Shown here in pieces: positions 1 through 64,000 of a stretch of DNA of 64,000 bases. The position numbers were made by a program, and so were the translations under genes. Positions within the stretch are counted from its first letter, which is position 1. Every line of letters begins with the position of its first letter. Origin of the DNA: a virus; the IMG/VR virus record IMGVR_UViG_3300005613_000006, positions 108,879 to 172,878 of that record; one strand, written 5' to 3'. The notes under the pieces were generated by a model. The model searched no databases. It had not been told where the DNA came from and saw only the letters and a list, made by a program, of their open reading frames with translations.

Positions 1-21
1 TCGTCCTCTTTCTTATCCAGA

Positions 22-420
22 CTACTCTTCTTCGTCGTCGTCCAGTCCCTCAATCTCAATCTCTGGATGCTCCGCTGCCTCTTCCAGAGAGTCGATAACT
101 TCATCCACCCTGCGCTGTTGCAGGTTGGTTTCAATGGCCTCGTCGGTCTCTGGAGCCTCCGCTATTTCTGGCTCTTGCTGTTCATCGTCGTCGTCGTCAA
201 ACACAAGGGGATTCTTGTGGAGTTCAAGCAAGTCTCTTTGGACGCCCTTCACCACACGCTTGTCTTTGAAGTACAGATTGGCATATCCATCGGCACATAT
301 CCCTACTTTGTCTACCCGATGTAGTTCTCCAAAGCCGAAAAACTGGTTGCGAACTATGCCGTCTGGACAGTCTACGTCCAGATACATATTCGCCATGAAT
401 CTTACTCTTCCATTGCTCAT
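22..420 (-). CDS. hypothetical protein with acidic C-terminal tail
   Basis: 132-aa ORF, D/E-rich C-terminus; start overlaps the stop of the upstream gene. Confidence 0.7.
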   Translation of the reverse strand: MSNGRVRFMANMYLDVDCPDGIVRNQFFGFGELHRVDKVGICADGYANLYFKDKRVVKGVQRDLLELHKNPLVFDDDDDEQQEPEIAEAPETDEAIETNLQQRRVDEVIDSLEEAAEHPEIEIEGLDDDEEE

Positions 421-710
421 TTTGGTCTCCCTTTACCGCAGCCTCCACAGCCAGCTTTTGCTGGGGGAGCGCCCGGCGGTTGCATAGTTTCTACGAGGTC
501 TTTACTTAGATTGTGAACAACCCCGCGTATATGTCCTACGTTGTCGGGGAATTCAATGTCAACGGTTGTTGCTGATGGGGTGATGGCTTTGACAGGATAG
601 CTTTGGCCGAATTCAATATGATATTGATTCTCGCGAGTGCGCATCTTGCCCTTGTCTAGGTATGTCTCAATGGTAAACAGGACAAACTGTTGAACAAACC
701 GAACATTCAT
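417..710 (-). CDS. hypothetical protein
   Basis: 97-aa ORF in a tight operon, C-terminal CGGCG motif. Confidence 0.7.
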   Translation of the reverse strand: MNVRFVQQFVLFTIETYLDKGKMRTRENQYHIEFGQSYPVKAITPSATTVDIEFPDNVGHIRGVVHNLSKDLVETMQPPGAPPAKAGCGGCGKGRPK

Positions 711-1459
711 TGTCGAACCGCCAAGTAGTTGTTGGTGTGCCTGTGTTTGGTATAGTCTGTCAACGGTGGACCAAACTTGCCTCCCTTATGCATCATACCA
801 AGTTCAAAGCCATGCTCCTCAAGCAACTGTTGAATCATTTCCCATGTGTATCCGCTGTCCTCTGAGGTATATCCGTACTCAAACTGAATCACGTCGATGT
901 TGCGTTTGAGAAGCTGAAAGGTAGCCCCCTGCATTACTGGGTATTCATATCCCTCTACATCAATCTTCAAGAAATGTATGTGGTTAATGTTGTTGTTAAT
1001 GCAGTAGGCGTCAATAGTAGTCATTGGAACTTCGACTGTTCCATTCTTGACTATTTTGGGGGCGGTCTTCTGTCGTGGATTGAGGCAGCTTGTGCCAAAG
1101 AAACGCTTCTTAGTTCCCAGGATATACAAGGTGCGCTTTCCTGGTACGTCTAAGACACCCACGTTGTTGGTGGTAACATTGACCTTTGCAGCGAACGTCT
1201 TCTCCAACTGTGGATAGGTGTGAGGAGAAGGCTCGAACGCATGTACGGTCACCGCTGGAAAATTTTGTGTGACCTTAGCCGACCATTCACCGATACAAGC
1301 CCCGACATCAAACACAGTTTGACCGGGGCGAATGTACTTCTCAATGGCCATGACTTCAAACGGGTCGTTCATCACAACTCCCTCAGTAGCCGCCGCGAGA
1401 GTCGAACTCGCACGCCTCGAAGGCACCACTTTTTGAGAGTGGCGTGTATACCATTTCAC
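707..1459 (-). CDS. FkbM-family SAM-dependent methyltransferase
   Basis: VFDVGACIG, AFEP and LKIDVEGYE motifs; true start may be internal. Confidence 0.9.
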   Translation of the reverse strand: MKWYTRHSQKVVPSRRASSTLAAATEGVVMNDPFEVMAIEKYIRPGQTVFDVGACIGEWSAKVTQNFPAVTVHAFEPSPHTYPQLEKTFAAKVNVTTNNVGVLDVPGKRTLYILGTKKRFFGTSCLNPRQKTAPKIVKNGTVEVPMTTIDAYCINNNINHIHFLKIDVEGYEYPVMQGATFQLLKRNIDVIQFEYGYTSEDSGYTWEMIQQLLEEHGFELGMMHKGGKFGPPLTDYTKHRHTNNYLAVRQ

Positions 1460-1474
1460 CAGACGGCCATGTTT

Positions 1475-1484
1475 GGTGTATAAT
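1475..1484 (+). promoter_or_regulatory. GGTGTATAAT promoter-like motif (one of 21 exact copies found)
   Basis: TATAAT -10 box with a GGTG extension, 44 nt upstream of the HNH start. Confidence 0.75.
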
Positions 1485-1527
1485 AAAGGTAGACAAGTTC
1501 ATTGAACCACACCAAGGAGTCTACCCC

Positions 1528-2040
1528 ATGTCTCGCAAACGAAATTGGACTGACCAACAACTACGCCAAGCGGTTGGTGTATCACATTCTGTTGCACAAG
1601 TTCTATCTGCTTTGGGCTTACAAGCCAACGGCGGAAACTACAAGTCGTTCTATCATCATTGTAATAGACTGGGCCTTGACTATAATCACTTTACAGGACA
1701 AGGACATTTGAAGGGCCGAACTCACCATTGGAAACCTCGCATTCCGTTACAGGAGGTTATGGTTGCCGACTCTTCATATCGCAATTTAACCAGTCTCAAA
1801 AAACGAATAGTTGAAAGCGGTTTGATAGATTACGTGTGTTCTGAATGTGGACAGGAACCGATATGGAATAACAAGCCTCTGGTGTTAATACTAGACCACA
1901 TCAATGGCATCAACAACGACCATCGACTTGAAAACCTGCGATTTCTATGTCCAAATTGTAATGCTCAACAACCAACTTTTGCTGGTCGCAACAAAGGCAA
2001 AGCATCCCCACGGGGAATCGAACCCCGGTCACTAGTCTGA
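1528..2040 (+). CDS. HNH homing endonuclease
   Basis: CSECG...LDHING..NDHRLENLRFLCPNCN; RBS AAGGAG before ATG 1528; 3' end runs antisense into tRNA-Glu. Confidence 0.9.
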   Translation: MSRKRNWTDQQLRQAVGVSHSVAQVLSALGLQANGGNYKSFYHHCNRLGLDYNHFTGQGHLKGRTHHWKPRIPLQEVMVADSSYRNLTSLKKRIVESGLIDYVCSECGQEPIWNNKPLVLILDHINGINNDHRLENLRFLCPNCNAQQPTFAGRNKGKASPRGIEPRSLV

Positions 2041-2074
2041 GAAACTAGTATCCTAGCCGCTAGAAGATGGGGAC
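2003..2074 (-). tRNA. tRNA-Glu(CTC)
   Basis: cloverleaf, anticodon loop TTCTCAG, GGTTCGATTCC T-arm. Confidence 0.9.
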
Positions 2075-2076
2075 GT

Positions 2077-2205
2077 AAAAAAAGCGGCAGTATGCTTCAA
2101 CCATGTGGGAAGCGCGCGAACTAACCAACTGCCGCTTTACGGTGCTTTTCGGTTCACTCGCCTAAACGAGCCGGAAAAGCCACTGTCAAAACTGGTTAGT
2201 CCCAG
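2077..2205 (-). ncRNA. unassigned structured RNA ending in a terminator-like hairpin
   Basis: AAAGCGGCAG/CTGCCGCTTT stem followed by a U-tract; competing GACTAACCA/TGGTTAGTT pairing. Confidence 0.4.
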
Positions 2206-2207
2206 AG

Positions 2208-2277
2208 TAGCGATGGAGGAAATCGAATCCTCTTGGTGTCCGTATGAAAGACACTGAGTTACCAAACACACATCGCT
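2208..2277 (-). tRNA. tRNA-Met or Ile2 (CAT)
   Basis: anticodon loop TTCATAC, short D-arm. Confidence 0.75.
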
Positions 2278-2281
2278 ATGG

Positions 2282-2353
2282 TCGCGCGACAGGTTTCGAC
2301 GCTGTATCGCCGGTCTAATCAGGACCAGAGTGTTGCCATTACACCACGCGCGC
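2282..2353 (-). tRNA. tRNA-Ile(GAT)
   Basis: anticodon loop CTGATTA, variant T-loop. Confidence 0.75.
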
Positions 2354-2510
2354 TTTTACAACACCGTCTTTAATCAGACGTTGCATATGAACGCTATTGC
2401 CTTTTGGGTAATCACAAGCAATACAACGATACCTCATGCCTCCACGTAGGGCTGGATGAAAATATCGGCATTGTGGTGGATGGCCACAAGGTAATAGTTT
2501 ATCGTTCATA

Positions 2511-2535
2511 GAGTCCTCCATACGGAATCGAACTG
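2511..2535 (-). pseudogene. tRNA 3'-half remnant
   Basis: only a T-arm (GTTCGATTC) and the 3' acceptor strand; lies beside the HNH promoter at 2549. Confidence 0.5.
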
Positions 2536-2579
2536 TTTATACCTTTTTGGTGTATAATAAAATACGGCTCGATTCAAAG

Positions 2580-2647
2580 AGCCTCACCGGGGAATCGAAC
2601 CCCGTTATCTCGGGTACAAACCGAAACTTAGACCCATCTAGCAAGGC
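2580..2647 (-). tRNA. tRNA-Thr(TGT)
   Basis: anticodon loop TTTGTAC, canonical T-arm, minimal D-arm. Confidence 0.8.
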
Positions 2648-2653
2648 AAAGTT

Positions 2654-3151
2654 ATGTATCAATGTTTACACTGCGGCAAAGACACCAACAATCCTAAGTT
2701 TTGTTCAAGGTCATGTTCTGTTTCTTACAATAACAAAACCACAAAGCGAAAACATTCCCAACAACAATGTCCTAATTGTTCAAAATCAATTGAAAGCAGG
2801 GCCACCTATTGTTCTATGCAATGTTGTCACGAACATAAGCGCAAATTGCGTTTTCGAGAGATAGAAAAAGTTCAAGCAGTTAATGTGCGAGACCCAAGAC
2901 GTTGGGCCAAACTTTATCTATTCCACATTTATGGAGACAGATGCCAAATTTGCGGCATTGAAACTTGGCAAAGCAAACCAATCATTAAAATCTTAGACCA
3001 TATTGATGGCAATGCTGACAACTGGAAGCTGTCTAATCTTCGTTTGGTCTGCTCAAACTGTGACTCGCAACTGCCAACTTATAAGTCCAAAAATAGAGGC
3101 AACGGAAGACATCTCAGGCGTCAACGCTATGCCGAAGGCCAAAGTTACTAA
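2654..3151 (+). CDS. HNH homing endonuclease
   Basis: Zn-ribbon repeats (FCSRSC), LDHIDGN..NW..SNLRLVCSNC; GGTGTATAAT at 2549. Confidence 0.9.
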   Translation: MYQCLHCGKDTNNPKFCSRSCSVSYNNKTTKRKHSQQQCPNCSKSIESRATYCSMQCCHEHKRKLRFREIEKVQAVNVRDPRRWAKLYLFHIYGDRCQICGIETWQSKPIIKILDHIDGNADNWKLSNLRLVCSNCDSQLPTYKSKNRGNGRHLRRQRYAEGQSY

Positions 3152-3247
3152 AGCAAAACAAATACGGGATGCAAAATCTCCGAGAACGCATTCGCGGAGG
3201 GCCGCGTCCGTACCTCTATTATACACCGAAAATCGGTCTCGTCAACC

Positions 3248-3916
3248 TCACCAGTCACATTTTAACGTGAAAAGATAATTCAACAGGTGAGACTTGGCGA
3301 GGTCGCCGGGCTCCATCCGGTTGTCAGAACGGTTCGGCATGAGGTCGTAGCCGCAGCCCAGGTTAAACGAAGCTGCCACGGCGGTCGAACACACCGGGTA
3401 CACGTCGTTTATTTCCTTGGGCCTGTCGTCAATCGCCTCGTCGGTCACATACCACAGTCGAGCCCCCAAAAGGTGGTGCTTTGCTAACCACCACAAGCGG
3501 GACCAACCGTAGGGAAGGCCAGTCATTTTTCTCATGCAGTTGGTGACAGCCTTGGGGTTCAAGTGCATCGGCAGTTTGACTACCGAGTATGAATCCTCCA
3601 GGTGTACCAGCTTCAACACGTTGGTAGACGGCAAAGGACGATAAATGTCAATCTGTTCATCGTACTTCTCAACCTGTCTACTAAGGTTGCTGATGCGGCC
3701 TCCGCAACTTCCCTCACGAAATTCAATACACTCCAAAATGGGGGGTTCGTCGCTGCCGTTGTGCCACGATGCCATAGCGGCATGGCTGTAACGGCTTCCA
3801 CTGAATCGTTGGATGAGGCCCGAAATTATTCCCGTTCCTCGAAAAATCATCACGTCGGCTTCTTGAATTAAGTCGCGACCGATTGTCTTGTATGGAAGCA
3901 TAACAGGTTCTATCAT
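3248..3916 (-). CDS. permuted papain-like NlpC/P60 (YiiX/YebB-like) hydrolase
   Basis: SRYSHAAM, LPYGW and VCSTAVA in the permuted His-then-Cys order. Confidence 0.75.
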   Translation of the reverse strand: MIEPVMLPYKTIGRDLIQEADVMIFRGTGIISGLIQRFSGSRYSHAAMASWHNGSDEPPILECIEFREGSCGGRISNLSRQVEKYDEQIDIYRPLPSTNVLKLVHLEDSYSVVKLPMHLNPKAVTNCMRKMTGLPYGWSRLWWLAKHHLLGARLWYVTDEAIDDRPKEINDVYPVCSTAVAASFNLGCGYDLMPNRSDNRMEPGDLAKSHLLNYLFTLKCDW

Positions 3917-3918
3917 AG

Positions 3919-4269
3919 CTAAGCCTCCCCATGATGTCTGCGGTCAATTCTATCCATAGTGTTACCCATGCGCTCCATCGTTTCAGCCAACTTTTCTTGA
4001 GTGTGCGAAATTGATTGCACAGCCTCCAAGATTTCTTTCTGGGTTGATACCCATGAACGTGGCACATACCAAATGGGTGTACCGTCAGCGTCGTATTTGT
4101 TGTGCATTTCGTGCATCTTTACACACAATAGTTCTATGTTCTGGAGCTTAACCTTTTCGGCCATAGTTTCAGGATTGGCTTTCTTCAAGATGAACTCTAT
4201 GAGCCACTTGATAATTTCTACCAATCCCAACACGACAGCCACTACGGCCCCGATTTCAAAAATGCCCAT
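3919..4269 (-). CDS. membrane protein with one N-terminal TM helix and a coiled coil
   Basis: hydrophobic N-terminus; RBS before ATG 4269. Confidence 0.65.
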   Translation of the reverse strand: MGIFEIGAVVAVVLGLVEIIKWLIEFILKKANPETMAEKVKLQNIELLCVKMHEMHNKYDADGTPIWYVPRSWVSTQKEILEAVQSISHTQEKLAETMERMGNTMDRIDRRHHGEA

Positions 4270-4285
4270 AGTTTCCCTCTTAGTG

Positions 4286-4327
4286 AAAAAGGGGTCGGCC
4301 ACCGGCTAAACCGATAACGCGACCCCA
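4286..4327 (-). terminator. intrinsic terminator
   Basis: GGGGTCG/CGACCCC stem followed by TTTTT on the minus strand. Confidence 0.6.
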
Positions 4328-4353
4328 GATTGTACAATTCGTACCGCGAACGC

Positions 4354-4905
4354 TTAGCCAGTCTTCGCTTCGTACTCAAGAGATTCAGGCAACTTACCTG
4401 TCCAGAGTTCTACGAGTTGACCAGGAACCGCTCTTGTTGGAATGACTGGACCAGCCGCGTTGTCGTCACCAAATTGGTCTTCCGTTTCCTTTGGTACGTC
4501 ATAGGTTGGTACGCCAGTGGCATAGTCCCACGAAAGGATATGCACAGTCCAACGGCTGTTAAGGAAGTGGATGCTTTGACGTTGGCCAAAGTCGCTGCCG
4601 CCGCTCTTGAGAACGCGCGTTGCAACTCCACCCGCGAGGGTCTCAGCCACTCTACGAATCATCCATTCTTCTGGATTCATACGTGCCCAGATGCCAGCAG
4701 TGATAACCTTCTGGTTGCCGAGTACAGCACTCTCAACTGGACGGGGTTGCTCTCTGCGGCCAGCGCCTAGAATCTGAGCGCCGGGGGCGTTGGTAACGGC
4801 ATTGGCTGGTTGCCCAATAGATGGGGTAGTGTTTACGTTGCCGCCACCCAAAACGGTTCCACCATTGTTTCGTGGACCACCGCTTGTAACTGGTTGTGTA
4901 GACAT
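4354..4905 (-). CDS. hypothetical protein (possible virion protein)
   Basis: 183-aa G/T/N-rich ORF with its own promoter motif (4983) and terminator. Confidence 0.7.
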   Translation of the reverse strand: MSTQPVTSGGPRNNGGTVLGGGNVNTTPSIGQPANAVTNAPGAQILGAGRREQPRPVESAVLGNQKVITAGIWARMNPEEWMIRRVAETLAGGVATRVLKSGGSDFGQRQSIHFLNSRWTVHILSWDYATGVPTYDVPKETEDQFGDDNAAGPVIPTRAVPGQLVELWTGKLPESLEYEAKTG

Positions 4906-4983
4906 TGCTTTTTCTTTCTTAATGGCTACAAAACGAGTTCCTTTATTGTTCCTACCACTTTTATCCTAAGTCCTTCTACAGTA

Positions 4984-5499
4984 TTATACACCAACATCCA
5001 CTTCTCGTAGCTCTTTCAGGGCTTTATTTATGATATATTGGATGCCCGGTGCGGTATAGCCGTACATGTCAGCTATTTCCTGCAAAGTGTGGTTGGATAT
5101 GTAGCGGTCTCGCAGTATTTGGCGAGGCATTTCATCCAGGTATTCCAGCAGTTCTTCCACCAATATGGCATTCTGAACCGCAGAATCGTCAGCGGGTATG
5201 TCGCCACGTAAAGGCCCTGCTTGAATACGGTCGCCGTACTTAGCTCGCGCGGCGTTGTTGCATTCCCATTTGACAAATTTGAACAGAGAGGTAGTGAATT
5301 TTCGTTTGAAGCTGGGATTATGTGATTGAAGGGCTCGCCATAAGGCGTCTAGCCCGCATTGCTTGAGTTCATCGGAGGATAGGCTTGCCATATAATTGGT
5401 ACATGCCGCGTGAATAATCTTCTGGTTATCTATGTTGTCTAGCGCTTCTTGAAACTCCTCATCTGTTATATGTCTCTTTCTACTCTTCCTCTTCTTCAT
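4984..5499 (-). CDS. sigma70-family sigma factor
   Basis: region 2-like DELKQCGLDALWRA...F.T.L; region 4 HTH TLQEIAD.YG.T..GI..IINKAL. Confidence 0.8.
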   Translation of the reverse strand: MKKRKSRKRHITDEEFQEALDNIDNQKIIHAACTNYMASLSSDELKQCGLDALWRALQSHNPSFKRKFTTSLFKFVKWECNNAARAKYGDRIQAGPLRGDIPADDSAVQNAILVEELLEYLDEMPRQILRDRYISNHTLQEIADMYGYTAPGIQYIINKALKELREVDVGV

Positions 5500-6181
5500 A
5501 GTCTACCTTTAACATCTTGATAGTCTCGAACCCCTCATCGCCAAGCACGGCGTCCATGAGGCCCCATTCGACCGCCTCCCGCGCGGTCAAGTACACGTCG
5601 TCTTTGTATGCAATCTGCTTCTCAATCTCAGCCCGTATTTTCTCCTCAGTCCAGTTTTGAAACTTCTTGCCAGCCTTACACTTCTCCACGTATATGTCTA
5701 TCATACGTGGATTCGCTACGTTCTTGTAGAAGTCCACCCCACTGAACACAGTCTTGACATTACCACTATCTCCATACTCACCATCGTGCATCATAAAATA
5801 GGAAGTGGGCATAATAACCCGGTACTTCGCCGCTTGGGGAATGATGCTCGACATAGAGCGGGCGTGGGCGTAAGACAAGGTGGACACGTTGGCCAGCTTC
5901 GGGTCGGCATTGCTATGCTCGATGGCGTCGTAGATGCCCATTGCATAGTCCCAAGAGCCACCACAAGTGATAAGGTGGACTAGGATGGGTTCTTTGCTGA
6001 TGCTGTTGAGTATTTGTAGGTTGATAAGAAACTGTCGCGTGGTGTCCCAGTCAATCATCAGCGTTTCTTCGCTAGGCGAAATGAAGATTTCTCTCGTATC
6101 CAATATGAAGCCAAAGTTGTGGGCATCATAAATCATTTCAGAGCGTTGACTTATTGTGCGACGTTTTACAGTAGCGGGCAT
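5480..6181 (-). CDS. clpP: ClpP-family serine protease
   Basis: ITCGG, ARSMSSII (catalytic Ser), MMHD (His), DVYLTAREAVEWGLMD. Confidence 0.85.
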   Translation of the reverse strand: MPATVKRRTISQRSEMIYDAHNFGFILDTREIFISPSEETLMIDWDTTRQFLINLQILNSISKEPILVHLITCGGSWDYAMGIYDAIEHSNADPKLANVSTLSYAHARSMSSIIPQAAKYRVIMPTSYFMMHDGEYGDSGNVKTVFSGVDFYKNVANPRMIDIYVEKCKAGKKFQNWTEEKIRAEIEKQIAYKDDVYLTAREAVEWGLMDAVLGDEGFETIKMLKVDYEEEEE

Positions 6182-6744
6182 TATTCATTACCTCTTGGTA
6201 TCGAATGTTGTTTTAACCTCTCTATCCATTGTAAAAAATCTTTATATGATTGTTTTCTTTTGGCAAAATTACATTGATGACAACACGGAACACAATTATC
6301 AATTTGATAGCCCAACGCATTATCTTTTCTATCAATGCCATTAACAATGATATTTCCATTCAATTTACCATTATTAGAACCTTTGGGAAAAATTGTTTGG
6401 GGTTGAATACCACAATAATGACAACAAGATTGAGTCAGACGCTTAAATTCTGACAGAGATAACTGAAATGATAAATGTCTATTTTGTGCCCCTCGTTGAT
6501 AAGCATTGTAATACGCATTATATGCTGCAACTCCAACATCTTTGAGATTAGCTTCTCTCGCTCTATCTCTTTGTAAACAACCACAGCTTTGAGTATTGTT
6601 TCGTGTTAAAGAAGTGCCACGTACAATAACTTTATTTCCACAGTCGCATCGACATTTCCACATTGCATTTCTTTTTTGAACACCTATATATTCAATCACA
6701 ATTAAGCGACCAAAAGTTTGTCCAAGTAAATTTTTTACAGACAT
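6181..6744 (-). CDS. HNH homing endonuclease
   Basis: GQTFGRL.V, W.C.CDCG, NGIDR.DN..GY..DNCVPCC..CN; AT-rich; promoter motif at 6786. Confidence 0.9.
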   Translation of the reverse strand: MSVKNLLGQTFGRLIVIEYIGVQKRNAMWKCRCDCGNKVIVRGTSLTRNNTQSCGCLQRDRAREANLKDVGVAAYNAYYNAYQRGAQNRHLSFQLSLSEFKRLTQSCCHYCGIQPQTIFPKGSNNGKLNGNIIVNGIDRKDNALGYQIDNCVPCCHQCNFAKRKQSYKDFLQWIERLKQHSIPRGNE

Positions 6745-6817
6745 ATTACAACCTCTTGTTTGAATTAGATTGCATCATATATTATATTATACACCAAAAG
6801 AAGATTTATGATGCACC

Positions 6818-7429
6818 TTATTCAGAACTCAATACCTGACCTCCTACAAGCTGTTGTGCAGCCTCAAATACGCGAAGCTGTTCCATGAATTGGGGGTAGT
6901 CTGACTGCTTTTTGGCTGTAACGATACTGATATTGCCATTCGGCAGCACATAAATTCCCCAGTAGTCGGCAGTACGAGATAAGTCCTTACATGCTTCCAA
7001 GGCCCTGGACACTACGTCAGCATCAAAGACGATGAGTTTGTTGACGTAGTGCTTTTGGTCGGAGTCAATAAGGATTTCTTCTATGTGCTTGCGCACTGTC
7101 GCAACATCAAAAAGTCCTGAGCGTGGAAATCCTATTCTCATACGATACCGGGTAAACACTTCAAGTGTTTCTACCCCAGGCACCGTATCTATAAGCCGCT
7201 CTGTCTCTTCCGTTATGTCAAAGTTGGTATGTAGTACCCAAAAGTCGAAGCGATTGGATGCCTTGTTGTGTTCGTTTAGCATTAGGAAACCGAAGGGCGT
7301 GTGAACCATAGGCCCCCCAGTTTTGATGTAATCGTCGTCGTTATCGTGGAAGGGTAGCTTGTCGTATTGATTTATCTCTTCGGGGCTTATTGGGTCGTGC
7401 CACGGCTCCCATACAAATTGCTTTCTCAT
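6818..7429 (-). CDS. hypothetical protein
   Basis: 203-aa ORF in an overlapping operon. Confidence 0.75.
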   Translation of the reverse strand: MRKQFVWEPWHDPISPEEINQYDKLPFHDNDDDYIKTGGPMVHTPFGFLMLNEHNKASNRFDFWVLHTNFDITEETERLIDTVPGVETLEVFTRYRMRIGFPRSGLFDVATVRKHIEEILIDSDQKHYVNKLIVFDADVVSRALEACKDLSRTADYWGIYVLPNGNISIVTAKKQSDYPQFMEQLRVFEAAQQLVGGQVLSSE

Positions 7430-7803
7430 TGGTCAAAAACCTCACTAGGTTTGATGTATGAGGTACGGGCTTCTTTCATTTGTTGTCTAGTGTGAGCGCA
7501 ATGTGTCAGCACATGCTGTGTTAACGCTCTGCGGTCATGTTCCATGCCAAATCGACGCACGGCGTCGGTGACGTGTAAATCTAAGGCACCGGCAGAAACA
7601 GCCGCCAACAACCCACCCATTACATCAGTGACAACGTGTGGAGATTCATTGACGGGCCAATCCACTTCTACATGAACATCATTTCTCTCATCCACACTGA
7701 AAGTAACACTGTATGGATAGCTTGAGCTAGAATGCAAGTGTTTCTCTAAACACCCTGAAATGCTCTTTTCTAATTCGCTTTTGAGCGAGTCGAAGTTCTT
7801 CAT
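7426..7803 (-). CDS. hypothetical protein
   Basis: 125-aa ORF in the operon. Confidence 0.65.
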   Translation of the reverse strand: MKNFDSLKSELEKSISGCLEKHLHSSSSYPYSVTFSVDERNDVHVEVDWPVNESPHVVTDVMGGLLAAVSAGALDLHVTDAVRRFGMEHDRRALTQHVLTHCAHTRQQMKEARTSYIKPSEVFDQ

Positions 7804-8122
7804 AGCTAAACCATTGAATGCCTTTTCTCAGTCTCACAGTTTGTGGTATGGTGGCCTTGAAGACCAGCACGATTTCACGCCCTTCCGGCAGGGACATATC
7901 ATAAAATCGCACCGGCCCAATAGTTATCCAGTTAAGGTCAGCCATGATATACCGACCGGCCAACTCGACGCAGGCCCCATACGCGGTTGTCTCGTTATCT
8001 ATGTATCGTTCTGGAAGGCCCAATATATTCTCTTCCTCGATGAATGCAAACCGCATTTTTTCCTGGTCGAGGGGGTCCACCGACATAATCATCAGATTAA
8101 CGGCTACTTGAAATGTTTCCAT
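7727..8122 (-). CDS. hypothetical protein (possible degenerate Nudix fold)
   Basis: 131-aa ORF; LP...I...ET...A..L and W+S.EEL patterns. Confidence 0.6.
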   Translation of the reverse strand: METFQVAVNLMIMSVDPLDQEKMRFAFIEEENILGLPERYIDNETTAYGACVELAGRYIMADLNWITIGPVRFYDMSLPEGREIVLVFKATIPQTVRLRKGIQWFSYEELRLAQKRIRKEHFRVFRETLAF

Positions 8123-8601
8123 ACCAATTCCCTAAGTTTCTTGGGGGATATGTCATCAATACGCACGAATGCTCTTGGTAGTATTACGTCACGTTGGAAT
8201 AGTAGGATAGTGGCATTGCCGTCGCCGCCCTTCTCTATCGTGCGAAGAGGAGGGGTCTCATCTACAAACCTGCGGAGTTCTTCCACAGGTGTGAGCCAGA
8301 CCGAATCCTGTAGTACATGACACCAAAAATCAGCCCGAGTGATGCTAAGACCACTTGGCCGATTGCTTTTGGGGTTCCATGTTTCTATTGCAATGTTACC
8401 CGAACGGGTTGCGTACAAGTCATATTTGACTTCCGTAGTGAATACCAGTGGCGCGGTGACGGTTTCAATATCATAGTATCGTCGCACGTCTTTGTCTTTG
8501 GGGTCAACCTTGTCGCAACCCCAACCACACGCTTTGTACAATTCAACTACTCTATCTTCCCCATTATCTCCGTTCGCTCTGTCACGTACAAATTTGCTCA
8601 T
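8104..8601 (-). CDS. putative PD-(D/E)XK-like nuclease
   Basis: YDI...EVKYD...TRSGNIAIE...PSGL..TRADFW. Confidence 0.6.
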   Translation of the reverse strand: MSKFVRDRANGDNGEDRVVELYKACGWGCDKVDPKDKDVRRYYDIETVTAPLVFTTEVKYDLYATRSGNIAIETWNPKSNRPSGLSITRADFWCHVLQDSVWLTPVEELRRFVDETPPLRTIEKGGDGNATILLFQRDVILPRAFVRIDDISPKKLRELVWKHFK

Positions 8602-9205
8602 TGACTGCAACCCGTATTTTTTCGAGTCCATTTTTGATGCAATGATGCACAGCTTGACGGCTGATACCCAGTTGGGCAGCAATGTCCGTTTGAGACACGC
8701 CTTCAAGGTAATGCCACTCCAAACACTGGCGCTGATGGTCTGTCAATGTGCTGACATCCAAGCACTCACGGGCTTGTTCCATCACTTCACGCATACGCTC
8801 TTGTTCTTTGTGTCGAGCGTCTTCCGTGACTTCGTACAACTGCATTCGTCCGTCACCACGGTTTTGTAGGTTCAATGATATTGGTGGGTCTTTCGACTGC
8901 TGCTTGTTCCACGTAGCTATCCAACGGTGAATAGCCCATGAAGCACACTGCTTCAAGTATCCACGATGGTTGCCTCGCCCGTCCCAACGAGTCGTGCCCT
9001 CCATGAGACAGTGCATAACGTGAGCGATAGCGTCTTCGTCACGCAGCATGATGCGAGCAACAGGACCAGCGACCAACGTACCAATACATTGCTTAGCAAT
9101 GCTTTCGTACTCTTCCAAACTCAGCATCTTTGCTTCAAGTTCGGGGCTAGTCTCCAAGTAGTTGTTTTCCCTCTTGTGAACATGAATGTCGTAGAGGTTA
9201 ACCAT
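8582..9205 (-). CDS. sigma70-family sigma factor
   Basis: region 4 LTDHQRQCL...Y.EG.SQ.DIA..LGISRQAV. Confidence 0.8.
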   Translation of the reverse strand: MVNLYDIHVHKRENNYLETSPELEAKMLSLEEYESIAKQCIGTLVAGPVARIMLRDEDAIAHVMHCLMEGTTRWDGRGNHRGYLKQCASWAIHRWIATWNKQQSKDPPISLNLQNRGDGRMQLYEVTEDARHKEQERMREVMEQARECLDVSTLTDHQRQCLEWHYLEGVSQTDIAAQLGISRQAVHHCIKNGLEKIRVAVNEQICT

Positions 9206-9311
9206 AGCAATCTCCCAATCAATGTGTCTCCAAAAATAACAAACCACTGATTCGTCCAGGCTGGCTCAGTGGGAAGCCTTTATGGGAGCTATCGCCGCTG
9301 GCGTAGCTCAG

Positions 9312-9383
9312 TAGCCCATCAGGGTTCCGCCCCCCGTCTAACGGTTCCGAAGACCGTTGTGCTGTCTATCACACTCATGGGCC
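9312..9383 (-). tRNA. tRNA-Arg(TCG), non-canonical T-loop
   Basis: anticodon loop CTTCGGA; paralogous to 9584-9655. Confidence 0.75.
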
Positions 9384-9583
9384 TTAATGCAACAGGTCAA
9401 TCTTACCCTTGCCTAACACTTGTTTCAGGCTGGCAGTTTTACCTGGACGATAGAGCGCAGCCGGTTTGTTGTTGTCCAAATGTTCTCCTAAGCGTGGGGT
9501 GGGAACGGCAGTCTCGCACTGCTATCTGTGGCGTTTTCGTTTTCTCGAACCGCTCTCGCTACGCGGAACCTCACCCACCCAAG

Positions 9584-9655
9584 CAGGCCATCGAGGTTAC
9601 GCTCCCCGTCTAAACGCTTAGAAGGCGCTTGTGCTGTCTATCACACTCATGGCCC
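9584..9655 (-). tRNA. tRNA-Arg(TCT), non-canonical T-loop
   Basis: anticodon loop CTTCTAA. Confidence 0.75.
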
Positions 9656-9728
9656 GAATTACTCGAACCTGGGAAAAATGGTGTATAATATACTGAGGTT
9701 CCATTCTTTCAACAGTAGGAGATTACCG

Positions 9729-10178
9729 ATGAAATGCCTAAATTGCCTCAAGGAAACACCAAATCCCAAGTTTTGTTCTCGTAGTTGCGCCGCTACCTAC
9801 AACAATCGTAAACACCCAAAGCGCAAACCCGAGCATAAATGTACTATTTGTGGCGAACGCATAACCGCTGGTCGCTCACGATGCTCCCAACATCGTATTG
9901 GTCGTGACATGACCCTAGCGGAAGCAATCTACACCCAACATCATCGCAGCAGTGCCTTTGCGTTGGTACGTTCCAGAGCTAGAAAAGTTGCCCTGCAACT
10001 CGGTCGTACTACCTGTCAACACTGCGGTTACAATTTACATGTTGAAGTTTGTCATCGTAAACCTATTGCAGACTTTCCAGAGGACACATTATTGAGTGTT
10101 GTCAATCATCCTGACAATCTAATAGTTCTGTGTCCAAATCACCATTGGGAGTTTGACAACGGTTTATTACAACTGTAG
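9729..10178 (+). CDS. HNH homing endonuclease
   Basis: FCSRSC, C..CG...VEVCH.KP...N...NL..LCPNHH..FD; promoter motif at 9680; stop abuts the 3' end of tRNA-Arg. Confidence 0.9.
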   Translation: MKCLNCLKETPNPKFCSRSCAATYNNRKHPKRKPEHKCTICGERITAGRSRCSQHRIGRDMTLAEAIYTQHHRSSAFALVRSRARKVALQLGRTTCQHCGYNLHVEVCHRKPIADFPEDTLLSVVNHPDNLIVLCPNHHWEFDNGLLQL

Positions 10179-10249
10179 TAGCCCTTGGGGGAATCGAACC
10201 CAACCCATCCAGGTTTCGTAGACCCGGTGCTAAATCCATTAGAAAGGCT
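10179..10249 (-). tRNA. tRNA-Arg(ACG)
   Basis: anticodon loop CTACGAA. Confidence 0.8.
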
Positions 10250-10278
10250 ATAGTAAATCAGAATGTTTTCGTAGAAAA

Positions 10279-10390
10279 TGGCGACTAGGTTCGGAAAGAC
10301 GGCGTATGTTGCACCAGCATTCTAGGCGGGGAATTGAACCCCGAACAATTCTTTTATAGAGAACATGTAGTCTTATCCAGGCATTCGCCA
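10279..10390 (-). ncRNA. Y RNA (YrlA-like) copy 1
   Basis: 5' TGGCGAATG...GACTACATG, internal T-arm CGGGGTTCAATTCCCCG, 3' CTAGTCGCCA closing the terminal stem. Confidence 0.75.
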
Positions 10391-10391
10391 G

Positions 10392-10464
10392 TGGTACATC
10401 GAGGAGTCGAACCTACGCACAACTGCCTTATCAGGGCGGTTCGCACAACCGGCGCGCATGTACC
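10392..10464 (-). tRNA. tRNA-Ile(GAT), degenerate D-arm
   Basis: anticodon loop CTGATAA, GGTTCGACTCC. Confidence 0.7.
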
Positions 10465-10465
10465 A

Positions 10466-11134
10466 TAGTACGCACAACAGGTTGCACGTACTGTATAATA
10501 AATAGTGCCTATCACAAGTTCTCGGCAAAATCCGCGAGTGACTGGAGGTTTAGTATAGCGACAGTATTTCATGTACTCCATCTGTGAACACGGTAGTGAA
10601 CCGCTTCACCCGCTTTGTCCCTGTTGTTGGGCGCTACCCCTCGCAACAGCACGACACTAGAGTGACACCTGTTCTGGGGTTCTCTCAGTGTAGTTGCAAG
10701 CTACCCTTGAGTCACTCCACACAATCCTGCCACCCTCGGGCGGTAGCCGGTCTGTGTCCCTTTCGGGTTGGCGGTCTCGCCTTTCGGCTTGACCCGTAGA
10801 CACTTCCAGTTGTCACACCCGCATTTTAGGGGTTACCCCCATTTCCCGAGACTTGTTTATCTATTGCATAAATAGTCTGTAATCCGGTACTTCTGATAAA
10901 TACGGAAAATCCACTATTCCTTCCAGTAGTATTCCATGAAAGGCCATGACTCTTACGTTCCGGCTACTCGGGCATTTCGTGGCACCCATACCACTTATCA
11001 CCCACGCTACACGTTCCGTTGCCTGGGGTGTAACCCAGCCGTCAGAAACACGCTCTCGCATATTGGTCGGCAAGCCGACCGCCGTTCGCCCCGGTTAGGC
11101 AGAACAGTTTGAAAACCCTGCGACAAAGGGTTTA
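10466..11134 (-). ncRNA. large structured ncRNA candidate (~670 nt)
   Basis: no credible ORF between two tRNAs; many hairpins (GCCGAAAGGC, CCCGAAAGGG, GGGGTAACCCC) and long-range stems (GAGTGAC/GTCACTC). Confidence 0.6.
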
Positions 11135-11135
11135 G

Positions 11136-11206
11136 AGACAGCAGGGGGAATCGAACCCTCAAGTTACGGTGTTGCAGACCGCACGCCCGCCATGAGCATC
11201 ACTGTC
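11136..11206 (-). tRNA. tRNA-Cys(GCA)
   Basis: anticodon loop CTGCAAC. Confidence 0.85.
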
Positions 11207-11235
11207 TTATTCTTTCAGGCAGCTTTGCTGCCCAG

Positions 11236-11306
11236 TACGGGTACTCGGAATTGCACCGAGACCAACAGCTTGGAAGGCTGTCGTGCTGCTATTACACCAC
11301 ACCCGC
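11236..11306 (-). tRNA. tRNA-Gly(TCC)
   Basis: anticodon loop CTTCCAA. Confidence 0.9.
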
Positions 11307-11411
11307 ATATTGCCTACTTTCCAAGACCTAACACTGGATAAGGGTATTTCACCTTACCCAGGGTTTGCCCGAACATGCGTCGCTTATGTACCTTAGCGTA
11401 GAAAGTAAGAG

Positions 11412-11483
11412 TGGCTCCCTTCGGACTTGAACCGAAACCTAACGCCTTAAGAGGGCGCAATGCTACATTGACACCAGAGAGCC
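11412..11483 (-). tRNA. tRNA-Lys(CTT)
   Basis: anticodon loop CTCTTAA. Confidence 0.9.
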
Positions 11484-11930
11484 TTTGATTTTACATAAAT
11501 GTTTTTTGTATACCTTTACCAATCCAGCGTGGACTTTACGATGACAGTTAGCACAAATAACTGCGCACTTTCTGATTTCATCAAACACCTTGGGGCTTTT
11601 GTTGCGTGTCATTCGAGACACGCTTTGTTCCTTTTTGGTACTGTCTAGGTGATGAAAGTCTAAACATACAGGCTCGTTCTCACCACATAAACAACAAGTA
11701 TTATCTTGTTTGATGTCGTTGATTCGCTGCACAAACTTTTGCCGTTGTTTAGCAGCCCGAAGCGATGCTCTCTTGTCTTGTTTTTCCAAACGCTGATAAG
11801 AAGCGATAGCACCTTGCTTGGCACAAATTTTACAGTACGAATGTCGGCCATCTTTGGTCGAGGCATTTTTATAGAATTCCGTTAAGGGCTTGGTTGCCCC
11901 ACATTTGCGGCATTGTTTTGATGTTGTCAT
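11463..11930 (-). CDS. HNH homing endonuclease
   Basis: C..CGE..P.CLDFHH...KC.V.CANCH; stop lies inside the 5' end of tRNA-Lys; promoter motif at 11954. Confidence 0.9.
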   Translation of the reverse strand: MTTSKQCRKCGATKPLTEFYKNASTKDGRHSYCKICAKQGAIASYQRLEKQDKRASLRAAKQRQKFVQRINDIKQDNTCCLCGENEPVCLDFHHLDSTKKEQSVSRMTRNKSPKVFDEIRKCAVICANCHRKVHAGLVKVYKKHLCKIKGSLVSM

Positions 11931-11995
11931 AGTAGAATCTTCTTTCTACTATAATTATACACCAAAAATGTTAAAAGCCTCAACAAAATTCTAAG

Positions 11996-12068
11996 TGGAC
12001 CCACTCGGAGTCGAACCGAGATACCTTGATTAAAAGTCAAGAATGTTAACCATTGACATTATAGGTCC
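11996..12068 (-). tRNA. tRNA-Lys(TTT)
   Basis: anticodon loop CTTTTAA. Confidence 0.9.
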
Positions 12069-12069
12069 G

Positions 12070-12142
12070 AGGCGGGTACAGGAGTCGAGCCTGTGGCTCA
12101 GGGTTATGAACCCTGCATGTTTACTACCTACACTAACCCGCT
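12070..12142 (-). tRNA. tRNA-Met(CAT), initiator-like
   Basis: loop TTCATAA closed by three G-C pairs (GGG/CCC). Confidence 0.8.
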
Positions 12143-12147
12143 TCAAG

Positions 12148-12220
12148 TAGGTCGTCAGGGAGTCGAACCCCGCCCTTGAAACCTTATAAGAGTTTCTGGC
12201 ACCACCGATGCCCACGACCC
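12148..12220 (-). tRNA. tRNA-Ile(TAT)
   Basis: anticodon loop CTTATAA. Confidence 0.8.
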
Positions 12221-12482
12221 ATACGCACACGCTAAACTCTACGTCCCAATGGATTACGAACGCAAAACCGTGTGCGTCGATGGCATTCGCCATCCAAAGA
12301 GTCCTGACTGGTTCGCCTTCTGTGTTTATCCCTTGCAGCAACCCATAGGTGTCGCTTCAACTGCAAGGCCCAGTATCTCTCACCGTACATCTCAGGGCTG
12401 TTGCCAACCACGTTCGTCAGCTTACACCCAGGCTTTCGAGGCCCCCATCGGAAGACTACGGACTGCCGTTTTCTGGACTCAG

Positions 12483-12550
12483 TGGAGCGACGGGGACTCG
12501 AACCCCGCCTCCGACCGTGCAAAGGTCAGGTCTAGCCCTCTAGCCACCCC
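12483..12550 (-). tRNA. tRNA-Ala(TGC)
   Basis: G3:U70, anticodon loop TTTGCAC, short D-arm. Confidence 0.8.
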
Positions 12551-12571
12551 TTTTTGCTCGTCGTACAAGGT

Positions 12572-12599
12572 ATTATACACCGGGAATTCGGTTTGTCAA
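12572..12599 (-). promoter_or_regulatory. sigma70-consensus promoter for the tRNA cluster
   Basis: TTGACA-16 nt-TATAAT, including GGTGTATAAT. Confidence 0.8.
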
Positions 12600-13225
12600 C
12601 CAACTTTTTGAAGATTTTCATGGACAAACCAAGCATCCCAGCCAACTTCCCTCATCCAGGTGTATCCCTTATCCCTCAGAAAAGTGGTAATATCCTCCAA
12701 ATACTTGCGGTCTCGCCCCTCATGGCAGTTGTGTTCCACGGTGATAATTCCAAACACCCAGGTCCAGTCGTAGGATTTCAGAATGTCTAGCTCCGAGCCC
12801 TCTGTGTCGATGGACAGGTAGTTAACGTAGGAAGGAGCGCCGTGTTCGGCCAGGAGGTCATGTAACGTGACGCACGGAATCTCCACTTCCCTCCCAAACT
12901 GCTGTCTTTCTTTCTGATACGGCTGGTCGAGGTCAACAAACTCTGAAATGGTGGAGCAAACACCACCAGAAAAATCAACCTCGGTGAACTTCACGGTTCC
13001 GTTGTGGGTCCACACAGCCCGCTTGTCCCTCTTGCATGTACGCCCGAACTTGTCGTATTGTTCGTCGTTTATCAACGGGTCCACGCAAATTCCTTGCCAC
13101 CCCGCCTCGTCTAACAAAAACGAGTTGCTGAAATGCTCCGCATGGCTTGCGCCGACCTCCACATAGAAGCCCTCGTTCCCTACTTTCTCCAACACGAACT
13201 TGTCCTGTCCTAACTGACTAGGCAT
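12596..13225 (-). CDS. FkbM-family methyltransferase
   Basis: SQLGQD, YVEVGA, W.GICVDP, YLSIDTEGSE. Confidence 0.9.
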   Translation of the reverse strand: MPSQLGQDKFVLEKVGNEGFYVEVGASHAEHFSNSFLLDEAGWQGICVDPLINDEQYDKFGRTCKRDKRAVWTHNGTVKFTEVDFSGGVCSTISEFVDLDQPYQKERQQFGREVEIPCVTLHDLLAEHGAPSYVNYLSIDTEGSELDILKSYDWTWVFGIITVEHNCHEGRDRKYLEDITTFLRDKGYTWMREVGWDAWFVHENLQKVG

Positions 13226-13841
13226 AACCCTTCTCCTTTAACCAAGGTCCAAAGGTGTCTTCAATCTGTTCTATCAACTTAGGGCTTAGAACTTCCTTGT
13301 AGTACCCAGGCACTCGCTTGGTGAAGTGTTGATGATGCAGCAAGTTCGTACTGTCATAGGTCGCGCTTGAATACTTGGAATGTTCCATGTCTTGCACAGC
13401 CCTCGCTATTGCCTGCGGTTCACACCACAAGCCCATAACTTCGGCAATACTTTCAATCAACGAAACAGGCTCTCCTATCAGAAGTCGATACTCAAACTCG
13501 AACGTAGACAGGGGCCTGTAGTATTCGTATCCCTCAACAGCGCTGTGTAATGCCCCTATTACATTGCTGGCGTTTACCCACTTCTTGAGCATGAGCGAGG
13601 CCGCAACGTCCCTCAAGTCGCGATAGCAAGTAAAAATGACCGAACCCTCTACCAACTTAGGGGTCTTGTCATGCACCTTGATTACAGCCGCCTCAAAGTT
13701 TGCGCGCCAATCTGCCTGGAAACTGGTGACGTATCCAACATGCACTGGGTCATAATGCTGCTCTGTCAACAGCCTCACGACGTTGTACAACCAAGTGCTG
13801 CCGCTTCGCGACATGCCAGCACATAGATACATTGGTTTCAT
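13218..13841 (-). CDS. sulfotransferase-family protein
   Basis: GMSRSGSTWL (5'-PAPS loop) and YRDLRDVAAS (3'-phosphate motif). Confidence 0.85.
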   Translation of the reverse strand: MKPMYLCAGMSRSGSTWLYNVVRLLTEQHYDPVHVGYVTSFQADWRANFEAAVIKVHDKTPKLVEGSVIFTCYRDLRDVAASLMLKKWVNASNVIGALHSAVEGYEYYRPLSTFEFEYRLLIGEPVSLIESIAEVMGLWCEPQAIARAVQDMEHSKYSSATYDSTNLLHHQHFTKRVPGYYKEVLSPKLIEQIEDTFGPWLKEKGYA

Positions 13842-13844
13842 AAG

Positions 13845-13917
13845 TACCCCGAGCAGGACTCGAACCTGCGGTCTTCGGATTAGGAATCCGCTGCGTTATC
13901 CTCTACGCCACCGGGGC
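13845..13917 (-). tRNA. tRNA-Arg(CCT)
   Basis: anticodon loop TTCCTAA. Confidence 0.9.
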
Positions 13918-14155
13918 GTTGGTTTTTCAGAAGTTCTTTCATCTGTCTGTCTGCTTCCAGAGACATAACAAGGTCTACCGCGCTCTGGTAGATTTCATCT
14001 CCATACGTCTTACGAAGTATGTCATGCAAAATTCCACCGGCCTTGCCGAGAAATTCGGCATGAGTCCACATACTGGTCCCGCCGTTGTTGTCGATAACAT
14101 GCGTCTTAGTTACCGTCAGCGTTCCGTGTTTCGTGTGCCAAATCTGTGGTTTCAT
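13880..14155 (-). CDS. hypothetical protein
   Basis: 91-aa ORF whose 3' end overlaps tRNA-Arg(CCT). Confidence 0.5.
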   Translation of the reverse strand: MKPQIWHTKHGTLTVTKTHVIDNNGGTSMWTHAEFLGKAGGILHDILRKTYGDEIYQSAVDLVMSLEADRQMKELLKNQRPGGVEDNAADS

Positions 14156-14990
14156 TTTGCAACATCCTGAGAATGTGGTTATACGTTGCTTCTAGTGTGA
14201 AGTATTCCGGCCACACTTCTCTCACCCTCTCTTGCTTGCGAGCAATGTCGGCGCTGGTATGACTCCTCAATATGTCAGGCAGCCTGTCAATATCATCTAT
14301 GTGACATTGAACACTGAACTCGCACCAATTCAAAACGTCAGCGTAAGGAAGCCATAACACATCGTAGATGTAAACTGGTATAGCTCCGTAGGCCAGTGCC
14401 TCGCATATACGAAATGAAGTTCTTCCATATCCGCGTGGGCACAGCGCGAAAATACACTTGCCCATTCTGTGCAAGGGGTCATGCTTAGTATCTTTGATGG
14501 AGAAATCTGAGAGCCCCTTCAACGCCTCGTTCATGCGCCCCCGAACACCAGTCCGGTTGTTAGGAGGGTTTTTGATATGTCCAGCAAAGTAAGCAAATAC
14601 ATCTCGGTCTCCTTTAACCGGGACGGTAACGATGTTGTACGTCAGAGGAATCGGTATATCCCCTTTGCCACCAGCTCCAAAAACCAACAAGTTTTCTGGG
14701 GGCTCCTCATACAAACCATCATCGGCTTGTACTATAGTGAACGATGGTTCTGTGACCTGTTCGTTCATAAACTTTTGAAGTTCTCGACTGTACTCCTTGT
14801 TGGACCCAGGCCCAATGCCATACTTGCAGTACACATGTGTCCAAAAGATTGGTAAGTAGTGACGCCGAATGTTGTCGGGCGGATTGTTCAGCCATCGCTC
14901 GTAGAAATAGTCTTCTATCTTTGGACCCACCTTTGGGTATCCTCGACACATACGAGACAATTCACGAAATCTGCCCAATGTATCAATCAT
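14106..14990 (-). CDS. exostosin-family (GT47-like) glycosyltransferase
   Basis: FALCPRGYG..SFRICEAL..GAIPV...LPY...L.W..FSV. Confidence 0.85.
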   Translation of the reverse strand: MIDTLGRFRELSRMCRGYPKVGPKIEDYFYERWLNNPPDNIRRHYLPIFWTHVYCKYGIGPGSNKEYSRELQKFMNEQVTEPSFTIVQADDGLYEEPPENLLVFGAGGKGDIPIPLTYNIVTVPVKGDRDVFAYFAGHIKNPPNNRTGVRGRMNEALKGLSDFSIKDTKHDPLHRMGKCIFALCPRGYGRTSFRICEALAYGAIPVYIYDVLWLPYADVLNWCEFSVQCHIDDIDRLPDILRSHTSADIARKQERVREVWPEYFTLEATYNHILRMLQNETTDLAHETRNADGN

Positions 14991-15312
14991 AGTAATCTCC
15001 TATAGCCGGGATTCTGTGGTAGCTACGCTACCGCTCAACATTTATCTTAGCACCTACCCGAGCATCATCGGCCTGTTCATCGCCTAGCTCTGTTTGGCTT
15101 GCACCCTCGGTAGTGCAGTCGGATGCTGGATGGCGTAACAAGAACATTTCTTTAGCAGCTTCTTCGTCGTACCCCCCTCCGAAACAATCGTCAAAAGAGT
15201 CTTCCAACATGTCAGCAAGTTTACATCTTGATAATGCCATCAGCATCCTCCTACCTTAAACAGTGGTGTCCTGAGCTTCCTGTAGGGCTACGCCCCACCG
15301 TTGAGCCAGAGA

Positions 15313-15621
15313 TTATCTGCGTGGTTGTGCCTGTTGTCTGTACTGCCACTTCCACCATCGCGCTCTCGCATACGGTCTCCAAACTGGTGGCGCGTATGGA
15401 TAGCGTGGTACTACCTGTGGTGGCACCGGCCCAGGCTGGTAGAGCCAGGGTCGAATCCACGGACGGTATGGGTATGGGGCCACGTATGGCTGCGCGTATG
15501 GCTGGCCGTAGTATGGTCCCGGCTGTGGGCCTTGCGGAGCCTGTGGCTCTTGTGCGTCAACAACGCCACATAGCCCAATGCAAAGCAGCACGGCTGCTAC
15601 GATTGCTAGAATGTTTTTCAT
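15313..15621 (-). CDS. secreted Pro/Tyr-rich small protein
   Basis: signal peptide followed by QPY/PYP/RPW repeats. Confidence 0.7.
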   Translation of the reverse strand: MKNILAIVAAVLLCIGLCGVVDAQEPQAPQGPQPGPYYGQPYAQPYVAPYPYRPWIRPWLYQPGPVPPQVVPRYPYAPPVWRPYARARWWKWQYRQQAQPRR

Positions 15622-15833
15622 GGGTTCTTACTCCGTTCAAACTGTGTAATACAATCTTCTATTGTCGGTCCTATAAAGCTACGCACTTCTGCGCATTGAT
15701 ATGTGCCATCTGGTCGCCTAATAGGTTTAGGCAGATTGCGCCAGATGCGCAACATCATATCGTTTCCTTGGGTCGGTGGGTCGTAGAAGATTCCCCACGA
15801 CCATCCTTTTGGTACTTGTATCTTGATACTCAT
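15618..15833 (-). CDS. hypothetical protein
   Basis: 71-aa ORF coupled to the downstream gene. Confidence 0.5.
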   Translation of the reverse strand: MSIKIQVPKGWSWGIFYDPPTQGNDMMLRIWRNLPKPIRRPDGTYQCAEVRSFIGPTIEDCITQFERSKNP

Positions 15834-15835
15834 AG

Positions 15836-15919
<84 letters not shown>

Positions 15920-15921
15920 AT

Positions 15922-16536
15922 TCACTTCGCTCTAACTAGATTGTCAATATCTCCATGTTTCCCAGGCAAAATGTAGATTACACCACGACGCCTACCAATA
16001 GCTTTGTCGTTATAATAGTGTGTGAAATTTTCTCCATAAATACCAACAACACTATCTCTGATATAGTGCCAATCTAAGCGACACTGCTTTTGTGCGCGAG
16101 GACATCTGTGTGCATCAAAGCCAAATCCACGGTATGGATTATGTATATCGTGTATTACTATAACTGAGTTGTCTTCTTTGTGCTTAGCAATCACATCTAG
16201 TTCATCTAACAAGGGCCAATCTGTTCGGTCGTGTGCGTCCAAGTAAAACAAAACAGGACGCTGGGTCTTCTCGTCAGACAAGATTTGCCCCAAAACAAAT
16301 TGAGATGAGCCATGTTCAGCATTGATGTTTTTATGGCCAAGGTCGTTGAAAAACTTTTGGGCCTCACAAAAATATCCCCTGTGCTTTTCAATGGTACACA
16401 CCACAGGAACCATCTTTGCTAAGGCAACTGCGGTATGTCCTTTATCAGTTCCAGTTTCAACAATAGTTTGAATATCGAACTGGCAAACTAGCTTTTCAAT
16501 GCTGTATCCTATGTGTGTGTCATCTTCAAATGCCAT
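15922..16536 (-). CDS. class I SAM-dependent methyltransferase-like protein
   Basis: VETGT..G, TIE, FYLDAH...PL..EL, VIVIHD. Confidence 0.75.
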   Translation of the reverse strand: MAFEDDTHIGYSIEKLVCQFDIQTIVETGTDKGHTAVALAKMVPVVCTIEKHRGYFCEAQKFFNDLGHKNINAEHGSSQFVLGQILSDEKTQRPVLFYLDAHDRTDWPLLDELDVIAKHKEDNSVIVIHDIHNPYRGFGFDAHRCPRAQKQCRLDWHYIRDSVVGIYGENFTHYYNDKAIGRRRGVIYILPGKHGDIDNLVRAK

Positions 16537-16729
16537 TTTGCGGCCCTTCTTTGATTGTATAATTAGAGATTTTTGTACACGAAATAAACTCGCGAACTTG
16601 TTCTAGTGTGAGTTGGTAGTCTTTGTTGTCGAGTCTTATTGATGTATTGACGCAATGAGGACACCTACACTGACATGCTGAACACACCTCAAACTTCATG
16701 TTGGGAATAACGCACATTGCAATCTCCAA
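16526..16729 (-). pseudogene. radical SAM N-terminal remnant
   Basis: CQCRCPHC (CxxxCxxC) but only 67 aa. Confidence 0.5.
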
Positions 16730-16733
16730 TCAG

Positions 16734-16808
16734 TGGGCCATACTGGATTTGAACCAGCGACTTCCGCGATGTCAACGCGACACTCTAACCGGACTGAGTT
16801 AACGGCCC
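16734..16808 (-). tRNA. tRNA-Val(GAC)
   Basis: anticodon loop TTGACAT. Confidence 0.9.
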
Positions 16809-17611
16809 TACTGTACCCCTAATATACTCTTACACCATTCTTTCCCGAAATGTGACCGGCAGAAGGCTCTCAGATTAGCCCCGTCTGGGCTCTGTCGCAG
16901 CCGTCCGAGCGTTTCTTTGGCAAATGAGGGGTTAATTACCTTGGAGCCCTGCGCTTTTAATAGAAGGGCTCTGGCGCGTTCACAGTGCCAGCGTATAAAA
17001 GTGGTCAACTCGGGGTCTTTACCCCCCTCTAGCTGGGTAAGGACCAGAGCATAGTTGGTGAACTGAACCATCTTCTCAAGGTCGTGCCCGTAGCTCCGGT
17101 CGCCTCGTCGTAGCAATCCCTTCTCTTCCAGGTCAAGTATCGCAGCCACTCCGTTGGTGTACGACACCCATTCATCCAACACATACAGAGGCTCGTTGTT
17201 CCAATACTGCGTCTGTTGTCTAAGGTACAGGTTGTATCCATTCCCTCGTAGTGAAGCCGGAACCTTTCCAGCTATCTGATTCAGTGTCATCTGAGGATGC
17301 GTCAACACACAAAGACGACCCTTCAAAACGTAGAGACAGGCTTTGCCTTGGAAATACTGCCTCCATTTACTGTTCAATCCATGTGTTGTTTCGTGTGTCC
17401 AGGTAATCTGGTCGCTGTCGGTATAGATATGCCCGCGCGGCATCCGACTCTCTACGTCCCCAAGGACGGCCCCGAGATTCTCCGAAACTTTCCGGCTCGG
17501 TTCTATATTATACCAGCCCGTTTGCTTTTGTCCAGTGGCTCCTACGAAAATAAAGCCAAGTAGAACTAGGAGCAACAATGCTCCAAGATAGGTTGTACGG
17601 CGTTCTCCCAT
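16808..17611 (-). CDS. secreted hypothetical protein with an HExxH motif
   Basis: signal/TM segment; HETTH and a later DEW, possibly a zincin. Confidence 0.65.
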   Translation of the reverse strand: MGERRTTYLGALLLLVLLGFIFVGATGQKQTGWYNIEPSRKVSENLGAVLGDVESRMPRGHIYTDSDQITWTHETTHGLNSKWRQYFQGKACLYVLKGRLCVLTHPQMTLNQIAGKVPASLRGNGYNLYLRQQTQYWNNEPLYVLDEWVSYTNGVAAILDLEEKGLLRRGDRSYGHDLEKMVQFTNYALVLTQLEGGKDPELTTFIRWHCERARALLLKAQGSKVINPSFAKETLGRLRQSPDGANLRAFCRSHFGKEWCKSILGVQ

Positions 17612-18654
17612 GAAAATGTCTCCGCTATGTCGATGCCCCGCTCATTGGGGGCAAGTTCTCTCTCCTGCTTTTGCCTATGTAGCTCCCTCATGTGAACTAC
17701 CAACTGCTCAATCTCGGCCTCTCCTAGCTCGGCCCAGTTTCCACCACCACCCTTGAAGAATACTCCATCGAACGCTTCTTCTTTGTTGGGGGTATCTATA
17801 CATCGACATACAGAGTCATCAATGAAATCCATGTGTGCTGTGTTGAACGTGGCGATAGCATTCTTGCCACACGCCAGCATTTCCAGCAACTCCAAGTTCC
17901 AACCTTCGGCGCGAGCGGGCCACACGCCCACATCAGCCTCTCGCATCTTCTTCGCTATGTCTACCTGTGTGCGTTGGCGTGGGAATATCTGAACCTTGCC
18001 AGCCCGGCCCATCTTGGACTTCATGTACATGTCTTCCCACTCTGCCGTTTGCTCCTTGGTCAGGAACGGATTGCTGGGAATCATCCACAGTCGCACTCGG
18101 TCCTTGGGTTCAAATGCCCTGTTGAAGGCGTCAATCAGAACGTCGTGTCCCTTCCGAACCTCCCACTTCCCTATATTCAAAAACACCGTGTATGAGTACG
18201 GGTTCAATTCTGCCGGGAAGAAGATGGAGCGGTCCACGCCGAGCCCAGTGGTCACCACCAACGGGCAGTCGTCGCCAAGTTCGTTGCATACCGTATCAAA
18301 CGCCCAGTTAGAACACACGAACAACACATCCTGGTTACGTAGATGATGCTTCTCTTCATCGGTGAACTGGTCTAGCTCAAAGATGGGGAAGACACATCGC
18401 TTGCCAGTCCCACAGTGGTGGGCGAGGTCGTGCTGATGCCAGATTCTCAGGCTGTTGCCCTCGGGATAGAACGGTCGGTCCAAGCAGCGTTGCACCAGGG
18501 CAACGTCCTCTTGTGGGGGGTCAGTCTTGATACCATGAAAGACCGGCAAGTAAGACGGCTTCTTACCAGCCTTCACCAGTTGCTTCAAGACGTTCAGTCC
18601 AACTATGCCGTAGCCTAGCTGGTTAATCGGCGCTGTTAGGTTTATCATCGCCAT
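17566..18654 (-). CDS. GT-B (GT4-like) glycosyltransferase
   Basis: GKWEVRKG.D.LI.AF, EGWNLELLE.LACGK. Confidence 0.9.
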   Translation of the reverse strand: MAMINLTAPINQLGYGIVGLNVLKQLVKAGKKPSYLPVFHGIKTDPPQEDVALVQRCLDRPFYPEGNSLRIWHQHDLAHHCGTGKRCVFPIFELDQFTDEEKHHLRNQDVLFVCSNWAFDTVCNELGDDCPLVVTTGLGVDRSIFFPAELNPYSYTVFLNIGKWEVRKGHDVLIDAFNRAFEPKDRVRLWMIPSNPFLTKEQTAEWEDMYMKSKMGRAGKVQIFPRQRTQVDIAKKMREADVGVWPARAEGWNLELLEMLACGKNAIATFNTAHMDFIDDSVCRCIDTPNKEEAFDGVFFKGGGGNWAELGEAEIEQLVVHMRELHRQKQERELAPNERGIDIAETFSWENAVQPILEHCCS

Positions 18655-18958
18655 CCTGCCTTGCCTCCTCTATCCTTTTGCGTGTAAAATCCAACGCCAT
18701 TCGTTCTGCCAGCGACAAGCCGACAACCTCGGCCAGAATCGTGAGTTCTTCTAGCGTACTCTCTGAGTCTAATCCAAAGTCATGCATATCACCCTTGGTT
18801 ATTGCTTCCTCGCCCTCACCGGCCTTGGCAGCAAACTTCTTCGGACCCTCAATGACGATACCTTGTTTGATGGCCTTCTTCTTCGCGCCTGGGCCAGTGT
18901 AACACTTGCCTTCTTTGCCCCAGCGCCAGCCACCCTCTCCGCATCTCTGTAATGGCAT
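18623..18958 (-). CDS. hypothetical phage protein
   Basis: GWRWGKEGKCYTGPGAKKKA.KQG motif. Confidence 0.7.
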   Translation of the reverse strand: MPLQRCGEGGWRWGKEGKCYTGPGAKKKAIKQGIVIEGPKKFAAKAGEGEEAITKGDMHDFGLDSESTLEELTILAEVVGLSLAERMALDFTRKRIEEARQDGDDKPNSAD

Positions 18959-18959
18959 G

Positions 18960-19781
18960 TTATGCCTCCTCTTGTTTCAGTACGATTCTCTTGATGCCAC
19001 CCATGTACTCAGCCACTTCGCTGAAACTACTTGGGCCTGCCAGGATGTATTGGCATCTGCTAAGCAAGTGCATTTCTACAGCGGCATCTTGAACAGGCAA
19101 ATCATTGTCCGTGCGAAAGTCAGAACAGCCGTAGTGAATCACTCTGCCTGGATACTTTGCCTTGAAGCTATTAATGACGGCTGGACCGTTGGTTGCTAGG
19201 AGTATCGGTCTGTCTTCGTCTTGCAGGGCTTCGTGATACTGGTCTTCGTTTACCCATCTGTCCTTCCACTGTGGCCTACCAATATCTCCACGTCGGACAT
19301 GAACCCCGACACACTCTCTGAGCGGATAGGTTTCAGCAAACCCTCTTACCTTGTCAACAATGTAGGGGTGCCACTGCATCTTGTTTTTCAAGATAGCTCC
19401 GTACTTCTTGCGGAAGTGGCGGCGCTTGCCTCCTACCTCGTCTTCGTCGCCCAGGTAACCCCAACACCAGATATTGTACACAACAACATCAACATCAACA
19501 AACTGTTCTCTCAACACGGTCGAATTGGTAATCTCTGATACGGGCCAGCCCTCATACTTCTTGGTGAAGTAATCCAAGGCCCCGTCTTTGTGTGCCGACT
19601 CGTAGACCGAGAAGCCGTTGTTGATAAACAGAGAGTTGAATGCGGCTCCCATCTTGTTGTAGCGGGTCCAGTATATGTCAAGGTAGCGGTCGAGGTCTTG
19701 TGCAATATGAATGCTGGTTGCCAGTGAACGCAAGCGATTACCCAAGCCCCCCTTTGCTACATATCCTAGAACTTTCTTCAT
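18960..19781 (-). CDS. fucosyltransferase-like glycosyltransferase
   Basis: GGLGNRL, GVHVRRGD, LATN, SSFS. Confidence 0.8.
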   Translation of the reverse strand: MKKVLGYVAKGGLGNRLRSLATSIHIAQDLDRYLDIYWTRYNKMGAAFNSLFINNGFSVYESAHKDGALDYFTKKYEGWPVSEITNSTVLREQFVDVDVVVYNIWCWGYLGDEDEVGGKRRHFRKKYGAILKNKMQWHPYIVDKVRGFAETYPLRECVGVHVRRGDIGRPQWKDRWVNEDQYHEALQDEDRPILLATNGPAVINSFKAKYPGRVIHYGCSDFRTDNDLPVQDAAVEMHLLSRCQYILAGPSSFSEVAEYMGGIKRIVLKQEEA

Positions 19782-20839
19782 GTGTCTTCCTCGCGATTGA
19801 CAAAGAACTCTTTCACCCACTGTTTGAACGCCTGACCGTCTTTGGACAGCTTGTACAAACCGTTGGCCTTCTTCGTCAAGTCCCTTGTCGGGTCAAAGTC
19901 TAGCTCGCGAAACTTGAGTAGTCTGGTGCCATGTTGTCGAGCATCGCGAGAGCCATGATACAGGTGAAACACTTCCCCTTCAACATGGGCAAAACTGTGT
20001 CGAATGTAGCGTTGGCATTCTTCGGCCCAGGAGTAGTACATCCTACTGTGGGTGCCGCTATACTCTTGCTTGGCGTTAAGTTGTTCCTCTATCACCATCT
20101 TGGCTATCAACATATCTCCGCTGCCGATAACACACGTATCCAATAGTCCCCCTATCCGCAGAAGCACGTCTTTTCTAAACGCACAGGCATAACCTGGGTG
20201 GCCATACTCGGCATCTTGGCCATAGATGCGGTCCACATACTCTTTTATGAAGCCCTTGATTTCATCACAGTCTCCAGTGTGTGCTGGAATATCGGTCAGC
20301 CCTGGCGGCATTCGGTAGCCATAGCTATACGGTTGTACAACCATGTAGCTGTGCAATAGCTCTGACGTTTGCTCAACCCAATCATCTTGCTGGAACATCA
20401 CGTCGCAGTCTACCCAACACACCTTGTCACAGTCTTCGGGTAGGTGTTGCACACCGATATTCAGCAACGCCTCTTTTTGCCAGAGTATCTCGTCGTCGTC
20501 AGTAATCTGTAAGAGGTTGTGTGGCCTAAGATACTTCTGCAAGCGAAGCTGCTCTGGTCGCCCCGCCAATTCTACAATCAGGGTATCGGGACACTGCGTA
20601 ATAAACCTATCGTAGAAACGCAGGAAGTTCGTCAGTCTACTATCAAAACCCATAGGATTGAAGTAACAACTAACACCCCACAATGACCCACGGGATTCAG
20701 TCGGAATCCTTGTGGGCATCCTTGGTGTCCAATCTTTTATCGAAACAGGAGCCTCTTTGACTGGCGCTGTCTGTCGCTTTGGCTTTGGCCCACTAGGTTT
20801 CTTTGCTTTAGCTGTGATGTTCGTGATGCGCATTGGCAT
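19778..20839 (-). CDS. GT-A fold glycosyltransferase-like protein
   Basis: WQKE.LLN, WVDCD (DxD), GSGD, HLYHG. Confidence 0.75.
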   Translation of the reverse strand: MPMRITNITAKAKKPSGPKPKRQTAPVKEAPVSIKDWTPRMPTRIPTESRGSLWGVSCYFNPMGFDSRLTNFLRFYDRFITQCPDTLIVELAGRPEQLRLQKYLRPHNLLQITDDDEILWQKEALLNIGVQHLPEDCDKVCWVDCDVMFQQDDWVEQTSELLHSYMVVQPYSYGYRMPPGLTDIPAHTGDCDEIKGFIKEYVDRIYGQDAEYGHPGYACAFRKDVLLRIGGLLDTCVIGSGDMLIAKMVIEEQLNAKQEYSGTHSRMYYSWAEECQRYIRHSFAHVEGEVFHLYHGSRDARQHGTRLLKFRELDFDPTRDLTKKANGLYKLSKDGQAFKQWVKEFFVNREEDT

Positions 20840-21491
20840 TGCTATATTTCTCGTATGCGCGGGTTAGTTTTTTCGGTCCTTTAAGGTCATGGATTGATAC
20901 TGCGTCTACTTCTGTATCAAAGTGTTCAACGGTGTTAAAATGATGGCACCCAGGTAAGTGCGTTGGGAAAATTTCTAACTTAGACAACATATCAGACAAC
21001 CAACAGTCTTCATGGAATGTGATTTCTAAAGCAGGCAGACGACGCAAAAAAGTTGTCAGCTTGTGCAAACACGAACGACTCAAAAAAACCGCCCCTCCTC
21101 CAATCCATTTGATGGGTTGGCGACTAGACCCAAAATGCTTGATGACGTTATCAATGTCTCCCATATACAAAGGCTCATCTATGTCATATTGAGACAGAGC
21201 CTTTAACATGGCGTCAACAAATAGGCATGAATCATCATCAACCTTTACAAACCACTTCTTATCACCATGATAAGCTCTCATATATTGAAGTGTCATAAAG
21301 GTCTTTATGCTTAATTGGTTCCGGTAAATCACTCCTAGATTGATGCAGTTTGGCAAATCCGAACAGTTTTCGTCCGATATGAAGTAGACATTTGACAATC
21401 CCCGTGCCCATGTGTCGCGTATAGCCAAGGCCAATTTACGTCGTTTCTTACACGTACTAACGTAGATTACAACATCGTCTATGGTTAACAT
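20808..21491 (-). CDS. fringe/beta-1,3-galactosyltransferase-like (GT31) protein
   Basis: IRDTWA, KVDDDS, GGGAVFLS, ED.W. Confidence 0.8.
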   Translation of the reverse strand: MLTIDDVVIYVSTCKKRRKLALAIRDTWARGLSNVYFISDENCSDLPNCINLGVIYRNQLSIKTFMTLQYMRAYHGDKKWFVKVDDDSCLFVDAMLKALSQYDIDEPLYMGDIDNVIKHFGSSRQPIKWIGGGAVFLSRSCLHKLTTFLRRLPALEITFHEDCWLSDMLSKLEIFPTHLPGCHHFNTVEHFDTEVDAVSIHDLKGPKKLTRAYEKYSNANAHHEHHS

Positions 21492-21507
21492 TTGTTCTCC
21501 CCTCAAG

Positions 21508-21588
21508 CGGAAGGCAAGGGACTCGAACCCTCAACCCTTTCGGGCACCCCGGTTCCAACGGGGCTCCTAGCCAATTCGGATACCTTCC
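21508..21588 (-). tRNA. tRNA-Ser(GGA)
   Basis: long variable arm, loop TTGGAAC. Confidence 0.85.
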
Positions 21589-21626
21589 AGTTCCCGTTCG
21601 GACATATCTTACTTCTTATGGGGGGT

Positions 21627-22004
21627 CTAAGTGTTGCAAAATGATGCAATTTCAGACCTGATATTCCCGTTCGGGTCAATGGCAACAAGGCACCCATCAA
21701 TCTCAGCACGGCGTCTGATTCCTAACAAAGAATAGATTGCCAGCAAAATCTCGATGAAATCCTGACGGCGGGTGACGGTCCACTCATAGAGTGGCTTGTG
21801 GTTACGGTCAGGGTCTCCTTCAACAGGGCCTCGAATATGCCCTATGTCGAACATCATACAACGTCTTACCACATCCTCGTCGGTCATTCGGATACGAAAA
21901 AACACTTTGTTTTTACCGATGTAACCTTCACCCTCCGCTAAACCAGCTAGCCATGCTAGATTGATGGGTGTCCAATGCTGCTTGTCAATGTGTCGATATT
22001 TCAT
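21627..22004 (-). CDS. LAGLIDADG-family homing endonuclease (single motif)
   Basis: LAWLAGLAEGEG, MTD.D; promoter motif at 22023. Confidence 0.8.
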   Translation of the reverse strand: MKYRHIDKQHWTPINLAWLAGLAEGEGYIGKNKVFFRIRMTDEDVVRRCMMFDIGHIRGPVEGDPDRNHKPLYEWTVTRRQDFIEILLAIYSLLGIRRRAEIDGCLVAIDPNGNIRSEIASFCNT

Positions 22005-22059
22005 GGCGTATTCCTCCTAGAGATTATACACCAAATGTTACCGCACAGTGACATTTCAG

Positions 22060-22485
22060 CTAGAACGGCACTTCGCCGTCCTTACCACCTTCACTCTTTC
22101 CGCTGGATTCGGGCTGTGAAGCTGGGGCACCACCGCCCCCGCCGCCACCGCCGCCGCCCTTTCGGTCGAGCATTTGCATACGCTCCCCGATGACTTTCAG
22201 CTTGGAGCGCTTGGCACCATCATCGGTTTCCCAAGTGTCCAGTTTGAGGCGACCCTCAATCAAAACACATGAGCCCTTTTTCAGGTACTCACCAGCAACT
22301 TCGGCTGTACGAGCCCACAATGTCACATCGACAAAGGTAACCTCGTCTTCCCATTTGTCGTTACGCTTGATGCGGTCGTTAATCGCCAAGCCCAAATCGC
22401 ACACGGCGGTGCCACTTGGAATGTAACGTACTTCTGGGTCTCGGGTAACATTCCCAACCAAAACAACGCGGTTGAAACTAGCCAT
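22060..22485 (-). CDS. ssb: single-stranded DNA-binding protein
   Basis: [15 protein letters not shown], Gly-rich linker, C-terminal EVPF. Confidence 0.95.
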
Positions 22486-22559
22486 AACACAAACTCCTTC
22501 TTCAAAAAAGTAATGAGAGATGCAGCGCCAAGCTGCACCGAACTAAAGTAAGGACTGAT

Positions 22560-23408
22560 TCAGTCCTTGATATACTGTGTCGCCTTTCCACGGTCTGACA
22601 AAATCGTTAGAGGAATGTTTCCCATTAGACAGGCCGCTTGGTTGAAATTGCTTTTGCCAGCAATAATTTGTTTGCACCTCGACATTATCAACAGTTCAAT
22701 CATAGCGTATTCAATAGCTCCGGCATGGCGACCATATTGTTGCCCTTGGTGTTTGAGCCTCAATACTTCTCCATATTGTTTTTCAAACTCTTCAATCGCT
22801 TGGTCGCCCTCTGCAAACAACGCAATGCTGTTAGTCAAGTTGTTGTCTTCAATGTACTGAAAGTAAGTGTTGTTTGACACGAATCTACAATGATGTGGGG
22901 CTCCTGGGCGCTCTATGTCACCGCGTCTAATATGGACTGCTGTTTTGTCGGACAGGTCGTGTTCTTGGCAAAAATCATCTGCTGCTTTCCAAACATGGTA
23001 ATTCCATTCTATAAGGTTGTTAGCAACATAACTGAGTTCACTACGCCATGTCTTCAACTCCTCATTTGGAAAACGCCAGGGCCACATAACTGGAAACTTG
23101 CAGTAAATTGCAGTTTCCTTAATGTCTTCCACGTTAACTCCAGGGAGTGGATTGACAATGCGATAAACACTATCTCCAAACAGCCTCTCTATTTCATCTT
23201 CTCCGTGGTTGCGGGCGGGGTTTAAGGGTTGTATCAATCTATTGGGGCAAACAACCCTTCGCATTGGAACACGACAGTGGTTGGGCTTCTCAGTCCAACA
23301 ACACAAGTGCTTCAAACCATAAACATGGGCCATTCTAGCAGCAATGACCAAATGCACTACTCTTGCCCCCAATCCATCTCCACGATTGGTTATAACGTAC
23401 TCTGCCAT
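22560..23408 (-). CDS. fucosyltransferase-like glycosyltransferase
   Basis: DGLGAR, VHIRRGD, S.C..II.G.SNF. Confidence 0.75.
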   Translation of the reverse strand: MAEYVITNRGDGLGARVVHLVIAARMAHVYGLKHLCCWTEKPNHCRVPMRRVVCPNRLIQPLNPARNHGEDEIERLFGDSVYRIVNPLPGVNVEDIKETAIYCKFPVMWPWRFPNEELKTWRSELSYVANNLIEWNYHVWKAADDFCQEHDLSDKTAVHIRRGDIERPGAPHHCRFVSNNTYFQYIEDNNLTNSIALFAEGDQAIEEFEKQYGEVLRLKHQGQQYGRHAGAIEYAMIELLIMSRCKQIIAGKSNFNQAACLMGNIPLTILSDRGKATQYIKD

Positions 23409-23421
23409 AATTCCCTCCAAG

Positions 23422-23492
23422 AGCGGCTACGGGGAATCGAACCCCGATGTTCGGCTTGGGAAGCCGTTGCACTGCCATTGTGCTATAGCCGC
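23422..23492 (-). tRNA. tRNA-Gly(CCC)
   Basis: anticodon loop TTCCCAA. Confidence 0.9.
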
Positions 23493-23815
23493 GCTAGCGC
23501 GGGCAATACGTGCAAGTGACAGAAATAGCTGCGCCATTAACACACGTTTCCCGCGTAGTTCGAGAAGTAGGCGGCGGCAGTCCCAAGTTAAGGTGGCTCA
23601 CAAATAGAACCATGATAGCCTCACCGGCTTGTCGCCCGCTCAACCCTCTGCTTGTTTTTTAGGAGGTTTGCAAGCGCCTCACAGAATTCATTATCATATT
23701 CTAATAATTGTAATTACGAGCAGCTTGTACCCGTCGCGTAAACTCAAGCCCCTATTTGACGATAGGCTCTATTGTCCGTACCGCGTTCACGGCTGTCACG
23801 CAGCCTAAGCTAGCA
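23493..23815 (-). ncRNA. pseudoknot-containing ncRNA candidate (~320 nt)
   Basis: no ORF; GCTAGC at both termini; two H-type pseudoknot patterns. Confidence 0.45.
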
Positions 23816-23820
23816 ACTAC

Positions 23821-24516
23821 TTAGGCCCCAGCCTCTTCCACTTTACTTTGTTCTATCACGCCTTTCACGTATTGCAACATGGCTATCTTGTTAGGTACGC
23901 CCATTGTCCAATTTGCGTGGTGCATCAATATGTTGCGCGGAACATTCAACCCATGTCCTGGCTTCCATATACGTCTAGGACACCAAAATTGTTTTGCGTC
24001 AAGCAGCTTCCATCTAAACAAAGAGTTGTGATTATTAACGGCGTCTTGGTCATTGCCTTGGAAGATGCCTCTGCATTCATTAACAGCGTCTTGGTCTCCA
24101 TATCTACGACCTTTGCTTCGCTCCATCAGTTCAATACACTTTTTGAAAACCTCTTTCATTGTGTCATTAGCTCGACAAATGAAAAACCCAGTACATAATG
24201 TAGAACCACTGTCTTTTTGTGCCGCAAGGTCACAATCATCTATGGCTTCCAATAGTATAGCTTTCGTGGGTCCAAAGAATTGTATGTCACAGTCTGAAAA
24301 CACAAAATATCCGCCATAGTTTTCATCAATGGCGTCGAGTAGAATGTTAAACGTATGAGTGACGGTCTCTGCAAAACCAGGGGTCATAAATGTTCCGCTG
24401 CCTATTTGAGGAAACTGCTTCACGGTTAACAGATACTCATTAGGTATCAACGACGGCAAGAAGTAGTCGTACATCATTTGCCGATGAGACTCAGTGAACA
24501 TAGTGTACATTCGCAT
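23821..24516 (-). CDS. nucleotide-diphospho-sugar transferase (GT77-like)
   Basis: FSDCDI, CTGFF, NDQD, HHANW. Confidence 0.8.
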   Translation of the reverse strand: MRMYTMFTESHRQMMYDYFLPSLIPNEYLLTVKQFPQIGSGTFMTPGFAETVTHTFNILLDAIDENYGGYFVFSDCDIQFFGPTKAILLEAIDDCDLAAQKDSGSTLCTGFFICRANDTMKEVFKKCIELMERSKGRRYGDQDAVNECRGIFQGNDQDAVNNHNSLFRWKLLDAKQFWCPRRIWKPGHGLNVPRNILMHHANWTMGVPNKIAMLQYVKGVIEQSKVEEAGA

Positions 24517-24518
24517 TG

Positions 24519-24857
24519 TTATGCTTTCTCCGCAAAACCACAGGCTATCAAGGTCTCCGACAGATTGTTTCCGTTAATCCAAATCTCCCCCAATATCCTC
24601 TCAAAGCTGTGTATGTCTCCCAGTTGTAGATTGCTGCGCCCCGGCGGAACAAACAGGAGAACCTTGCCTTCGTAGGTGTCGAGTAGTTGAGTCACATGTT
24701 TGAAAGCCTTGGCGCTTATCTCTTTGTCTCTGTCGGGCACATTGCAGCCGAGCAGTCGAATCTTGACGGTGCGCTTAACTTCAACCTCAAGTGTGTCGGC
24801 ATCAATTACCCGCACTACCTTTGCTTCGGTGGCTACGCCTTTTCTTGGTTCATTCAT
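24519..24857 (-). CDS. thermonuclease (SNase-like)
   Basis: VVRVIDADT, IRLLG...P, R.LG.I...G.NL...L...G.A. Confidence 0.8.
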   Translation of the reverse strand: MNEPRKGVATEAKVVRVIDADTLEVEVKRTVKIRLLGCNVPDRDKEISAKAFKHVTQLLDTYEGKVLLFVPPGRSNLQLGDIHSFERILGEIWINGNNLSETLIACGFAEKA

Positions 24858-25560
24858 GTGTGCTTACTTTCTGTAGTTCTTCCAGGTCGCAGCCCTTGCC
24901 ATACCCCCACGTTTTCTCGCCACTCTTTAAGTCTGATGGGCTAACCTTAACGTAGTGTTGTTCACAGCCAAGTCTGTCTCTGTGGGGACTATACGTTTTG
25001 AACTTAACTCGATGCACATGTGTGGCTTTGACAGTATGACATGGATTAAACAATCTCAGCCCGGCCCTATGAGCCCAGCTAGCTATCAAATTGTCGCAGC
25101 CAGGCTTGCCCAAGTAAAAGTCCGTGTTCTCCAGCAATACCGGATGGGCTGGTGCTACAAATACCCAGGCGTCTTGCGTTCGGTGTGGGTTTGGTATTCG
25201 CACCAACGGCTCGCCTTCATATTTCTCCCAGCGAGATAGACACACAAAGTAGTGGGGGTTATGAAACTGTTCTAGCTCCGCAATGGATTCGTCAAACGCT
25301 ATGTCAGCATTGACAATACAACACAGCGTATTTGGTAACAGTTGCTCGGTGGCATATTGGAACAGCGTCTTAAAAGTCGGTCTCTCGTCCAACTCTTTCA
25401 ACACCAGTTTTTGATGCTCACGTATCTGAGCCCCTTTATCCGCCAGCGATATAACTGCATCTATGTGGGGATTCTCCAGGTTTCGACACAGCGCCTCGGC
25501 ATATTCCTCGTTGCGTTGTTCACTTGAAACACATGGCGAATTGATAATCAAGGTAATCAT
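24850..25560 (-). CDS. glycosyltransferase-like protein
   Basis: NADI.FD, LSRWE, QDAW, LGKPGCDN, H.H. Confidence 0.65.
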   Translation of the reverse strand: MITLIINSPCVSSEQRNEEYAEALCRNLENPHIDAVISLADKGAQIREHQKLVLKELDERPTFKTLFQYATEQLLPNTLCCIVNADIAFDESIAELEQFHNPHYFVCLSRWEKYEGEPLVRIPNPHRTQDAWVFVAPAHPVLLENTDFYLGKPGCDNLIASWAHRAGLRLFNPCHTVKATHVHRVKFKTYSPHRDRLGCEQHYVKVSPSDLKSGEKTWGYGKGCDLEELQKVSTHE

Positions 25561-25973
25561 TTGTCGCCTGGGATACGTCCACAGTTAGGAACAACGTAGG
25601 GAACAAACTCTTTGGGTTGGTCATTCATCGGAATATCCAACGGGAACACTGGAGGGTCTGGAAGTTGGGGAAGTTTCTGCCCCGAGCCATCGCCCTCTAG
25701 TTCTGGTCCCCAGATTATGTCCATCATTCCTGGGCTGTCGCTTTGTAGCAAGTCACTTAGATGCCCGCTTCCGTTTACGCATGGGTGGTATTCCCAGCCT
25801 ATACACGGGTCGAAAAGCAGCGGCCCCTTCATCGCTATGTGTCGATAGTCGTTGTCATAGTCTCGTTCCTCTGGCTCTGGCAGTTTGTCGCGCGGCTCTG
25901 TTATGGCCTTAGCCGCCGCCAGTGGAGCTAGGGCTATCCCAATCCACGTTGCCATAAATCCTCGTCTGTCCAT
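25557..25973 (-). CDS. hypothetical protein with a twin-arginine signal peptide
   Basis: MDRRGFM followed by a hydrophobic stretch and AKA. Confidence 0.65.
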   Translation of the reverse strand: MDRRGFMATWIGIALAPLAAAKAITEPRDKLPEPEERDYDNDYRHIAMKGPLLFDPCIGWEYHPCVNGSGHLSDLLQSDSPGMMDIIWGPELEGDGSGQKLPQLPDPPVFPLDIPMNDQPKEFVPYVVPNCGRIPGDK

Positions 25974-25983
25974 CCTTCTCTCC

Positions 25984-26196
25984 CTACATTAAACAAAGCA
26001 GTAGCATTAGCACACAGCCACTACATGTTAGAAATGTGCGATACTCTACTCCTTCGGGAGCAAGTCCCTCGGGTGTAAATGCGTCTTCCGCAGCCCGATA
26101 CTCTTCTATGGTACGGTACTGCTCTGGCTTTGGTGGGTTGTCGCGAATCTTCTGAGCCGCAATCTCACCCGCACTTTTCTTTTTTCTTCCAAACAT
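25984..26196 (-). CDS. small membrane protein
   Basis: 70 aa with a C-terminal hydrophobic segment. Confidence 0.5.
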   Translation of the reverse strand: MFGRKKKSAGEIAAQKIRDNPPKPEQYRTIEEYRAAEDAFTPEGLAPEGVEYRTFLTCSGCVLMLLLCLM

Positions 26197-26211
26197 TGCT
26201 TGTCCTCTCAG

Positions 26212-26280
26212 TGGAGCGTAAGGGAATCGAACCCTTCTGCCTTCGGTGCGAGCGAAAGCCCTAGCCCACTACGACGCCCC
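26212..26280 (-). tRNA. tRNA-Ala(CGC)
   Basis: G3:U70, loop CTCGCAC. Confidence 0.8.
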
Positions 26281-26432
26281 AGTAGTGGCGAATTTGTAGA
26301 ACAGATTGCAACGCTGTCTGACGATGAACTGGTTGCGAATGGTTCTACTGGCCGAGTCACGGTTGCTATTGTATGCTTCGTCATGTGCAGGGACAATGTG
26401 AGAGCCGAGAGTCGTCGCCACTAACCATGTCT

Positions 26433-27383
26433 CTAGTCATCTTCCGAATGACCGTCATGCACTTTCTGCCCACATTCGTCACAGTTGTCGGGCTTGTAGA
26501 GGTAGAATTGATTCTTCCCCTTGGGTTTGCTGACTTTGCCCTCGGCGTCGTCTTCGGTTGCAGCCGCGCCTTCAATGTTCAGCTTCTTTAGTTCTTCCCA
26601 CGTTGGGGGTTTCACCTTGGGGTCAAACAACCAGCTAACACCAGCCTCTTCACCCCACTTCACAAGTTCCCTAACTGGAACCACAAAGTTAAAGGTTTCA
26701 CCGATGCCCTGTGTTAGCATACCCATGTACTGCGGCGTCTGATTCTTCTTCTCAGGGATAATCCAAACCCCGCCGCCTGAGCTACCGGGAAACGCTGGCA
26801 CGGCAGTTTGGTCGAACACTTGTTCGTCAAGGATGCGGCCCACTTGCGACAGTGGCCCCTTGGTGATACTGTTCGCACCGATTTGACCTTGCAAAGAACC
26901 ACAGTGAATCAAGTCAGTACCGGCCTCTGGAATCTTGTCTCCCAGATAGAACTCGGCGCTACCCTCACCAAAATTCTTCTTCAAAATCAACAGAACGGTA
27001 ACATCCCTCTCGTTGTCTGCGTCTGAGTATTTGATGACCTTACAAATCATCTTCTGCTCACCAACAGACCGCCCATCTTCTCGTTCCTCTTTCACAAGAC
27101 CAAGTTCATCGAACTCAACCACCTTGAATTCCTTCCCCTTGATGATGACAGTTCGCACATTGCGCTGGCCGTCTACAACGTGAGCGGCAGAAAGAATGAA
27201 TGTGGTCGGGCGTTTCGTGCCATCCTTCATAGGGATGTCGCGCTTGATAAGAACACCAGACCCCGACCCGCTATCGGTCTTTACCATGACCGAAACCTGT
27301 TGGCAATGTACGGACGCCTCGTCGGCAACCGCCATACCCACTAGTGCTACTAGCACCAGCATTACTCCTAGCAATCTCCTCAT
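26433..27383 (-). CDS. secreted trypsin-like serine protease
   Basis: signal peptide, GSGV, LSAAHVV, D, PGSSGGG. Confidence 0.9.
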   Translation of the reverse strand: MRRLLGVMLVLVALVGMAVADEASVHCQQVSVMVKTDSGSGSGVLIKRDIPMKDGTKRPTTFILSAAHVVDGQRNVRTVIIKGKEFKVVEFDELGLVKEEREDGRSVGEQKMICKVIKYSDADNERDVTVLLILKKNFGEGSAEFYLGDKIPEAGTDLIHCGSLQGQIGANSITKGPLSQVGRILDEQVFDQTAVPAFPGSSGGGVWIIPEKKNQTPQYMGMLTQGIGETFNFVVPVRELVKWGEEAGVSWLFDPKVKPPTWEELKKLNIEGAAATEDDAEGKVSKPKGKNQFYLYKPDNCDECGQKVHDGHSEDD

Positions 27384-27423
27384 ATCAAACTCCTTGTTGA
27401 GAAAATCCAGTAACTAGTTACAG

Positions 27424-27507
27424 TGCCGAAGGAGAGACTCGAACTCTCACGGGATTACTCCCACCACGTTCTGAGCGTGGCGCGTCTGCCAATTCCGCCA
27501 CAACGGC
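27424..27507 (-). tRNA. tRNA-Leu(CAG)
   Basis: long variable arm, loop CTCAGAA. Confidence 0.9.
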
Positions 27508-27944
27508 TACTCTTTTTTCATCACCACCCGCAAATTGGGGTCATCAAATACATCATCCGGCTTCTTCCACCGAGGGTCAAAGCCGGTTGCTTGCTTGAAC
27601 GCTTTACGCACTGTGCTAACACAGTTCTCCCCCTTGAGAGAGGTGCGCATCCACCGGAAAATCGAGGCATACTTCCGGTACATAGCGCCGACCAAGGTTC
27701 GGGCATTTGTCGCCATTTTATTCCGCACTTCCGCCGGATAATAGCTGCGAAGCACAAGAATTTCGCCATAGCGATGGTAAAAAGTAGGCCAGTCCACGGT
27801 GAGTACCGCGTCTGGCCCTGCTTGTGCCTCTATTATTGTGTCATCGCCCACGAACATGGCTGCGTGATTCCAGTGACCAGGGCTGGTGTTCTTAGCCTCG
27901 TCAGCGTGTCTCGTCAGCAGTATGTCGCCTACTTCCAAACTCAT
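27507..27944 (-). CDS. permuted NlpC/P60 (YiiX-like) hydrolase
   Basis: GDILL, GHWNHAAM, IIEA, NCVS.V.KAF. Confidence 0.8.
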   Translation of the reverse strand: MSLEVGDILLTRHADEAKNTSPGHWNHAAMFVGDDTIIEAQAGPDAVLTVDWPTFYHRYGEILVLRSYYPAEVRNKMATNARTLVGAMYRKYASIFRWMRTSLKGENCVSTVRKAFKQATGFDPRWKKPDDVFDDPNLRVVMKKE

Positions 27945-27947
27945 AAG

Positions 27948-28020
27948 AGCCCCCATAGGGAATCGAACCCTATTCTCGTCCTTACCAAGGACGCATGTTA
28001 ACCTTTAGCACCACAGGGGC
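27948..28020 (-). tRNA. tRNA-Thr(GGT)
   Basis: loop TTGGTAA. Confidence 0.9.
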
Positions 28021-28225
28021 TATTCATTTGCTTGATGGCTTGTTCAATGCTCTGCGTTGGCTTTGGTCGTTCGGCCTTTGCCATCTGCTCCATTGTCTTC
28101 TTCACCATCAACTTCCGCGCCTTCTTGAGGGCTTTCGCCGTAGGCCGGTTGGCGTTCAGCTTGCCCCACTCTTTCATGTGGCGCTCATTCTCTTTGCGCT
28201 TCTTCTTGTTTGCTTTGCTTCCCAT
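27998..28225 (-). CDS. small basic hypothetical protein
   Basis: RBS AGGAG; 3' end overlaps tRNA-Thr. Confidence 0.55.
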   Translation of the reverse strand: MGSKANKKKRKENERHMKEWGKLNANRPTAKALKKARKLMVKKTMEQMAKAERPKPTQSIEQAIKQMNSPCGAKG

Positions 28226-28246
28226 TACAATCTCCTGGTTGAAAAA

Positions 28247-28366
28247 GCAAAGGGTGACGAGTAGAATGCAGGACGATGGGAACCTTCTTCCCTTACTTAT
28301 GAGGAGTCGAACCTCATCAAAACAATTTGGAGTTTCATGTAGTCCTAGCTTGCATTCACCCTTTGT
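28247..28366 (-). ncRNA. Y RNA (YrlA-like) copy 2
   Basis: CAAAGGGTGAATG...GGACTACATG, T-arm TGAGGTTCGACTCCTCA, 3' CTCGTCACCCTTTG. Confidence 0.75.
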
Positions 28367-28371
28367 CTTAG

Positions 28372-28443
28372 TGGAGCCGAGGGGAATCGAACCCCCAGTC
28401 TGCTGGCTGCCAGCCAGATATGTTCCCGTTACACCACAGCCCC
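28372..28443 (-). tRNA. tRNA-Ala(GGC)
   Basis: G3:U70, loop CTGGCAG. Confidence 0.85.
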
Positions 28444-28445
28444 AG

Positions 28446-28766
28446 TTATCGCTGTTTCTTACCTCTAACCAAACTTCCTGCCATCAGCGGCATGATTTTG
28501 TTTCCTTTGCAGACTTCACAGATGACCCAAGTGTGGTCGTTATGAGGTCCGTATCCCTCTTTCACCTTTCCTCGTCCCTTACATTCCTTACAGGTACGGT
28601 CCAACGCTACAATCGCTACGCTGTGTTGAACGCGCGCCGCAAGACATGAATTACACAAATCTGCAAAGCCGTTGCCTTCACCCTTGATTGCTACTTGGTT
28701 TGTCTGCTCTTTTGATAGCAACTGTTTGCAGTCGTCACAAGTAATCTCAACTATGGTCTTCCTCAT
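28446..28766 (-). CDS. Zn-finger protein (CxxCxGxG repeats)
   Basis: CKECKGRG, CEVCKG. Confidence 0.65.
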   Translation of the reverse strand: MRKTIVEITCDDCKQLLSKEQTNQVAIKGEGNGFADLCNSCLAARVQHSVAIVALDRTCKECKGRGKVKEGYGPHNDHTWVICEVCKGNKIMPLMAGSLVRGKKQR

Positions 28767-29275
28767 TTGAAAGCCTCGTCCAACAGTAGGTCAACTAGTC
28801 CTTTGATTTCCTTATAGACGGTACTCTGCACCGTCATGTCAAACTTCTTCGTAGCCTTTGTCTTAATCCATTCCCGAAGGTCGTTGCCAAACTCTGCACT
28901 TCGCGCGGCCCAATCACAAACCAGTTCTGCGAGATACACTCTGGGCATCTTGTGTATGCCGCCCTCCCAGTATTCAGGATGGTGCCCATTTGTGTGTATG
29001 TGCTGATAGGTCGCGCCTTCAAACGCTTTGGGATTGTTTTCCTTCACGTCGCCGTGAAGATACTCCCATTCAACTCCATGAAACTTGGAGTTGTCGTGCA
29101 ACTGGCCGTTCGCAATCAGCCGATGCCCCAGTTTGAGTTCGCCTTTCTCTATCAGACGTTCACCTAGAACCTGACAGTTCTTCCTTACGTTGTCAATGTG
29201 TCTCAACAAAACCTTGCGCCGTTTCGCATACGACTCTGGTTCGTTCATTGGAATCCCTTCTACATAGGGTATCAA
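28763..29275 (-). CDS. HD-like (DUF5662-type) protein
   Basis: H, HDNSK, H...N.HHPEYW, E.VCDW. Confidence 0.7.
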   Translation of the reverse strand: MIPYVEGIPMNEPESYAKRRKVLLRHIDNVRKNCQVLGERLIEKGELKLGHRLIANGQLHDNSKFHGVEWEYLHGDVKENNPKAFEGATYQHIHTNGHHPEYWEGGIHKMPRVYLAELVCDWAARSAEFGNDLREWIKTKATKKFDMTVQSTVYKEIKGLVDLLLDEAFK

Positions 29276-29283
29276 ATCTCAAG

Positions 29284-29353
29284 AGCCCACGCCGAGAATC
29301 GAACTCGGAACCGTTCTTTACGGGAGAACAGTAAGTCCCAACTTTACGCGGGC
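29284..29353 (-). tRNA. tRNA-Thr(CGT)
   Basis: loop CCCGTAA (C33). Confidence 0.75.
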
Positions 29354-29390
29354 AAGTGGGCCTGGAGGCGCTCGCATCCTCCTCCATGAG

Positions 29391-29463
29391 TGGAAGCCCT
29401 CGGAATCGAACCGAATCCTGTGGCTTTTCAGACCACCGTACAGACCACTTATACAAGACCTCC
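29391..29463 (-). tRNA. tRNA-Phe(GAA)
   Basis: loop CTGAAAA. Confidence 0.85.
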
Positions 29464-29468
29464 AAAGG

Positions 29469-29554
29469 CGGAAGTGGGGGGAATCGAACCCTAACCGACC
29501 GTTTTACCGGCGACTGTTTTCAGGACAGTTTAGCACCCAACTGCACTCACTTCC
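29469..29554 (-). tRNA. tRNA-Ser(TGA)
   Basis: long variable arm, loop CCTGAAA. Confidence 0.8.
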
Positions 29555-29930
29555 GTAGTTTGTGTGATTCAAATTTATTGAGTCGCACTTCGTTTTTGGT
29601 TGTTATCTCTGCCCGAGGGATAGAGTAACAATCTCCGTTGTCACAAAGAACAAACAGTAGGTCGCATCCATGACCAAAGGTGGTGATTTTGTTCTCTGTC
29701 TTGTTTGGTCTCACAGTCTTAACCTGAACAACATAGTGTTCATTGCGTTTATACTTGGTCGTTTTCACCTGGACGCGGAGAAACTCTTCATCCTTTTCAA
29801 CTACCAAATCGTATTCCTGATTGTCAATCAGCGGGACCAGGACTGTGAAGCCCAATCTTTGGTACTGAAAGATGGCCGCAGCCATGCCAACAGCGCCTTG
29901 TTCAACCGTGGTTTTTATGTGTTCAAACAT
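29547..29930 (-). CDS. PD-(D/E)XK homing endonuclease
   Basis: G.VG, PL.D.Q.YDLVV, RVQVKT; stop inside tRNA-Ser; promoter motif at 29951. Confidence 0.85.
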   Translation of the reverse strand: MFEHIKTTVEQGAVGMAAAIFQYQRLGFTVLVPLIDNQEYDLVVEKDEEFLRVQVKTTKYKRNEHYVVQVKTVRPNKTENKITTFGHGCDLLFVLCDNGDCYSIPRAEITTKNEVRLNKFESHKLRK

Positions 29931-29991
29931 AGCAGTTTCCTTTTTACTATATTATACACCAAAAGGCGGTTTAGACTACCGTTTTCACCCT

Positions 29992-30231
29992 TCAAACCCA
30001 CTCACTACCATCATCGCTCTTTTTGCGTTTTGGCTTTGGCTTTGGCTTACACAAACACTTTGGCAACTTTACATCAATGTCAATCTCCATATTCATTTCC
30101 AGAGATTGGGTTTGTGTGTTATATCGAAGGTTGTCATCCTTCTTTGCCATTTCTTCCAGCGTCTTAGCGCTAAAGGAATCACCAGTGCATGTCAAGACAC
30201 CGGCTTTCAAAATCACAGTCCACACGTTCAT
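29992..30231 (-). CDS. hypothetical protein
   Basis: 79-aa ORF with RBS. Confidence 0.5.
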   Translation of the reverse strand: MNVWTVILKAGVLTCTGDSFSAKTLEEMAKKDDNLRYNTQTQSLEMNMEIDIDVKLPKCLCKPKPKPKRKKSDDGSEWV

Positions 30232-30251
30232 GCGTTATCCTTTCTATTGAG

Positions 30252-30336
30252 CGGAAGATGGGGGAATCGAACCCGACCGACCGTTTTACCGGCAACTGTT
30301 TTCGAGACAGCTTAGCACCCAACTGCATTATCTTCC
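30252..30336 (-). tRNA. tRNA-Ser(CGA)
   Basis: long variable arm, loop CTCGAAA; paralog of 29469-29554. Confidence 0.85.
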
Positions 30337-30404
30337 ACAGAACCGTTTTTGATATGGATGAACGGCAACACCCTATGCGCAGCGTCTAACTTCTGCGTCT
30401 GTAC

Positions 30405-30704
30405 TTATAGTCCAAATTGGAAATTCCATCCATTGCGGCCTCGGTATTGAAAATACCAGTTGTACCTACCGTAGTACGGATTGTAGTAATACTGGTATCT
30501 GTAGTCGTATGGTTGATACGGCATCCGGTAGTAGTACGTTGGCGGCACCACGATTGGCGGATACATATATGGCTGCGGTTGCACATGAGCGTGTGGGTTT
30601 GGACAAGGCGGTGCCTTGTGACCATGCCCAGGTTGTTGGGCAAGCGCCATCCCACTAAGGCAGACTACTAGTATCATCGCAGCTATCGCTGTAAGCAATC
30701 TCAT
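30405..30704 (-). CDS. secreted Tyr/Pro-rich small protein
   Basis: signal peptide, Y-rich body, C-terminal WNFQFGL. Confidence 0.7.
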   Translation of the reverse strand: MRLLTAIAAMILVVCLSGMALAQQPGHGHKAPPCPNPHAHVQPQPYMYPPIVVPPTYYYRMPYQPYDYRYQYYYNPYYGRYNWYFQYRGRNGWNFQFGL

Positions 30705-31156
30705 TCGTTCTTCCTCTTATACAGACCATTGTGCCACTTGACAAACTCACTCTTCGTCATGTAGCCGCTAGTTTGCCCCTTGATTGTTTGTTGTACCTTT
30801 TCGTCCCACTGTGTCACGTAGATGGTAGGAACGTCTCCATCCCAAAGTTTGGCCTTCTTGTATGAATCGGCCACGGGCCTCTCTTTATCTATGTCCACAT
30901 AGTAGACGATGTATCTTTCTCTCAGCTTCGGAAGTAGTGGAGCAATCTCTTTCTTGAGTTGCTTACACGGTGTACACCAGTCAGCAGTCAACAGAATCAG
31001 CATCGGCTTCTTCTGTTCGTAGGCCGTCGCCCACGCCTTGCCGTAACTCTCTTGTTCATTCACCTTATCCGCGCTAAGCGCTATCATAATGCCCGCAAAT
31101 AAAACGAGAGCTAACCAAGTTGTAAGGCCGACCCAAAAGTTAACTCTGTTTCTCAT
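30701..31156 (-). CDS. membrane-anchored thioredoxin-family protein
   Basis: TADWCTPC, VPT. Confidence 0.85.
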   Translation of the reverse strand: MRNRVNFWVGLTTWLALVLFAGIMIALSADKVNEQESYGKAWATAYEQKKPMLILLTADWCTPCKQLKKEIAPLLPKLRERYIVYYVDIDKERPVADSYKKAKLWDGDVPTIYVTQWDEKVQQTIKGQTSGYMTKSEFVKWHNGLYKRKNE

Positions 31157-31171
31157 GTTTCCCCTTTTGAA

Positions 31172-31317
31172 AAACGATGGCGACAAGGGGTAAAAGGACT
31201 AGTTTTACGCGCTCTGCCAGTTAAGCTACCCCCTGTCGAAGTCAGGGGAGTGGGACTCGGACCCACATCTTCGGGTTATCAAGACCATGTAATCCTAAAC
31301 GTCATTCGCCGTCGTTT
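31172..31317 (-). ncRNA. Y RNA (YrlA) copy 3 with a complete permuted tRNA-like module
   Basis: AAACGACGGCGAATG/CTTGTCGCCATCGTTT stem, GGATTACATG, then T-arm, loop-closed acceptor stem and D-arm TAGCTTAACTGGCAGAGC. Confidence 0.85.
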
Positions 31318-31658
31318 GGTTCGTATCGGTAATCGGGGTCGTCACTTGGATAGCGTAGTTCTATCACCCTGCGACCCTCACGAAGTTTTTTCAGCAACGT
31401 CGCAATAGTTGCCTGGGCCACTGGTCCAAGTCCTACTTCTGCTTCCTCTGCCAAATCATCCAACAGTCTCGTATCAATCGCAACGTGCAACTCTTCAAAC
31501 TCGGGACCAGTCCCGTCGTCTGGAAGGTCCACAATATCCCATTCCAGGTTGTTGTGGTCTACCATGCTCTTGACTTGATTCCTTCCTTCAAGCACCGCAT
31601 GGTGCCGACTATGCACCATGAACGATGTAGCGAAAGGAAACAGTCTGATACGATACAT
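31302..31658 (-). CDS. hypothetical protein
   Basis: 118 aa, RBS GGAGG; stop overlaps the Y RNA 5' end. Confidence 0.65.
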   Translation of the reverse strand: MYRIRLFPFATSFMVHSRHHAVLEGRNQVKSMVDHNNLEWDIVDLPDDGTGPEFEELHVAIDTRLLDDLAEEAEVGLGPVAQATIATLLKKLREGRRVIELRYPSDDPDYRYEPNDGE

Positions 31659-31673
31659 GTTCTTACCTCCAAG

Positions 31674-31747
31674 GGGTGACCGAGGGGATTTGAACCCCGC
31701 TCTTGCTGATTCACAGTCAGCCGTGCAACCGTTACACTACGGCCACC
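31674..31747 (-). tRNA. tRNA-His(GTG)
   Basis: loop CTGTGAA, encoded G-1. Confidence 0.9.
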
Positions 31748-31751
31748 ATAT

Positions 31752-32525
31752 TTAACACTTAGCGTTTACCCATCGTTCACCTGGCCAATCCCCAATATCT
31801 ATGCCGTCTGCCTCTGGATTCATCCACAAACTAAACACACTCAAGTTCGACGCCGCGCGAATTATCATACGACACTTGCTCAATGCGTAAGCATCAGCCA
31901 AACACTCTACTCCATGTCGATGTTTGTCGAGGCGGTCGTCGTAGTGTAGACCTATTGGCGACGAAAGACCTTCATTATTTCGCTGTACATTTAACGCCTG
32001 CACTTTTGACCCATATATCTGTTGTAATTGACTTAGAGCCTCCAGGCTGTCAGACGCCACAAATATGTTGTCATAGTTATCTATGACTTTATCAATCTCA
32101 GCGATATATCTCTTCATGTGCGGGTTGAAGGCTATCTTGTCAGTAAATCTTATGTGTACACCCAATGTGTTGTTTAGATTCAACTGTCTTAGACAAGTCT
32201 GAATGTAGTCATTAACTTTGGGTTGCAAAGTCACGTTTTCTTTGTAAAGAGTCCTCATTACTTTGCGGTTGACTTCTTGCATCCCATCCCAACCATAAAA
32301 TCGTGGACGCCCAGGATTAACATGCTCAAAATCTATCCCAGTATAGATTGGTTTGAAGAACTGCTCCCAGCCATTTGGGGTGTGCTTATCCCAGTATTGA
32401 AACCCACCACGCCAAAAAGGAACTGGCATCAAGTTTTCACGTCTTGCACACTGAATTCCGTTTAATACAGAGTGCAGTTCTGAAAAAAAGCCTGATTGAC
32501 GATTGGTGATAAACACTGGTTGCAT
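31752..32525 (-). CDS. NodZ/alpha-1,6-fucosyltransferase-like protein
   Basis: SGFFS, LGVHIR.TDK, IFVASD, SNLS. Confidence 0.8.
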   Translation of the reverse strand: MQPVFITNRQSGFFSELHSVLNGIQCARRENLMPVPFWRGGFQYWDKHTPNGWEQFFKPIYTGIDFEHVNPGRPRFYGWDGMQEVNRKVMRTLYKENVTLQPKVNDYIQTCLRQLNLNNTLGVHIRFTDKIAFNPHMKRYIAEIDKVIDNYDNIFVASDSLEALSQLQQIYGSKVQALNVQRNNEGLSSPIGLHYDDRLDKHRHGVECLADAYALSKCRMIIRAASNLSVFSLWMNPEADGIDIGDWPGERWVNAKC

Positions 32526-32541
32526 GGCTTCCCCCCACAAG

Positions 32542-32614
32542 CATACGCCCGATGAATCGAACCCCGCCACGGAGATTTGGAGTCTCTGTCGCCTGCCTTG
32601 GAACATTGGCGTAT
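32542..32614 (-). tRNA. tRNA-Trp(CCA), imperfect T-stem
   Basis: loop CTCCAAA. Confidence 0.65.
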
Positions 32615-32682
32615 GTAAAACGTCGTTTGCTTGCATTCGCAGATTTGTTTTTGCCCCAGGTTTTTCGTGGTCTGCTTTCTTA

Positions 32683-33051
32683 CTATTTTCGTTTGTGTTT
32701 TGCGCGGTCGTCGTCCCACACGTTGCCGTCGTGAATTACCAGATGGCAGTTGGCGCACACTACGTCGCACTTATCAATCTCTGTTTGGATGCGCTGAATA
32801 GATGACCTGTTGTTGACTAAGTGACTAATTTTGTCGTCTTTCTTAGAAGCATCCCGATGATGAAACTGCAAACATTGCCAGCGACCTTCGCCGCACTGCG
32901 TACACTTCACATCATCGCGCTGTTTGTAGGACCGCACATATTGTCTGTTGCGTTCCAATCTGGCCTTGTCACGGGCCTTGTACTCAGCTTTGTTGGCATC
33001 ATAATGACGCCGTTGGGCACTCTTCTGCTCATTTTTGTTTTTGAATGGCAT
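32683..33051 (-). CDS. HNH homing endonuclease
   Basis: C..CGE....CLQFHH...EI.KC.V.CANCH; promoter motif at 33070. Confidence 0.9.
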   Translation of the reverse strand: MPFKNKNEQKSAQRRHYDANKAEYKARDKARLERNRQYVRSYKQRDDVKCTQCGEGRWQCLQFHHRDASKKDDKISHLVNNRSSIQRIQTEIDKCDVVCANCHLVIHDGNVWDDDRAKHKRK

Positions 33052-33117
33052 GGCATATTCCTCCAAGAGATTATACACCAAATTCAGGATTGAGCGGCAG
33101 AAAATCGCTCAAACCTA

Positions 33118-33188
33118 CGAGACCGAGGGGATTTGAACCCCCACTAAAGGATAGACAGTCCATCGTGCTACCATTACACTACGGCCCC
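33118..33188 (-). tRNA. tRNA-Asp(GTC)
   Basis: loop CTGTCTA. Confidence 0.85.
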
Positions 33189-33204
33189 AATTTACCAATC
33201 CAAG

Positions 33205-33277
33205 TAGCGAGAGTGGGACTCGAACCCACAGCATCCCAGTGTTTGAAACTAGGTGGTCTGCCGTTGCCTATCTCGCC
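33205..33277 (-). tRNA. tRNA-Leu(CAA), short variable loop
   Basis: loop TTCAAAC. Confidence 0.85.
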
Positions 33278-33309
33278 GTGGGCAGGATTACAAGTCCTGC
33301 CGTGTCTGC

Positions 33310-33549
33310 TTATACAGGAGGTTCTTCCTCAATAGCAATCTGCACCAAGTCAGCTTCAACTTGCGTCAACTCTGCCTCCGCTTTCAACTGCTCTCTAGCC
33401 TTCTGGCTTTCAAGGTTGCGAATATGAGCCTCAAGTTGGGCTTTGCGAGTTGTTAGTTGTTCAGCGCTAACATAGCGAATATCGCCATCGTCAGCCGTAA
33501 CCTTCCACTTGCCGTGTTCTGGTCGTTCATCAACCCAAACGTCTGCCAT
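33310..33549 (-). CDS. hypothetical coiled-coil protein
   Basis: 79-aa ORF with RBS. Confidence 0.6.
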   Translation of the reverse strand: MADVWVDERPEHGKWKVTADDGDIRYVSAEQLTTRKAQLEAHIRNLESQKAREQLKAEAELTQVEADLVQIAIEEEPPV

Positions 33550-33595
33550 AGTAATCTCTCTCTCTGTTACGAATTTGGAAATTGCAATTCACCAG

Positions 33596-33668
33596 TAGCG
33601 TCGGTGAGACTCGAACTCACAGCATTCCTGGGTTTAAGCCTGGATGGTCTGCCATTGCCTACGACGCC
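33596..33668 (-). tRNA. tRNA-Leu(TAA), short variable loop
   Basis: loop CTTAAAC. Confidence 0.8.
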
Positions 33669-33674
33669 GCAAAG

Positions 33675-33749
33675 TAGTGAGGATGGGACTCGAACCCACA
33701 CTGTCTAGTTCCTAAGACTAGTGCCTCCTGCCAATTGGGCTACCTCACC
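33675..33749 (-). tRNA. tRNA-Leu(TAG), short variable loop
   Basis: loop CTTAGGA. Confidence 0.85.
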
Positions 33750-33811
33750 GTGCGACCAGCGCGCGCAGTACCATACCGTGGCGGGAATCGAACCCGCTTT
33801 TACTGGTCAAG

Positions 33812-33885
33812 TCGGGGAGGTCAGATTTGAACTGACGATTTCCTGCTCCCAAAGCAGGCGGGATACCAGACTTCCCCACACCCCG
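33812..33885 (-). tRNA. tRNA-Pro(TGG)
   Basis: loop TTTGGGA. Confidence 0.9.
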
Positions 33886-33886
33886 A

Positions 33887-34354
33887 TTATACACCGCATT
33901 GAGGATAATGCAACTCAGCATGACAATTCTTGCATACTAAATCACACTTATCCAACTCCCTTAGTATTGTTTCAAACTTTCTATGTCTCAGCAATTTCCA
34001 GTCAGGGTCTTTCTTTTGCGGGTCACGATGATGAAAGTCCAACGCCGCGATATTCTTGTTGTAGCCGCAATGAATACACTCGCCCCCTTTGTATTCGATA
34101 GCCTTTTGCTTATAGCTAATGTATCTATCAACCTGTCTGCGAGACCGGCATTTCTTACAAGAAGTAAATCTACCCGCACTAAACTTGGATTTTCTGGTTT
34201 CTCCACAGTGTCGGCATTGATACTTCTTGCGTGTTGTTAACTCAAACTTATTGAGCCAATACCTAATAGTCGTTTGTGAAACGCCGAGAGTTTGTGCAAT
34301 TTGTCTCTGTGTTAAACCCTCTTCTACTAGTTGAGCCAACGTATCTTTGTGCAT
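33887..34354 (-). CDS. HTH-HNH homing endonuclease
   Basis: N-terminal HTH, GG.C..CGY...AALDFHH...KC.L.C.NCH; GGTGTATAAT at both ends. Confidence 0.9.
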   Translation of the reverse strand: MHKDTLAQLVEEGLTQRQIAQTLGVSQTTIRYWLNKFELTTRKKYQCRHCGETRKSKFSAGRFTSCKKCRSRRQVDRYISYKQKAIEYKGGECIHCGYNKNIAALDFHHRDPQKKDPDWKLLRHRKFETILRELDKCDLVCKNCHAELHYPQCGV

Positions 34355-34486
34355 AACATAGCTCCTTTCTACTATATTATACACCATATTTCATTTGGAA
34401 ATCAAGTAAATTTTCCAAAATGAGCTAAAACGCCACTGTTTGCGGCAAGTGGCCAGCCGTCCTTGTCGATGCCTCCTGCACAGAGG

Positions 34487-35095
34487 CTACTGCTTACGCA
34501 GTATGTGGCTTACGCCAATGTCTTTATCGGACCACCAGACTACCTCGGTCCCTTCGGCAACAAACACCCACCATTCCCTTGGCTTGTCCCACTTCTTAAT
34601 CTTCCATCCATAGATGGGACGGCGAACCGTGTAATACTCCGTGGTAGTCTTTCGTTTATTCCCACTGCCCTTTCGGACCTTACGTTCTTTTACAACGACC
34701 TTCCAACCAGTAATCGTATAGACTTTCTGATAGGTTTGGACTCGTTTCTCACGATGGCCTAGTGACCGGACTCGATGTGGGATATTGTGTTCTTCTAGGT
34801 AGTCTTCCAAAAGCTGTTCGTCTTCGCGAAACCTCCAACTCCATCGTGGCCAAGGGCGAACCGGAAACACCATTCGGTGTTTCTTGCCTCGACCGCCGCA
34901 GCGGTATTGTTTTGCTCGTTTCACCTTCCAGGTCTTCTGGTGACAGCATGGGTAGTCGTCCCAAGGGTCAGGAAGCATCGCTGGGCGGCGTCTGCCGCGA
35001 ACGTAGGGAAGATGCTCGGGGTCGCTGTTTGCCCGGCGTTCGGGCGTGGTCTTAACCCCTCTGTACCACTTCTGAAACTTCGTTTTGTCGCGCAT
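34487..35095 (-). CDS. basic Arg/Trp-rich phage protein
   Basis: TT.ERR, R.RRR...LP.PWDD, WK..R.KQY. Confidence 0.7.
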   Translation of the reverse strand: MRDKTKFQKWYRGVKTTPERRANSDPEHLPYVRGRRRPAMLPDPWDDYPCCHQKTWKVKRAKQYRCGGRGKKHRMVFPVRPWPRWSWRFREDEQLLEDYLEEHNIPHRVRSLGHREKRVQTYQKVYTITGWKVVVKERKVRKGSGNKRKTTTEYYTVRRPIYGWKIKKWDKPREWWVFVAEGTEVVWWSDKDIGVSHILRKQ

Positions 35096-35185
35096 GTTTC
35101 CTCCACAAGTAAGGTTTTGTTAGAACATACTAACGCCTGTTACTTGTGGAAATAATGGATTGACTGGTCATGCTTTCGCTCCAGA

Positions 35186-35545
35186 CTATGGTGGTAGTAC
35201 CAACTTCTTCGACGGCTTGACGATTTGTTTCTCGCCCCAGCACCGTTCTTTGTACCCCTTCGCTAGTCCCTCTTTGGCCGTTGCCACGTACAGCACCTTG
35301 TCAGCGCCGATAGTCACTTGGTCTTCCTCGGTCAGTGCGATGAAGTCTATCAGGCCGCATTCCCCAGATTGTGGATTCACGAATACAATCTGTGGTTTGA
35401 TAAGCGTGATAGAGTCGTCAGCATCCGAGGGGTCAACTTTGGCAATGACCTCTTCGCCGCTCACCAGCTTGACAATCGCTATAAATGGTTCCGCCACGAT
35501 TACATCCTCTCTGCTGTCTTTCCTCATTGATTTTGTTTCGACCAA
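35186..35545 (-). CDS. conserved phage protein, possible Sm-like fold
   Basis: IVKLVSGEEVIAKV...L.KP. Confidence 0.6.
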   Translation of the reverse strand: MVETKSMRKDSREDVIVAEPFIAIVKLVSGEEVIAKVDPSDADDSITLIKPQIVFVNPQSGECGLIDFIALTEEDQVTIGADKVLYVATAKEGLAKGYKERCWGEKQIVKPSKKLVLPP

Positions 35546-36129
35546 TATCCGCGCGGTGGCTTGTTTATACCATACGTCTTACACCACTTTTCAATCGCCT
35601 TATCACTCACACCCAAGTTTTTAGCTAGTTGAGATGTGGGTCTTTGCCACACTAATTTTTCCAGTTCTTGTTTAGTTGGTCTATCAACTTTTCTGGTGTT
35701 TGGTCTTGGTTTAGAAGAAATCCTTTTGCCAAGTTCTTGTGGAGTCTTTTTGGTTGCGTAGTCAGTAAAATTTAGAAAATCTTCATACCACCAAAAGGAA
35801 CATGCGTTATCAGGAATTGTTGTTTGTAGTGTTATTCCGCCCAGAAGTATTGACGGATATGCTACTTTGTCTACTGTTGGTAAATATACAGCATAATAAT
35901 CAAAATCATTACTATTGTATGTATATTTGCCTTTGCGGGTCATAGAATAATTTCTCACAATGCCATTGCTAGCGTATTTTACCTGTAATCTCCACACTGT
36001 TTCTTGTAAGCATAATAAGTCTGCCTTGGGGTGGTCGTTAATTGGCAAGTATACTTCATAATGTTTGCCAATCAAGTCAGCAATCACTTTTGCTAATGCA
36101 ATGTCGCCCTTGGTATTTGTGTCGTTCAT
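35524..36129 (-). CDS. PD-(D/E)XK homing endonuclease with a C-terminal HTH
   Basis: KGDIA, P..DH...DL, LQVKY, LGVSD.AI.KWC; AT-rich; promoter motif at 36152. Confidence 0.85.
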   Translation of the reverse strand: MNDTNTKGDIALAKVIADLIGKHYEVYLPINDHPKADLLCLQETVWRLQVKYASNGIVRNYSMTRKGKYTYNSNDFDYYAVYLPTVDKVAYPSILLGGITLQTTIPDNACSFWWYEDFLNFTDYATKKTPQELGKRISSKPRPNTRKVDRPTKQELEKLVWQRPTSQLAKNLGVSDKAIEKWCKTYGINKPPRGYWSKQNQ

Positions 36130-36175
36130 TTGAACCTACCTTTCTGTATACATTATACACCAAAGTAAGTTCGAG

Positions 36176-36247
36176 AGCGCCTAGAGGAAATCGAATCCTT
36201 CTCTTCAACCATGGCAAGGTTGCGTGCGACCATCACACTGTAGGCGC
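36176..36247 (-). tRNA. tRNA-Gly(GCC)
   Basis: loop TTGCCAT. Confidence 0.85.
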
Positions 36248-36417
36248 TTATAGTCCAAGGAATGATAGCAGTCCAAAGATTTTCAACAATACTATCAGGC
36301 TAAATAATGCACCTAAGCCAGAAGTAATCGTCCGTATCAATTCCATAAAATGATTGTGCTTATCTAACCATAGTTCTGTTCGGCTTCGTCTTCGTTGCAT
36401 GATAGACTACTCCGAAG

Positions 36418-36508
36418 CGGAAGAGGGGGGAATCGAACCCAAACCGTCCCGATTTTACGGGAACTGCATTAGCGGTGCAGCAGGGCTACCAACAGCCGTG
36501 ACTCTTCC
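36418..36508 (-). tRNA. tRNA-Ser(GCT)
   Basis: long variable arm, loop CCGCTAA. Confidence 0.8.
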
Positions 36509-36530
36509 GAATCAAATGTATGAAGTTTAG

Positions 36531-36602
36531 TGGGCGAACAGGGAATCGAACCCCGGTTTGTTGGGTGTAAACCAACTGCACTGGCCATTGTACTACACGC
36601 CC
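36531..36602 (-). tRNA. tRNA-Val(TAC)
   Basis: loop TTTACAC. Confidence 0.9.
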
Positions 36603-36603
36603 G

Positions 36604-36708
36604 TGGTGAGACCCGACCGGGAGTTGAACCCGGCTCTAGCCACCATGTTGTAATAGACGGACTCGAACCGCCTGCTAGGGGGAGCTACCCCATCTCCAAG
36701 CAAGTCTC
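36604..36708 (-). ncRNA. tRNA-like RNA with two T-arms and no anticodon
   Basis: acceptor GAGACTT/GGGTCTC-A-CCA; a second GGTTCGAGTCC hairpin in place of the anticodon loop. Confidence 0.65.
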
Positions 36709-36711
36709 AAG

Positions 36712-36811
36712 TGGGGAGCGGGGGAATCGAACCGCCACGGCGTCCTCCATGTTTGTATTATGCCAACAAGGGTACTATGGCGCGCTTGCCTTGTCACATG
36801 GAACACACCCC
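36712..36811 (-). ncRNA. tRNA-like RNA, D-armless core with a 17-nt loop in the anticodon position
   Basis: same layout as the neighbouring tRNA-Tyr; GACAAGG/CCTTGTT stem. Confidence 0.6.
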
Positions 36812-36820
36812 ATTCTCAAG

Positions 36821-36909
36821 TGGGAGATAAGGGAATTGAACCCCCTGGCCGACCACCTAGCATCTTATAAGGCCATCTGATTTACAGTCAGACGCTAGGA
36901 ATACCTCCC
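36821..36909 (-). tRNA. tRNA-Tyr(GTA) lacking a D-arm
   Basis: loop CTGTAAA; CCTAGC at the D position is complementary to GCTAGG in the enlarged variable arm. Confidence 0.75.
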
Positions 36910-37295
36910 GTTTTATATTGTTGATACTTCTTGCCTAGATTGATGCGATTTACACATTTTACAATACTTGTCGGTATTGAATATGAATCACCATTATCAC
37001 ATAAAACAAAAAGTAGGTCAACTTGTTTTGGGTTGAACTTCTTGACTACTCCACCCCAACTTTGATTGCCTCCGCAGACCCTCAAGCCCGCTGAGTATAC
37101 TCCGTATGGAGTTTGTGATGCCGTAGACTTGACTTGCACCTTGTTAAGTTTCTTACCGTCGTCAACAATCAAGTCATAGTCTTGGCTATCAGTGAGAGGA
37201 ATACACACTGTATAACCTTGTTGGGTGTAGTATGCAATCGCAGCACCTAACCCAACGTCACCTTGCTGCTTACTGTTTTTGGTATTCTCAAACAT
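36888..37295 (-). CDS. PD-(D/E)XK homing endonuclease
   Basis: QGDVG, PLTDSQDYDLIV, KVQVKS; stop inside tRNA-Tyr; promoter motif at 37315. Confidence 0.85.
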   Translation of the reverse strand: MFENTKNSKQQGDVGLGAAIAYYTQQGYTVCIPLTDSQDYDLIVDDGKKLNKVQVKSTASQTPYGVYSAGLRVCGGNQSWGGVVKKFNPKQVDLLFVLCDNGDSYSIPTSIVKCVNRINLGKKYQQYKTGGIPSV

Positions 37296-37352
37296 AGTAG
37301 TTTCCTCCTACTATATTATACACCAAACAGCGGAGTAATACACTCTTCTAGG

Positions 37353-37422
37353 TGGACACGTCGGGACTCGAACCCGTCATTCTCGGTGCAAACGAGACAT
37401 GCTCCCATTACATCAACGGCCC
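37353..37422 (-). tRNA. tRNA-Ala(TGC)
   Basis: G3:U70, loop TTTGCAC. Confidence 0.85.
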
Positions 37423-37562
37423 ATCGTAGCCCGTAACGTGGGCTAATCGGGGGACGACTCAAGAGCCGCCTTCACCACCAACTTTTGACAGAAGTTGGAA
37501 ACTGGGAGGGTAGCCGAAGCCACTCCCACCGCCACCAGTTCTTTATGGAAACTGGAAACCAG

Positions 37563-37635
37563 CGACCCTAGCGGGAATTGAACCCGCGTCGAGAGGTTGA
37601 AAGCCTCACATCCTAGTCCACTAGAAGATAGGGCC
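37563..37635 (-). tRNA. tRNA-Glu(TTC)
   Basis: loop CTTTCAA. Confidence 0.9.
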
Positions 37636-37701
37636 ATGTTTTGGATGGTAGCCCTTTCAATGCTACTTTTAGGGTACGGCCTCACGGCAGGCACATCCAA
37701 G

Positions 37702-37774
37702 CACCGGGTAGAGGACTCGAACCTCAAACTAGCGGTTTAACAGACAGCCGTGCTACCTATTACACCAGCCCGGT
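37702..37774 (-). tRNA. tRNA-Asn(GTT)
   Basis: loop CTGTTAA. Confidence 0.85.
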
Positions 37775-38185
37775 ATGTTTTTTCACTCTGTCAATCAATT
37801 TCTGAGGGACTTCCACTATACCCTCTTCAACTTCCGCATGGTAGTTGCTACAGACTAAGATGCACTTCCTAGCTTCTGCTAATGCTCTGTCCCAACCTCG
37901 GGTCTGCCCTCCCATTGACAATCCAAACTCTTTTGTCTCTGGAAAAACGTGATGAAACCCCAACGCCCGCTCACATTTATCATAGCCACATAGTTCGCAT
38001 TGTCCCCCAAAGTGTTTAACCAGCTTCGGCTTGAGATTCTTGCGATACCGAGCAACCTTTTCCACCCGACACTTCTTGCAACGAAAGGTGCTTCCCTCTG
38101 CCACATGCTCAGTCAGGCCGTGCTTCTTACATTGGAAAAAAGGCGACAAGTTAGTTGGCCGACATTTCTTGATATTTGGAATCAT
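37760..38185 (-). CDS. HNH homing endonuclease (possibly degenerate)
   Basis: GG.C..CGY.KC..AL.FHH; CSNYH instead of CxNCH; overlaps a Y RNA at the 5' end and tRNA-Asn at the 3' end. Confidence 0.8.
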   Translation of the reverse strand: MIPNIKKCRPTNLSPFFQCKKHGLTEHVAEGSTFRCKKCRVEKVARYRKNLKPKLVKHFGGQCELCGYDKCERALGFHHVFPETKEFGLSMGGQTRGWDRALAEARKCILVCSNYHAEVEEGIVEVPQKLIDRVKKHTGLV

Positions 38186-38209
38186 GTAGTCGTGCCTTGC
38201 ATTCGCCGT
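38141..38209 (-). ncRNA. minimal Y RNA-like gene, copy 4
   Basis: GGCGAATG...GACTACATG...CTTGTCGCC-TTTTTT, starting just downstream of a TTGACA..TATAAT promoter. Confidence 0.7.
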
Positions 38210-38212
38210 TAT

Positions 38213-38240
38213 ATTATAGCCTGAGAATTGGTTTTGTCAA
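38213..38240 (-). promoter_or_regulatory. sigma70-consensus promoter
   Basis: TTGACA-16 nt-TATAAT. Confidence 0.75.
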
Positions 38241-38315
38241 CCACCTTCTCAGAATTTTTTCACCATTCGCTTGGTGCATACTAGATTATACACCGCAAAT
38301 CGCTGTTGTCAACCC

Positions 38316-38354
38316 AAAAAAAACGGGCGGTCGGAAATTTCTCCCGCCGCCCGT
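38316..38354 (-). terminator. intrinsic terminator
   Basis: ACGGGCGG/CCGCCCGT stem followed by a T-tract. Confidence 0.8.
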
Positions 38355-38388
38355 GAATAGTGGTCGTTCTAAACGAGGATTCGTCCTC

Positions 38389-39186
38389 TTACTGCACTAT
38401 TGGGGGTTGCGGTCGAACAGCGTTCTCGCTGGCTTCGCCTGGGGATACGCCACCGGCACCATCAGGAGTGATACCATCACCAACTGGTACGGATGGGGTA
38501 GACACGTCACGCAAGCGGTCTTCGGTGAAGAACGCATTGTATGGATGGTCTAGCCACTCATACACTGGAATGCTGGCGCTTGGGTTGTAGCCCGTAAAGT
38601 CTTCTGGCTTCAACAGGAAGTCAGGAGCCTTCGCTAGTTCCAAGTCGGCATTGAACAGTTCCACAGCCATCAAACGATAGGCTTCGCGGAACGGTTTCTT
38701 CATTTCGGTCGCGCTAACGGTCGTCCAGTCGTTTGTCCAGGTATTGGCTTCGGCCATCTGAACCAGATTGCCAAGACCATACAAGTACAACTCAATCCAA
38801 CGCTTGCACCAGCGGTTCTTCACGTCGAAGTAACGCACTGGGTAACGTCGGAACTTACGTCGAACCGGCGTAATGTGAGCGAAGTCCAATCGACTCTCAT
38901 TGTCTTCTTTCGTTCGTGCGTCGATGAAACGATTCAATCGCACAAACATGTTGTGATGCGCCTTGACACAATCAATACTTGGTGGATTGTGTACGAAGAA
39001 ATCGCGCATGTTGGACAGAGTAAGCATGTGACGGTTCACTGTCTCAAACAGTTCTGCCATAGCAGCGTTCTCTGTTTCCACGTTATCACCCAGGTTTACA
39101 ATCGCCCAGGTAATGCCCTCGTATGGGTAAGGCAAAATTGCATCATGCAATGCGATACCTGGGGCAACTACTACACTCTCAGCCAT
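38389..39186 (-). CDS. hypothetical protein
   Basis: 265 aa, RBS AGGAG, followed by a terminator. Confidence 0.8.
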   Translation of the reverse strand: MAESVVVAPGIALHDAILPYPYEGITWAIVNLGDNVETENAAMAELFETVNRHMLTLSNMRDFFVHNPPSIDCVKAHHNMFVRLNRFIDARTKEDNESRLDFAHITPVRRKFRRYPVRYFDVKNRWCKRWIELYLYGLGNLVQMAEANTWTNDWTTVSATEMKKPFREAYRLMAVELFNADLELAKAPDFLLKPEDFTGYNPSASIPVYEWLDHPYNAFFTEDRLRDVSTPSVPVGDGITPDGAGGVSPGEASENAVRPQPPIVQ

Positions 39187-39228
39187 AACACTCTCTCCTA
39201 CTAGTAAAAAAACAGGTTAACCTTTGTC

Positions 39229-41415
39229 TTATTGTCTGCGTGGTTCACCCAAAATCTGCCGCACCAACTGAGGTACGCAGCTAAATCGTGCATCGTCTGG
39301 ATGCCTCTTTGCAACTTCATCGACTGCATTCAACACTGCTTGGGCGTCGTACAGGCGACCTGGAAATTCTGGAGGCACCGGGCCTTGACCTTGTTTAGGG
39401 TCATAATTCGCCATAACGTATGCTATTGGCATAGGCTCTATTGGCGGTGGCGGCTGTCGATAATCAGGATGCATTATTGGTGTCGGCTCTGGGGTTGGCA
39501 CCGGCACTGGCGCTGGCTCACTGGTTGGTAGTGGCGGTGGAGTTGCTTTATGTTCTGGGAATCTCTTGTTAAAGAGCCCCACCAGAATGGCCTCAACCTT
39601 CTCTGCAATGTCGCGAGCCGCGTCACCATCGAGGCCAGCCTTGTCGGATGCTCCCTCGATTACGTCTTGAACTTTGTCAATCTTGGCCTTGCCTCGACGC
39701 TTGTACCAACATCGTCCTACATAAGATAATACACCGATTCCCAGGATTCCGAGCAGTCCAGTGGCCACATTTCTATGATTTGTGACCGTTTTGGTCTTCA
39801 ATTCTAGCTTATTCTTGGCTAAAATGACCACTCTAGCCTTGTCAACAATTTCTTCCATGTCCTTGCTTTGCTTGGTCACCAGACCCTTGAATTTGTCAAC
39901 CAAGGCTCCAGATTCGGCCAATTTGCTCTGGGTCGCATTGAACTCGCCAACCAACACGTCGTATTGTTGACGGGCCTCCATAAGTTTCTTATGCGATTCG
40001 CCGTACTTGTCTTTCCACTCAAGGGAATTCTCATACTTCTTAGCCAAGTCTTCAATCTCAGCCTTCAAAAGCATCAGTACAAACGCTTGTGCCTTAACCT
40101 TTCTCAAAGCCTCGTCGCGTTCCTCAATAGTTGACTGCAATTCTGCTTCCAGATTGGGATTGGCATACGGAGGCAATGTCTCTGGTGTTGGCTCTGGGGT
40201 TGTCTCGGGTTCTGGGTCCACTGGTCCAGGGATTGGCAGTGGCGCTGGATTGTCTGGCACTGGTAACTGCGGGTCTGGTCTTGGTGGAGCCGGTGTCGGC
40301 GTCTTGTCGTCTGGCAATGGTATTGGAATTGGCGCTGGCCCTGGTATGTTGGGCTGCGGCGCGGGCGCGGGCGCGGGCGCGGGCGCTGGCCCTGGATTAA
40401 ACGGTCGAATTGGGTCGCAAGGATACGGGTTGCGTGGTCCTGGTTGACAATAGGGCCGCACAGGAACGAGTGGTCGTCTTGGTGCGTGCCTGGGAATTAT
40501 GACGCCTGGACGGGCCTGCCAGATACGGCGCAAGAACCAACACTTAATCGTGGTGCCCACTGGCACGTTAACAGAGCCGTCAAGATTCTTGAGGTAAAAT
40601 CTACCGTCCCCACCCAACACATACGCATCCAAGAATGGTCTACCATCTGGGGCACATAGTTTGTCGGCGTTTGCTGGCAAACATACGTTGCAGTTCATAA
40701 AGTTGCTTGGGATGGCGCGTGGTCGATAAGGCTTCCCGGCCATAACCGTTCTAATCACCTTAATTGGAATAACCCCACCCAAGACATACTTCTTGGACTG
40801 CTTGTTCATAGAAATACGCCAAGTGATGATGCCTCCAACCCTAGTTTGTAGTTCGCCCTGCCTGTCTCTTACGTTAATCAACACCCCACTTCCGCTCTGA
40901 CCCGGCAACACTTCTGAAATGTAGAAGCGCCAGTTCTCGGTGGCATACACGCGGCCTTTTCTTACCAGAGCATCGAGCCCCATTGGGCAAGTCCCGGTCA
41001 TAAAGAACGTGTCTCTCTTTATCTCTGCATTCTCATCTGCTAAGGGAATTATGCGAGGCTTGAAGTACCCAAGGTCTTTCTTCGGCACGGTAAGCAAAGC
41101 AAAGTCTACGTTGGTATTTGGAGTGAAACTCTTCCATACTAGCGTGGCGTTTGTGCCCTTGCTACGGTATCCGTTGCGGAAGAAGTACGTCTTGAACGCA
41201 CGGTTGTTGTTTACAACATGACCATTGGTAAATATCCAATACTTATCTGGGTCATCAGCAATACAAGTACCAGTCCCGGTAGACCACTTACCATCTGGCC
41301 TCTGGGCCGCAACTCGACAGGTTCCCTCCAAGACTTGCTCCATCGTCAATGGCTTAGCGTTTACAGCCGTAGCCACTGCAAAAATCAGGCACAAGGCCAT
41401 AAGTAAGCGTTTCAT
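39229..41415 (-). CDS. membrane-anchored trypsin-like serine protease with Pro-rich linker and coiled coil
   Basis: signal peptide, TNGHVV, DFAL, PGQSGSG, PAPAPA linker, coiled coil, TM segment; promoter motif at 41450. Confidence 0.85.
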   Translation of the reverse strand: MKRLLMALCLIFAVATAVNAKPLTMEQVLEGTCRVAAQRPDGKWSTGTGTCIADDPDKYWIFTNGHVVNNNRAFKTYFFRNGYRSKGTNATLVWKSFTPNTNVDFALLTVPKKDLGYFKPRIIPLADENAEIKRDTFFMTGTCPMGLDALVRKGRVYATENWRFYISEVLPGQSGSGVLINVRDRQGELQTRVGGIITWRISMNKQSKKYVLGGVIPIKVIRTVMAGKPYRPRAIPSNFMNCNVCLPANADKLCAPDGRPFLDAYVLGGDGRFYLKNLDGSVNVPVGTTIKCWFLRRIWQARPGVIIPRHAPRRPLVPVRPYCQPGPRNPYPCDPIRPFNPGPAPAPAPAPAPQPNIPGPAPIPIPLPDDKTPTPAPPRPDPQLPVPDNPAPLPIPGPVDPEPETTPEPTPETLPPYANPNLEAELQSTIEERDEALRKVKAQAFVLMLLKAEIEDLAKKYENSLEWKDKYGESHKKLMEARQQYDVLVGEFNATQSKLAESGALVDKFKGLVTKQSKDMEEIVDKARVVILAKNKLELKTKTVTNHRNVATGLLGILGIGVLSYVGRCWYKRRGKAKIDKVQDVIEGASDKAGLDGDAARDIAEKVEAILVGLFNKRFPEHKATPPPLPTSEPAPVPVPTPEPTPIMHPDYRQPPPPIEPMPIAYVMANYDPKQGQGPVPPEFPGRLYDAQAVLNAVDEVAKRHPDDARFSCVPQLVRQILGEPRRQ

Positions 41416-41495
41416 ATTACCACCTTTGATTTGGTTCTCTCTCTACTATATTATACACCAAAAAAAGTCACCATATAAGGAAGGAAATGGCAACT

Positions 41496-41777
41496 TTAGG
41501 CAAGTGGTCGGACCTGGAAGGTGTCTCGAATCATCAGAATGAAGTCTTCGTGAAGCCCTCGGGCCTCTGCTTCCAGCGATGCCATAACAGGATAGTCAGG
41601 CAAGAACATAAGAACAGCGGCTAGATTTTCAGCCGCTTCATGTTTACCACTTCTCTCAAAATCCCTGATAGCCGCTCTTATCCCTTTGATAATCTTGCGT
41701 CCATCAACACACGAACAGGCCACGGTTGTGTCTCCCTGTTTAATGTAGCCCTTGCCTCCGCAAAATGGGCAGTTCAT
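41496..41777 (-). CDS. small Zn-finger protein
   Basis: CPFCGGKG...CSC. Confidence 0.6.
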   Translation of the reverse strand: MNCPFCGGKGYIKQGDTTVACSCVDGRKIIKGIRAAIRDFERSGKHEAAENLAAVLMFLPDYPVMASLEAEARGLHEDFILMIRDTFQVRPLA

Positions 41778-41963
41778 AGTCTCTCTCTTTGAGGTAGGAG
41801 TCAGTGGACGGCGCGGGAATTGAACCCGCGTCCTGCGATACCTCCAAAGCAAACGTCTACGTGTGTAGTTTGTTGTTAGGCTGCACAACAAACAAAGCTG
41901 TCTCGATGGTGGATATGCCTCTTGTTTTTTTAGGCACAAGAATAAGCCGTCCCGCGCTTGCCG

Positions 41964-41999
41964 TTAGGCTGCGCAGGCCAGAATGCCGTTATACTCGGC
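41964..41999 (-). other. tmRNA tag reading frame (A)AEYNGILACAA
   Basis: TAACT-GCC resume context, C-terminal AA then stop. Confidence 0.85.
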
Positions 42000-42022
42000 A
42001 GTTAAATTTGGTAGTCGATTTT

Positions 42023-42517
42023 TTATACACGATTCGCTTTTAAGTATTGGATTGCATTTTGTAGCAGGGCAATATCGTCCTGTAAAAAACCAATCCCGCG
42101 ATTGCATTTGTTACACAACAGACCTCGTATTTGTCCAGTCTGGTGGCAATGGTCTATTGCTAGTTTGCAATCTTTACCATGTCCAACTTCAACTCCACAG
42201 ATTTGACATTGTTCACCGAATTTTGAAACAAGTTCTTCATATTGCGCAAGCGACTGAGCATCTAAGTGTATGCAATGATTACATTGATACTTGCCGTTGC
42301 TCAATAATTGTGGAAAGTTTGACAATGGTAATAGTTTGCCACAGTTTTTACATGTGGCCTTGCCGTTTTTTGTATTCTTGGTTTTCGGTTTGTGCAAACC
42401 AAGATTAACGGCTTTGTAACGCAAGGTGGTATAGTTCATGCCAAGCTGACGAGCAGCTTTTCTTAAAGACATTCCACTTTTCACCAAGTTTACAATCTGT
42501 TGTTCAACTTCGGTCAT
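42023..42517 (-). CDS. HTH-endonuclease VII-family homing endonuclease
   Basis: C.ICG...LAIDHCH.TG.IRGLLC..CN.GIG...D; own promoter motif (42536) and RBS GGAGG. Confidence 0.9.
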   Translation of the reverse strand: MTEVEQQIVNLVKSGMSLRKAARQLGMNYTTLRYKAVNLGLHKPKTKNTKNGKATCKNCGKLLPLSNFPQLLSNGKYQCNHCIHLDAQSLAQYEELVSKFGEQCQICGVEVGHGKDCKLAIDHCHQTGQIRGLLCNKCNRGIGFLQDDIALLQNAIQYLKANRV

Positions 42518-42588
42518 TGGTGTTTCCTCCCTATTATTATACACCAGAACTGACCAAAATCGACCAATGCTTAAAAGCGAATCGTGTA
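42026..42588 (-). mobile_element. inverted-repeat-bounded intervening sequence in tmRNA PK1
   Basis: 42026-42050 and 42564-42588 are 24/25 complementary. Confidence 0.85.
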
Positions 42589-42659
42589 ACCGTGGCCCTT
42601 CGACCAACCACGACACGCGGTTCACAGCATCAGCACCCAGTCGAAACCTAAATGCCGCC

Positions 42660-42992
42660 CTAAACACTGTCTAACAAAGCAGCGACTTCCTCAACTGTCG
42701 CCTCGGCTCCTGTATGTAAGATTGCGTCAACAACCTTGCCTCCATGTAGTCTAAACTCACGGAAGCCCATTTCTCGCCTAACACGACGAGCTAACGCCCG
42801 CTTCTCCAACCATGTTGGATTTTGTGCCATGAAAGATACCTCTTCTGAGGACTTACGGCAGCGGTCGCGAATCAGTGGAATCAAACCAATAGCAACTTCG
42901 GTAAGCAATAGCAAGAGCGCGGCGCTCAGTGCCACATTTTGCTCACCCGGTAGATTCAGAACTGTTCTCTCAGCAAAGTCTTCTGGTGTCAT
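42660..42992 (-). CDS. hypothetical membrane-associated protein
   Basis: 110 aa with a hydrophobic segment; stop abuts the tmRNA 5' end. Confidence 0.65.
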   Translation of the reverse strand: MTPEDFAERTVLNLPGEQNVALSAALLLLLTEVAIGLIPLIRDRCRKSSEEVSFMAQNPTWLEKRALARRVRREMGFREFRLHGGKVVDAILHTGAEATVEEVAALLDSV

Positions 42993-43019
42993 TGCTCTCT
43001 CTCTTTCTTTTCTAAACAG

Positions 43020-43093
43020 TCGGAATGACAGGATTTGAACCTGCGGCCTTCCGCCCCCCAGACGGACGCGCTACCAAGCTGCGCTACATTCCG
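43020..43093 (-). tRNA. tRNA-Pro(GGG)
   Basis: loop CTGGGGG. Confidence 0.9.
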
Positions 43094-43166
43094 TTATAAT
43101 CTATATGCAGACGCCCACTTACAAAGTTTGGTCTGAACCTCCTACTATTATTATACACCGCGACTG

Positions 43167-43364
43167 CTAATCCTTCTGGATTTCGCTGCCGATTTCCTTT
43201 ACTTCATCCTCGACTTCCTTGAACCCCTTCTTGAAGGAGGGTATCGCCTGCCCCACTGAACGGGCAACTTTTGGAAGCTGCGAGCCGAACAAGAGGACGG
43301 CCACGATGCCGATAATGACAAGTTCAAAGGGTCCAGGGGTGAAAAAAGCAAACAGACTACTCAT
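43167..43364 (-). CDS. tatA: twin-arginine translocase subunit TatA/E
   Basis: G..ELVII..VAVLLFG..LP.VARS.G..I..FKKG. Confidence 0.9.
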   Translation of the reverse strand: MSSLFAFFTPGPFELVIIGIVAVLLFGSQLPKVARSVGQAIPSFKKGFKEVEDEVKEIGSEIQKD

Positions 43365-43962
43365 TGGATACCTCCCAATCGGGAACATAGTTCATGGACT
43401 CTTCGACGGTGACCTTTGGCACCATTTGAGTATAATCGAAGAACATCCAACGTCTTAATGTATCGCACTCTGGTGCTGTGTGTACCAAGTATAGATACGT
43501 CTTGATTTCATCCCAACTACCAAAAAGGTGGCAGTGTGGAAATGTCCCAACCAACCAGTCGGGAACTTGTTTCTTTCCTCCCTCAATATGAATCAGCGTC
43601 GGGTTCTTTAAGCGATTGCCCCAGAACGCTTCTTCATACGTACCACAGGCATGAACCTCAGGGTCAATGTTGACTATCAGGAAGTCAGACATATCCACCA
43701 TGCGAAGGTCTACAACTCGTAGTAACTTGATTTCTTTAGCAAGTGTTTCCCACTGGCCTATTTCCTTTAGGTGCCGCCTACGGTTTCTGTCCTCAATTCC
43801 CTCAAGTCCAATACTAATAGGCTTTCTGGTTGGGTCTAAAACCACAATACCCAACTTATCCAAAAAAGGTGTTATGTCTCGTCGCCATCCTACGCCGTGG
43901 TCAAGAGCCCGGTCCATTGCTCCGATGAGGTAGCAGCGCATCCCCCAAAGTCTGTGATTCAT
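43357..43962 (-). CDS. nucleoside 2-deoxyribosyltransferase-like protein
   Basis: YLIGAMD...WR, DL..V..SD, GTYEE. Confidence 0.7.
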   Translation of the reverse strand: MNHRLWGMRCYLIGAMDRALDHGVGWRRDITPFLDKLGIVVLDPTRKPISIGLEGIEDRNRRRHLKEIGQWETLAKEIKLLRVVDLRMVDMSDFLIVNIDPEVHACGTYEEAFWGNRLKNPTLIHIEGGKKQVPDWLVGTFPHCHLFGSWDEIKTYLYLVHTAPECDTLRRWMFFDYTQMVPKVTVEESMNYVPDWEVSNE

Positions 43963-44139
43963 CTTACAACTCCCGAAAGGCTTTTTTCAACGCTGTCCAA
44001 AAGACGCTGAACCTACTTGGTCCTGTACATTTCCCAATTTCTTCATAAATACGCTTCGGACAGTCTGGGGTACACCCTCTGTATTGAGTGCTACAACCGC
44101 TAGCGTGAAATCTCCAAAACTTGTATGGAACACGCCACT

Positions 44140-44409
44140 TCATACAACGTCATCCTTTCTTTCTAAATGGGTAATTCGGTCTTCTAGCTTCTCCCACAGG
44201 GTAATAAGCTGGTTTACGGTGTCCGTACACTCTGCATATCGTCGGCGCATAAACTGTATGACCAACATCGCGTCCGTGATACGGCCCTCAAGCCGATTTA
44301 TCCGGTCTCGATAGCCCTGTAGATAGGCATGGAGTACCTCCATTTGACTATCACTGAGCATCAGGCCCAGATTTTCAAGTTCTTCTGGTCCCATTGTATT
44401 ATAGCACAC
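44140..44409 (-). CDS. hypothetical protein
   Basis: ORF behind a sigma70-like promoter at 44399-44426; real start probably ATG 44394. Confidence 0.55.
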   Translation of the reverse strand: MCYNTMGPEELENLGLMLSDSQMEVLHAYLQGYRDRINRLEGRITDAMLVIQFMRRRYAECTDTVNQLITLWEKLEDRITHLERKDDVV

Positions 44410-44430
44410 GAATTGAGTTTGTCAACCTCG

Positions 44431-45612
44431 TTAGTCTCTTATTCCCATCCTTCGTAGCGGAGCATATGGGATGGCTTCGCGTTTTCCGCAGAAACCTATA
44501 ACCGATTTGGGGTTAAGGTCGCCTGGCACAAGAGGAATCTCTGCCAACACATGGTTCAAATCCCAGGCTCCGGTTTTGAGATAGTAAACTACCAGATTAG
44601 TCTTCACGTTCTCCAAAATAGCAAACGAACACTCATTGGTTTTTTCTACAAGTAGGTCAACATCAATGTTGCTAACCACTTCCTCATGCCAACTCTCTAT
44701 CAATCGTCGTCGTAAATCTTCGGTTGGCAAGTCAAAGTGTATAACCTCGTCAATGCGACCAGGACGTTTGAACGCTGGGTCGAGATTTTGAATGTCTTCA
44801 TTGGTGGTGAAGATGCGAACCACCGCGCCCTTATTCTCCCCTATGCCATCGAGCGCCGATAGCAACGCGCAGGCCATGCGTCCATCGCCCCCTGCTTTGC
44901 GATTCAGGTAGGCTGTGTCAATATCATCGAAGAAAAGTACATCAGCCGAGTTAACCACGTACTGTAAACTGTCTCCAGAAAAACCTTCTTCCAAAGCCGA
45001 TGCTGACACGGTATCGTAGGTCTTGTTGTGTAATCCACACAAGCCCTTGATGTAGTTACACAACATCGTCTTACCGTTCCCAGGAGGCCCAGTAAATAAT
45101 AGCCCGCGCCCCGCCCTAACAGCATATTGCTTTAAGCGGCGGCGGTTTTGTAGGAAGCGGATTGAATTGTCCAACGCGGTCTCCAACACCCCATCTGCCA
45201 AAACGGGTTTGAGTATGTTCGCCTTGACATACTGCTGACGTGACAGTTGATGATGCTTGATTATCGCCCTGAGTTTGCCTCGCTTGTAGACCAGAAATGT
45301 GTATAGGTAGTTGTAACCCGTTGGGTCGAGCAGAGTGACTATCAAGTATTGGGCTTCGCCTGCCTGATACTTGGCCACTCCAAAAATCTTAGTCCCCTGC
45401 TTCATAATCGGCAAGTCTCCCAACTGAGTGATTGAAACACGCCGGTCGTTGTAGTTCTCTGTCCTGTTGTGTTTGTAATAGTCGGAACCCAACCAGTCAC
45501 TAGTTCGGTCGGGAGTCATAAGGATACACAAGTCTTCTTCCTTACATTCCAACTCTTGGGCAAACTGGGGTAAGTATTCATTCAGTCGTATCTTGTGTTC
45601 CATTTTGTTCAT
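44431..45612 (-). CDS. AAA+ ATPase
   Basis: Walker A GPPGNGKT, Walker B FFDDID, TTN..LDPA..RPGRID. Confidence 0.9.
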   Translation of the reverse strand: MNKMEHKIRLNEYLPQFAQELECKEEDLCILMTPDRTSDWLGSDYYKHNRTENYNDRRVSITQLGDLPIMKQGTKIFGVAKYQAGEAQYLIVTLLDPTGYNYLYTFLVYKRGKLRAIIKHHQLSRQQYVKANILKPVLADGVLETALDNSIRFLQNRRRLKQYAVRAGRGLLFTGPPGNGKTMLCNYIKGLCGLHNKTYDTVSASALEEGFSGDSLQYVVNSADVLFFDDIDTAYLNRKAGGDGRMACALLSALDGIGENKGAVVRIFTTNEDIQNLDPAFKRPGRIDEVIHFDLPTEDLRRRLIESWHEEVVSNIDVDLLVEKTNECSFAILENVKTNLVVYYLKTGAWDLNHVLAEIPLVPGDLNPKSVIGFCGKREAIPYAPLRRMGIRD

Positions 45613-45614
45613 GG

Positions 45615-46046
45615 TCAGTCTCCTGTTGAACCAAATCCACCTATTCCGCGTTCGGTTTCATCTAAGGAAGTGACTTCTTGGATTTGTACGATTGGCACCG
45701 GGACAACAATACCCTGTACGATTTTGTCACCGCGTTCTATGACGCGACCGTTCTGGTCGAGGTTAATCAAACACACCTTCCACTCGCCTCGATAATCACA
45801 GTCAATGACTCCCGCAATGACATGTAGACCACCAGTAACGGCCATACCGCTCCGGTCGCAAAGCAACACTCCAAACCCCGGTGTGATTGCTGTCTCAATG
45901 CCAAGTGAAATGAGTTCTCGCTTGCGCGGCCAGATTTTCTTGGTCTCGGCGGCAAAGAAGTCGATACCAAAATCGTTCTCATGCGCCTTCACTGGTAACT
46001 TACTGTGTTCCCACAGTCGTTTCACTTTCATATCTACAAGCATCAA
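45615..46046 (-). CDS. dut: dUTPase
   Basis: RSG, GVIDCDYRGE, GDKIVQ, RG.GGFGSTG. Confidence 0.95.
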   Translation of the reverse strand: MMLVDMKVKRLWEHSKLPVKAHENDFGIDFFAAETKKIWPRKRELISLGIETAITPGFGVLLCDRSGMAVTGGLHVIAGVIDCDYRGEWKVCLINLDQNGRVIERGDKIVQGIVVPVPIVQIQEVTSLDETERGIGGFGSTGD

Positions 46047-46612
46047 AGACTCCTGATAAATGTTAGCGTTTCAGTAAAGTCTGCGTATTGCTTTTTCAAC
46101 CGCTTTGCTTTGTTTTCAACGCTGGCTACGTTGACATTCAACTCCCATTCTTTGATGAGATTTCTCAACTGGTCGTTAGAAAGGTAAGTACATCGCAAAC
46201 GAATTTCCCCATCATCAAACATTAGTTCAGCAGAGGCGTCACCTTCTGACCATATCTGATAGTTACCGTAGAAGTGGCCACACGAACTTACGTCAAAAAG
46301 TTTGGCGATGGCATCACACTTTGAATCGTTAAGATGAGTGTTTGCTTCAAAAGTGGTAACCATATTGGTGTGTTCTGCTAGATTCCACACCAACACCTTG
46401 AATATACCACGTTCTTTTGCTAGGGCTGCGCGTATGTTATTCCTGCGCTGTATCACCGTTGCTTGTTCGGCATAAAGTTGTTCCTGCTTCTTCTCTATGT
46501 CTATAAGTTGGATGTTCCTGAGCCCAAGTTCTTCCTCCAAGTGCATGTCAAAACTCCTCAAAGATTTCGTCTTTGTCCATTTCTTCCCAACATCTATGTC
46601 CACACACTTCAC
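46043..46612 (-). CDS. hypothetical protein
   Basis: 189-aa ORF in the operon. Confidence 0.65.
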   Translation of the reverse strand: MKCVDIDVGKKWTKTKSLRSFDMHLEEELGLRNIQLIDIEKKQEQLYAEQATVIQRRNNIRAALAKERGIFKVLVWNLAEHTNMVTTFEANTHLNDSKCDAIAKLFDVSSCGHFYGNYQIWSEGDASAELMFDDGEIRLRCTYLSNDQLRNLIKEWELNVNVASVENKAKRLKKQYADFTETLTFIRSL

Positions 46613-47144
46613 AGTTGTCAGGACACATGATATGCTTCCGGCGCTTGTCTACTTTGACGCCAGCCGAGGCTACTCGCAGCCGCGTTCGCGGCCTGGGTAT
46701 CGACGGGTCGATAGATTCGCGGATACTGACGTTGGGTAGCCCGTTGAGTCGATATAAGGCCCCTACGAGGTCCACACTGCGCGTTGTGGTGCGGAATAGG
46801 ACTTCGGGGCAGGCTCGCGCGATTCTAAACCACTTGTTGACGTATGGCTCAGAGTAGAAGTCCCCGCTCACATGAATACGAAAGTAGCGAACGCCACTCT
46901 TCTTGATTTCAGCTATCATGCGGGTTTCAAAGTCGCTTTGCTTGCTTGCCTCGTACCGGCGCTCGAAAGATGCTACGACATTGGGCCACGTTAGCCGCCC
47001 ACGTAACGCATAGCAGCGAGGCTTACCAGCTTTGCCCTTCAAACACCACTTGGACGGCCTACAAGTCTTGACTGGCGGCAGACTAAACGTAGCGACGTTC
47101 GGCCCCATTTTCTGGTTGCCGATTCCAATGAGTTTGTTTGACAT
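46548..47144 (-). CDS. Gp88-like Cys-rich phage protein
   Basis: GN.K, FSLPP..TC, CYA, FRIHVSGDF, C..NC..C..C. Confidence 0.75.
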   Translation of the reverse strand: MSNKLIGIGNQKMGPNVATFSLPPVKTCRPSKWCLKGKAGKPRCYALRGRLTWPNVVASFERRYEASKQSDFETRMIAEIKKSGVRYFRIHVSGDFYSEPYVNKWFRIARACPEVLFRTTTRSVDLVGALYRLNGLPNVSIRESIDPSIPRPRTRLRVASAGVKVDKRRKHIMCPDNCEVCGHRCWEEMDKDEIFEEF

Positions 47145-47157
47145 GACTTCCTCTCAT

Positions 47158-47196
47158 AAAAAAGACCCTACGGCATCAACCACAGACACCGTAGGG
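47158..47196 (-). terminator. intrinsic terminator
   Basis: CCCTACGG/CCGTAGGG stem followed by a T-tract. Confidence 0.65.
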
Positions 47197-47295
47197 CCGT
47201 TCTCCGAACCTCATCACGGGAGATTACCATGCGCAACCACGGTGTTCACCTATGCTTCAAAAAAACGATGTTTCTCAAAATCCAACTGACCACTT

Positions 47296-47628
47296 TTAGT
47301 TGTCGGCTTCATGGTGTAGTTTGGCGTGGCAGTTTAAGCAGTACACGTCACACTTCGCTATCTCAGCAAGGATACGTTCGATGCTGAAACACCTATTTAC
47401 CATTACTGCGATTCCCATTTCCTTTTGAGCCGGGTCTCGATGGTGAAAGCACAAGCACGCTGGATGGTTTTCGCCACATTCCTTACATTGCTTGTCTTTC
47501 TTGTATTCTCTCAACCACGCCCACTTCTTTTTCCTCAGTTTGGCTTTATTGGTGGCGTAGTTGGTCTTGTTGGCCTCATAGTGCTTCTTGCTTAATTCTC
47601 GGCGCTTCTCAGGGTCTTTGTATGGCAT
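47296..47628 (-). CDS. HNH homing endonuclease
   Basis: C..CGE.HP.CL.FHH...EI.KC.V.C.NCH; promoter motif at 47657. Confidence 0.9.
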   Translation of the reverse strand: MPYKDPEKRRELSKKHYEANKTNYATNKAKLRKKKWAWLREYKKDKQCKECGENHPACLCFHHRDPAQKEMGIAVMVNRCFSIERILAEIAKCDVYCLNCHAKLHHEADN

Positions 47629-47711
47629 CGGAGCCTCCTGATTTGGGGTACACTACATTATACACCAAATCAGACTGCAAAGAAGTCTTGAACCCCTAAG
47701 TTTCTAAAAAG

Positions 47712-47786
47712 GCCCGCCGAAAGGGTGTCGAACCCCTCACCACGACTCGCGCGTTGTGGTGGTGTGTCCACGCTACACTCGACGGT
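47712..47786 (-). ncRNA. tRNA-like RNA without a canonical anticodon loop
   Basis: acceptor, D- and T-arms present; the central arm is a long stem with a 6-nt loop. Confidence 0.55.
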
Positions 47787-47887
47787 TGTGACACTAGGGA
47801 AGACGTGCGCCCGCCTCCCCTAGTGTTTGATTCACTGCGCTTGTCCAGCTATTCCAAAAAAAGCGATTCAATTACGCAAAGCATTAA

Positions 47888-47990
47888 AGACGACAAAACG
47901 ATGCTGGGAAGTGTGCTTAAACCTCCTTCGGTTTTGCTGGATTCGCGACTCTTTTCGTCATTTGCATGTAATCCCAACTACATTCGCCTG
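47888..47990 (-). ncRNA. Y RNA copy 5, directly downstream of ro60
   Basis: AGGCGAATG...GGGATTACATG...TTCCCAGC...TTTGTCGTCT. Confidence 0.75.
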
Positions 47991-48044
47991 CCCGCTACCC
48001 TGGTCGGCTTGAATCTACCGGCCAGGGCGACAATATGCGGGCGA

Positions 48045-49616
48045 TTAGTCTCCTGAGTAGTTTTCCACGATGGAAACAAAGTCTTCGCCGCTTTCACGGT
48101 TGAAGAAGTCGTCCATCACGGTGAATACGGCATCGCTGAAACCACCCACGTTCAACACAACGCCTTCGCGTTCTGGTGTCTGCGTGGTAGTGTTTGGCGT
48201 AATGTCGATGTTCACCAACTTACTCTTTGGGTTTCTACTGTGGAACTCAGTCCACTCTTGGGCCGTACCGCCTCGACCACCATGACGACCAAACCAACTT
48301 TCGTTGTCCGATACGTAGATGATGTTCTCAGCCTTGGCTCTTGTGTTGTTCAAGTGTCGTAGTGGAACCGAGCAGTCGGTTCCCCCACCACCAAAGCTGC
48401 GCAAGGTCTGCGCATTGGTCATAACACTGTCAAACGGGTTCAAGTGTGCATTGTACAAACGGTTGTCGAATGGCATGATGCTGGCGTTCTTGTTTTGACG
48501 GAGTACGCACACTGCGAACAGGGCGGCTACGTCAACACACTTGGTAACGCTGTACGAACCAGTACGACGGCCCATTGCAACCCAACTCATTGAGCTTGAC
48601 ACGTCCACACCAACCACAGTGCGGCCTCGGAAGGTCGGCACGTTTTCCGTAGCAATTTCCATAGCTTCCTGCAAGGCGTTACTGATACGGCTGTCGATGG
48701 TCACGTTTTGGTACGTGGTCAACAGTTGGTATGGGAAGACGTTGCACTGGCGAACCAATTCTGGATTGGCCAACTTCGCGGCCACTTCGTCCACAAATGC
48801 GCTGCTACCGAACACACCACGCTTTTCGAGCATGTTCAAGTTCATACGCAAAGTGTTCCAGGGCATGTTGCGAGCAATGTCACGCCATGCGTTGACACCC
48901 AACTTCAAGTTCGTCAAAGCGCGAAATGGAACGTCTGGGATTTCGTACTCATCTGGCACGTCACCCATTTCCTTCAACGCTTCAAACTGTTGAATGTCTT
49001 CTGGTAGGTACTGGTAGTTTTCGTCGCTCAACTTACCAATCAAGTACGAGAACATAGCTTGCTGTTCTCTACCCACTGGACGTGGGTGTACCATCTTGAT
49101 AGCATCGGCAAGCGACGGGTTGCTGTGACCTACGCTGGCGATGTACAGCTTGTACGCACTGCGGTCTTGCAGCCATCGCTGGATGCAACGCTTTACGGCA
49201 GTACCAAAGCTACGTCGGCCAACGGCACCACTACGAATCAAGTGCATGAAGTTCAACAGCATCTTGCTGTTGTTACACACACGATTGAAGATGGTCTTGA
49301 CCAACTCGGTTTCGCCTCTGGCGGCTAGAGTAGCCAACAGGTAAGCAGGAACGTCCTTCATTCGACCAACCTCACGGCTGTAGACCGCTAGCTTGGCCAA
49401 AAACTCTGACGAACATTCGTTTGCCAGCGCTTGGATTTCCTTGACTTGTTCACCGGCGCTGACATAGAAGGTGTTGCTGAACGTACCAGTTACGGCGTAC
49501 TGTGCCAGGGCATGTTCGTTGGTCTTGCTGTACGCAAGGCCACCAGCGTGATTTCGCGTGTCTGGACGAGGCGTGTTACGCGAACGACAACGGTTTCTGA
49601 AAAGATTCTTGTTCAT
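48045..49616 (-). CDS. rsr: Ro60/TROVE-domain RNA-binding protein (Rsr ortholog)
   Basis: N.AGG.AY, TGTF..TFY, MP....RMNL, vWA MIDAS-like DVSSSM, GGGTDCS, SDNESW, VGGFSD. Confidence 0.95.
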   Translation of the reverse strand: MNKNLFRNRCRSRNTPRPDTRNHAGGLAYSKTNEHALAQYAVTGTFSNTFYVSAGEQVKEIQALANECSSEFLAKLAVYSREVGRMKDVPAYLLATLAARGETELVKTIFNRVCNNSKMLLNFMHLIRSGAVGRRSFGTAVKRCIQRWLQDRSAYKLYIASVGHSNPSLADAIKMVHPRPVGREQQAMFSYLIGKLSDENYQYLPEDIQQFEALKEMGDVPDEYEIPDVPFRALTNLKLGVNAWRDIARNMPWNTLRMNLNMLEKRGVFGSSAFVDEVAAKLANPELVRQCNVFPYQLLTTYQNVTIDSRISNALQEAMEIATENVPTFRGRTVVGVDVSSSMSWVAMGRRTGSYSVTKCVDVAALFAVCVLRQNKNASIMPFDNRLYNAHLNPFDSVMTNAQTLRSFGGGGTDCSVPLRHLNNTRAKAENIIYVSDNESWFGRHGGRGGTAQEWTEFHSRNPKSKLVNIDITPNTTTQTPEREGVVLNVGGFSDAVFTVMDDFFNRESGEDFVSIVENYSGD

Positions 49617-49681
49617 AGGATTTCTCCCTTCATTCAGCAAAAGTCTGACAAAATTTCCTGGGCCTAAAAGCCCAACATTAT

Positions 49682-49710
49682 AGTATACACCGAGCAGAGC
49701 CGTTTGTCAA
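49682..49710 (-). promoter_or_regulatory. sigma70-consensus promoter for ro60
   Basis: TTGACA-17 nt-TATACT. Confidence 0.8.
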
Positions 49711-49898
49711 CTTACCGGCCAGTAATATCGTCCAAATAGTTCCGCTGCCACTTGTGACCCCAGTAAGTGGAGCTTTTTGAGGGATTTTCCTGCTCATCTT
49801 TTTCCTCTTCACGTACTTTCAGCCATCCGAGGACGACTCCGACCGCGATTACGAGTAGAAAAACGATGTAGGCTCCGTATCCAAGTTGAGGGTCCATG

Positions 49899-50300
49899 TT
49901 ACACCTGTGTGGTTACTAAGTGTTTGATAAACTCGTCCATGTCCCCACCGAAAGCGCCATCATGGAGCGCCCGCTTGATTTTCTTCACGGCTTCCGGCTT
50001 TTTGAAGCCCAGGCCCATCAGGGCGTCGATTGCGGGCTCAAATTCGACCAAATCGGCCTTTTTTGGAGCCACTGGCGCAACTACGGCGACCGGAACGGCC
50101 TTCGGCGCGGCCTTGGCCTCTTTTTTGTAGACTACCTTGCCTTTGATACACTCAATGAGGTCAAAATCCAAGATTTGTCCACATTCACACACGCCTTTGT
50201 CAATAATTTGAACTTCTCGCATCGACCGCCACGTTTCAGCGTTGCATTTTGGGCAGAAGTAGACAAAATCGTGTTCAACTCGCTTTGGTTTAAGTCCCAC
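49899..50300 (-). CDS. Zn-ribbon protein with a RuvA C-terminal-like domain
   Basis: CPKC/CECG, then AIDALMGLGFKKPEA. Confidence 0.65.
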   Translation of the reverse strand: MGLKPKRVEHDFVYFCPKCNAETWRSMREVQIIDKGVCECGQILDFDLIECIKGKVVYKKEAKAAPKAVPVAVVAPVAPKKADLVEFEPAIDALMGLGFKKPEAVKKIKRALHDGAFGGDMDEFIKHLVTTQV

Positions 50301-50815
50301 TAGTCCGACTCCTGTTCAGCAACCTTCTTTTTCTGTTGTTCTTCCAATCGGGTCTTCGCATTCTGCTGCCTCCACCAAATCATGTACTTGATGGCGGCTG
50401 GCAGTGTTCTAAACCGATGCCGACCGGGACATAAATCCCAACTGCCGTCCCTACATTTCATCATCAGTGCGTATGGCGGTGATTGAGGGTTAATCCCCAT
50501 GAAGGTCTCACCGTGCCGAATGCGGAAGTTCCCACAAGTGCTGTCCCACGACTCGGATTCGAGGCCATAGTATTTTTCTCGGCTTTGAATCTCCACAGGG
50601 TCAGTACACTCTGAGATAAACTGCATCAGATACGGCAAATTCTCGGATTTTGCAGAGATAGACCGGGCTTCTTTGGGTGAGACAAGGGTAGCAGGGTTAA
50701 TGTCAGGATAGGCTATGCCTTGAATGATGAAACCAGCACCACATGCTGGGCAATGTCTTGACCTGGGGCCTACAGCGTGCCCACATTTCTTACAGTTTTT
50801 GTGTCCTTTTGGCAT
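50300..50815 (-). CDS. Zn-ribbon hypothetical protein
   Basis: GHKNCKKCG..VGPR...CPACG. Confidence 0.7.
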   Translation of the reverse strand: MPKGHKNCKKCGHAVGPRSRHCPACGAGFIIQGIAYPDINPATLVSPKEARSISAKSENLPYLMQFISECTDPVEIQSREKYYGLESESWDSTCGNFRIRHGETFMGINPQSPPYALMMKCRDGSWDLCPGRHRFRTLPAAIKYMIWWRQQNAKTRLEEQQKKKVAEQESD

Positions 50816-51437
50816 GCTAAATAAGCTCAAAAAGTGGCAAATTCCTATCAGGACTAATTCTCGCAAAGGTCGTCCAAATACCCATCCAGCATCGGCTAAA
50901 AGCGGTCTACTGGGTTCTATATTCGGTTCTTTGACTGTTGTATCTTACGTACATGGTGGATGTTTGTGTCGTTGTGCTTGTGGTCAAGACAAAATTGTAA
51001 CACCAGCAAGGTTGTTGAATGGTAGTTACAAATCTTGTGGATGTGCCAAATTTCGACGTGGCCCTGACAGCCCACAATGGAAAGGTTACAAAACTATTCC
51101 CAAACAATACTTTCTATCTCTCAAACACGATGCAGCACGTCGCAAACTGTTGTTTGAAATTACCATTGAAGATATTGGAAACCTACTAGAAAACCAACAA
51201 TATACATGTTGCCTTTCTGGTGTATCAATTTCGATGGAAGAAAAAACCGCATCACTAGACCGAATAAACTCTTCTAGTGGATACGAGGTAGACAACATTC
51301 AGTGGGTTCACAAAATTGTTAATGAAATGAAGTGGGACTATAACCAACAAGAGTTCATTGAATGGTGCAATCATATAGCCAACCATGTTGGCAAAACCAG
51401 GGCGGCGGGCTGCTTGGCATCCTACCGCCCCGGTTAG
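50814..51437 (+). CDS. HNH homing endonuclease
   Basis: FG.LTV, C.C.CG, SCGC, ASLDRINSS.GY...NIQWVH..VN.MK; start position uncertain. Confidence 0.85.
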   Translation: MLNKLKKWQIPIRTNSRKGRPNTHPASAKSGLLGSIFGSLTVVSYVHGGCLCRCACGQDKIVTPARLLNGSYKSCGCAKFRRGPDSPQWKGYKTIPKQYFLSLKHDAARRKLLFEITIEDIGNLLENQQYTCCLSGVSISMEEKTASLDRINSSSGYEVDNIQWVHKIVNEMKWDYNQQEFIEWCNHIANHVGKTRAAGCLASYRPG

Positions 51438-51451
51438 GAGGGAGACTATTT

Positions 51452-52468
51452 CTAGTATGGGAAGTCGTCGTCGTCTTCCTCATAGTCGTAGTCGTCGTAA
51501 TCGTCAGCCTCGTCACAGTAGCAATCCCCAGCGGGTTCGCCACAGTCAGGGCGGGGGTCTTCCTCTTCCTCATAATCTGGCTCTGACAAGTCACTGGCCA
51601 AATTCCAGTGGTCGGCGGTGTCGTGGTCGAACTGGCCACCTTCGCGAACCTCGGTCGGCTCAACCTTGCGGCCCTGAGCGGTGTAGAGACCACCTTCCAT
51701 AACACCAAAGTTTTCCCGGCCTTCCATGTCGCGGATAACCTCGTAGGTGTTGACACGAACCTTTCCGGCGTCAACGTGCGGAACACATACGATGTCGGCG
51801 GGGTCTACCTTGCAGACGATGTAGCGGTCACTGGCGTCGCCGAAACCCTCAACAAACTGTTTGGTTCCAACGTGGTAGCCATAGCTGCAAGCATCTTGCG
51901 GGTCATCGTCCACCTTGTTGCGAGACATGAAGGGCTTCGCGCCAACGTGGTTATCCACCTTTCCACTGCGCTTGTCGGTGTAGTCGTCGCGCACGGCCTT
52001 GTAGCACAGGACAAAACCCTCGGGCGTGATGGGCAGACTGTTATCCGCCACAAACTTGTAGGCTTGCTCCGTGCTGCGCTTCGACGGGTTTGCCATCAGG
52101 CGGTCACAGAACTTGACGAACGCCTTGAAGCCTTCGCTGCCGTAACCATCCCGCATGAGGTCGCGCATCCGGTCCCGTAGCGAGGCTGGCAGTTCCTCGT
52201 CGCCGTAGCGAATCAGGCCAGTCTCGGGGTTGACGGTAATCTTGCCGTCCGAATACGGCTCAATGACCTGGACGATTTCCTCGGTCACCGCTTCCTCGGA
52301 ACTGAGGCCCATCAGACGCCGGATTTCATTGGCATCCTGTTCGGGCTTCCGAAGGTGTCTCAGCAAAAGCCGGTGGTTGTAGTGCCCACAAGGCACCGTA
52401 TGGGTGTTCCCATTCATTACGAGGTTGATAACCCCGCTTCTTGAAACGATAAAAGCAATCTTACTCAT
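51452..52468 (-). CDS. rIIB: rIIB-like protein
   Basis: NPS, LPIT.EG...YKAV, M.R..VDDDP...CS.G.HVG, KVDP.DIV.VP; downstream of rIIA. Confidence 0.85.
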   Translation of the reverse strand: MSKIAFIVSRSGVINLVMNGNTHTVPCGHYNHRLLLRHLRKPEQDANEIRRLMGLSSEEAVTEEIVQVIEPYSDGKITVNPETGLIRYGDEELPASLRDRMRDLMRDGYGSEGFKAFVKFCDRLMANPSKRSTEQAYKFVADNSLPITPEGFVLCYKAVRDDYTDKRSGKVDNHVGAKPFMSRNKVDDDPQDACSYGYHVGTKQFVEGFGDASDRYIVCKVDPADIVCVPHVDAGKVRVNTYEVIRDMEGRENFGVMEGGLYTAQGRKVEPTEVREGGQFDHDTADHWNLASDLSEPDYEEEEDPRPDCGEPAGDCYCDEADDYDDYDYEEDDDDFPY

Positions 52469-52529
52469 GGTATTCTCCCCATTGTGATGATTGGAGTTTG
52501 TGTGGTTGAGCCTCACACGTAGTTGTGGT

Positions 52530-53228
52530 TTATCCGCCGAAGATGCCCGCGATGCCAGCACCACCCAATTCGGCAACGATTTCCGGTACGTCGGCGTTGG
52601 GCACTTCCTCGCCGTTTCTCAAGACCGTTTGTTGGCCCCGATTGTCCATTTCGATATGGAGGGTTTTGTCACCGATACGGGCGTCGATTTCCCCAACGAC
52701 CTTACGCTCTGGCATCCTGATAACGAGTTCGCCCGTTTCTGCGTCGAAAGCCACGCGGGCCGAGCGCAGGTTCGACATGATGTTGAGGTAATAGTAAGCG
52801 AGGTCTTCGCCTTCGGCTTCATTGATGGCATCGACAATCTCTTGACGAGCCTTGACGAAGTTGACGCGAGTTTCCTCCATCGGGCCTTCGTCGGACACCG
52901 GGAGACCGAGCATACGCATCATGTCACGCACACTGGGGTCGTCGGCAATTTCCGGTAGACACGGCGATTCGCAGTCGCACGCGACCTCGGCGGGAACGGG
53001 AACCGGGGCTTCCTCAACAACCTGCACGGCCTGTGCGTTGTCGGGCTTGTATTGACGATAGTTGTTGTCTTCGGGTTGGTTCAGGTCGTAACCATGAACT
53101 CTGCCATCCTCAACCTTGTCCACCTTCACGTTGCGGTAGCCAGGGGTATGGGGGGTGCTGCCCCCTCGGTAGAGGAAGCGAATCTCTTGCCCAGGTTGGG
53201 CGTCGGTCAAAGTGTTGAGTGGTCTCAT
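52530..53228 (-). CDS. hypothetical protein with a WYL-like N-terminal domain
   Basis: IRF.Y.GG...GYR.V....V....V.GYD.....YRQY..D. Confidence 0.55.
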   Translation of the reverse strand: MRPLNTLTDAQPGQEIRFLYRGGSTPHTPGYRNVKVDKVEDGRVHGYDLNQPEDNNYRQYKPDNAQAVQVVEEAPVPVPAEVACDCESPCLPEIADDPSVRDMMRMLGLPVSDEGPMEETRVNFVKARQEIVDAINEAEGEDLAYYYLNIMSNLRSARVAFDAETGELVIRMPERKVVGEIDARIGDKTLHIEMDNRGQQTVLRNGEEVPNADVPEIVAELGGAGIAGIFGG

Positions 53229-53313
53229 TCTGAGAACCTCCTGTAAAAAAAGTGATTGTTCACATAGTATAGCACGAAATCAGGGTTTGTCAACCCACTT
53301 TTCTGGATTTTTT

Positions 53314-55587
53314 CTAAACTGGTCCTGCGCCGTGCTTGTCTACCAATTTGATGTACTGAACAACAGCCGGGGTTTCCTTCCTAGAAATATCGTCACTGCT
53401 ATAATGGTTCTCTTTGGAGGCAATGAATGACTCCCAGAAGGGATAGTCCTTCTTGATTGCTTTTTCCAAAGCTACTAGGTCATGGTCACGCTTGCCAGCC
53501 GTCAGCTTGTAGTTGACCAGACCGGCCAAGTCAGTGTAAGCTGAATAGTTCGGGGTTTTCTTACCCGAGTCCCGTACTTGCTTCAACTTGTCCAGAAAAG
53601 CCTTCATCACAGACGTGGGGTCAGTAATCTTGTCAATTAGTAGCGTGTAATATGCACGTCGCCCAAATCGGTTCATTTCCTCCGCATTGGAAATATGGCG
53701 GGCAAGGTCGCGCTTCACAGCGTCGGCCCGCAGCACTTCCTTCGCATAGGTCCAAATGTCAACCCAATCGTCGCTCTTGCGGAACTTCTTGGCTACGCCA
53801 GGGCGCACACCGATAACCTCTGGCACTTCGTACCCACAGGCTTTTAGTCGGCTCATAATCTGACCCACTTCACGCGGGTGGATGATGCGACCATCGCGCC
53901 GTGCTTGATAGCGACAAATCTCACAGTAGACACCACCATCGGCAAGGTCAACCGCATCCTCAGACCAGTAGTCATAGAAGCGGTCCAGGTAATCCGTCGA
54001 ACCATCGTGCGAAAACACTTGCGACGTGCAACTGTGAAACACACCACGGTTGGCAGGAAGCTTCGGCAAGGTCGAGGTCGGCGTTAGTTCGCTGCCGTCC
54101 ATGCCCATCTTTTCCAAGAAGGACGCTTTGGCTTCGGCAGTCTCGAACTTCACCAGACATACTCGCCTTACTTTTCGTTCTTCCAGTAATGCCCGGCATC
54201 GCGAGAAGCTACCGCGAGGAATGTCAACCTCGTAGAACCCAACATTCCGGTTCGTCGGAGCAAACTGTTGAACCTTGTGCTTTTTGATGGTGCCCTTGCG
54301 GTCGATTTCATCTTCGGTGTACCAGCTATGGCGGCGGGATTCACGCTTGTATTCCCATGCTTCGATACCACCGATTTCCGAGAATGCCTGGATGGGCGTA
54401 CCAATCGGAGTGCCCTGCCATTCCAGCAGCGGAACGTCGGCCAATCGACCGAGCGTACCCAACTTGGCACTGTTACCCAGGTACATATCGTTGGCGAGAC
54501 ACCGGGCTTCCCACAGCGTTTTGCATTCGACAAACTGCTTCTCAACCTCTGCGTTGACCTCCACCAGAATCTCTTCCAGTTTGGCCACGATGGCAGCCTG
54601 AGTCGCTTTACCGTAGGACAGTTGTTCACGCGATGGCGTAATGTCCAGGGCACCAACCGGGAACTTGATTTCAATGTCGTTCTTCAACAGGCGAGAACAC
54701 TTGTCGGACAAGTCTTTGATTTTGCTACCATTCAATGGGTAACAGATATTCCCCATGATGGCCTTGGCACCGCTATACTGAGGCTCAGACGAGTAGATGC
54801 CCCAATCACCCTTTTGCAGGATGAACGTGGTGTTCGGAATGGTCAGTTCCTTGCCAGTGAACTCAGGGCGGTGTGAGAAGTGTCGGTAGACCTGGGCAAT
54901 CTTCTGTTGGAACTCATTGCAATCATAGCTTCGCACGGCAAATTTTACGAACAGACCGTTCGGTTCATCCGTTTCTTCATCCTGGTCTTTCAGGTGGTCA
55001 ACTTCGGGCAGGCGTTCCTCGTTCAAGAAACACAGGTAGTGCCGCTTGATGCCGTTGAAGTAGGACACAACAGTGAACGTGTCCGTTACCGCCAGTGGTG
55101 ACTTGGAACCCAGACCAAGCTGGCCAACGAAGTCATTGGACTTGGTTTTGGTTGACAGGAAATAGGTCGTGTAGATTGTGTGTACCTCGTCTACGACTTT
55201 CACTGACTCGGGACAGCCACGAGACTTCCAGTACACTTCACATTCGTCCAGTTGAGCCGGGCCGTAGACTACATTGCTGTAATCGGGGGCAATCTTATCA
55301 CCCTCATATACGATGTATCCAAGGCCGGGGCCAAAGTCACGACCGCTGAACCAAGGTTCACTGCTGGTGGGAACGTGGACGATAGGTGGTTTGTGAAGAG
55401 TGTTCGCCGCCACATGGGCGTCGTACATATTGGTGCCTAACTCACGGGCAGCCGCAGTAGGCTTGTCCGAATAAAGTCCATCGCTCAAAATTCTAAAGGC
55501 TTCCGCTGTAGCCATTATATCAAAACCAGTTGATTCGCCTAGACCAGATTTCCTTACTGATACTTTATCAACAGTCGCAACAGCCAT
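53314..55587 (-). CDS. rIIA: rIIA-like GHKL ATPase-domain protein
   Basis: LYSDK..A.REL.TN..DAH, RDFGPGL, G.LGLGSKSP, PSRE.L. Confidence 0.9.
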   Translation of the reverse strand: MAVATVDKVSVRKSGLGESTGFDIMATAEAFRILSDGLYSDKPTAAARELGTNMYDAHVAANTLHKPPIVHVPTSSEPWFSGRDFGPGLGYIVYEGDKIAPDYSNVVYGPAQLDECEVYWKSRGCPESVKVVDEVHTIYTTYFLSTKTKSNDFVGQLGLGSKSPLAVTDTFTVVSYFNGIKRHYLCFLNEERLPEVDHLKDQDEETDEPNGLFVKFAVRSYDCNEFQQKIAQVYRHFSHRPEFTGKELTIPNTTFILQKGDWGIYSSEPQYSGAKAIMGNICYPLNGSKIKDLSDKCSRLLKNDIEIKFPVGALDITPSREQLSYGKATQAAIVAKLEEILVEVNAEVEKQFVECKTLWEARCLANDMYLGNSAKLGTLGRLADVPLLEWQGTPIGTPIQAFSEIGGIEAWEYKRESRRHSWYTEDEIDRKGTIKKHKVQQFAPTNRNVGFYEVDIPRGSFSRCRALLEERKVRRVCLVKFETAEAKASFLEKMGMDGSELTPTSTLPKLPANRGVFHSCTSQVFSHDGSTDYLDRFYDYWSEDAVDLADGGVYCEICRYQARRDGRIIHPREVGQIMSRLKACGYEVPEVIGVRPGVAKKFRKSDDWVDIWTYAKEVLRADAVKRDLARHISNAEEMNRFGRRAYYTLLIDKITDPTSVMKAFLDKLKQVRDSGKKTPNYSAYTDLAGLVNYKLTAGKRDHDLVALEKAIKKDYPFWESFIASKENHYSSDDISRKETPAVVQYIKLVDKHGAGPV

Positions 55588-56211
55588 TTAATCTTCCTCC
55601 AAATAATCAATAAGTTTTTGCAATATATCACTATCATCATTACAATGACCCAGTGTTACATTACATCTAAAACAGAGCAAGCCTCTTATTTTACCAGTTT
55701 GGTGTGAATGGTCCACAGCAAATCTTGTTCGATTGTTACCTGGATTATTGGCCCCACAACATGCACATTTGCCATTTTGCCGTTTTAACAGATTTTCGTA
55801 CTCTCGTAGGGTAATGCCAAATTCATGTTGTAATTGTATATCCGTCTTACAATCTTTACAACAAGCATGAAGACCATCTTTGGTATATCTATCCTTACCA
55901 AACATATCCACCGTTTTCATTTCAAGACACCTAGAACATTTTTTGAAACCATTACTTGCCAAAGTTCCTTTTCTAAATCTAACTTTGACCAGCTTCTTCA
56001 ATAAACATCCACATGATTGAATTCTTCCTTGTTTGACTTCATAACAACCAAGTTCTTTTAGATTACCACATTCACATCGAAACATGGCATGTTGTAATCT
56101 CCGATTGGTGTCCTTGTATCTCACATAAAATGGTTCACCTTCTACTGTAAGCATTCCAAACTTGTCGCCGGGGTGTACTGACCATCGTTCTTTCGGTATA
56201 GGTTCTGACAT
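55588..56211 (-). CDS. endonuclease VII-family homing endonuclease
   Basis: GIT..EY..L...Q.G.C..C, AVDH.H.TG.IRGLLC..CN..LG; AT-rich; promoter motif at 56253. Confidence 0.9.
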   Translation of the reverse strand: MSEPIPKERWSVHPGDKFGMLTVEGEPFYVRYKDTNRRLQHAMFRCECGNLKELGCYEVKQGRIQSCGCLLKKLVKVRFRKGTLASNGFKKCSRCLEMKTVDMFGKDRYTKDGLHACCKDCKTDIQLQHEFGITLREYENLLKRQNGKCACCGANNPGNNRTRFAVDHSHQTGKIRGLLCFRCNVTLGHCNDDSDILQKLIDYLEED

Positions 56212-56464
56212 GAAAAAATCTCCTCAACTTTGATGTTAATACTGACTAATGTATTATACACCAAAATTTAGAAGATTATCAGAAAAAATCTATTTTCGTC
56301 CAAAATACGAAAGTCATATCTCCATCCTTCCGACTAGAGTTCGGAATGGGGCGAGCAGCCGAAAAACAGACAGGGGTGGCCACTCGCCCCTAAGTCAAAA
56401 ATTCTGGGCGAATCAAGTCGCCCGCCTGCAATGAGTCCTTAGTATAGCACGGCGTTTGAAAAAG

Positions 56465-56881
56465 TCAAGCTGGTTTTCGAGAAATTCTTTCGCGGTTTTC
56501 GTCCCACTCTCGCTTAGTATACCCGAGCCCCACCATCGTGGCATTCAACGCTTTGACACACTTGGCCTTCGTCTGTTCATCTTCCCAGTGTTCAATCGAC
56601 GGATACTTCCGTATTCCTGGCGCGTTGCGTTTGAACTCTGTGATGGCGTCGTCAAGGTCGCGCCGGTCGGCCATGCCCCACTCTGGTTCTTTCAGGAACA
56701 GATGGAGCAGCCAACCAAAGGCGGTTCGTTTGCCGTCCTTCTCATAGTTGTCGGAGTCAATCAGAATATGGTCCTGCTTGAACACCGGCACCGTGGCAGG
56801 CCAGCTATTCCTCGTCTTCTTCTTCTTTGCCATCATCCCTTCTCTTACTGGTCTTCCAGGAACAGTTGTAATTATAAACAT
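56465..56881 (-). CDS. hypothetical protein
   Basis: ORF in the early-gene run. Confidence 0.6.
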   Translation of the reverse strand: MFIITTVPGRPVREGMMAKKKKTRNSWPATVPVFKQDHILIDSDNYEKDGKRTAFGWLLHLFLKEPEWGMADRRDLDDAITEFKRNAPGIRKYPSIEHWEDEQTKAKCVKALNATMVGLGYTKREWDENRERISRKPA

Positions 56882-57134
56882 CCATGCTGATTACCTCGAT
56901 TGGTTTGCCTCGGTAGGTCACCGTAAACTCAAGGTCTTCGGCCAGGGTTTCTTGCGGCCCTGCGTCTGTCTCGAAACACTCAAGATGTACATGAAGACAG
57001 GCTTCGTTGACGGTATCCTTACGACCAAGGGCACGTCGAGTAATGTCTTTGATAGTGCTGCCATCGGCTTTATCATCATTTGCCCGCTCAACAATCTCTT
57101 CCAATAACTCTGTCATAACTGCTTTAGTTGGCAT
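56805..57134 (-). CDS. hypothetical protein
   Basis: 109-aa ORF. Confidence 0.6.
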   Translation of the reverse strand: MPTKAVMTELLEEIVERANDDKADGSTIKDITRRALGRKDTVNEACLHVHLECFETDAGPQETLAEDLEFTVTYRGKPIEVISMDVYNYNCSWKTSKRRDDGKEEEDEE

Positions 57135-57615
57135 GTGTTTTTTCCAACTGATGTTTCAGGTGGGCTTTGCCACGGTACACCCGCGACAACACCGTACCCA
57201 AGGGTATGTTCAATCTGTCTGCTGTCTCCTGATGCGTGTAGCCATCGACCACAACCGACCACACGCACTCCCTTATTTCTGGTGTTAAAGCGTCCAGAGC
57301 CGCCTTCATGTCGTCCCCATACGGCTCTCGCGGCACATGAACCACGGCGACGTAGTGTCTATCCATTTCGCCGGTCGCCGTCGTCTTCTCCCTTACGTTA
57401 TATGGCTTTCGCCAGTAGTCAACCCAGCGACGATACACCACCTTTTGCACGAATGCCCGCCACACCGTCCCATCAATCTTGGTAGGAACTCTTATCAGAG
57501 ATAGCATTGCGTCCTGAGCTAGGTCTTCCGCCAACTGGACTCGGCCTTTGGTCAGGCCCAAGGCATATTGATATGCGTATACACGCATCTGCTCCCATTG
57601 TTCTTCACTTGTCAT
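57124..57615 (-). CDS. ECF-type sigma factor
   Basis: AEDLAQDA, D.WRK, G.T..E.A..L.IP.GTV.SR..RG. Confidence 0.9.
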   Translation of the reverse strand: MTSEEQWEQMRVYAYQYALGLTKGRVQLAEDLAQDAMLSLIRVPTKIDGTVWRAFVQKVVYRRWVDYWRKPYNVREKTTATGEMDRHYVAVVHVPREPYGDDMKAALDALTPEIRECVWSVVVDGYTHQETADRLNIPLGTVLSRVYRGKAHLKHQLEKTHAN

Positions 57616-58006
57616 TTTTCCACTTTTTGTAAAGCTCCACCAGCTTCTCGGTAGCATCACATTGATATTCTACTGTGAATGGTTTCCCATGTACTGGATA
57701 GCATGTTATCACGGTGTTGTCTGCGGGCTCATACTCTTCCCCACACTCAGAGTTGTAATGGTCCCAGTATTCTCTCTGGTGATGATACGTACCAATGAAG
57801 GCCCAATAGTCAATCCTTGCTCTCTCGCTGTGTTGTCGCAACTCGACAGTGGCCCACTTAGTTTCTGTGGCTCCATGTGCATACCACTCGCCGTTCTCAT
57901 TGTGCAAGTCAAACTCTTGATAGTCTGACATGCCTTCTCGAACACACGTTTCGGACTTGCTAGGCTGTGCTAGTAGGACGGCCATTGCCAGTATTGCTAC
58001 GTTCAT
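57605..58006 (-). CDS. secreted hypothetical protein
   Basis: signal peptide-like N-terminus. Confidence 0.6.
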   Translation of the reverse strand: MNVAILAMAVLLAQPSKSETCVREGMSDYQEFDLHNENGEWYAHGATETKWATVELRQHSERARIDYWAFIGTYHHQREYWDHYNSECGEEYEPADNTVITCYPVHGKPFTVEYQCDATEKLVELYKKWKNDK

Positions 58007-58745
58007 TTACTTCCTCCAAAACTAAAAGGCTACTTTCCTGCCCGTTCATTTCGTACAGCCAATCAATGTACTTGTCTGCTTTGTCTTCCGGCAACACAAG
58101 GTCACAACCGTTTGTATCTTTGATGTAGCTGGTGCTACCACCGCGTCCATGTCGCACAATTCGGAAGAGTTGCATACGTACCTCCATTACGAAAAAGGTC
58201 TCACTTCCAATTCGTCAGTCAACCCATAGATTTGGATAACTAACTCCGCATCTTCCTCTGTCTTATACACAGCAAAACTGCTGTATATCAGTTCTTGTTC
58301 TCCAGTCAAGTCCCCAATGCGCATCCACGCACCAAGTCTCTTATGCCATAGGCCGTAATCGTTAGACATATTTGTACCACAGTATCAAGTAGATGCCGCT
58401 CAGCATTGCAACGCCGAGTCCAGCATAGGGATTTCCGATTGTAATGAAGATGGTAACTCCTGCAAGTAGCAGCGGAACCGACCATCGTTCGTTTAATACG
58501 TGTCTCATACCGTCACCAACTCCTGTCGCAAGGCTTCACCTTCTTCGGTCAAGAAGAACACGGCTTCACGGGCGTCGTGGGGGTCAGGTTCATAATCCAC
58601 GATTCCTTCTTCGGCCATCAGAGCCAAGTCGTCACAATATACCCTTGTTCCATCTTCAAAGGTGGCCCACTCGCTTAGTGTTTCAACTAATCGTTGACCG
58701 TCACCCAGTTTGGTGATTACATCCTGCCACGGTTGCGGTAATTCT

Positions 58746-59318
58746 TTAGCATTCATGTTGCTGTAATACCTCATTGATTCGTGGGATGATACAATCTGCG
58801 CCGAGAATGGGCAGTGCCGGTTTGGGCTCAGCAGCCCAGAAAAAGTCGTTCTGAACGTCAACAATCATAAATGCTGTATTGTAGGGAAGGGCAATGTGGG
58901 AAGGGATGTCGCCAGAGTGTTGAACGTGAGCCCCTTTACTCATCAGTTCGTTGAGGATTGGATACACTTTCTCTTGGTCGGCTGCAAAGCAGCAGTCCAG
59001 TATGATGATGGGTGTCAGTTCGTTTTTCAGTGCGTCAATCACAGTTTCTCTAACACAGAATTCCAAACACACACCCATGATTACCAAGTCTGTAATCTGA
59101 TAGTCGTGGAGTAGCTCCAACAGGTCGTCGTCTTCAAATGCGGAGAAGCCATCTGTGTCGAGTCTGTGGCCCTTGTGGACATACCGAGCGCCTTTAGCTC
59201 TGTATAGGTCTGGTCTCAACTGTGCCCCCCAACTGTCAGCAACGCAGTGTTCGGAGAACTTGTCGAACGATGGGTGGCCGGGCCGATGCTCGTCCATTGT
59301 GTAGATGGTCATACTCAT
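58746..59318 (-). CDS. circularly permuted nicotinamidase/isochorismatase-family hydrolase
   Basis: D.H...H, HCV..SWGA, KG, FSAF, G...FCV..T..DA precede the normally N-terminal IVDVQNDF...ALP..GAD.IIP.IN. Confidence 0.85.
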   Translation of the reverse strand: MSMTIYTMDEHRPGHPSFDKFSEHCVADSWGAQLRPDLYRAKGARYVHKGHRLDTDGFSAFEDDDLLELLHDYQITDLVIMGVCLEFCVRETVIDALKNELTPIIILDCCFAADQEKVYPILNELMSKGAHVQHSGDIPSHIALPYNTAFMIVDVQNDFFWAAEPKPALPILGADCIIPRINEVLQQHEC

Positions 59319-59617
59319 TTCTTTCGTTTCCTTTTTATTGAAGCGTCGTAGCCCATGAGTATCAACTGCCAGATTACCCAAACGAGAATCACCATCTTAA
59401 AGACGACGGCAAGGGCTCGCCAACAACTAATCATCTTCGCCTCCAAGCCAATCGAGAACCAGCAGGAGCCCGGCTACCAGGGCGAGCCCGGCCCACCAGA
59501 GCCCGTTGTCCAACTGTATGTCTTCGCAAAGAAACCGCCCGTATAGAACGGACCCGACAATTACGGTGATGCCTGCGATGGCGATACACAATCTTCGCAT
59601 TTGGATTCTCCTACTTT

Positions 59618-59645
59618 AGTATAGCACAGAAATCGAAACTGTCAA
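59618..59645 (-). promoter_or_regulatory. sigma70-consensus early promoter (similar copies near 44399, 53266 and 56441)
   Basis: TTGAC(A/T) followed by GTGCTATA(C/A)T. Confidence 0.75.
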
Positions 59646-59770
59646 GAGCGCCGTCCTGATTTCGCCCAGGCTCGTAGGTCAACAAGCGGGTGGTCAAGCG
59701 GGTTGCGAGTTCCAGAGGTCATAATCAAGTTCTCCTACGAGAACCTCAATCATCTTTGCAATCAATTCTC

Positions 59771-60073
59771 TCATGGCTTCTCCTTCTTTCCATGCCAGTA
59801 AAGTCCACATACCTTGCACTCGGTCTCAGAATCGTTGTTACCCGAGGCGTCGGGGTGAAACACTGTCAAAGGATGGTTACAGGTCTTTTGTAACGCGCGC
59901 ATTTCCTCTTCTTTCGTTTGTATGGCCTTGGCTGAATATGTTCTCAAGTCATCAATCTCTTTCAGCAAAGCTTTGCGCGCTTTGATAATGTCTAAGTAGC
60001 TATCAATCTTAGCTATTAGACCTTCATCGCCAATTAGTTTTCGCAGCAGTTGTCTGTCAAGTTCGGTACTCAT
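59771..60073 (-). CDS. hypothetical protein
   Basis: coiled coil plus C.H...C..C motif. Confidence 0.6.
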   Translation of the reverse strand: MSTELDRQLLRKLIGDEGLIAKIDSYLDIIKARKALLKEIDDLRTYSAKAIQTKEEEMRALQKTCNHPLTVFHPDASGNNDSETECKVCGLYWHGKKEKP

Positions 60074-60304
60074 GTGTACAAATCCTCTTCTAGTATCTCG
60101 TCAATGTACTTCTGGAAGTTGGCGACGGCCAACGCCGCTCTGTCTTCAATCTCTCTTTTGTCCATTAGGTAGACGCCTATCTTCACGGTTACATCGTGGA
60201 AGTTAAACACCAGCTTGCCAATGTGGCCTTCCTCGCCTTCGGTGCGTATTGCAGGCGGGCCGTGGAACCACAGTTGCTTGCGGAACCATAGCTTCTCTGC
60301 TATA

Positions 60305-60835
60305 TCAATCGGTCTTATCCACTCCATCTTCATCGTCTTTATCCTTTTCCAGTCCCGGCCATCGCACTCCAAGGTACTTGTTACACAGCCACTCCCAGTT
60401 TTTCTCAACTCTCTTCATTTGCTTCTCATTTTTGTCCCACCATCCAATCCTCTCAGCCCATGCCACCAGCTTATTAGCCAACCGCATGAACTCAAGGTCT
60501 TCACACCACAAGACAGTCTGAGGGTCGTACACAGAAGGGTCGCCCTCAATCAACAACTGTCCACCTGGGAAGTATTCCTCATTCTTCCACACTTGCCGAG
60601 CGCGAAATATCAACTCATCCATCGTGAAGAAGCGACTCGATTCCTCTCCCTTGTCGTATGCCCCAAAGCTACCAGGACGAACATTATCTAACTTGTTTAT
60701 CCTGGCAGCCTGCGAAGCGGTCATAGGGTACTTGAGTTCTTTGCGTACCTTGCCGCATTGCAAGTGGGCATAGTAGTGTGTAGCCCCGATGGACATTCCC
60801 ACCCAGCTTCGTATGTCGAGAAAGACGGTCTTCAT
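60305..60835 (-). CDS. hypothetical protein
   Basis: 176-aa ORF. Confidence 0.65.
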   Translation of the reverse strand: MKTVFLDIRSWVGMSIGATHYYAHLQCGKVRKELKYPMTASQAARINKLDNVRPGSFGAYDKGEESSRFFTMDELIFRARQVWKNEEYFPGGQLLIEGDPSVYDPQTVLWCEDLEFMRLANKLVAWAERIGWWDKNEKQMKRVEKNWEWLCNKYLGVRWPGLEKDKDDEDGVDKTD

Positions 60836-60853
60836 GGCGATTTCTCAGGGTGG

Positions 60854-61537
60854 TTAAGGTGATACAGGTATCCTGCCCGGCTCGGGAAGAACAAAACCGC
60901 TGTTGCCATTCCATCCTTTTGGAATCATGTTCTGAAAGTTTGCTCCTGGGTCTTCGGCTTCACACAGGGCGGTTGCACAAAACAGCTTGCCACCTTTCAG
61001 TGCAACGTCTGGTGAGAAACCACCTTCCTCGCGGTGTATACCAGCGGTCTCATGGTTGGCACATGATTTGTTGAACTTACACGCCACCATACACACGGCA
61101 GAGCCGCTTTCCAAATTGGCAACCTCAAGTCTACGGAGTGGAGCAACGTGTTGCACCGGCACAGGCTCGTTGAAGAGGCCATAGACGTTGTAGCCCTTGG
61201 CCCAGTCTTCGTACAACTGCATGTCGGTTACATCCAGTTCCAACTTGATGGTCTTCAACTGTGCGAAGATTTCGGGGGCGGCGCTGACCTTCATGTAATC
61301 ACGGCCACCATCAATAAAGATGCTGCCACAAGTACAACCATGAAAGTCATGGCGAGCCCGACTGTAAATGGTATCACCACACTTGGGACAACAGATTGCA
61401 TTAACAGTAAGCATGGGCTTCTTTCCTTTCATAAAAATCTGTCGTGCTTCTTCCGACATTTCGTTAAATGTGGCAACCTTACACGTCCTACCGTTGCCAC
61501 CTTGCACAATGTCGTCTGGTTGTGGGTTTTCAAACAC
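60854..61537 (-). CDS. Cys-rich hypothetical phage protein
   Basis: CPKCGD.I.S..RHDF..C.CG...IDGG. Confidence 0.7.
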   Translation of the reverse strand: MFENPQPDDIVQGGNGRTCKVATFNEMSEEARQIFMKGKKPMLTVNAICCPKCGDTIYSRARHDFHGCTCGSIFIDGGRDYMKVSAAPEIFAQLKTIKLELDVTDMQLYEDWAKGYNVYGLFNEPVPVQHVAPLRRLEVANLESGSAVCMVACKFNKSCANHETAGIHREEGGFSPDVALKGGKLFCATALCEAEDPGANFQNMIPKGWNGNSGFVLPEPGRIPVSP

Positions 61538-62144
61538 TACTCGTTCCCCCGAATTCCTCTATGAGTCTAAGTAACGTGTCTCCGTGACACGCCTTCGGTT
61601 TGCACCAACAACCTAGAACTTTACCCTTGAGAGTATGAAGCTGTGCCAACAGCTTCGGTTGTTTGCGAATCCACGCCTCATGTTTCTCAATGACTTCTTC
61701 TCTCGTTCCATCTTTCCCAATGTGGAATTTGTTGTACCAAATGCTCGTCTTGCCTGTCCGAGGACACTTACCTCGACCTATGTACACGTCATACGGTTCT
61801 CGTTTGCAGTGGACAACTTTACCTTTTTGTGCGCTTCGCGTGTCCGGTAATGGCCGGGTTGTGTCCGGTACCATTTCGTTAGAGCCTATACGTATAACTT
61901 CGCAATCATTAGCACCGTGGTCATGTTTTTGTCCGGTGGTGTCCTGCTTTATTGCCGTTTTATGTTTTGCAATCAGGTCATCCAGCGGCTCAATTCTGTC
62001 GGGCTTGCACCACCCAATCAGGTTACTGAACCTCTGTCCACGAAAACTGCTTCGCACAATGGGAGCGCCATCCCTGATGATGCCGTCAACATCAACCTCC
62101 ACCATGCCGGTGAATATCCGACAGCTTACCCAGTATTTGGTCAC
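61530..62144 (-). CDS. DUF4326-domain protein
   Basis: VVHCK.E.YDVYIGR, GTREEVI, L.GK.LGCWC.P..CHGD.L. Confidence 0.85.
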   Translation of the reverse strand: MTKYWVSCRIFTGMVEVDVDGIIRDGAPIVRSSFRGQRFSNLIGWCKPDRIEPLDDLIAKHKTAIKQDTTGQKHDHGANDCEVIRIGSNEMVPDTTRPLPDTRSAQKGKVVHCKREPYDVYIGRGKCPRTGKTSIWYNKFHIGKDGTREEVIEKHEAWIRKQPKLLAQLHTLKGKVLGCWCKPKACHGDTLLRLIEEFGGTSSV

Positions 62145-62437
62145 TGTACCTTAATCTCAATCTTCTGTGTCATCAATTCAAAATAGGCATCGTCACCGAG
62201 CCGGTCGCCCTTACTATCGGAGCGCGACTTGATGACTTTACCTATGTCGTTGTCATCCAACAAGTAGTGGGTGGCGTCGGCTAACATTTGTGCGCCGTCT
62301 TTCGGCAAGCACTCGTCGTTGGACACGGTTACGGTTAGCATTTGGTATTCCCCATTGTTATGTGCTGCATGAAGTATCCTTCCCGCAACGGTTTCAATCC
62401 TAGTTGTACCCGCACTGCCATTAGTTCCGGCGACCAT
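62141..62437 (-). CDS. hypothetical protein
   Basis: 98-aa ORF coupled to the downstream gene. Confidence 0.5.
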   Translation of the reverse strand: MVAGTNGSAGTTRIETVAGRILHAAHNNGEYQMLTVTVSNDECLPKDGAQMLADATHYLLDDNDIGKVIKSRSDSKGDRLGDDAYFELMTQKIEIKVQ

Positions 62438-62865
62438 GCGTCGAAGAACTAGTAGACGCTGGCACGTTGTAGAGTATCATCGTAGGCGACCTCGATTAGT
62501 TCTCCATCGCGAGGCTTCAACGTCCACAACTCAGGAACAGGCATGTCTTCCTTCTCTAGGCGAAGCACTGTAACGTGCGGGTCGTATCGTTGTGGTTGTA
62601 TGTCCCACGCCTTTGGGGGCGAGCGCCATCTTCAACCGACGTATCTCCAACCACGCCTCACGCGGCTGCATATAGGCCACCACCCACCTACTGTGGTACT
62701 TTATCCTCGCTTGTGCTAGTTGTAGACCCATCTTGACACCAACAAATGAACTTCCAAAACAGGCTGGTCACGAAGGCCCCGAGGCCGATGCCTCAACTGG
62801 CGAAAACAATCCAGAACGCTACTTCCCACATTATATCACACATATCGGACCTGTCAAGTTGAGGG

Positions 62866-63261
62866 TCAGTAAAACTTCCACATTTTCTTCTTGAACTCTT
62901 TGGCGACCGACTCCATCCTTCGATAGAACGCCCGACTAGCGGGATGGTGTGGGAACACCTTAATGGTCTTGGTATTGACACGCCGACACGCAAGGCGAAA
63001 GAGACCGCGACCCAGGCCGCGATTCCGATACCTGATGTTGATGAACACGTAGAACGTAGTGGTGGTACGGTTCTCTCGTAACAGAGCCCATCCTACTATC
63101 TCCCCATCATCCAACGCCAATAGTATCCTATCTCTACCTTCTTGGTAGTCGAGATAGTCTTCCCGTATGTAGTCAGACCCACGCCAACTCAGCGACATTA
63201 GCTGCCGCTTCTGGTGGGTGGTTAGCTTACGCTTTGTTGTTGTTCTGTAGCTTATCATCAT
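62866..63261 (-). CDS. GNAT-family acetyltransferase
   Basis: IVGWA, YRNRGLGRGL (acetyl-CoA motif A), A...FY. Confidence 0.85.
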   Translation of the reverse strand: MMISYRTTTKRKLTTHQKRQLMSLSWRGSDYIREDYLDYQEGRDRILLALDDGEIVGWALLRENRTTTTFYVFINIRYRNRGLGRGLFRLACRRVNTKTIKVFPHHPASRAFYRRMESVAKEFKKKMWKFY

Positions 63262-63719
63262 TCTATCTCTAAAATGGTTTCCTTAAACCACCACCATCCA
63301 TCTTCCACTAGCCCTTGGAGCCTCATCCAATAATGCTCCAACACATTGGCAACCCTGCCAAATCTGGACGGCTGGTTAGGCATCATGTAATACCAAGTCA
63401 CCGGCCACAACTCCATATCCCACTCGCGCTCACTATCCTTGTAATGGAAGTACACCTTGTAGTCATGCTTGGGGTCGTAGTTTAGCACGGTCAGCCGCAC
63501 GTCTTTGTAACAGAACGTAAAGCCATCGTCACAGTACCAAAGTTCCTCGGCCTCTTCAATGCGCCACCATTCCAGAAATTTCTCCCATACGTCGTTGGGT
63601 ATCTTGCGTTGCCAGTAAATGGCCTTGAGGATACAGCCTAGAGCAAAGTAGGTGTACCCATCTACATCACCCCACACGTAGAGTTTCTCGGGATTACTGG
63701 TGCTGCGTATGTATGACAT
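63258..63719 (-). CDS. hypothetical protein
   Basis: MSYIRS.SNPE.LY.WGD; Trp-rich. Confidence 0.65.
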   Translation of the reverse strand: MSYIRSTSNPEKLYVWGDVDGYTYFALGCILKAIYWQRKIPNDVWEKFLEWWRIEEAEELWYCDDGFTFCYKDVRLTVLNYDPKHDYKVYFHYKDSEREWDMELWPVTWYYMMPNQPSRFGRVANVLEHYWMRLQGLVEDGWWWFKETILEIE

Positions 63720-64000
63720 GGCTAGTCTCCGTACTTGAACAACGCCCAGAATGCAAGGGCGGCGGCAAAGGCAATGCCAACAACAGCAAAAGCCTCGGGC
63801 CAACTTATGGTTTCAGCGAGTAGTAAATTTATCATTTCTTCTTATCTCTTTCTATCGCCTTCTTGTAAAGCCTATCCACGTCTTGTGGCGACAACGCTCC
63901 ATAGGGCATTGGAGCCGGTTTGGTTTCTCTAGGTTCTGGCGGGTCAATCCCTTCATACGTTGATTCTACCAACCAGTGAAGACCGTTTAGAGGGGCAAAG

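Follow-up and report, generated by a model that had tools for sequence, protein, structure and literature searches.

The window analyzed here, a stretch of 64,000 nucleotides, is the final 64 kb of an IMG/VR record of 172,878 bp that is rated 100% complete and belongs to an uncultured, T4-like phage of 173 kb. It encodes an rIIA homolog (PHROG 612, E 4e-114) and 38 tRNA genes identified with ARAGORN, all 38 of which lie on the minus strand, as do nearly all of the protein genes. Within this tRNA array, the minus-strand stretch 10465-11134 is flanked by two tRNAs, the order of transcription being tRNA-Cys, stretch, tRNA-Ile. An earlier note on this DNA had singled out the stretch as free of ORFs and bounded by these two genes; ARAGORN called both tRNAs on the minus strand, and we found no credible ORF in 10465-11134 under any code. 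The features of the locus, in the order of transcription, are as follows.

12572-12599, minus strand: promoter-like site TTGACA-16-TATAAT of the sigma-70 type (consensus match only), preceding this portion of the tRNA array
11135-11206, minus strand: tRNA-Cys(GCA), called by ARAGORN; it marks the 5' boundary of the RNA
10507-11134, minus strand: whole conserved RNA of ~628 nt, starting at 11134, immediately past the discriminator of tRNA-Cys, and ending with the conserved 3' box, as delimited by nhmmer and the consensus fold
10465-10506, minus strand: nonconserved tail of 42 nt with a local 11-bp hairpin (10468-10493), adjoining tRNA-Ile; part of the tail duplicates sequence of the tRNA-Ile D arm
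10391-10464, minus strand: tRNA-Ile(GAT), called by ARAGORN; its RNase P site would set the 3' end of the RNA

Homologs and consensus fold

The twin hairpins served as a search pattern, CCGAAAGG...CAASCCGAAAGG, that has four matches in IMG/VR, one of which was a true homolog of the RNA (L006, the 85.9-kb record IMGVR_UViG_3300018080_000152; nhmmer E 1.6e-67 over positions 4-626). Two further homologs were located through relatives of the nuclease-like protein encoded downstream of a sigma factor gene (8582-9247) that lies near the stretch. A profile of this protein retrieved 98 relatives, many of them on contigs of ~170 kb, and the contigs of these relatives led to L019, on a 152-kb NCBI metagenome contig (nhmmer E 3.8e-128), and to L023, on a Logan contig (E 1.1e-124) with identical copies in three other runs (L024, L026, and L027). 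The sigma factor has three close homologs, one of them on the 45-kb Logan contig L002. Together with the RNA of the window, L006, L019, and L023 form a set of four distinct members that are pairwise 61-75% identical at the nucleotide level.

The L006 record is a distant syntenic relative of this phage, with proteins that are mostly 30-60% identical to their counterparts here (37% for the sigma factor and 43% for the nuclease-like protein). At the nucleotide level, alignment of the two genomes is limited to the best-conserved core genes, tRNAs, and the flagged stretch, which ranks fourth in strength among the nucleotide matches between them, the others all being coding sequence or tRNA.

Searches of other collections added no further members. 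Blastn of the stretch and of the L019 homolog against 50,697 GenBank phage records gave no matches, nor did tblastn of the nuclease-like protein reveal relatives of the phage in this GenBank set, and RNA motif scans of 185,579 prokaryote genomes were equally negative. In IMG/VR, scans with exact motifs from the conserved RNA blocks returned L006 as the sole match, while those with rIIA, the sigma factor alignment, the 3' end of tRNA-Cys, and a 49-nt conserved block returned no relatives; a scan of JGI metagenomes with the sigma factor alignment gave no additional contig.

The consensus fold of the four sequences comprises 165 pairs in 27 helices, with 96.2% of the cells forming standard pairs. 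The covarying homologs that the earlier note had proposed to look for were obtained, three in number, with 64 pairs that show compensatory changes on both sides, a count drawn from four distinct sequences. When the 3' partners were slid by one to three columns as a control, 36-43% of the cells paired and only 5-11 pairs had double changes, and none of 500 shuffles reached any of five measures of the four-sequence fold. A two-sequence alignment analyzed with RNAalifold gave 156 pairs, 52 of them compensatory and none broken, at -184.5 kcal/mol, compared with -82.9 ± 7.2 and 18.6 ± 4.2 compensatory pairs (maximum, 29) in 60 shuffles that preserved the pattern of conserved, variable, and gapped columns. 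On the opposite strand, the two-sequence consensus energy was -112.4, versus -184.5 on the RNA strand, showing that the fold is strand specific. Helices 1, 13, 14, 17, and 19 contain no compensatory pairs; most other helices contain several each.

Folding of the single minus-strand sequence gave z scores of -4.7 (20 shuffles) and -2.7 (40 shuffles), compared with 0 to -2.1 for six random genome windows and -1.5 to -1.9 for the plus strand. Because the score was unstable between 20 and 40 shuffles, we set it aside as proof of structure; single-sequence folding energy is a modest signal here, and the decisive evidence is comparative. On that evidence, strong purifying selection on the tRNA-sense strand maintains both the sequence and its secondary structure of 27 helices, and there is hardly any doubt that the RNA is real, conserved, and structured.

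Anatomy of the RNA

The consensus fold divides the RNA into two domains joined by a variable linker, with the following elements.

11113-11133, minus strand: 5' hairpin P1 with a CCC/GGG core, from the four-sequence alignment
10881-11133, minus strand: 5' domain, helices 1-13, with 42% invariant columns
10970-11003, minus strand: extended hairpin, helices 8-9, with a conserved AUAA/GAAA internal loop and 7 compensatory pairs
10934-10949, minus strand: hairpin of helix 12 with a CCYY loop and 5 of 6 pairs compensatory; candidate kissing partner of the loop at 10984-10987
10854-10880, minus strand: hypervariable, AU-rich linker of 27 nt between the domains, with 12% invariant columns
10507-10853, minus strand: 3' domain, helices 14-27, with 54% invariant columns
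10828-10841, minus strand: tetraloop hairpin of helix 15, GGGG-GUAA-CCCC here and with the loops GUGA, CUUG, and GGGA in the homologs
10656-10822, minus strand: core multibranch subdomain of 167 nt, closed by the 11-bp helix 16 (10811-10822 with 10656-10667), which has 5 compensatory pairs
10773-10794, minus strand: GAAA-capped hairpin 1 (helix 18), with an invariant loop and 4 compensatory pairs; GCC-GAAA-GGC in the region of 10781-10786
10758-10767, minus strand: GAAA-capped hairpin 2, AACCCGAAAGGGA (CCC-GAAA-GGG), invariant in all four sequences; the pattern that located the first homolog
10694-10700, minus strand: invariant 7-nt loop CUUGCAA of helix 22, on a covarying stem with 4 compensatory pairs; contains the self-complementary UUGCAA
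10644-10649 with 10621-10626, minus strand: CTGTTG/CAACAG hairpin, 3' of the core, with one compensatory change
10535-10612, minus strand: three-way junction that follows the CTGTTG/CAACAG hairpin
10507-10518, minus strand: conserved 3' box CUUGUGMUA, complementary to the P1 loop (helix 1, one-sided changes only) and retained in the stump of the locus in L002

The outer pairs of P1 covary among A-U, U-A, and G-C across the homologs, and its 9-nt loop YUUGUCRCA, the partner of the 3' box, is near-invariant. Four hairpins, two simple and two long, and a multihelix junction make up the 5' domain; the AUAA/GAAA internal loop in the hairpin at 10970-11003 may resemble the UAA/GAN module. Two arms, one of 15 bp and one ending in the CUUGCAA loop, accompany the two invariant GAAA hairpins in the core of the 3' domain; the UUGCAA segment of that loop, being self-complementary, may pair between molecules.

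Several of these elements had been picked out by eye beforehand. The three GNRA-capped hairpins of the earlier note (GCC-GAAA-GGC, CCC-GAAA-GGG, and GGG-GTAA-CCC) all lie on the minus strand and are all helices of the comparative model. Its two long-range pairings fared differently: CTGTTG/CAACAG is part of the fold, whereas the proposed GAGTGAC/GTCACTC pairing is not, as the two segments have other partners in the homologs, in the helices 10811-10822/10656-10667 and 10606-10612/10535-10541.

Searching the alignment for complementary unpaired segments, we picked out three candidate tertiary pairings post hoc from the four sequences. The first is a 4-bp loop-loop pairing within the 5' domain (10984-10987 with 10941-10944; two compensatory pairs). 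The second is a 6-bp pseudoknot between 10845-10850 (CUYGGG) and the loop at 10735-10740 (CCCRAG), in which 24 of 24 cells are paired and one C-G pair changes to U-A in a compensatory manner. The third is a 4-bp pairing of the 5'-domain loop at 10911-10914 with the 3'-domain loop at 10596-10599 that shows one-sided changes only. Since between 13 and 17 of 500 shuffles matched the scores of these candidates, we treat the three pairings as leads, below the status of findings.

Context, distribution, and competing readings

The four phages agree in the immediate surroundings of the RNA, which begins 1-57 nt after a tRNA-Cys(GCA)-like element and is followed, at a distance of 0-40 nt, by a tRNA (Ile or Arg-ACG). 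The Cys-like element combines a normal T arm with the anticodon loop CUGCAAA, which is invariant. Its best Rfam score is a subthreshold one for tRNA-Sec (31-38 bits against a cutoff of 47 in the window, L006, and L027), and among the four loci ARAGORN calls it in the window only. No minus-strand terminator-like site was found between the promoter-like site at 12572-12599 and the RNA. Given the flanking tRNAs, the promoter-like site, and this lack of a terminator-like site, the simplest route to the RNA is that it is cotranscribed with the tRNAs and set free by their maturation enzymes. The RNA would thus be transcribed within a precursor of the tRNA array and freed by the enzymes that cut the flanking tRNA-Cys(-like) element and tRNA-Ile/Arg, presumably by RNase P on the downstream side and, on the upstream side, by 3' processing of the RNase Z/E type.

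The RNA is carried by this phage and by three lineages of a sister subclade, and it is absent from the syntenic site, within the sequence examined, in four relatives (L002, L015, L016, and L017). This count leaves out six contigs, reached via P0013, P0019, P0021, P0022, P0043, and P0018, that are too short upstream. In L002, which is syntenic with the window, a 378-amino-acid vWA-like ORF replaces tRNA-Cys and the stretch, and the sole conserved remnant is a stump of 49 nt that matches window positions 10494-10542 with 88% identity. L015 has tRNA-Cys and lacks the RNA. The RNA is rare and dispensable. No neighboring protein gene is common to the four loci, whose upstream and downstream ORFs differ, and a conserved protein partner encoded next to the RNA was rejected on this ground.

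All modules of the RNA are collinear and complete in the four phages, and no solitary module was found in 333 kb of related loci with nhmmer and a covariance model of the core. This model, R1 (built from 10656-10822), scored each of the four RNAs at 186-198 bits and had no other credible match. It is quite likely that the stretch yields a single RNA. The strongest competitor is a string of separately processed smaller structured RNAs that are merely coinherited, for example, a 5' RNA of ~250 nt, a core RNA of ~170 nt, and a 3' RNA of ~120 nt. Smaller processed RNAs are conceivable because helices 1 and 14, the long-range helices that close the whole RNA, show no compensatory change; in addition, the hypervariable linker separates two independently folding blocks, and the T4 tRNA cluster also has small stable RNAs. 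Against such a string, however, stand the same order and completeness of the modules in four phages despite divergence to 61-75% identity at the nucleotide level, the lack of any module on its own in the related loci, and the loss of all modules together in L002. Nor did Rfam models at E ≤ 10 reveal any processing element within the stretch that resembles a tRNA or an acceptor, and the candidate pairings between modules include compensatory changes. We consider several coinherited RNAs improbable.

The linkage to tRNAs could also mean that the RNA is a cis-acting structured spacer of the tRNA operon, which tunes the processing, stability, or stoichiometry of the adjacent tRNA-Cys(-like) element and the tRNAs downstream and is functionless after cleavage. 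It is embedded in a tRNA array, it is always accompanied by the unusual tRNA-Cys-like element, and both are missing together from L002. Nevertheless, known spacers need far less than the ~630 nt, 27 conserved helices, invariant loops, and GNRA caps seen here, the distance to the upstream tRNA ranges from 1 to 57 nt, and L015 keeps tRNA-Cys without the RNA, so that a mere spacer role is very unlikely.

A ribozyme or the RNA of a mobile element, such as a degenerate group I-like intron or the partner of an HNH endonuclease, would fit the large size, the GNRA loops, and the pseudoknots, which are typical of ribozymes, as well as the HNH endonuclease genes found near the RNA in three of the four loci. 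These genes, however, are small, free-standing homing-type enzymes that lie on differing sides and at differing distances, and none is present beside the L023 copy. Moreover, the flanking tRNAs are intact, so that no host gene is interrupted, and Rfam models of introns (including group I, RF00028), RNase P, and ribozymes have no match in the stretch at E ≤ 10. Scanned with Rfam 15 at gathering score, the window contains only tRNAs and one wcaG motif, and thus no RNase P RNA, tmRNA, or other large housekeeping RNA; inside the stretch there is no match to any family at E ≤ 10, which answers the question that the earlier note had left to such a scan. We regard this origin as highly improbable. 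A faint tmRNA trace was seen in L027 (13 nt, 10.9 bits, E 0.68).

Every frame on both strands of the stretch contains several stops of at least two kinds, so that no single stop reassignment opens any frame, and stop codon recoding was rejected. Stop-to-stop pieces (longest, 81 amino acids) gave only noise at E ≤ 1 against Pfam and PHROGs. Within the stretch we found no pseudogene trace of any protein of this phage, and elsewhere in the genome no paralog of it. The four homologs share no conserved ORF, their longest ORFs differing in position and strand; their substitutions lack 3-nt periodicity, and indels of 1, 2, 4, and 5 nt within the conserved part break the frame. The stretch thus shows neither the conserved frame nor the codon-like substitutions of a protein-coding gene or pseudogene. 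A decayed homing endonuclease or other gene was rejected (no protein trace and no Pfam or PHROG signal), as were a remnant of the vWA-like gene of L002 (no similarity to that ORF) and an array of tRNA pseudogenes (no match of tRNA models inside the stretch at E ≤ 10). Even though ORFs of 48-88 codons are present on both strands and the close relative L002 carries a protein gene at the site, a decayed gene, a neutral spacer, or a source of small proteins is almost certainly not what lies here, given a nucleotide conservation far above that expected from the low identity of the flanking proteins, the 64 compensatory pairs, the lack of a shared ORF and of periodicity, the frame-breaking indels, and the absence of similarity to the L002 ORF or any phage protein.

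Relation to large phage RNAs

With more than 500 nt, many covarying helices, and no coding capacity, the RNA has the attributes of the large ornate RNAs of tRNA islands, and its position inside a 38-tRNA array of a phage, like that of its three homologs next to tRNAs, is theirs as well. ROOL, one of these RNAs, was described from rumen samples and Bacillota and forms an octameric nanocage. It is an ornate noncoding RNA of ~580 nt from phages and prophages that is often found beside tRNA islands; helices and pseudoknots are numerous in it, its linker is little conserved, and it is nonessential and of unknown function (10.1101/2024.12.08.627333 / PMC12286853; PMC5737381). GOLLD exceeds 800 nt and is likewise found in phages and prophages near tRNA islands, sometimes directly 3' of a tRNA, and its linker can itself contain tRNAs; its two domains are unequally conserved, and it has a conserved GAAA loop and self-complementary kissing loops that act in assembly (10.1101/2024.12.08.627333 / PMC12286853; PMC5737381). 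Both were recently shown to form RNA-only nanocages via kissing loops and A-minor contacts (10.1101/2024.12.08.627333).

The RNA described here resembles ROOL and GOLLD in size class, context, variable linker, and patchy occurrence, as well as in its conserved GAAA loops and two-domain build. The ROOL model (RF03087, cutoff 99.1 bits) nevertheless had no match at E ≤ 10 in window positions 10300-11300, L006, L027, or the two whole phage records, the control genomes themselves holding no ROOL, and this RNA belongs to uncultured T4-like phages that are absent from the GenBank phage set. The GOLLD model (RF02032, which covers the conserved 3' domain; cutoff 150 bits) was also unmatched at E ≤ 10 in the stretch, L006, L027, and both phage records; compared with GOLLD, the RNA is shorter, and to the extent that the model can judge, neither its helices nor its conserved sequences are related to those of GOLLD. 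Judged by covariance models, the RNA thus falls outside both families. Of the two identities suggested in the earlier note, one ROOL/GOLLD-like and the other a new class of large RNA, the latter fits the covarying multihelix RNA of ~630 nt, while membership in ROOL or GOLLD did not hold.

T4 itself offers another point of comparison. The species 1 and species 2 RNAs of T4 (rnaC and rnaD) are stable, noncoding RNAs of unknown function within the T4 tRNA cluster that share a transcript with the tRNAs and rely on tRNA-processing enzymes for their maturation; they are not known to have an Rfam family. Compared by description only, they share with the present RNA the location in the tRNA cluster of a T4-type phage and the processing route proposed above, but at ~120-140 nt they are far smaller than the ~630 nt found here, and their folds are simple. 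Our literature search found no published description of this RNA. The more than ten thousand structured RNA candidates cataloged from IMG/VR average 67 nt in length, and three IMG/VR regions were required for inclusion (PMC10690425); for these two reasons the catalog is unlikely to hold the RNA.

The stretch is best read as encoding a large, ornate phage RNA of a new family, one that is probably cut out of a tRNA precursor. We lean toward the view that 10507-11134 on the minus strand is the gene for an uncatalogued, highly structured, trans-acting noncoding RNA of ~630 nt from a clade of uncultured, ~170-kb T4-like phages, released from a tRNA precursor; with similarly measured confidence, we take the RNA to be the single product of a tRNA-punctuated transcript and to act in trans. 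It may fold into one compact particle through loop-loop and pseudoknot contacts and would act during infection as an accessory, dispensable RNA. By analogy with what is thought for ROOL and GOLLD, its most likely role would be that of an RNA-only scaffold, possibly one that associates with itself through the invariant palindromic UUGCAA loop. Self-assembly of the ROOL/GOLLD kind is nonetheless a tentative suggestion, drawn from analogy and from one palindromic loop that may be due to chance. Similarly speculative, and rather doubtful at present, is the idea of a third independent class of large phage RNA that assembles into an RNA-only multimer, with the UUGCAA and GAAA loops as intermolecular bridges, and acts on tRNAs or the translation machinery.

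What ROOL and GOLLD do is an open question, and the only clue they share is their home beside phage tRNA islands. Here the same niche is occupied, in a different lineage (T4-like myoviruses with 38 tRNAs), by an RNA that is unrelated to them by the available models, suggesting that the niche, and not one RNA lineage, is what is selected. The RNA thus provides an independent system in which to ask what such large RNAs do and whether they assemble, and its presence/absence polymorphism among close relatives, together with its fixed linkage to an odd tRNA-Cys-like element, offers handles for experiments.

Replacement at the RNA locus

In L002, a Logan contig from a close syntenic relative, the site of tRNA-Cys and the RNA (7959-9361) is taken by a vWA-like ORF of 378 amino acids and an ORF of 43 amino acids, which are followed by a 49-nt remnant of the RNA 3' end. 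Compared with the window, this is a clean replacement polymorphism at the RNA site. Directly 5' of tRNA-Ile, we found a hairpin in which positions 10468-10481 duplicate 14 nt of the tRNA-Ile D-arm region (10439-10452; 86% identical), a repeat that may be a recombination scar at tRNA-Ile. The tRNA array also contains two HNH endonuclease genes on opposite strands, and in L019, another RNA-bearing phage, an HNH homologue (37% identity) lies immediately 3' of the RNA copy.

11463-11930, minus strand, HNH endonuclease gene
9528-10178, plus strand, HNH endonuclease gene

The stretch itself holds two copies of ATAAATAGT, similar to the T4 late-promoter core TATAAATA, both of which fall outside the conserved parts of the RNA.

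10498-10506, plus strand, ATAAATAGT, copy 1
10868-10876, plus strand, ATAAATAGT, copy 2

Other RNA calls in the array

Besides the tRNAs called by ARAGORN, the window has a tRNA-Arg(ACG) that is not among these calls. It shares 90% identity with the tRNA-Arg(acg) that is called in L003, a related locus, and 85% with a segment of the phage record G001. The wcaG motif is flanked by tRNA-Ala and tRNA-Glu. The ARAGORN tmRNA, which overlaps both tRNA-Ala(tgc) and the last part of an FkbM-like methyltransferase ORF (12596-13225), lacks tmRNA support from Rfam and is probably a false call.

about 10177-10250, minus strand, tRNA-Arg(ACG)
about 10325-10345, further tRNA-like T arm
37464-37563, minus strand, wcaG RNA motif (RF01761; 47 bits, gathering score 42)
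12482-12894, minus strand, ARAGORN tmRNA call

Elements apparently characteristic of the phage clade

A tRNA-Cys(GCA)-like element lies 5' of the RNA:

11135-11206, minus strand, window
2329-2401, minus strand, L006
672-745, plus strand, L027 (RNA identical to that of L023)
about 3010-3085, plus strand, L019

Its anticodon loop, CUGCAAA, is invariant and its T arm is normal, while its best Rfam score is a subthreshold one to tRNA-Sec (31-38 bits), and ARAGORN did not call it in three of the four RNA-bearing phages. L015, a relative without the RNA, has a tRNA-Cys of 80 nt (5864-5943). The element looks like a noncanonical tRNA-Cys characteristic of this phage clade.

8104-8631, minus strand, P0012, nuclease-like protein with a TTEVK motif

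P0012, in which no Pfam domain was found, has about 98 relatives on ∼170-kb contigs of uncultured phages; the sigma factor gene adjoins the P0012-type gene in every case. P0012 is a good clade marker for these phages.

Follow-up and report, generated by a model that had tools for sequence, protein, structure and literature searches.

A phage tmRNA gene interrupted in pseudoknot 1 by a stem-closed endonuclease cassette

How can an endonuclease gene reside within a structured RNA gene if it brings no ribozyme with which to leave the transcript? The question is raised by a tmRNA gene of an uncultured phage, located in a 64,000-nt stretch of DNA (hereafter the window; positions 108,879 to 172,878 of IMG/VR record IMGVR_UViG_3300005613_000006) and split by a 563-nt insert with its own open reading frame (ORF). 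The most recent census, of about 97,000 tmRNA sequences, distinguishes three gene forms, namely standard genes, permuted genes and genes whose T-loop holds a group I intron, and its authors pointed out that tmRNA genes interrupted elsewhere may systematically have escaped notice (PMC11915505). The stem-closed cassette is not among the three forms of that 2025 database paper (PMC11915505), and its design would be a fourth, undescribed form of tmRNA gene. An earlier note on this DNA had proposed that the endonuclease neutralises its insertion by looping itself out on a long stem. We favour this reading with moderate confidence: a tmRNA-specific homing cassette whose insertion would be neutralised at the RNA level by its closing stem, the stem being either tolerated or cut by RNase III.

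The tmRNA gene and the site of interruption

In the unedited region 41780-42700, ARAGORN calls no tmRNA, and the Rfam model RF00023 matches the 3' part of the gene with 36.3 bits, which is under its gathering score of 47 because the gene is interrupted. Both tools miss the gene on account of an interruption at a non-catalogued site. The earlier note had described the tmRNA as otherwise intact and had suggested that it be scored with the insert removed. Once 42026-42588 is deleted, ARAGORN recovers a 294-nt tmRNA at 41804-42660 on the minus strand, the strand on which all elements of gene and cassette described here lie, and the gene order is standard and unpermuted. Its 5' part (nt 1-72; 42589-42660) contains the acceptor 5' strand, the P2 5' strand, helix 1 of pseudoknot 1 (PK1) and the 5' strand of PK1 helix 2, and its 3' part (nt 73-294; 41804-42025) contains the helix-2 3' strand, the tag frame, further pseudoknots, the P2 3' strand, the T-arm and the acceptor 3' strand; both were delimited by ARAGORN and by alignment with an insert-free allele (L020), the 3' part also by the partial RF00023 match. 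The 7-bp acceptor stem (G1-G2-G3-C-G-G-C paired with G-C-C-G-U-C-C) includes the G3:U70 pair, and the T-arm is present both on direct reading and in the ARAGORN call. The tag frame at 41964-41999 reads AEYNGILACAA followed by a stop codon, with a resume codon assigned by ARAGORN, the tag of the insert-free alleles L020 and L022 being AESNGVLACAA. In the predicted fold of the full 857-nt precursor, the acceptor stem and the T-arm both form. In all these respects the description of the tmRNA as intact was borne out.

PK1 lies upstream of the tag, and both of its helices can be written as the earlier note had paired them (CGTGGT/GCCACG and GGTCGA/TCGACT). This pairing is supported by compensatory changes across relatives, in which helix 2 is found in five variants: GGTCGA/TCGACT in the window, GGTCAC/GTGACT in L020, GGTCAA/TTGACT in L023, TGATCA/TGATCA in L034 and GGAATC/GATTCT in L032. 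The insert occupies the single-stranded loop of PK1, just past the helix-1 3' strand. In the genome-wide list of phage promoters, the closest core on the upstream side, at 43150-43159, likely starts a transcript with a tRNA-Pro (43019-43093), a 110-aa ORF and the tmRNA. Neither RNase III nor RtcB nor SmpB is encoded by the phage of the window, and SmpB is presumably supplied by the host.

The insert, its ends and its endonuclease

The insert has a GC content of 0.38-0.40, as against about 0.5 in its flanks, and consists largely of a gene for a homing endonuclease of 164 aa (42023-42517). The protein has an N-terminal helix-turn-helix (HTH) region that matches HTH families, a CxxC...CxxC finger and an Endo VII catalytic motif (Pfam PF02945, Endonuclease_7, 3.9e-19). 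In the family of Endo VII-motif homing endonucleases, whose founding member is F-CphI of cyanophage S-PM2, the catalytic and zinc motif comprises CxxC, DHxH, R and CxxC-N (PMC6083498). The window protein is 34% identical to F-CphI over 87% of its length, and the residues C104, C107, D122, H123, H125, R131, C135, C138 and N139 are invariant in two alignments (A3 and A4); by this comparison its catalytic motif is intact. Both enzymes are phage-borne and share domain order and catalytic motif, but the F-CphI gene stands free next to its target, the protein gene psbA, whereas the clade of the window enzyme is tmRNA-associated, its genes lying inside or directly beside tmRNA genes. Two more distant Endo VII proteins, P0131 and P0137, have ordinary free-standing genes among protein genes, with no adjacent tmRNA. 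Conservation of the PK1 target sequence is widespread among insert-free tmRNAs of phages and bacteria, which is what a homing site predicts, and we infer that the cassette homes into insert-free alleles. The F-CphI-type enzyme, with its HTH and Endo VII motif, would presumably cut such alleles at the conserved PK1 site, after which repair would copy the cassette in. The mobile cassette would then be specialised on a single spot of tmRNA, the PK1 loop just after the helix-1 3' strand, and its family would provide a set of endonucleases probably recognising a conserved 30-40-bp tmRNA sequence.

Non-coding sequence makes up only 71 nt of the insert, in agreement with the remark in the earlier note that a ribozyme core would have no room, and a match to an intron model, which that note had named as grounds for abandoning its idea, was sought in the group I and group II families of Rfam and not found at E <= 10. 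The inserts of the relatives L023 and L025 have no intron family match either. Regarding group I, Intron_gpI gives no match to the window insert, which ends in A instead of G; regarding group II, the ORF encodes an endonuclease only. Known group I introns of tmRNA genes lie in the T-loop, and about 4% of them carry LAGLIDADG endonuclease genes (PMC11915505). Both the introns and the cassette are mobile elements that interrupt a tmRNA gene, may bring a homing endonuclease gene along and need neutralising at the RNA level; unlike the introns, the cassette has no ribozyme, sits in the PK1 loop and encodes an enzyme of the Endo VII type.

The ends of the insert form an inverted repeat of 25 nt, whose arms (42026-42050 and 42564-42588) are 513 nt apart and 96% complementary (24/25); the earlier note had reported this repeat with its single mismatch, and the runner-up within 1.6 kb has 19 nt and 74%. 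The 5' arm of the predicted stem (42564-42588) begins at the first base of the insert. The 3' arm (42026-42050) coincides with the last eight codons of the endonuclease, the stop codon following at 42023-42025, again as first noticed. Since the 5' arm is the inverted end of the ORF, the 563-nt insert would be closed by a 25-bp stem at the very point of insertion. The stem is indicated by the repeat itself, by the minimum free energy (MFE) fold, in which its arms pair with a mean probability of 0.79, and by covariation over six cassettes.

Downstream of the 5' arm, the cassette carries a phage promoter motif (42536-42548) and a ribosome-binding site, GGGAGG (42526-42531), 8 nt before the ATG, and the claim that the insert has both of its own holds. 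The GGTGTATAAT motif at 42536-42545 is the consensus of the phage's own promoters, with 35 copies in the genome, mostly before genes, and the extended 13-mer has 19 matches in the window as opposed to 1.8 expected. As this promoter comes after the 5' arm, endonuclease mRNA made from it lacks that arm and cannot form the stem, and in the window cassette such mRNA would be translatable without the stem.

Related alleles and the covariation of the closing stem

Relatives were reached via the AAA ATPase and the endonuclease in a large protein collection, and via a PK1 pattern. A blastn search of the window region against GenBank phages gave no match, and no relatives came from viral-contig scans with the 110-aa neighbour, a 757-aa protein, a T-arm plus acceptor string, a degenerate tag pattern or a P2 pattern. 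An ENA contig from an independent assembly (L019) shows no difference anywhere in the region and contains the same split gene. An artefact of assembly, fusing a tmRNA with an unrelated endonuclease gene, was a danger that the earlier note had pointed out; with this contig, and with the same architecture in five other phage lineages from other samples, it is refuted as far as assemblies can show, and its probability is negligible.

The insert-free allele for which the earlier note had suggested looking exists in a sister phage (L020/L022), at the same genomic position. It scores 94.8 bits on Rfam, and the window tmRNA is colinear with it once the stem-bounded 563 nt are taken out. Another sister phage (L021) contains a decayed copy of the window cassette, from which the endonuclease has been deleted. 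The same PK1 site is filled in L021, L025, L023/L024, L034 and L032/L033, which come from different samples and have very different tmRNAs, and the endonucleases of the four distant cassettes (L025, L023/L024, L034 and L032/L033) are 40-57% identical to that of the window. As judged from these contigs, at least five further uncultured phages share the cassette design, and the window cassette is one member of a family. Relatives with and without the insert have conserved tag peptides. After deletion of the cassette, ARAGORN makes no call for L023, which has an odd T-loop, or for L032; both tmRNAs were identified by direct reading, that of L032 also by a sub-threshold RF04321 match of 42 bits, and from these two sources the L032 tmRNA, alone among the relatives, is probably circularly permuted. 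A pattern compatible with homing was also observed, in that six lineages have an insert at the same site, other alleles lack it and the L021 copy has decayed.

Each of the six cassettes has its own closing stem of 24-25 bp, made of the end of its ORF and an upstream inverted copy, and the stem starts at the junction or within a few bases of it. Compensatory double changes are found at 19 of 24 aligned stem positions, and the proposal that the 5' arm is an inverted copy of the ORF end is strengthened, as this arm follows the 3' codons of its own ORF throughout. The arms of the same cassette pair at 22-24 positions, as opposed to 7-14 when arms are swapped among distant cassettes; swaps between the window and L021, whose cassettes are near-identical, are the exception, with 21-25 positions paired. 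In the four precursors that were folded (window, L021, L025 and L023), the predicted stems have mean pair probabilities of 0.79-0.95, and the acceptor stem forms in the same folds. For the tmRNA 3' parts, the consensus given by RNAalifold is partly wrong. Taken together, the comparisons support the view that the stem ends of this ribozyme-free cassette have been maintained.

Such maintenance might in principle occur at the DNA level, if the repeat formed a hairpin or junction in single-stranded intermediates where an Endo VII-type nuclease would cut to excise or insert the element, with templated correction between the arms preserving their complementarity. The repeat bounds the insert exactly, the fold of the nuclease is that of a junction resolvase, and non-Watson-Crick pairs on the tmRNA-sense strand comprise six A.C pairs, the most frequent type in five of the stems, and five G.U pairs, as would be expected without strand-specific selection on RNA. 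With counts so similar, the type of mismatch is no proof that the sense RNA is selected. However, four of the G.U pairs belong to L034, where the DNA arms are 80% complementary (20/25) and the sense RNA is paired at 24/25. Furthermore, it is the complementarity of the arms that is conserved and not their sequence, unlike in protein-bound terminal repeats; the characterised relative F-CphI acts on plain duplex DNA as a sequence-specific homing enzyme, first nicking and then linearising it (PMC6083498); and with 495-521 nt between the arms, extrusion from duplex DNA seems unlikely. We therefore hold a DNA-level role to be improbable.

Fate of the interrupted transcript

Under the favoured reading, in which the cassette is neutralised at the RNA level, the first 25 bases of the insert, an inverted copy of its own final codons, would stand in place of a ribozyme. 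The closing stem would rejoin the two tmRNA halves and thereby allow PK1 and the remaining tmRNA to fold, and the stem-closed insert would be either kept as a side arm or excised by host RNase III. In the latter case, a non-permuted two-piece tmRNA may result, whose pieces the acceptor stem, P2, PK1 and the stump of the stem would keep in place. Among the closest known counterparts are the intervening sequences (IVS) of bacterial 23S rRNA, such as the 428-nt, ORF-bearing one in helix 45 of Coxiella burnetii, which RNase III removes without ligation (PMC4990558; PMC11270868). They too are ribozyme-free loop inserts in a structured RNA gene with a long closing stem and possibly an ORF, and the host RNA works as base-paired fragments; all six cassettes share the IVS-type arrangement of a loop insert closed by a 24-25-bp stem. 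The differences are that the host gene here is a tmRNA, that the ORF encodes an intact homing endonuclease and has a promoter to itself, that one arm is coding, and that cleavage by RNase III, known for the rRNA elements, is a possibility for the window cassette. Permuted tmRNA genes of alpha- and beta-proteobacteria and cyanobacteria also yield two pieces (PMC11915505). If RNase III cuts the stem, the window product would likewise consist of two base-paired pieces, but with the break in PK1, upstream of the tag, whereas in permuted tmRNA it is downstream of the tag; the probably permuted relative L032 carries the cassette as well.

Alternatively, the stem could offer its junctions to a cellular endonuclease and the tmRNA halves could be religated, so that true splicing would take place by a route not yet recognised. 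The overall arrangement, in which a long stem closes off an endonuclease ORF in a structured RNA gene without a ribozyme, does resemble the bulge-helix-bulge introns with homing endonuclease genes in archaeal rRNA and tRNA. However, direct reading of the six stem bases reveals no conserved bulge-helix-bulge motif (two 3-nt bulges and a 4-bp helix), the phage has no RtcB, and tmRNA is bacterial, while to our knowledge bacteria have no splicing endonuclease. Ligation is not expected for the window cassette, and we regard splicing as very improbable.

Whether the interrupted tmRNAs are functional bears directly on the RNA-level reading. PK1 is the pseudoknot most important for E. coli tmRNA function, and a bulky arm there might harm. 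It is conceivable that the insertion is selfish and kills the gene, a dispensable phage tmRNA being dead or dying and the stem serving the element itself, through control or stability of the endonuclease message or its separation from read-through transcripts. Accessory phage RNAs are frequently lost, this phage encodes no SmpB, and translation could be regulated by the stem, which includes the end of the ORF and in L032 touches the ribosome-binding site. In L021, which has lost its endonuclease, G3:C70 replaces G3:U70 and the tag ends in IA; L023 has a non-canonical T-loop and many unique changes (76 vs 30), a comparison affected by its uncertain position in the tree. With such damage to the tRNA-like domain in two of the six interrupted alleles, neutralisation of the insertion is a proposal, and gene decay is possible.

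On the other hand, G3:U70 and a canonical T-loop are retained in the window and in L025, and an open tag frame of the normal type is found in these two as well as in L034, the 5' end of which is off the contig, and L032, the T-loop of which departs at one position, despite 40-57% identity among the endonucleases. The exons of the window, L021 and L025 evolved no faster than those of their insert-free sisters (20 unique changes vs 27-29, 24 vs 31 and 27-30 vs 26-35, respectively), and P2 duplex energies are similar across all alleles. Given an insert-free allele in a sister phage and the lack of a close outgroup, recent insertion is possible, and intact exons would then tell little. The constant placement of the insert in the loop, with the stem always starting from the junction, is what restoration of the host RNA calls for and would be needless for the regulation of an ORF 55 nt away. 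Moreover, the L021 stem is still paired at 24 of 25 positions, with two compensatory changes, although its ORF is gone. On balance, gene killing seems unlikely to us.

If the interrupted tmRNAs work, PK1 would tolerate a long side arm or a strand break, homing endonucleases would have a simple ribozyme-free route into RNA genes, a natural IVS would be known outside rRNA, and annotators would gain a search pattern for phage and bacterial genomes seemingly without tmRNA. We tentatively go further and consider a fourth natural form of tmRNA, in which a ribozyme-free PK1-loop cassette is neutralised by a self-made stem that host RNase III removes, leaving a non-permuted two-piece tmRNA. Homing endonucleases would then have, besides introns and inteins, a third general way of residing in essential structured genes. 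Since any cut within the stem removes the stop codon of the endonuclease, processed transcripts would be non-stop messages, the very substrate of tmRNA, and full-length enzyme would come only from unprocessed transcripts, including those from an internal promoter where one is present.

Just upstream of the internal promoter of the window cassette, direct reading reveals two direct repeats of TTGGTCRA (42550-42567), which is the sequence of the 5' strand of PK1 helix 2. Two copies each are also present in L025 and L023, and one in L021, while none are found at the other 34 promoters of the phage genome; the 8-mer TTGGTCGA also occurs away from the locus, with 7 copies in the window vs 2.2 expected. 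Their position and their recurrence suggest that the repeats may possibly be an operator.

The split tmRNA gene and its insert

The genome of this uncultured phage (172,878 bp, rated complete by CheckV) ends in the 64-kb window, which carries about 37 tRNA genes and, on the minus strand at 41804–42660, the split tmRNA gene. ARAGORN finds no tmRNA in the native sequence of this locus, and the Rfam match covers its 3′ part only (36.3 bits). After deletion of 42026–42588, a check proposed in the earlier note, ARAGORN calls a 294-nt tmRNA with the tag AEYNGILACAA*, a G3:U70 acceptor and a canonical T-arm, which agrees with that note's view of an otherwise intact tmRNA split by an insert. Its description held in every point, including coordinates, repeat, ORF, motif and the lack of a ribozyme, and the pairing it had drawn for pseudoknot 1 (PK1) is confirmed by covariation of helix 2 across alleles. 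A second ARAGORN "tmRNA" (12482–12894, minus strand, tag GGYYHFSEG*), whose 3′ end is shared with a tRNA-Ala gene (12482–12550), is without Rfam support and is probably a false positive.

The 563-nt insert has a GC content of 0.38–0.40 versus about 0.5 in its surroundings, and its limits coincide exactly with a 25-nt inverted repeat containing one mismatch. Its 164-aa ORF encodes a helix-turn-helix, a cysteine finger and an Endo VII motif (Pfam 3.9e-19) with all motif residues present, and is 34% identical, across 87% of its length, to F-CphI of cyanophage S-PM2, a characterised Endo VII-motif homing endonuclease (PMC6083498). The last eight codons form the 3′ arm of the repeat (42026–42050), as had been noticed earlier, and the 5′ arm (42564–42588) lies upstream of a promoter motif and a strong ribosome-binding site, both of which had also been recognised. 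The motif is the phage's own: many genes and tRNA clusters are preceded by the 13-mer TTTGGTGTATAAT, commonly with TAGTAG behind it. The genome has 35 copies of its core, and the motif apparently serves as the main promoter of the phage. Only 71 nt of the insert are non-coding and no Rfam intron family matches it at E <= 10, in line with the claim that it leaves no room for a ribozyme core. A second Endo VII-type endonuclease gene (55588–56211, minus strand), 27% identical to that of the insert, is free-standing before a 757-aa ORF and has its own phage promoter motif at 56253–56265.

Sister phages and the cassette family

Close relatives were found via the AAA ATPase encoded near the tmRNA. 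An independent ENA assembly (L019) is identical to the window across the entire split gene, which rules out an assembly artefact. Insert-free alleles, which the earlier note had suggested seeking in related phages, exist at the same genomic position: the sister phage L020, with the gene order of the window, carries an uninterrupted tmRNA (94.8 bits, tag AESNGVLACAA*) that recurs identically on the JGI contig L022. The window without its stem-bounded segment is colinear with this allele, bar small loop indels. Differing at several PK1 positions, the sister allele may be a resistant variant. In a third sister (L021, split tmRNA at 11267–11778) this insert occupies the identical base position, with just 217 nt of it left; the start region and the entire nuclease domain are deleted, but the arms are still complementary at 24 of 25 positions, and compared with the window two adjacent positions differ in both arms. 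The homing cycle seems to have reached its degeneration stage here.

Only two close full-length relatives of the endonuclease (56% and 54% identity) were found among 5.8 billion proteins, and both interrupt tmRNAs of other phages, at the same PK1 loop. The first tmRNA (L025) is called by ARAGORN after deletion of the cassette and has G3:U70; the second (L023/L024) was read by eye and has an odd T-loop. An exhaustive profile search returned three further, more distant full-length relatives (40–43% identity), all tmRNA-linked. The same PK1 loop holds a cassette in L034 (tag AEPQFSLAA) and in L032 (2322–3100, also L033; tag ATRNYTVAA), whose tmRNA reads as circularly permuted, acceptor piece first and G3:U70 readable; the Rfam tmRNA_permuted model (RF04321) scores a sub-threshold 42 bits and ARAGORN makes no call, so that permutation is probable. 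On L035 (52–919), a free-standing endonuclease gene directly upstream of an intact tmRNA (98.8 bits) overlaps the tmRNA 5′ end with its last codons; YrlA-like matches lie downstream of this tmRNA. Since the full-length relatives are all tmRNA-linked and Endo VII proteins at greater distance are encoded by ordinary stand-alone genes, the clade is tmRNA-associated, with six occupied PK1 sites found.

A usual homing site is a conserved functional sequence. All occupied alleles have an almost identical PK1 sequence around the insert, and this sequence stands uninterrupted in other phage tmRNAs (L027/L028 and L029) as well as in two tmRNAs from bacterial MAGs. A 2025 tmRNA census distinguishes three gene forms, with introns only in the T-loop and accompanied by LAGLIDADG genes, and itself points to a possible blind spot for other interruption sites (PMC11915505). 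In mechanism, the nearest analogue is the RNase III-excised intervening sequence of 23S rRNA, which is ORF-bearing in Coxiella (PMC4990558; PMC11270868). Full-text literature searches pairing tmRNA with Endo VII, with HNH or with intervening sequences turned up no account of the present arrangement; the stem-closed interrupted tmRNA gene is genuine, recurs in other phages and seems not to have been described before.

The closing stem and a proposed mechanism

In each cassette a 24–25-bp stem is formed by the end of its own ORF and an upstream inverted copy, with arm sequences that differ widely between cassettes. When arms are aligned by homologous codons, 19 of 24 stem positions display compensatory double changes, and the two arms of one cassette pair at 22–24 positions, versus 7–14 for a 5′ arm set against the arms of distantly related cassettes, the near-identical window and L021 being the exception (21–25 positions). 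These comparisons argue that the closing stem is maintained across cassettes. Its length is constant at about 25 bp despite a shifting ORF end: in L025 and L034 the arm itself contains the stop codon, in the window the codon directly follows the arm, in L032 a gap of 5 nt separates the two, and in L023 the codon lies 17 nt beyond the junction, within the tmRNA. Non-Watson-Crick pairs are four G.U on the tmRNA-sense strand in L034, where the stem is therefore much better in sense RNA than in DNA, and mostly A.C in the other five cassettes; taken together, the mismatches favour no particular strand or molecule as the one under selection. In the predicted folds of four precursors (window, L021, L025, L023) the stems have mean probabilities of 0.79–0.95 and form together with the acceptor stem. 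All six closing stems (those four, L032 and L034) have a non-Watson-Crick pair in the same four positions, about 18–21 bp from the stem base (positions 3–6 of the alignment register). It could represent a defect conserved in the helix, which perhaps determines processing, or could follow from constraints acting on the 5′ arm.

The tmRNA transcript probably starts at the promoter near 43150–43159 and would run through tRNA-Pro and a 110-aa ORF. With both arms in this long transcript, the stem would close off the insert and PK1 could form; if host RNase III cut the stem, pairing in the acceptor stem, P2, PK1 and the remaining stump of the closing stem would keep the two pieces together. No phage-encoded RNase III, RtcB or SmpB was found in the genome. 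Transcripts from the internal promoter would lack the 5′ arm and could be translated into endonuclease, and an endonuclease message cut anywhere in the stem would be left without its stop codon. The 5′ arm is separated from the cassette promoter by one or two direct TTGGTCRA repeats (window 42550–42567, minus strand; L025 1262–1277; L023 1387–1410) with the sequence of the 5′ strand of PK1 helix 2, and L023 has GGTCAA in exon and repeats alike. By analogy with I-TevI, which represses its own expression, these could be operator copies of a homing-site half; the 8-mer has seven copies in the window and is thus not unique.

Possible function of the interrupted tmRNA, and other elements

G3:U70 and a canonical T-loop are kept in the window and L025, and P2 and an open tag frame in these two, L034 (its tmRNA 5′ end lying off the contig) and L032, whose T-loop differs from the canonical one by a single base. 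Interrupted and uninterrupted relatives, e.g., L025 and L029, share conserved tags, and relative-rate tests show that neither the window nor L021 or L025 has evolved faster. On the other hand, the L021 tmRNA, whose function is possibly lost, shows G3:C70 and a tag with IA at its end, and L023 combines a non-canonical T-loop with many unique changes. Given the insert-free sister, the likely horizontal spread of cassettes and the perhaps young age of some insertions, intact exons alone are weak evidence. The strongest argument for function is one of design, read from the sequences: the loop is always the same, the stem always begins at the junction or close beside it, and it is retained even where the ORF has decayed. 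The anatomy and evolution of the interrupted gene are well supported, and its tmRNA may function with the insert.

Further selfish elements lie elsewhere in the phage genome: a 1130-aa protein contains a LAGLIDADG intein (26841–30233; L016, 1–3393), a RecA-like protein has a LAGLIDADG insert (95324–97420; L018, 4617–6713), and DnaE is encoded by two ORFs with another ORF in between (80493–85908; L017). Within the window, a wcaG RNA match (47 bits; 37464–37563, minus strand) lies among the tRNA genes and a Ro60 (TROVE/vWA) homologue at 48045–49640 (minus strand); both regions are common to L021 and L019.
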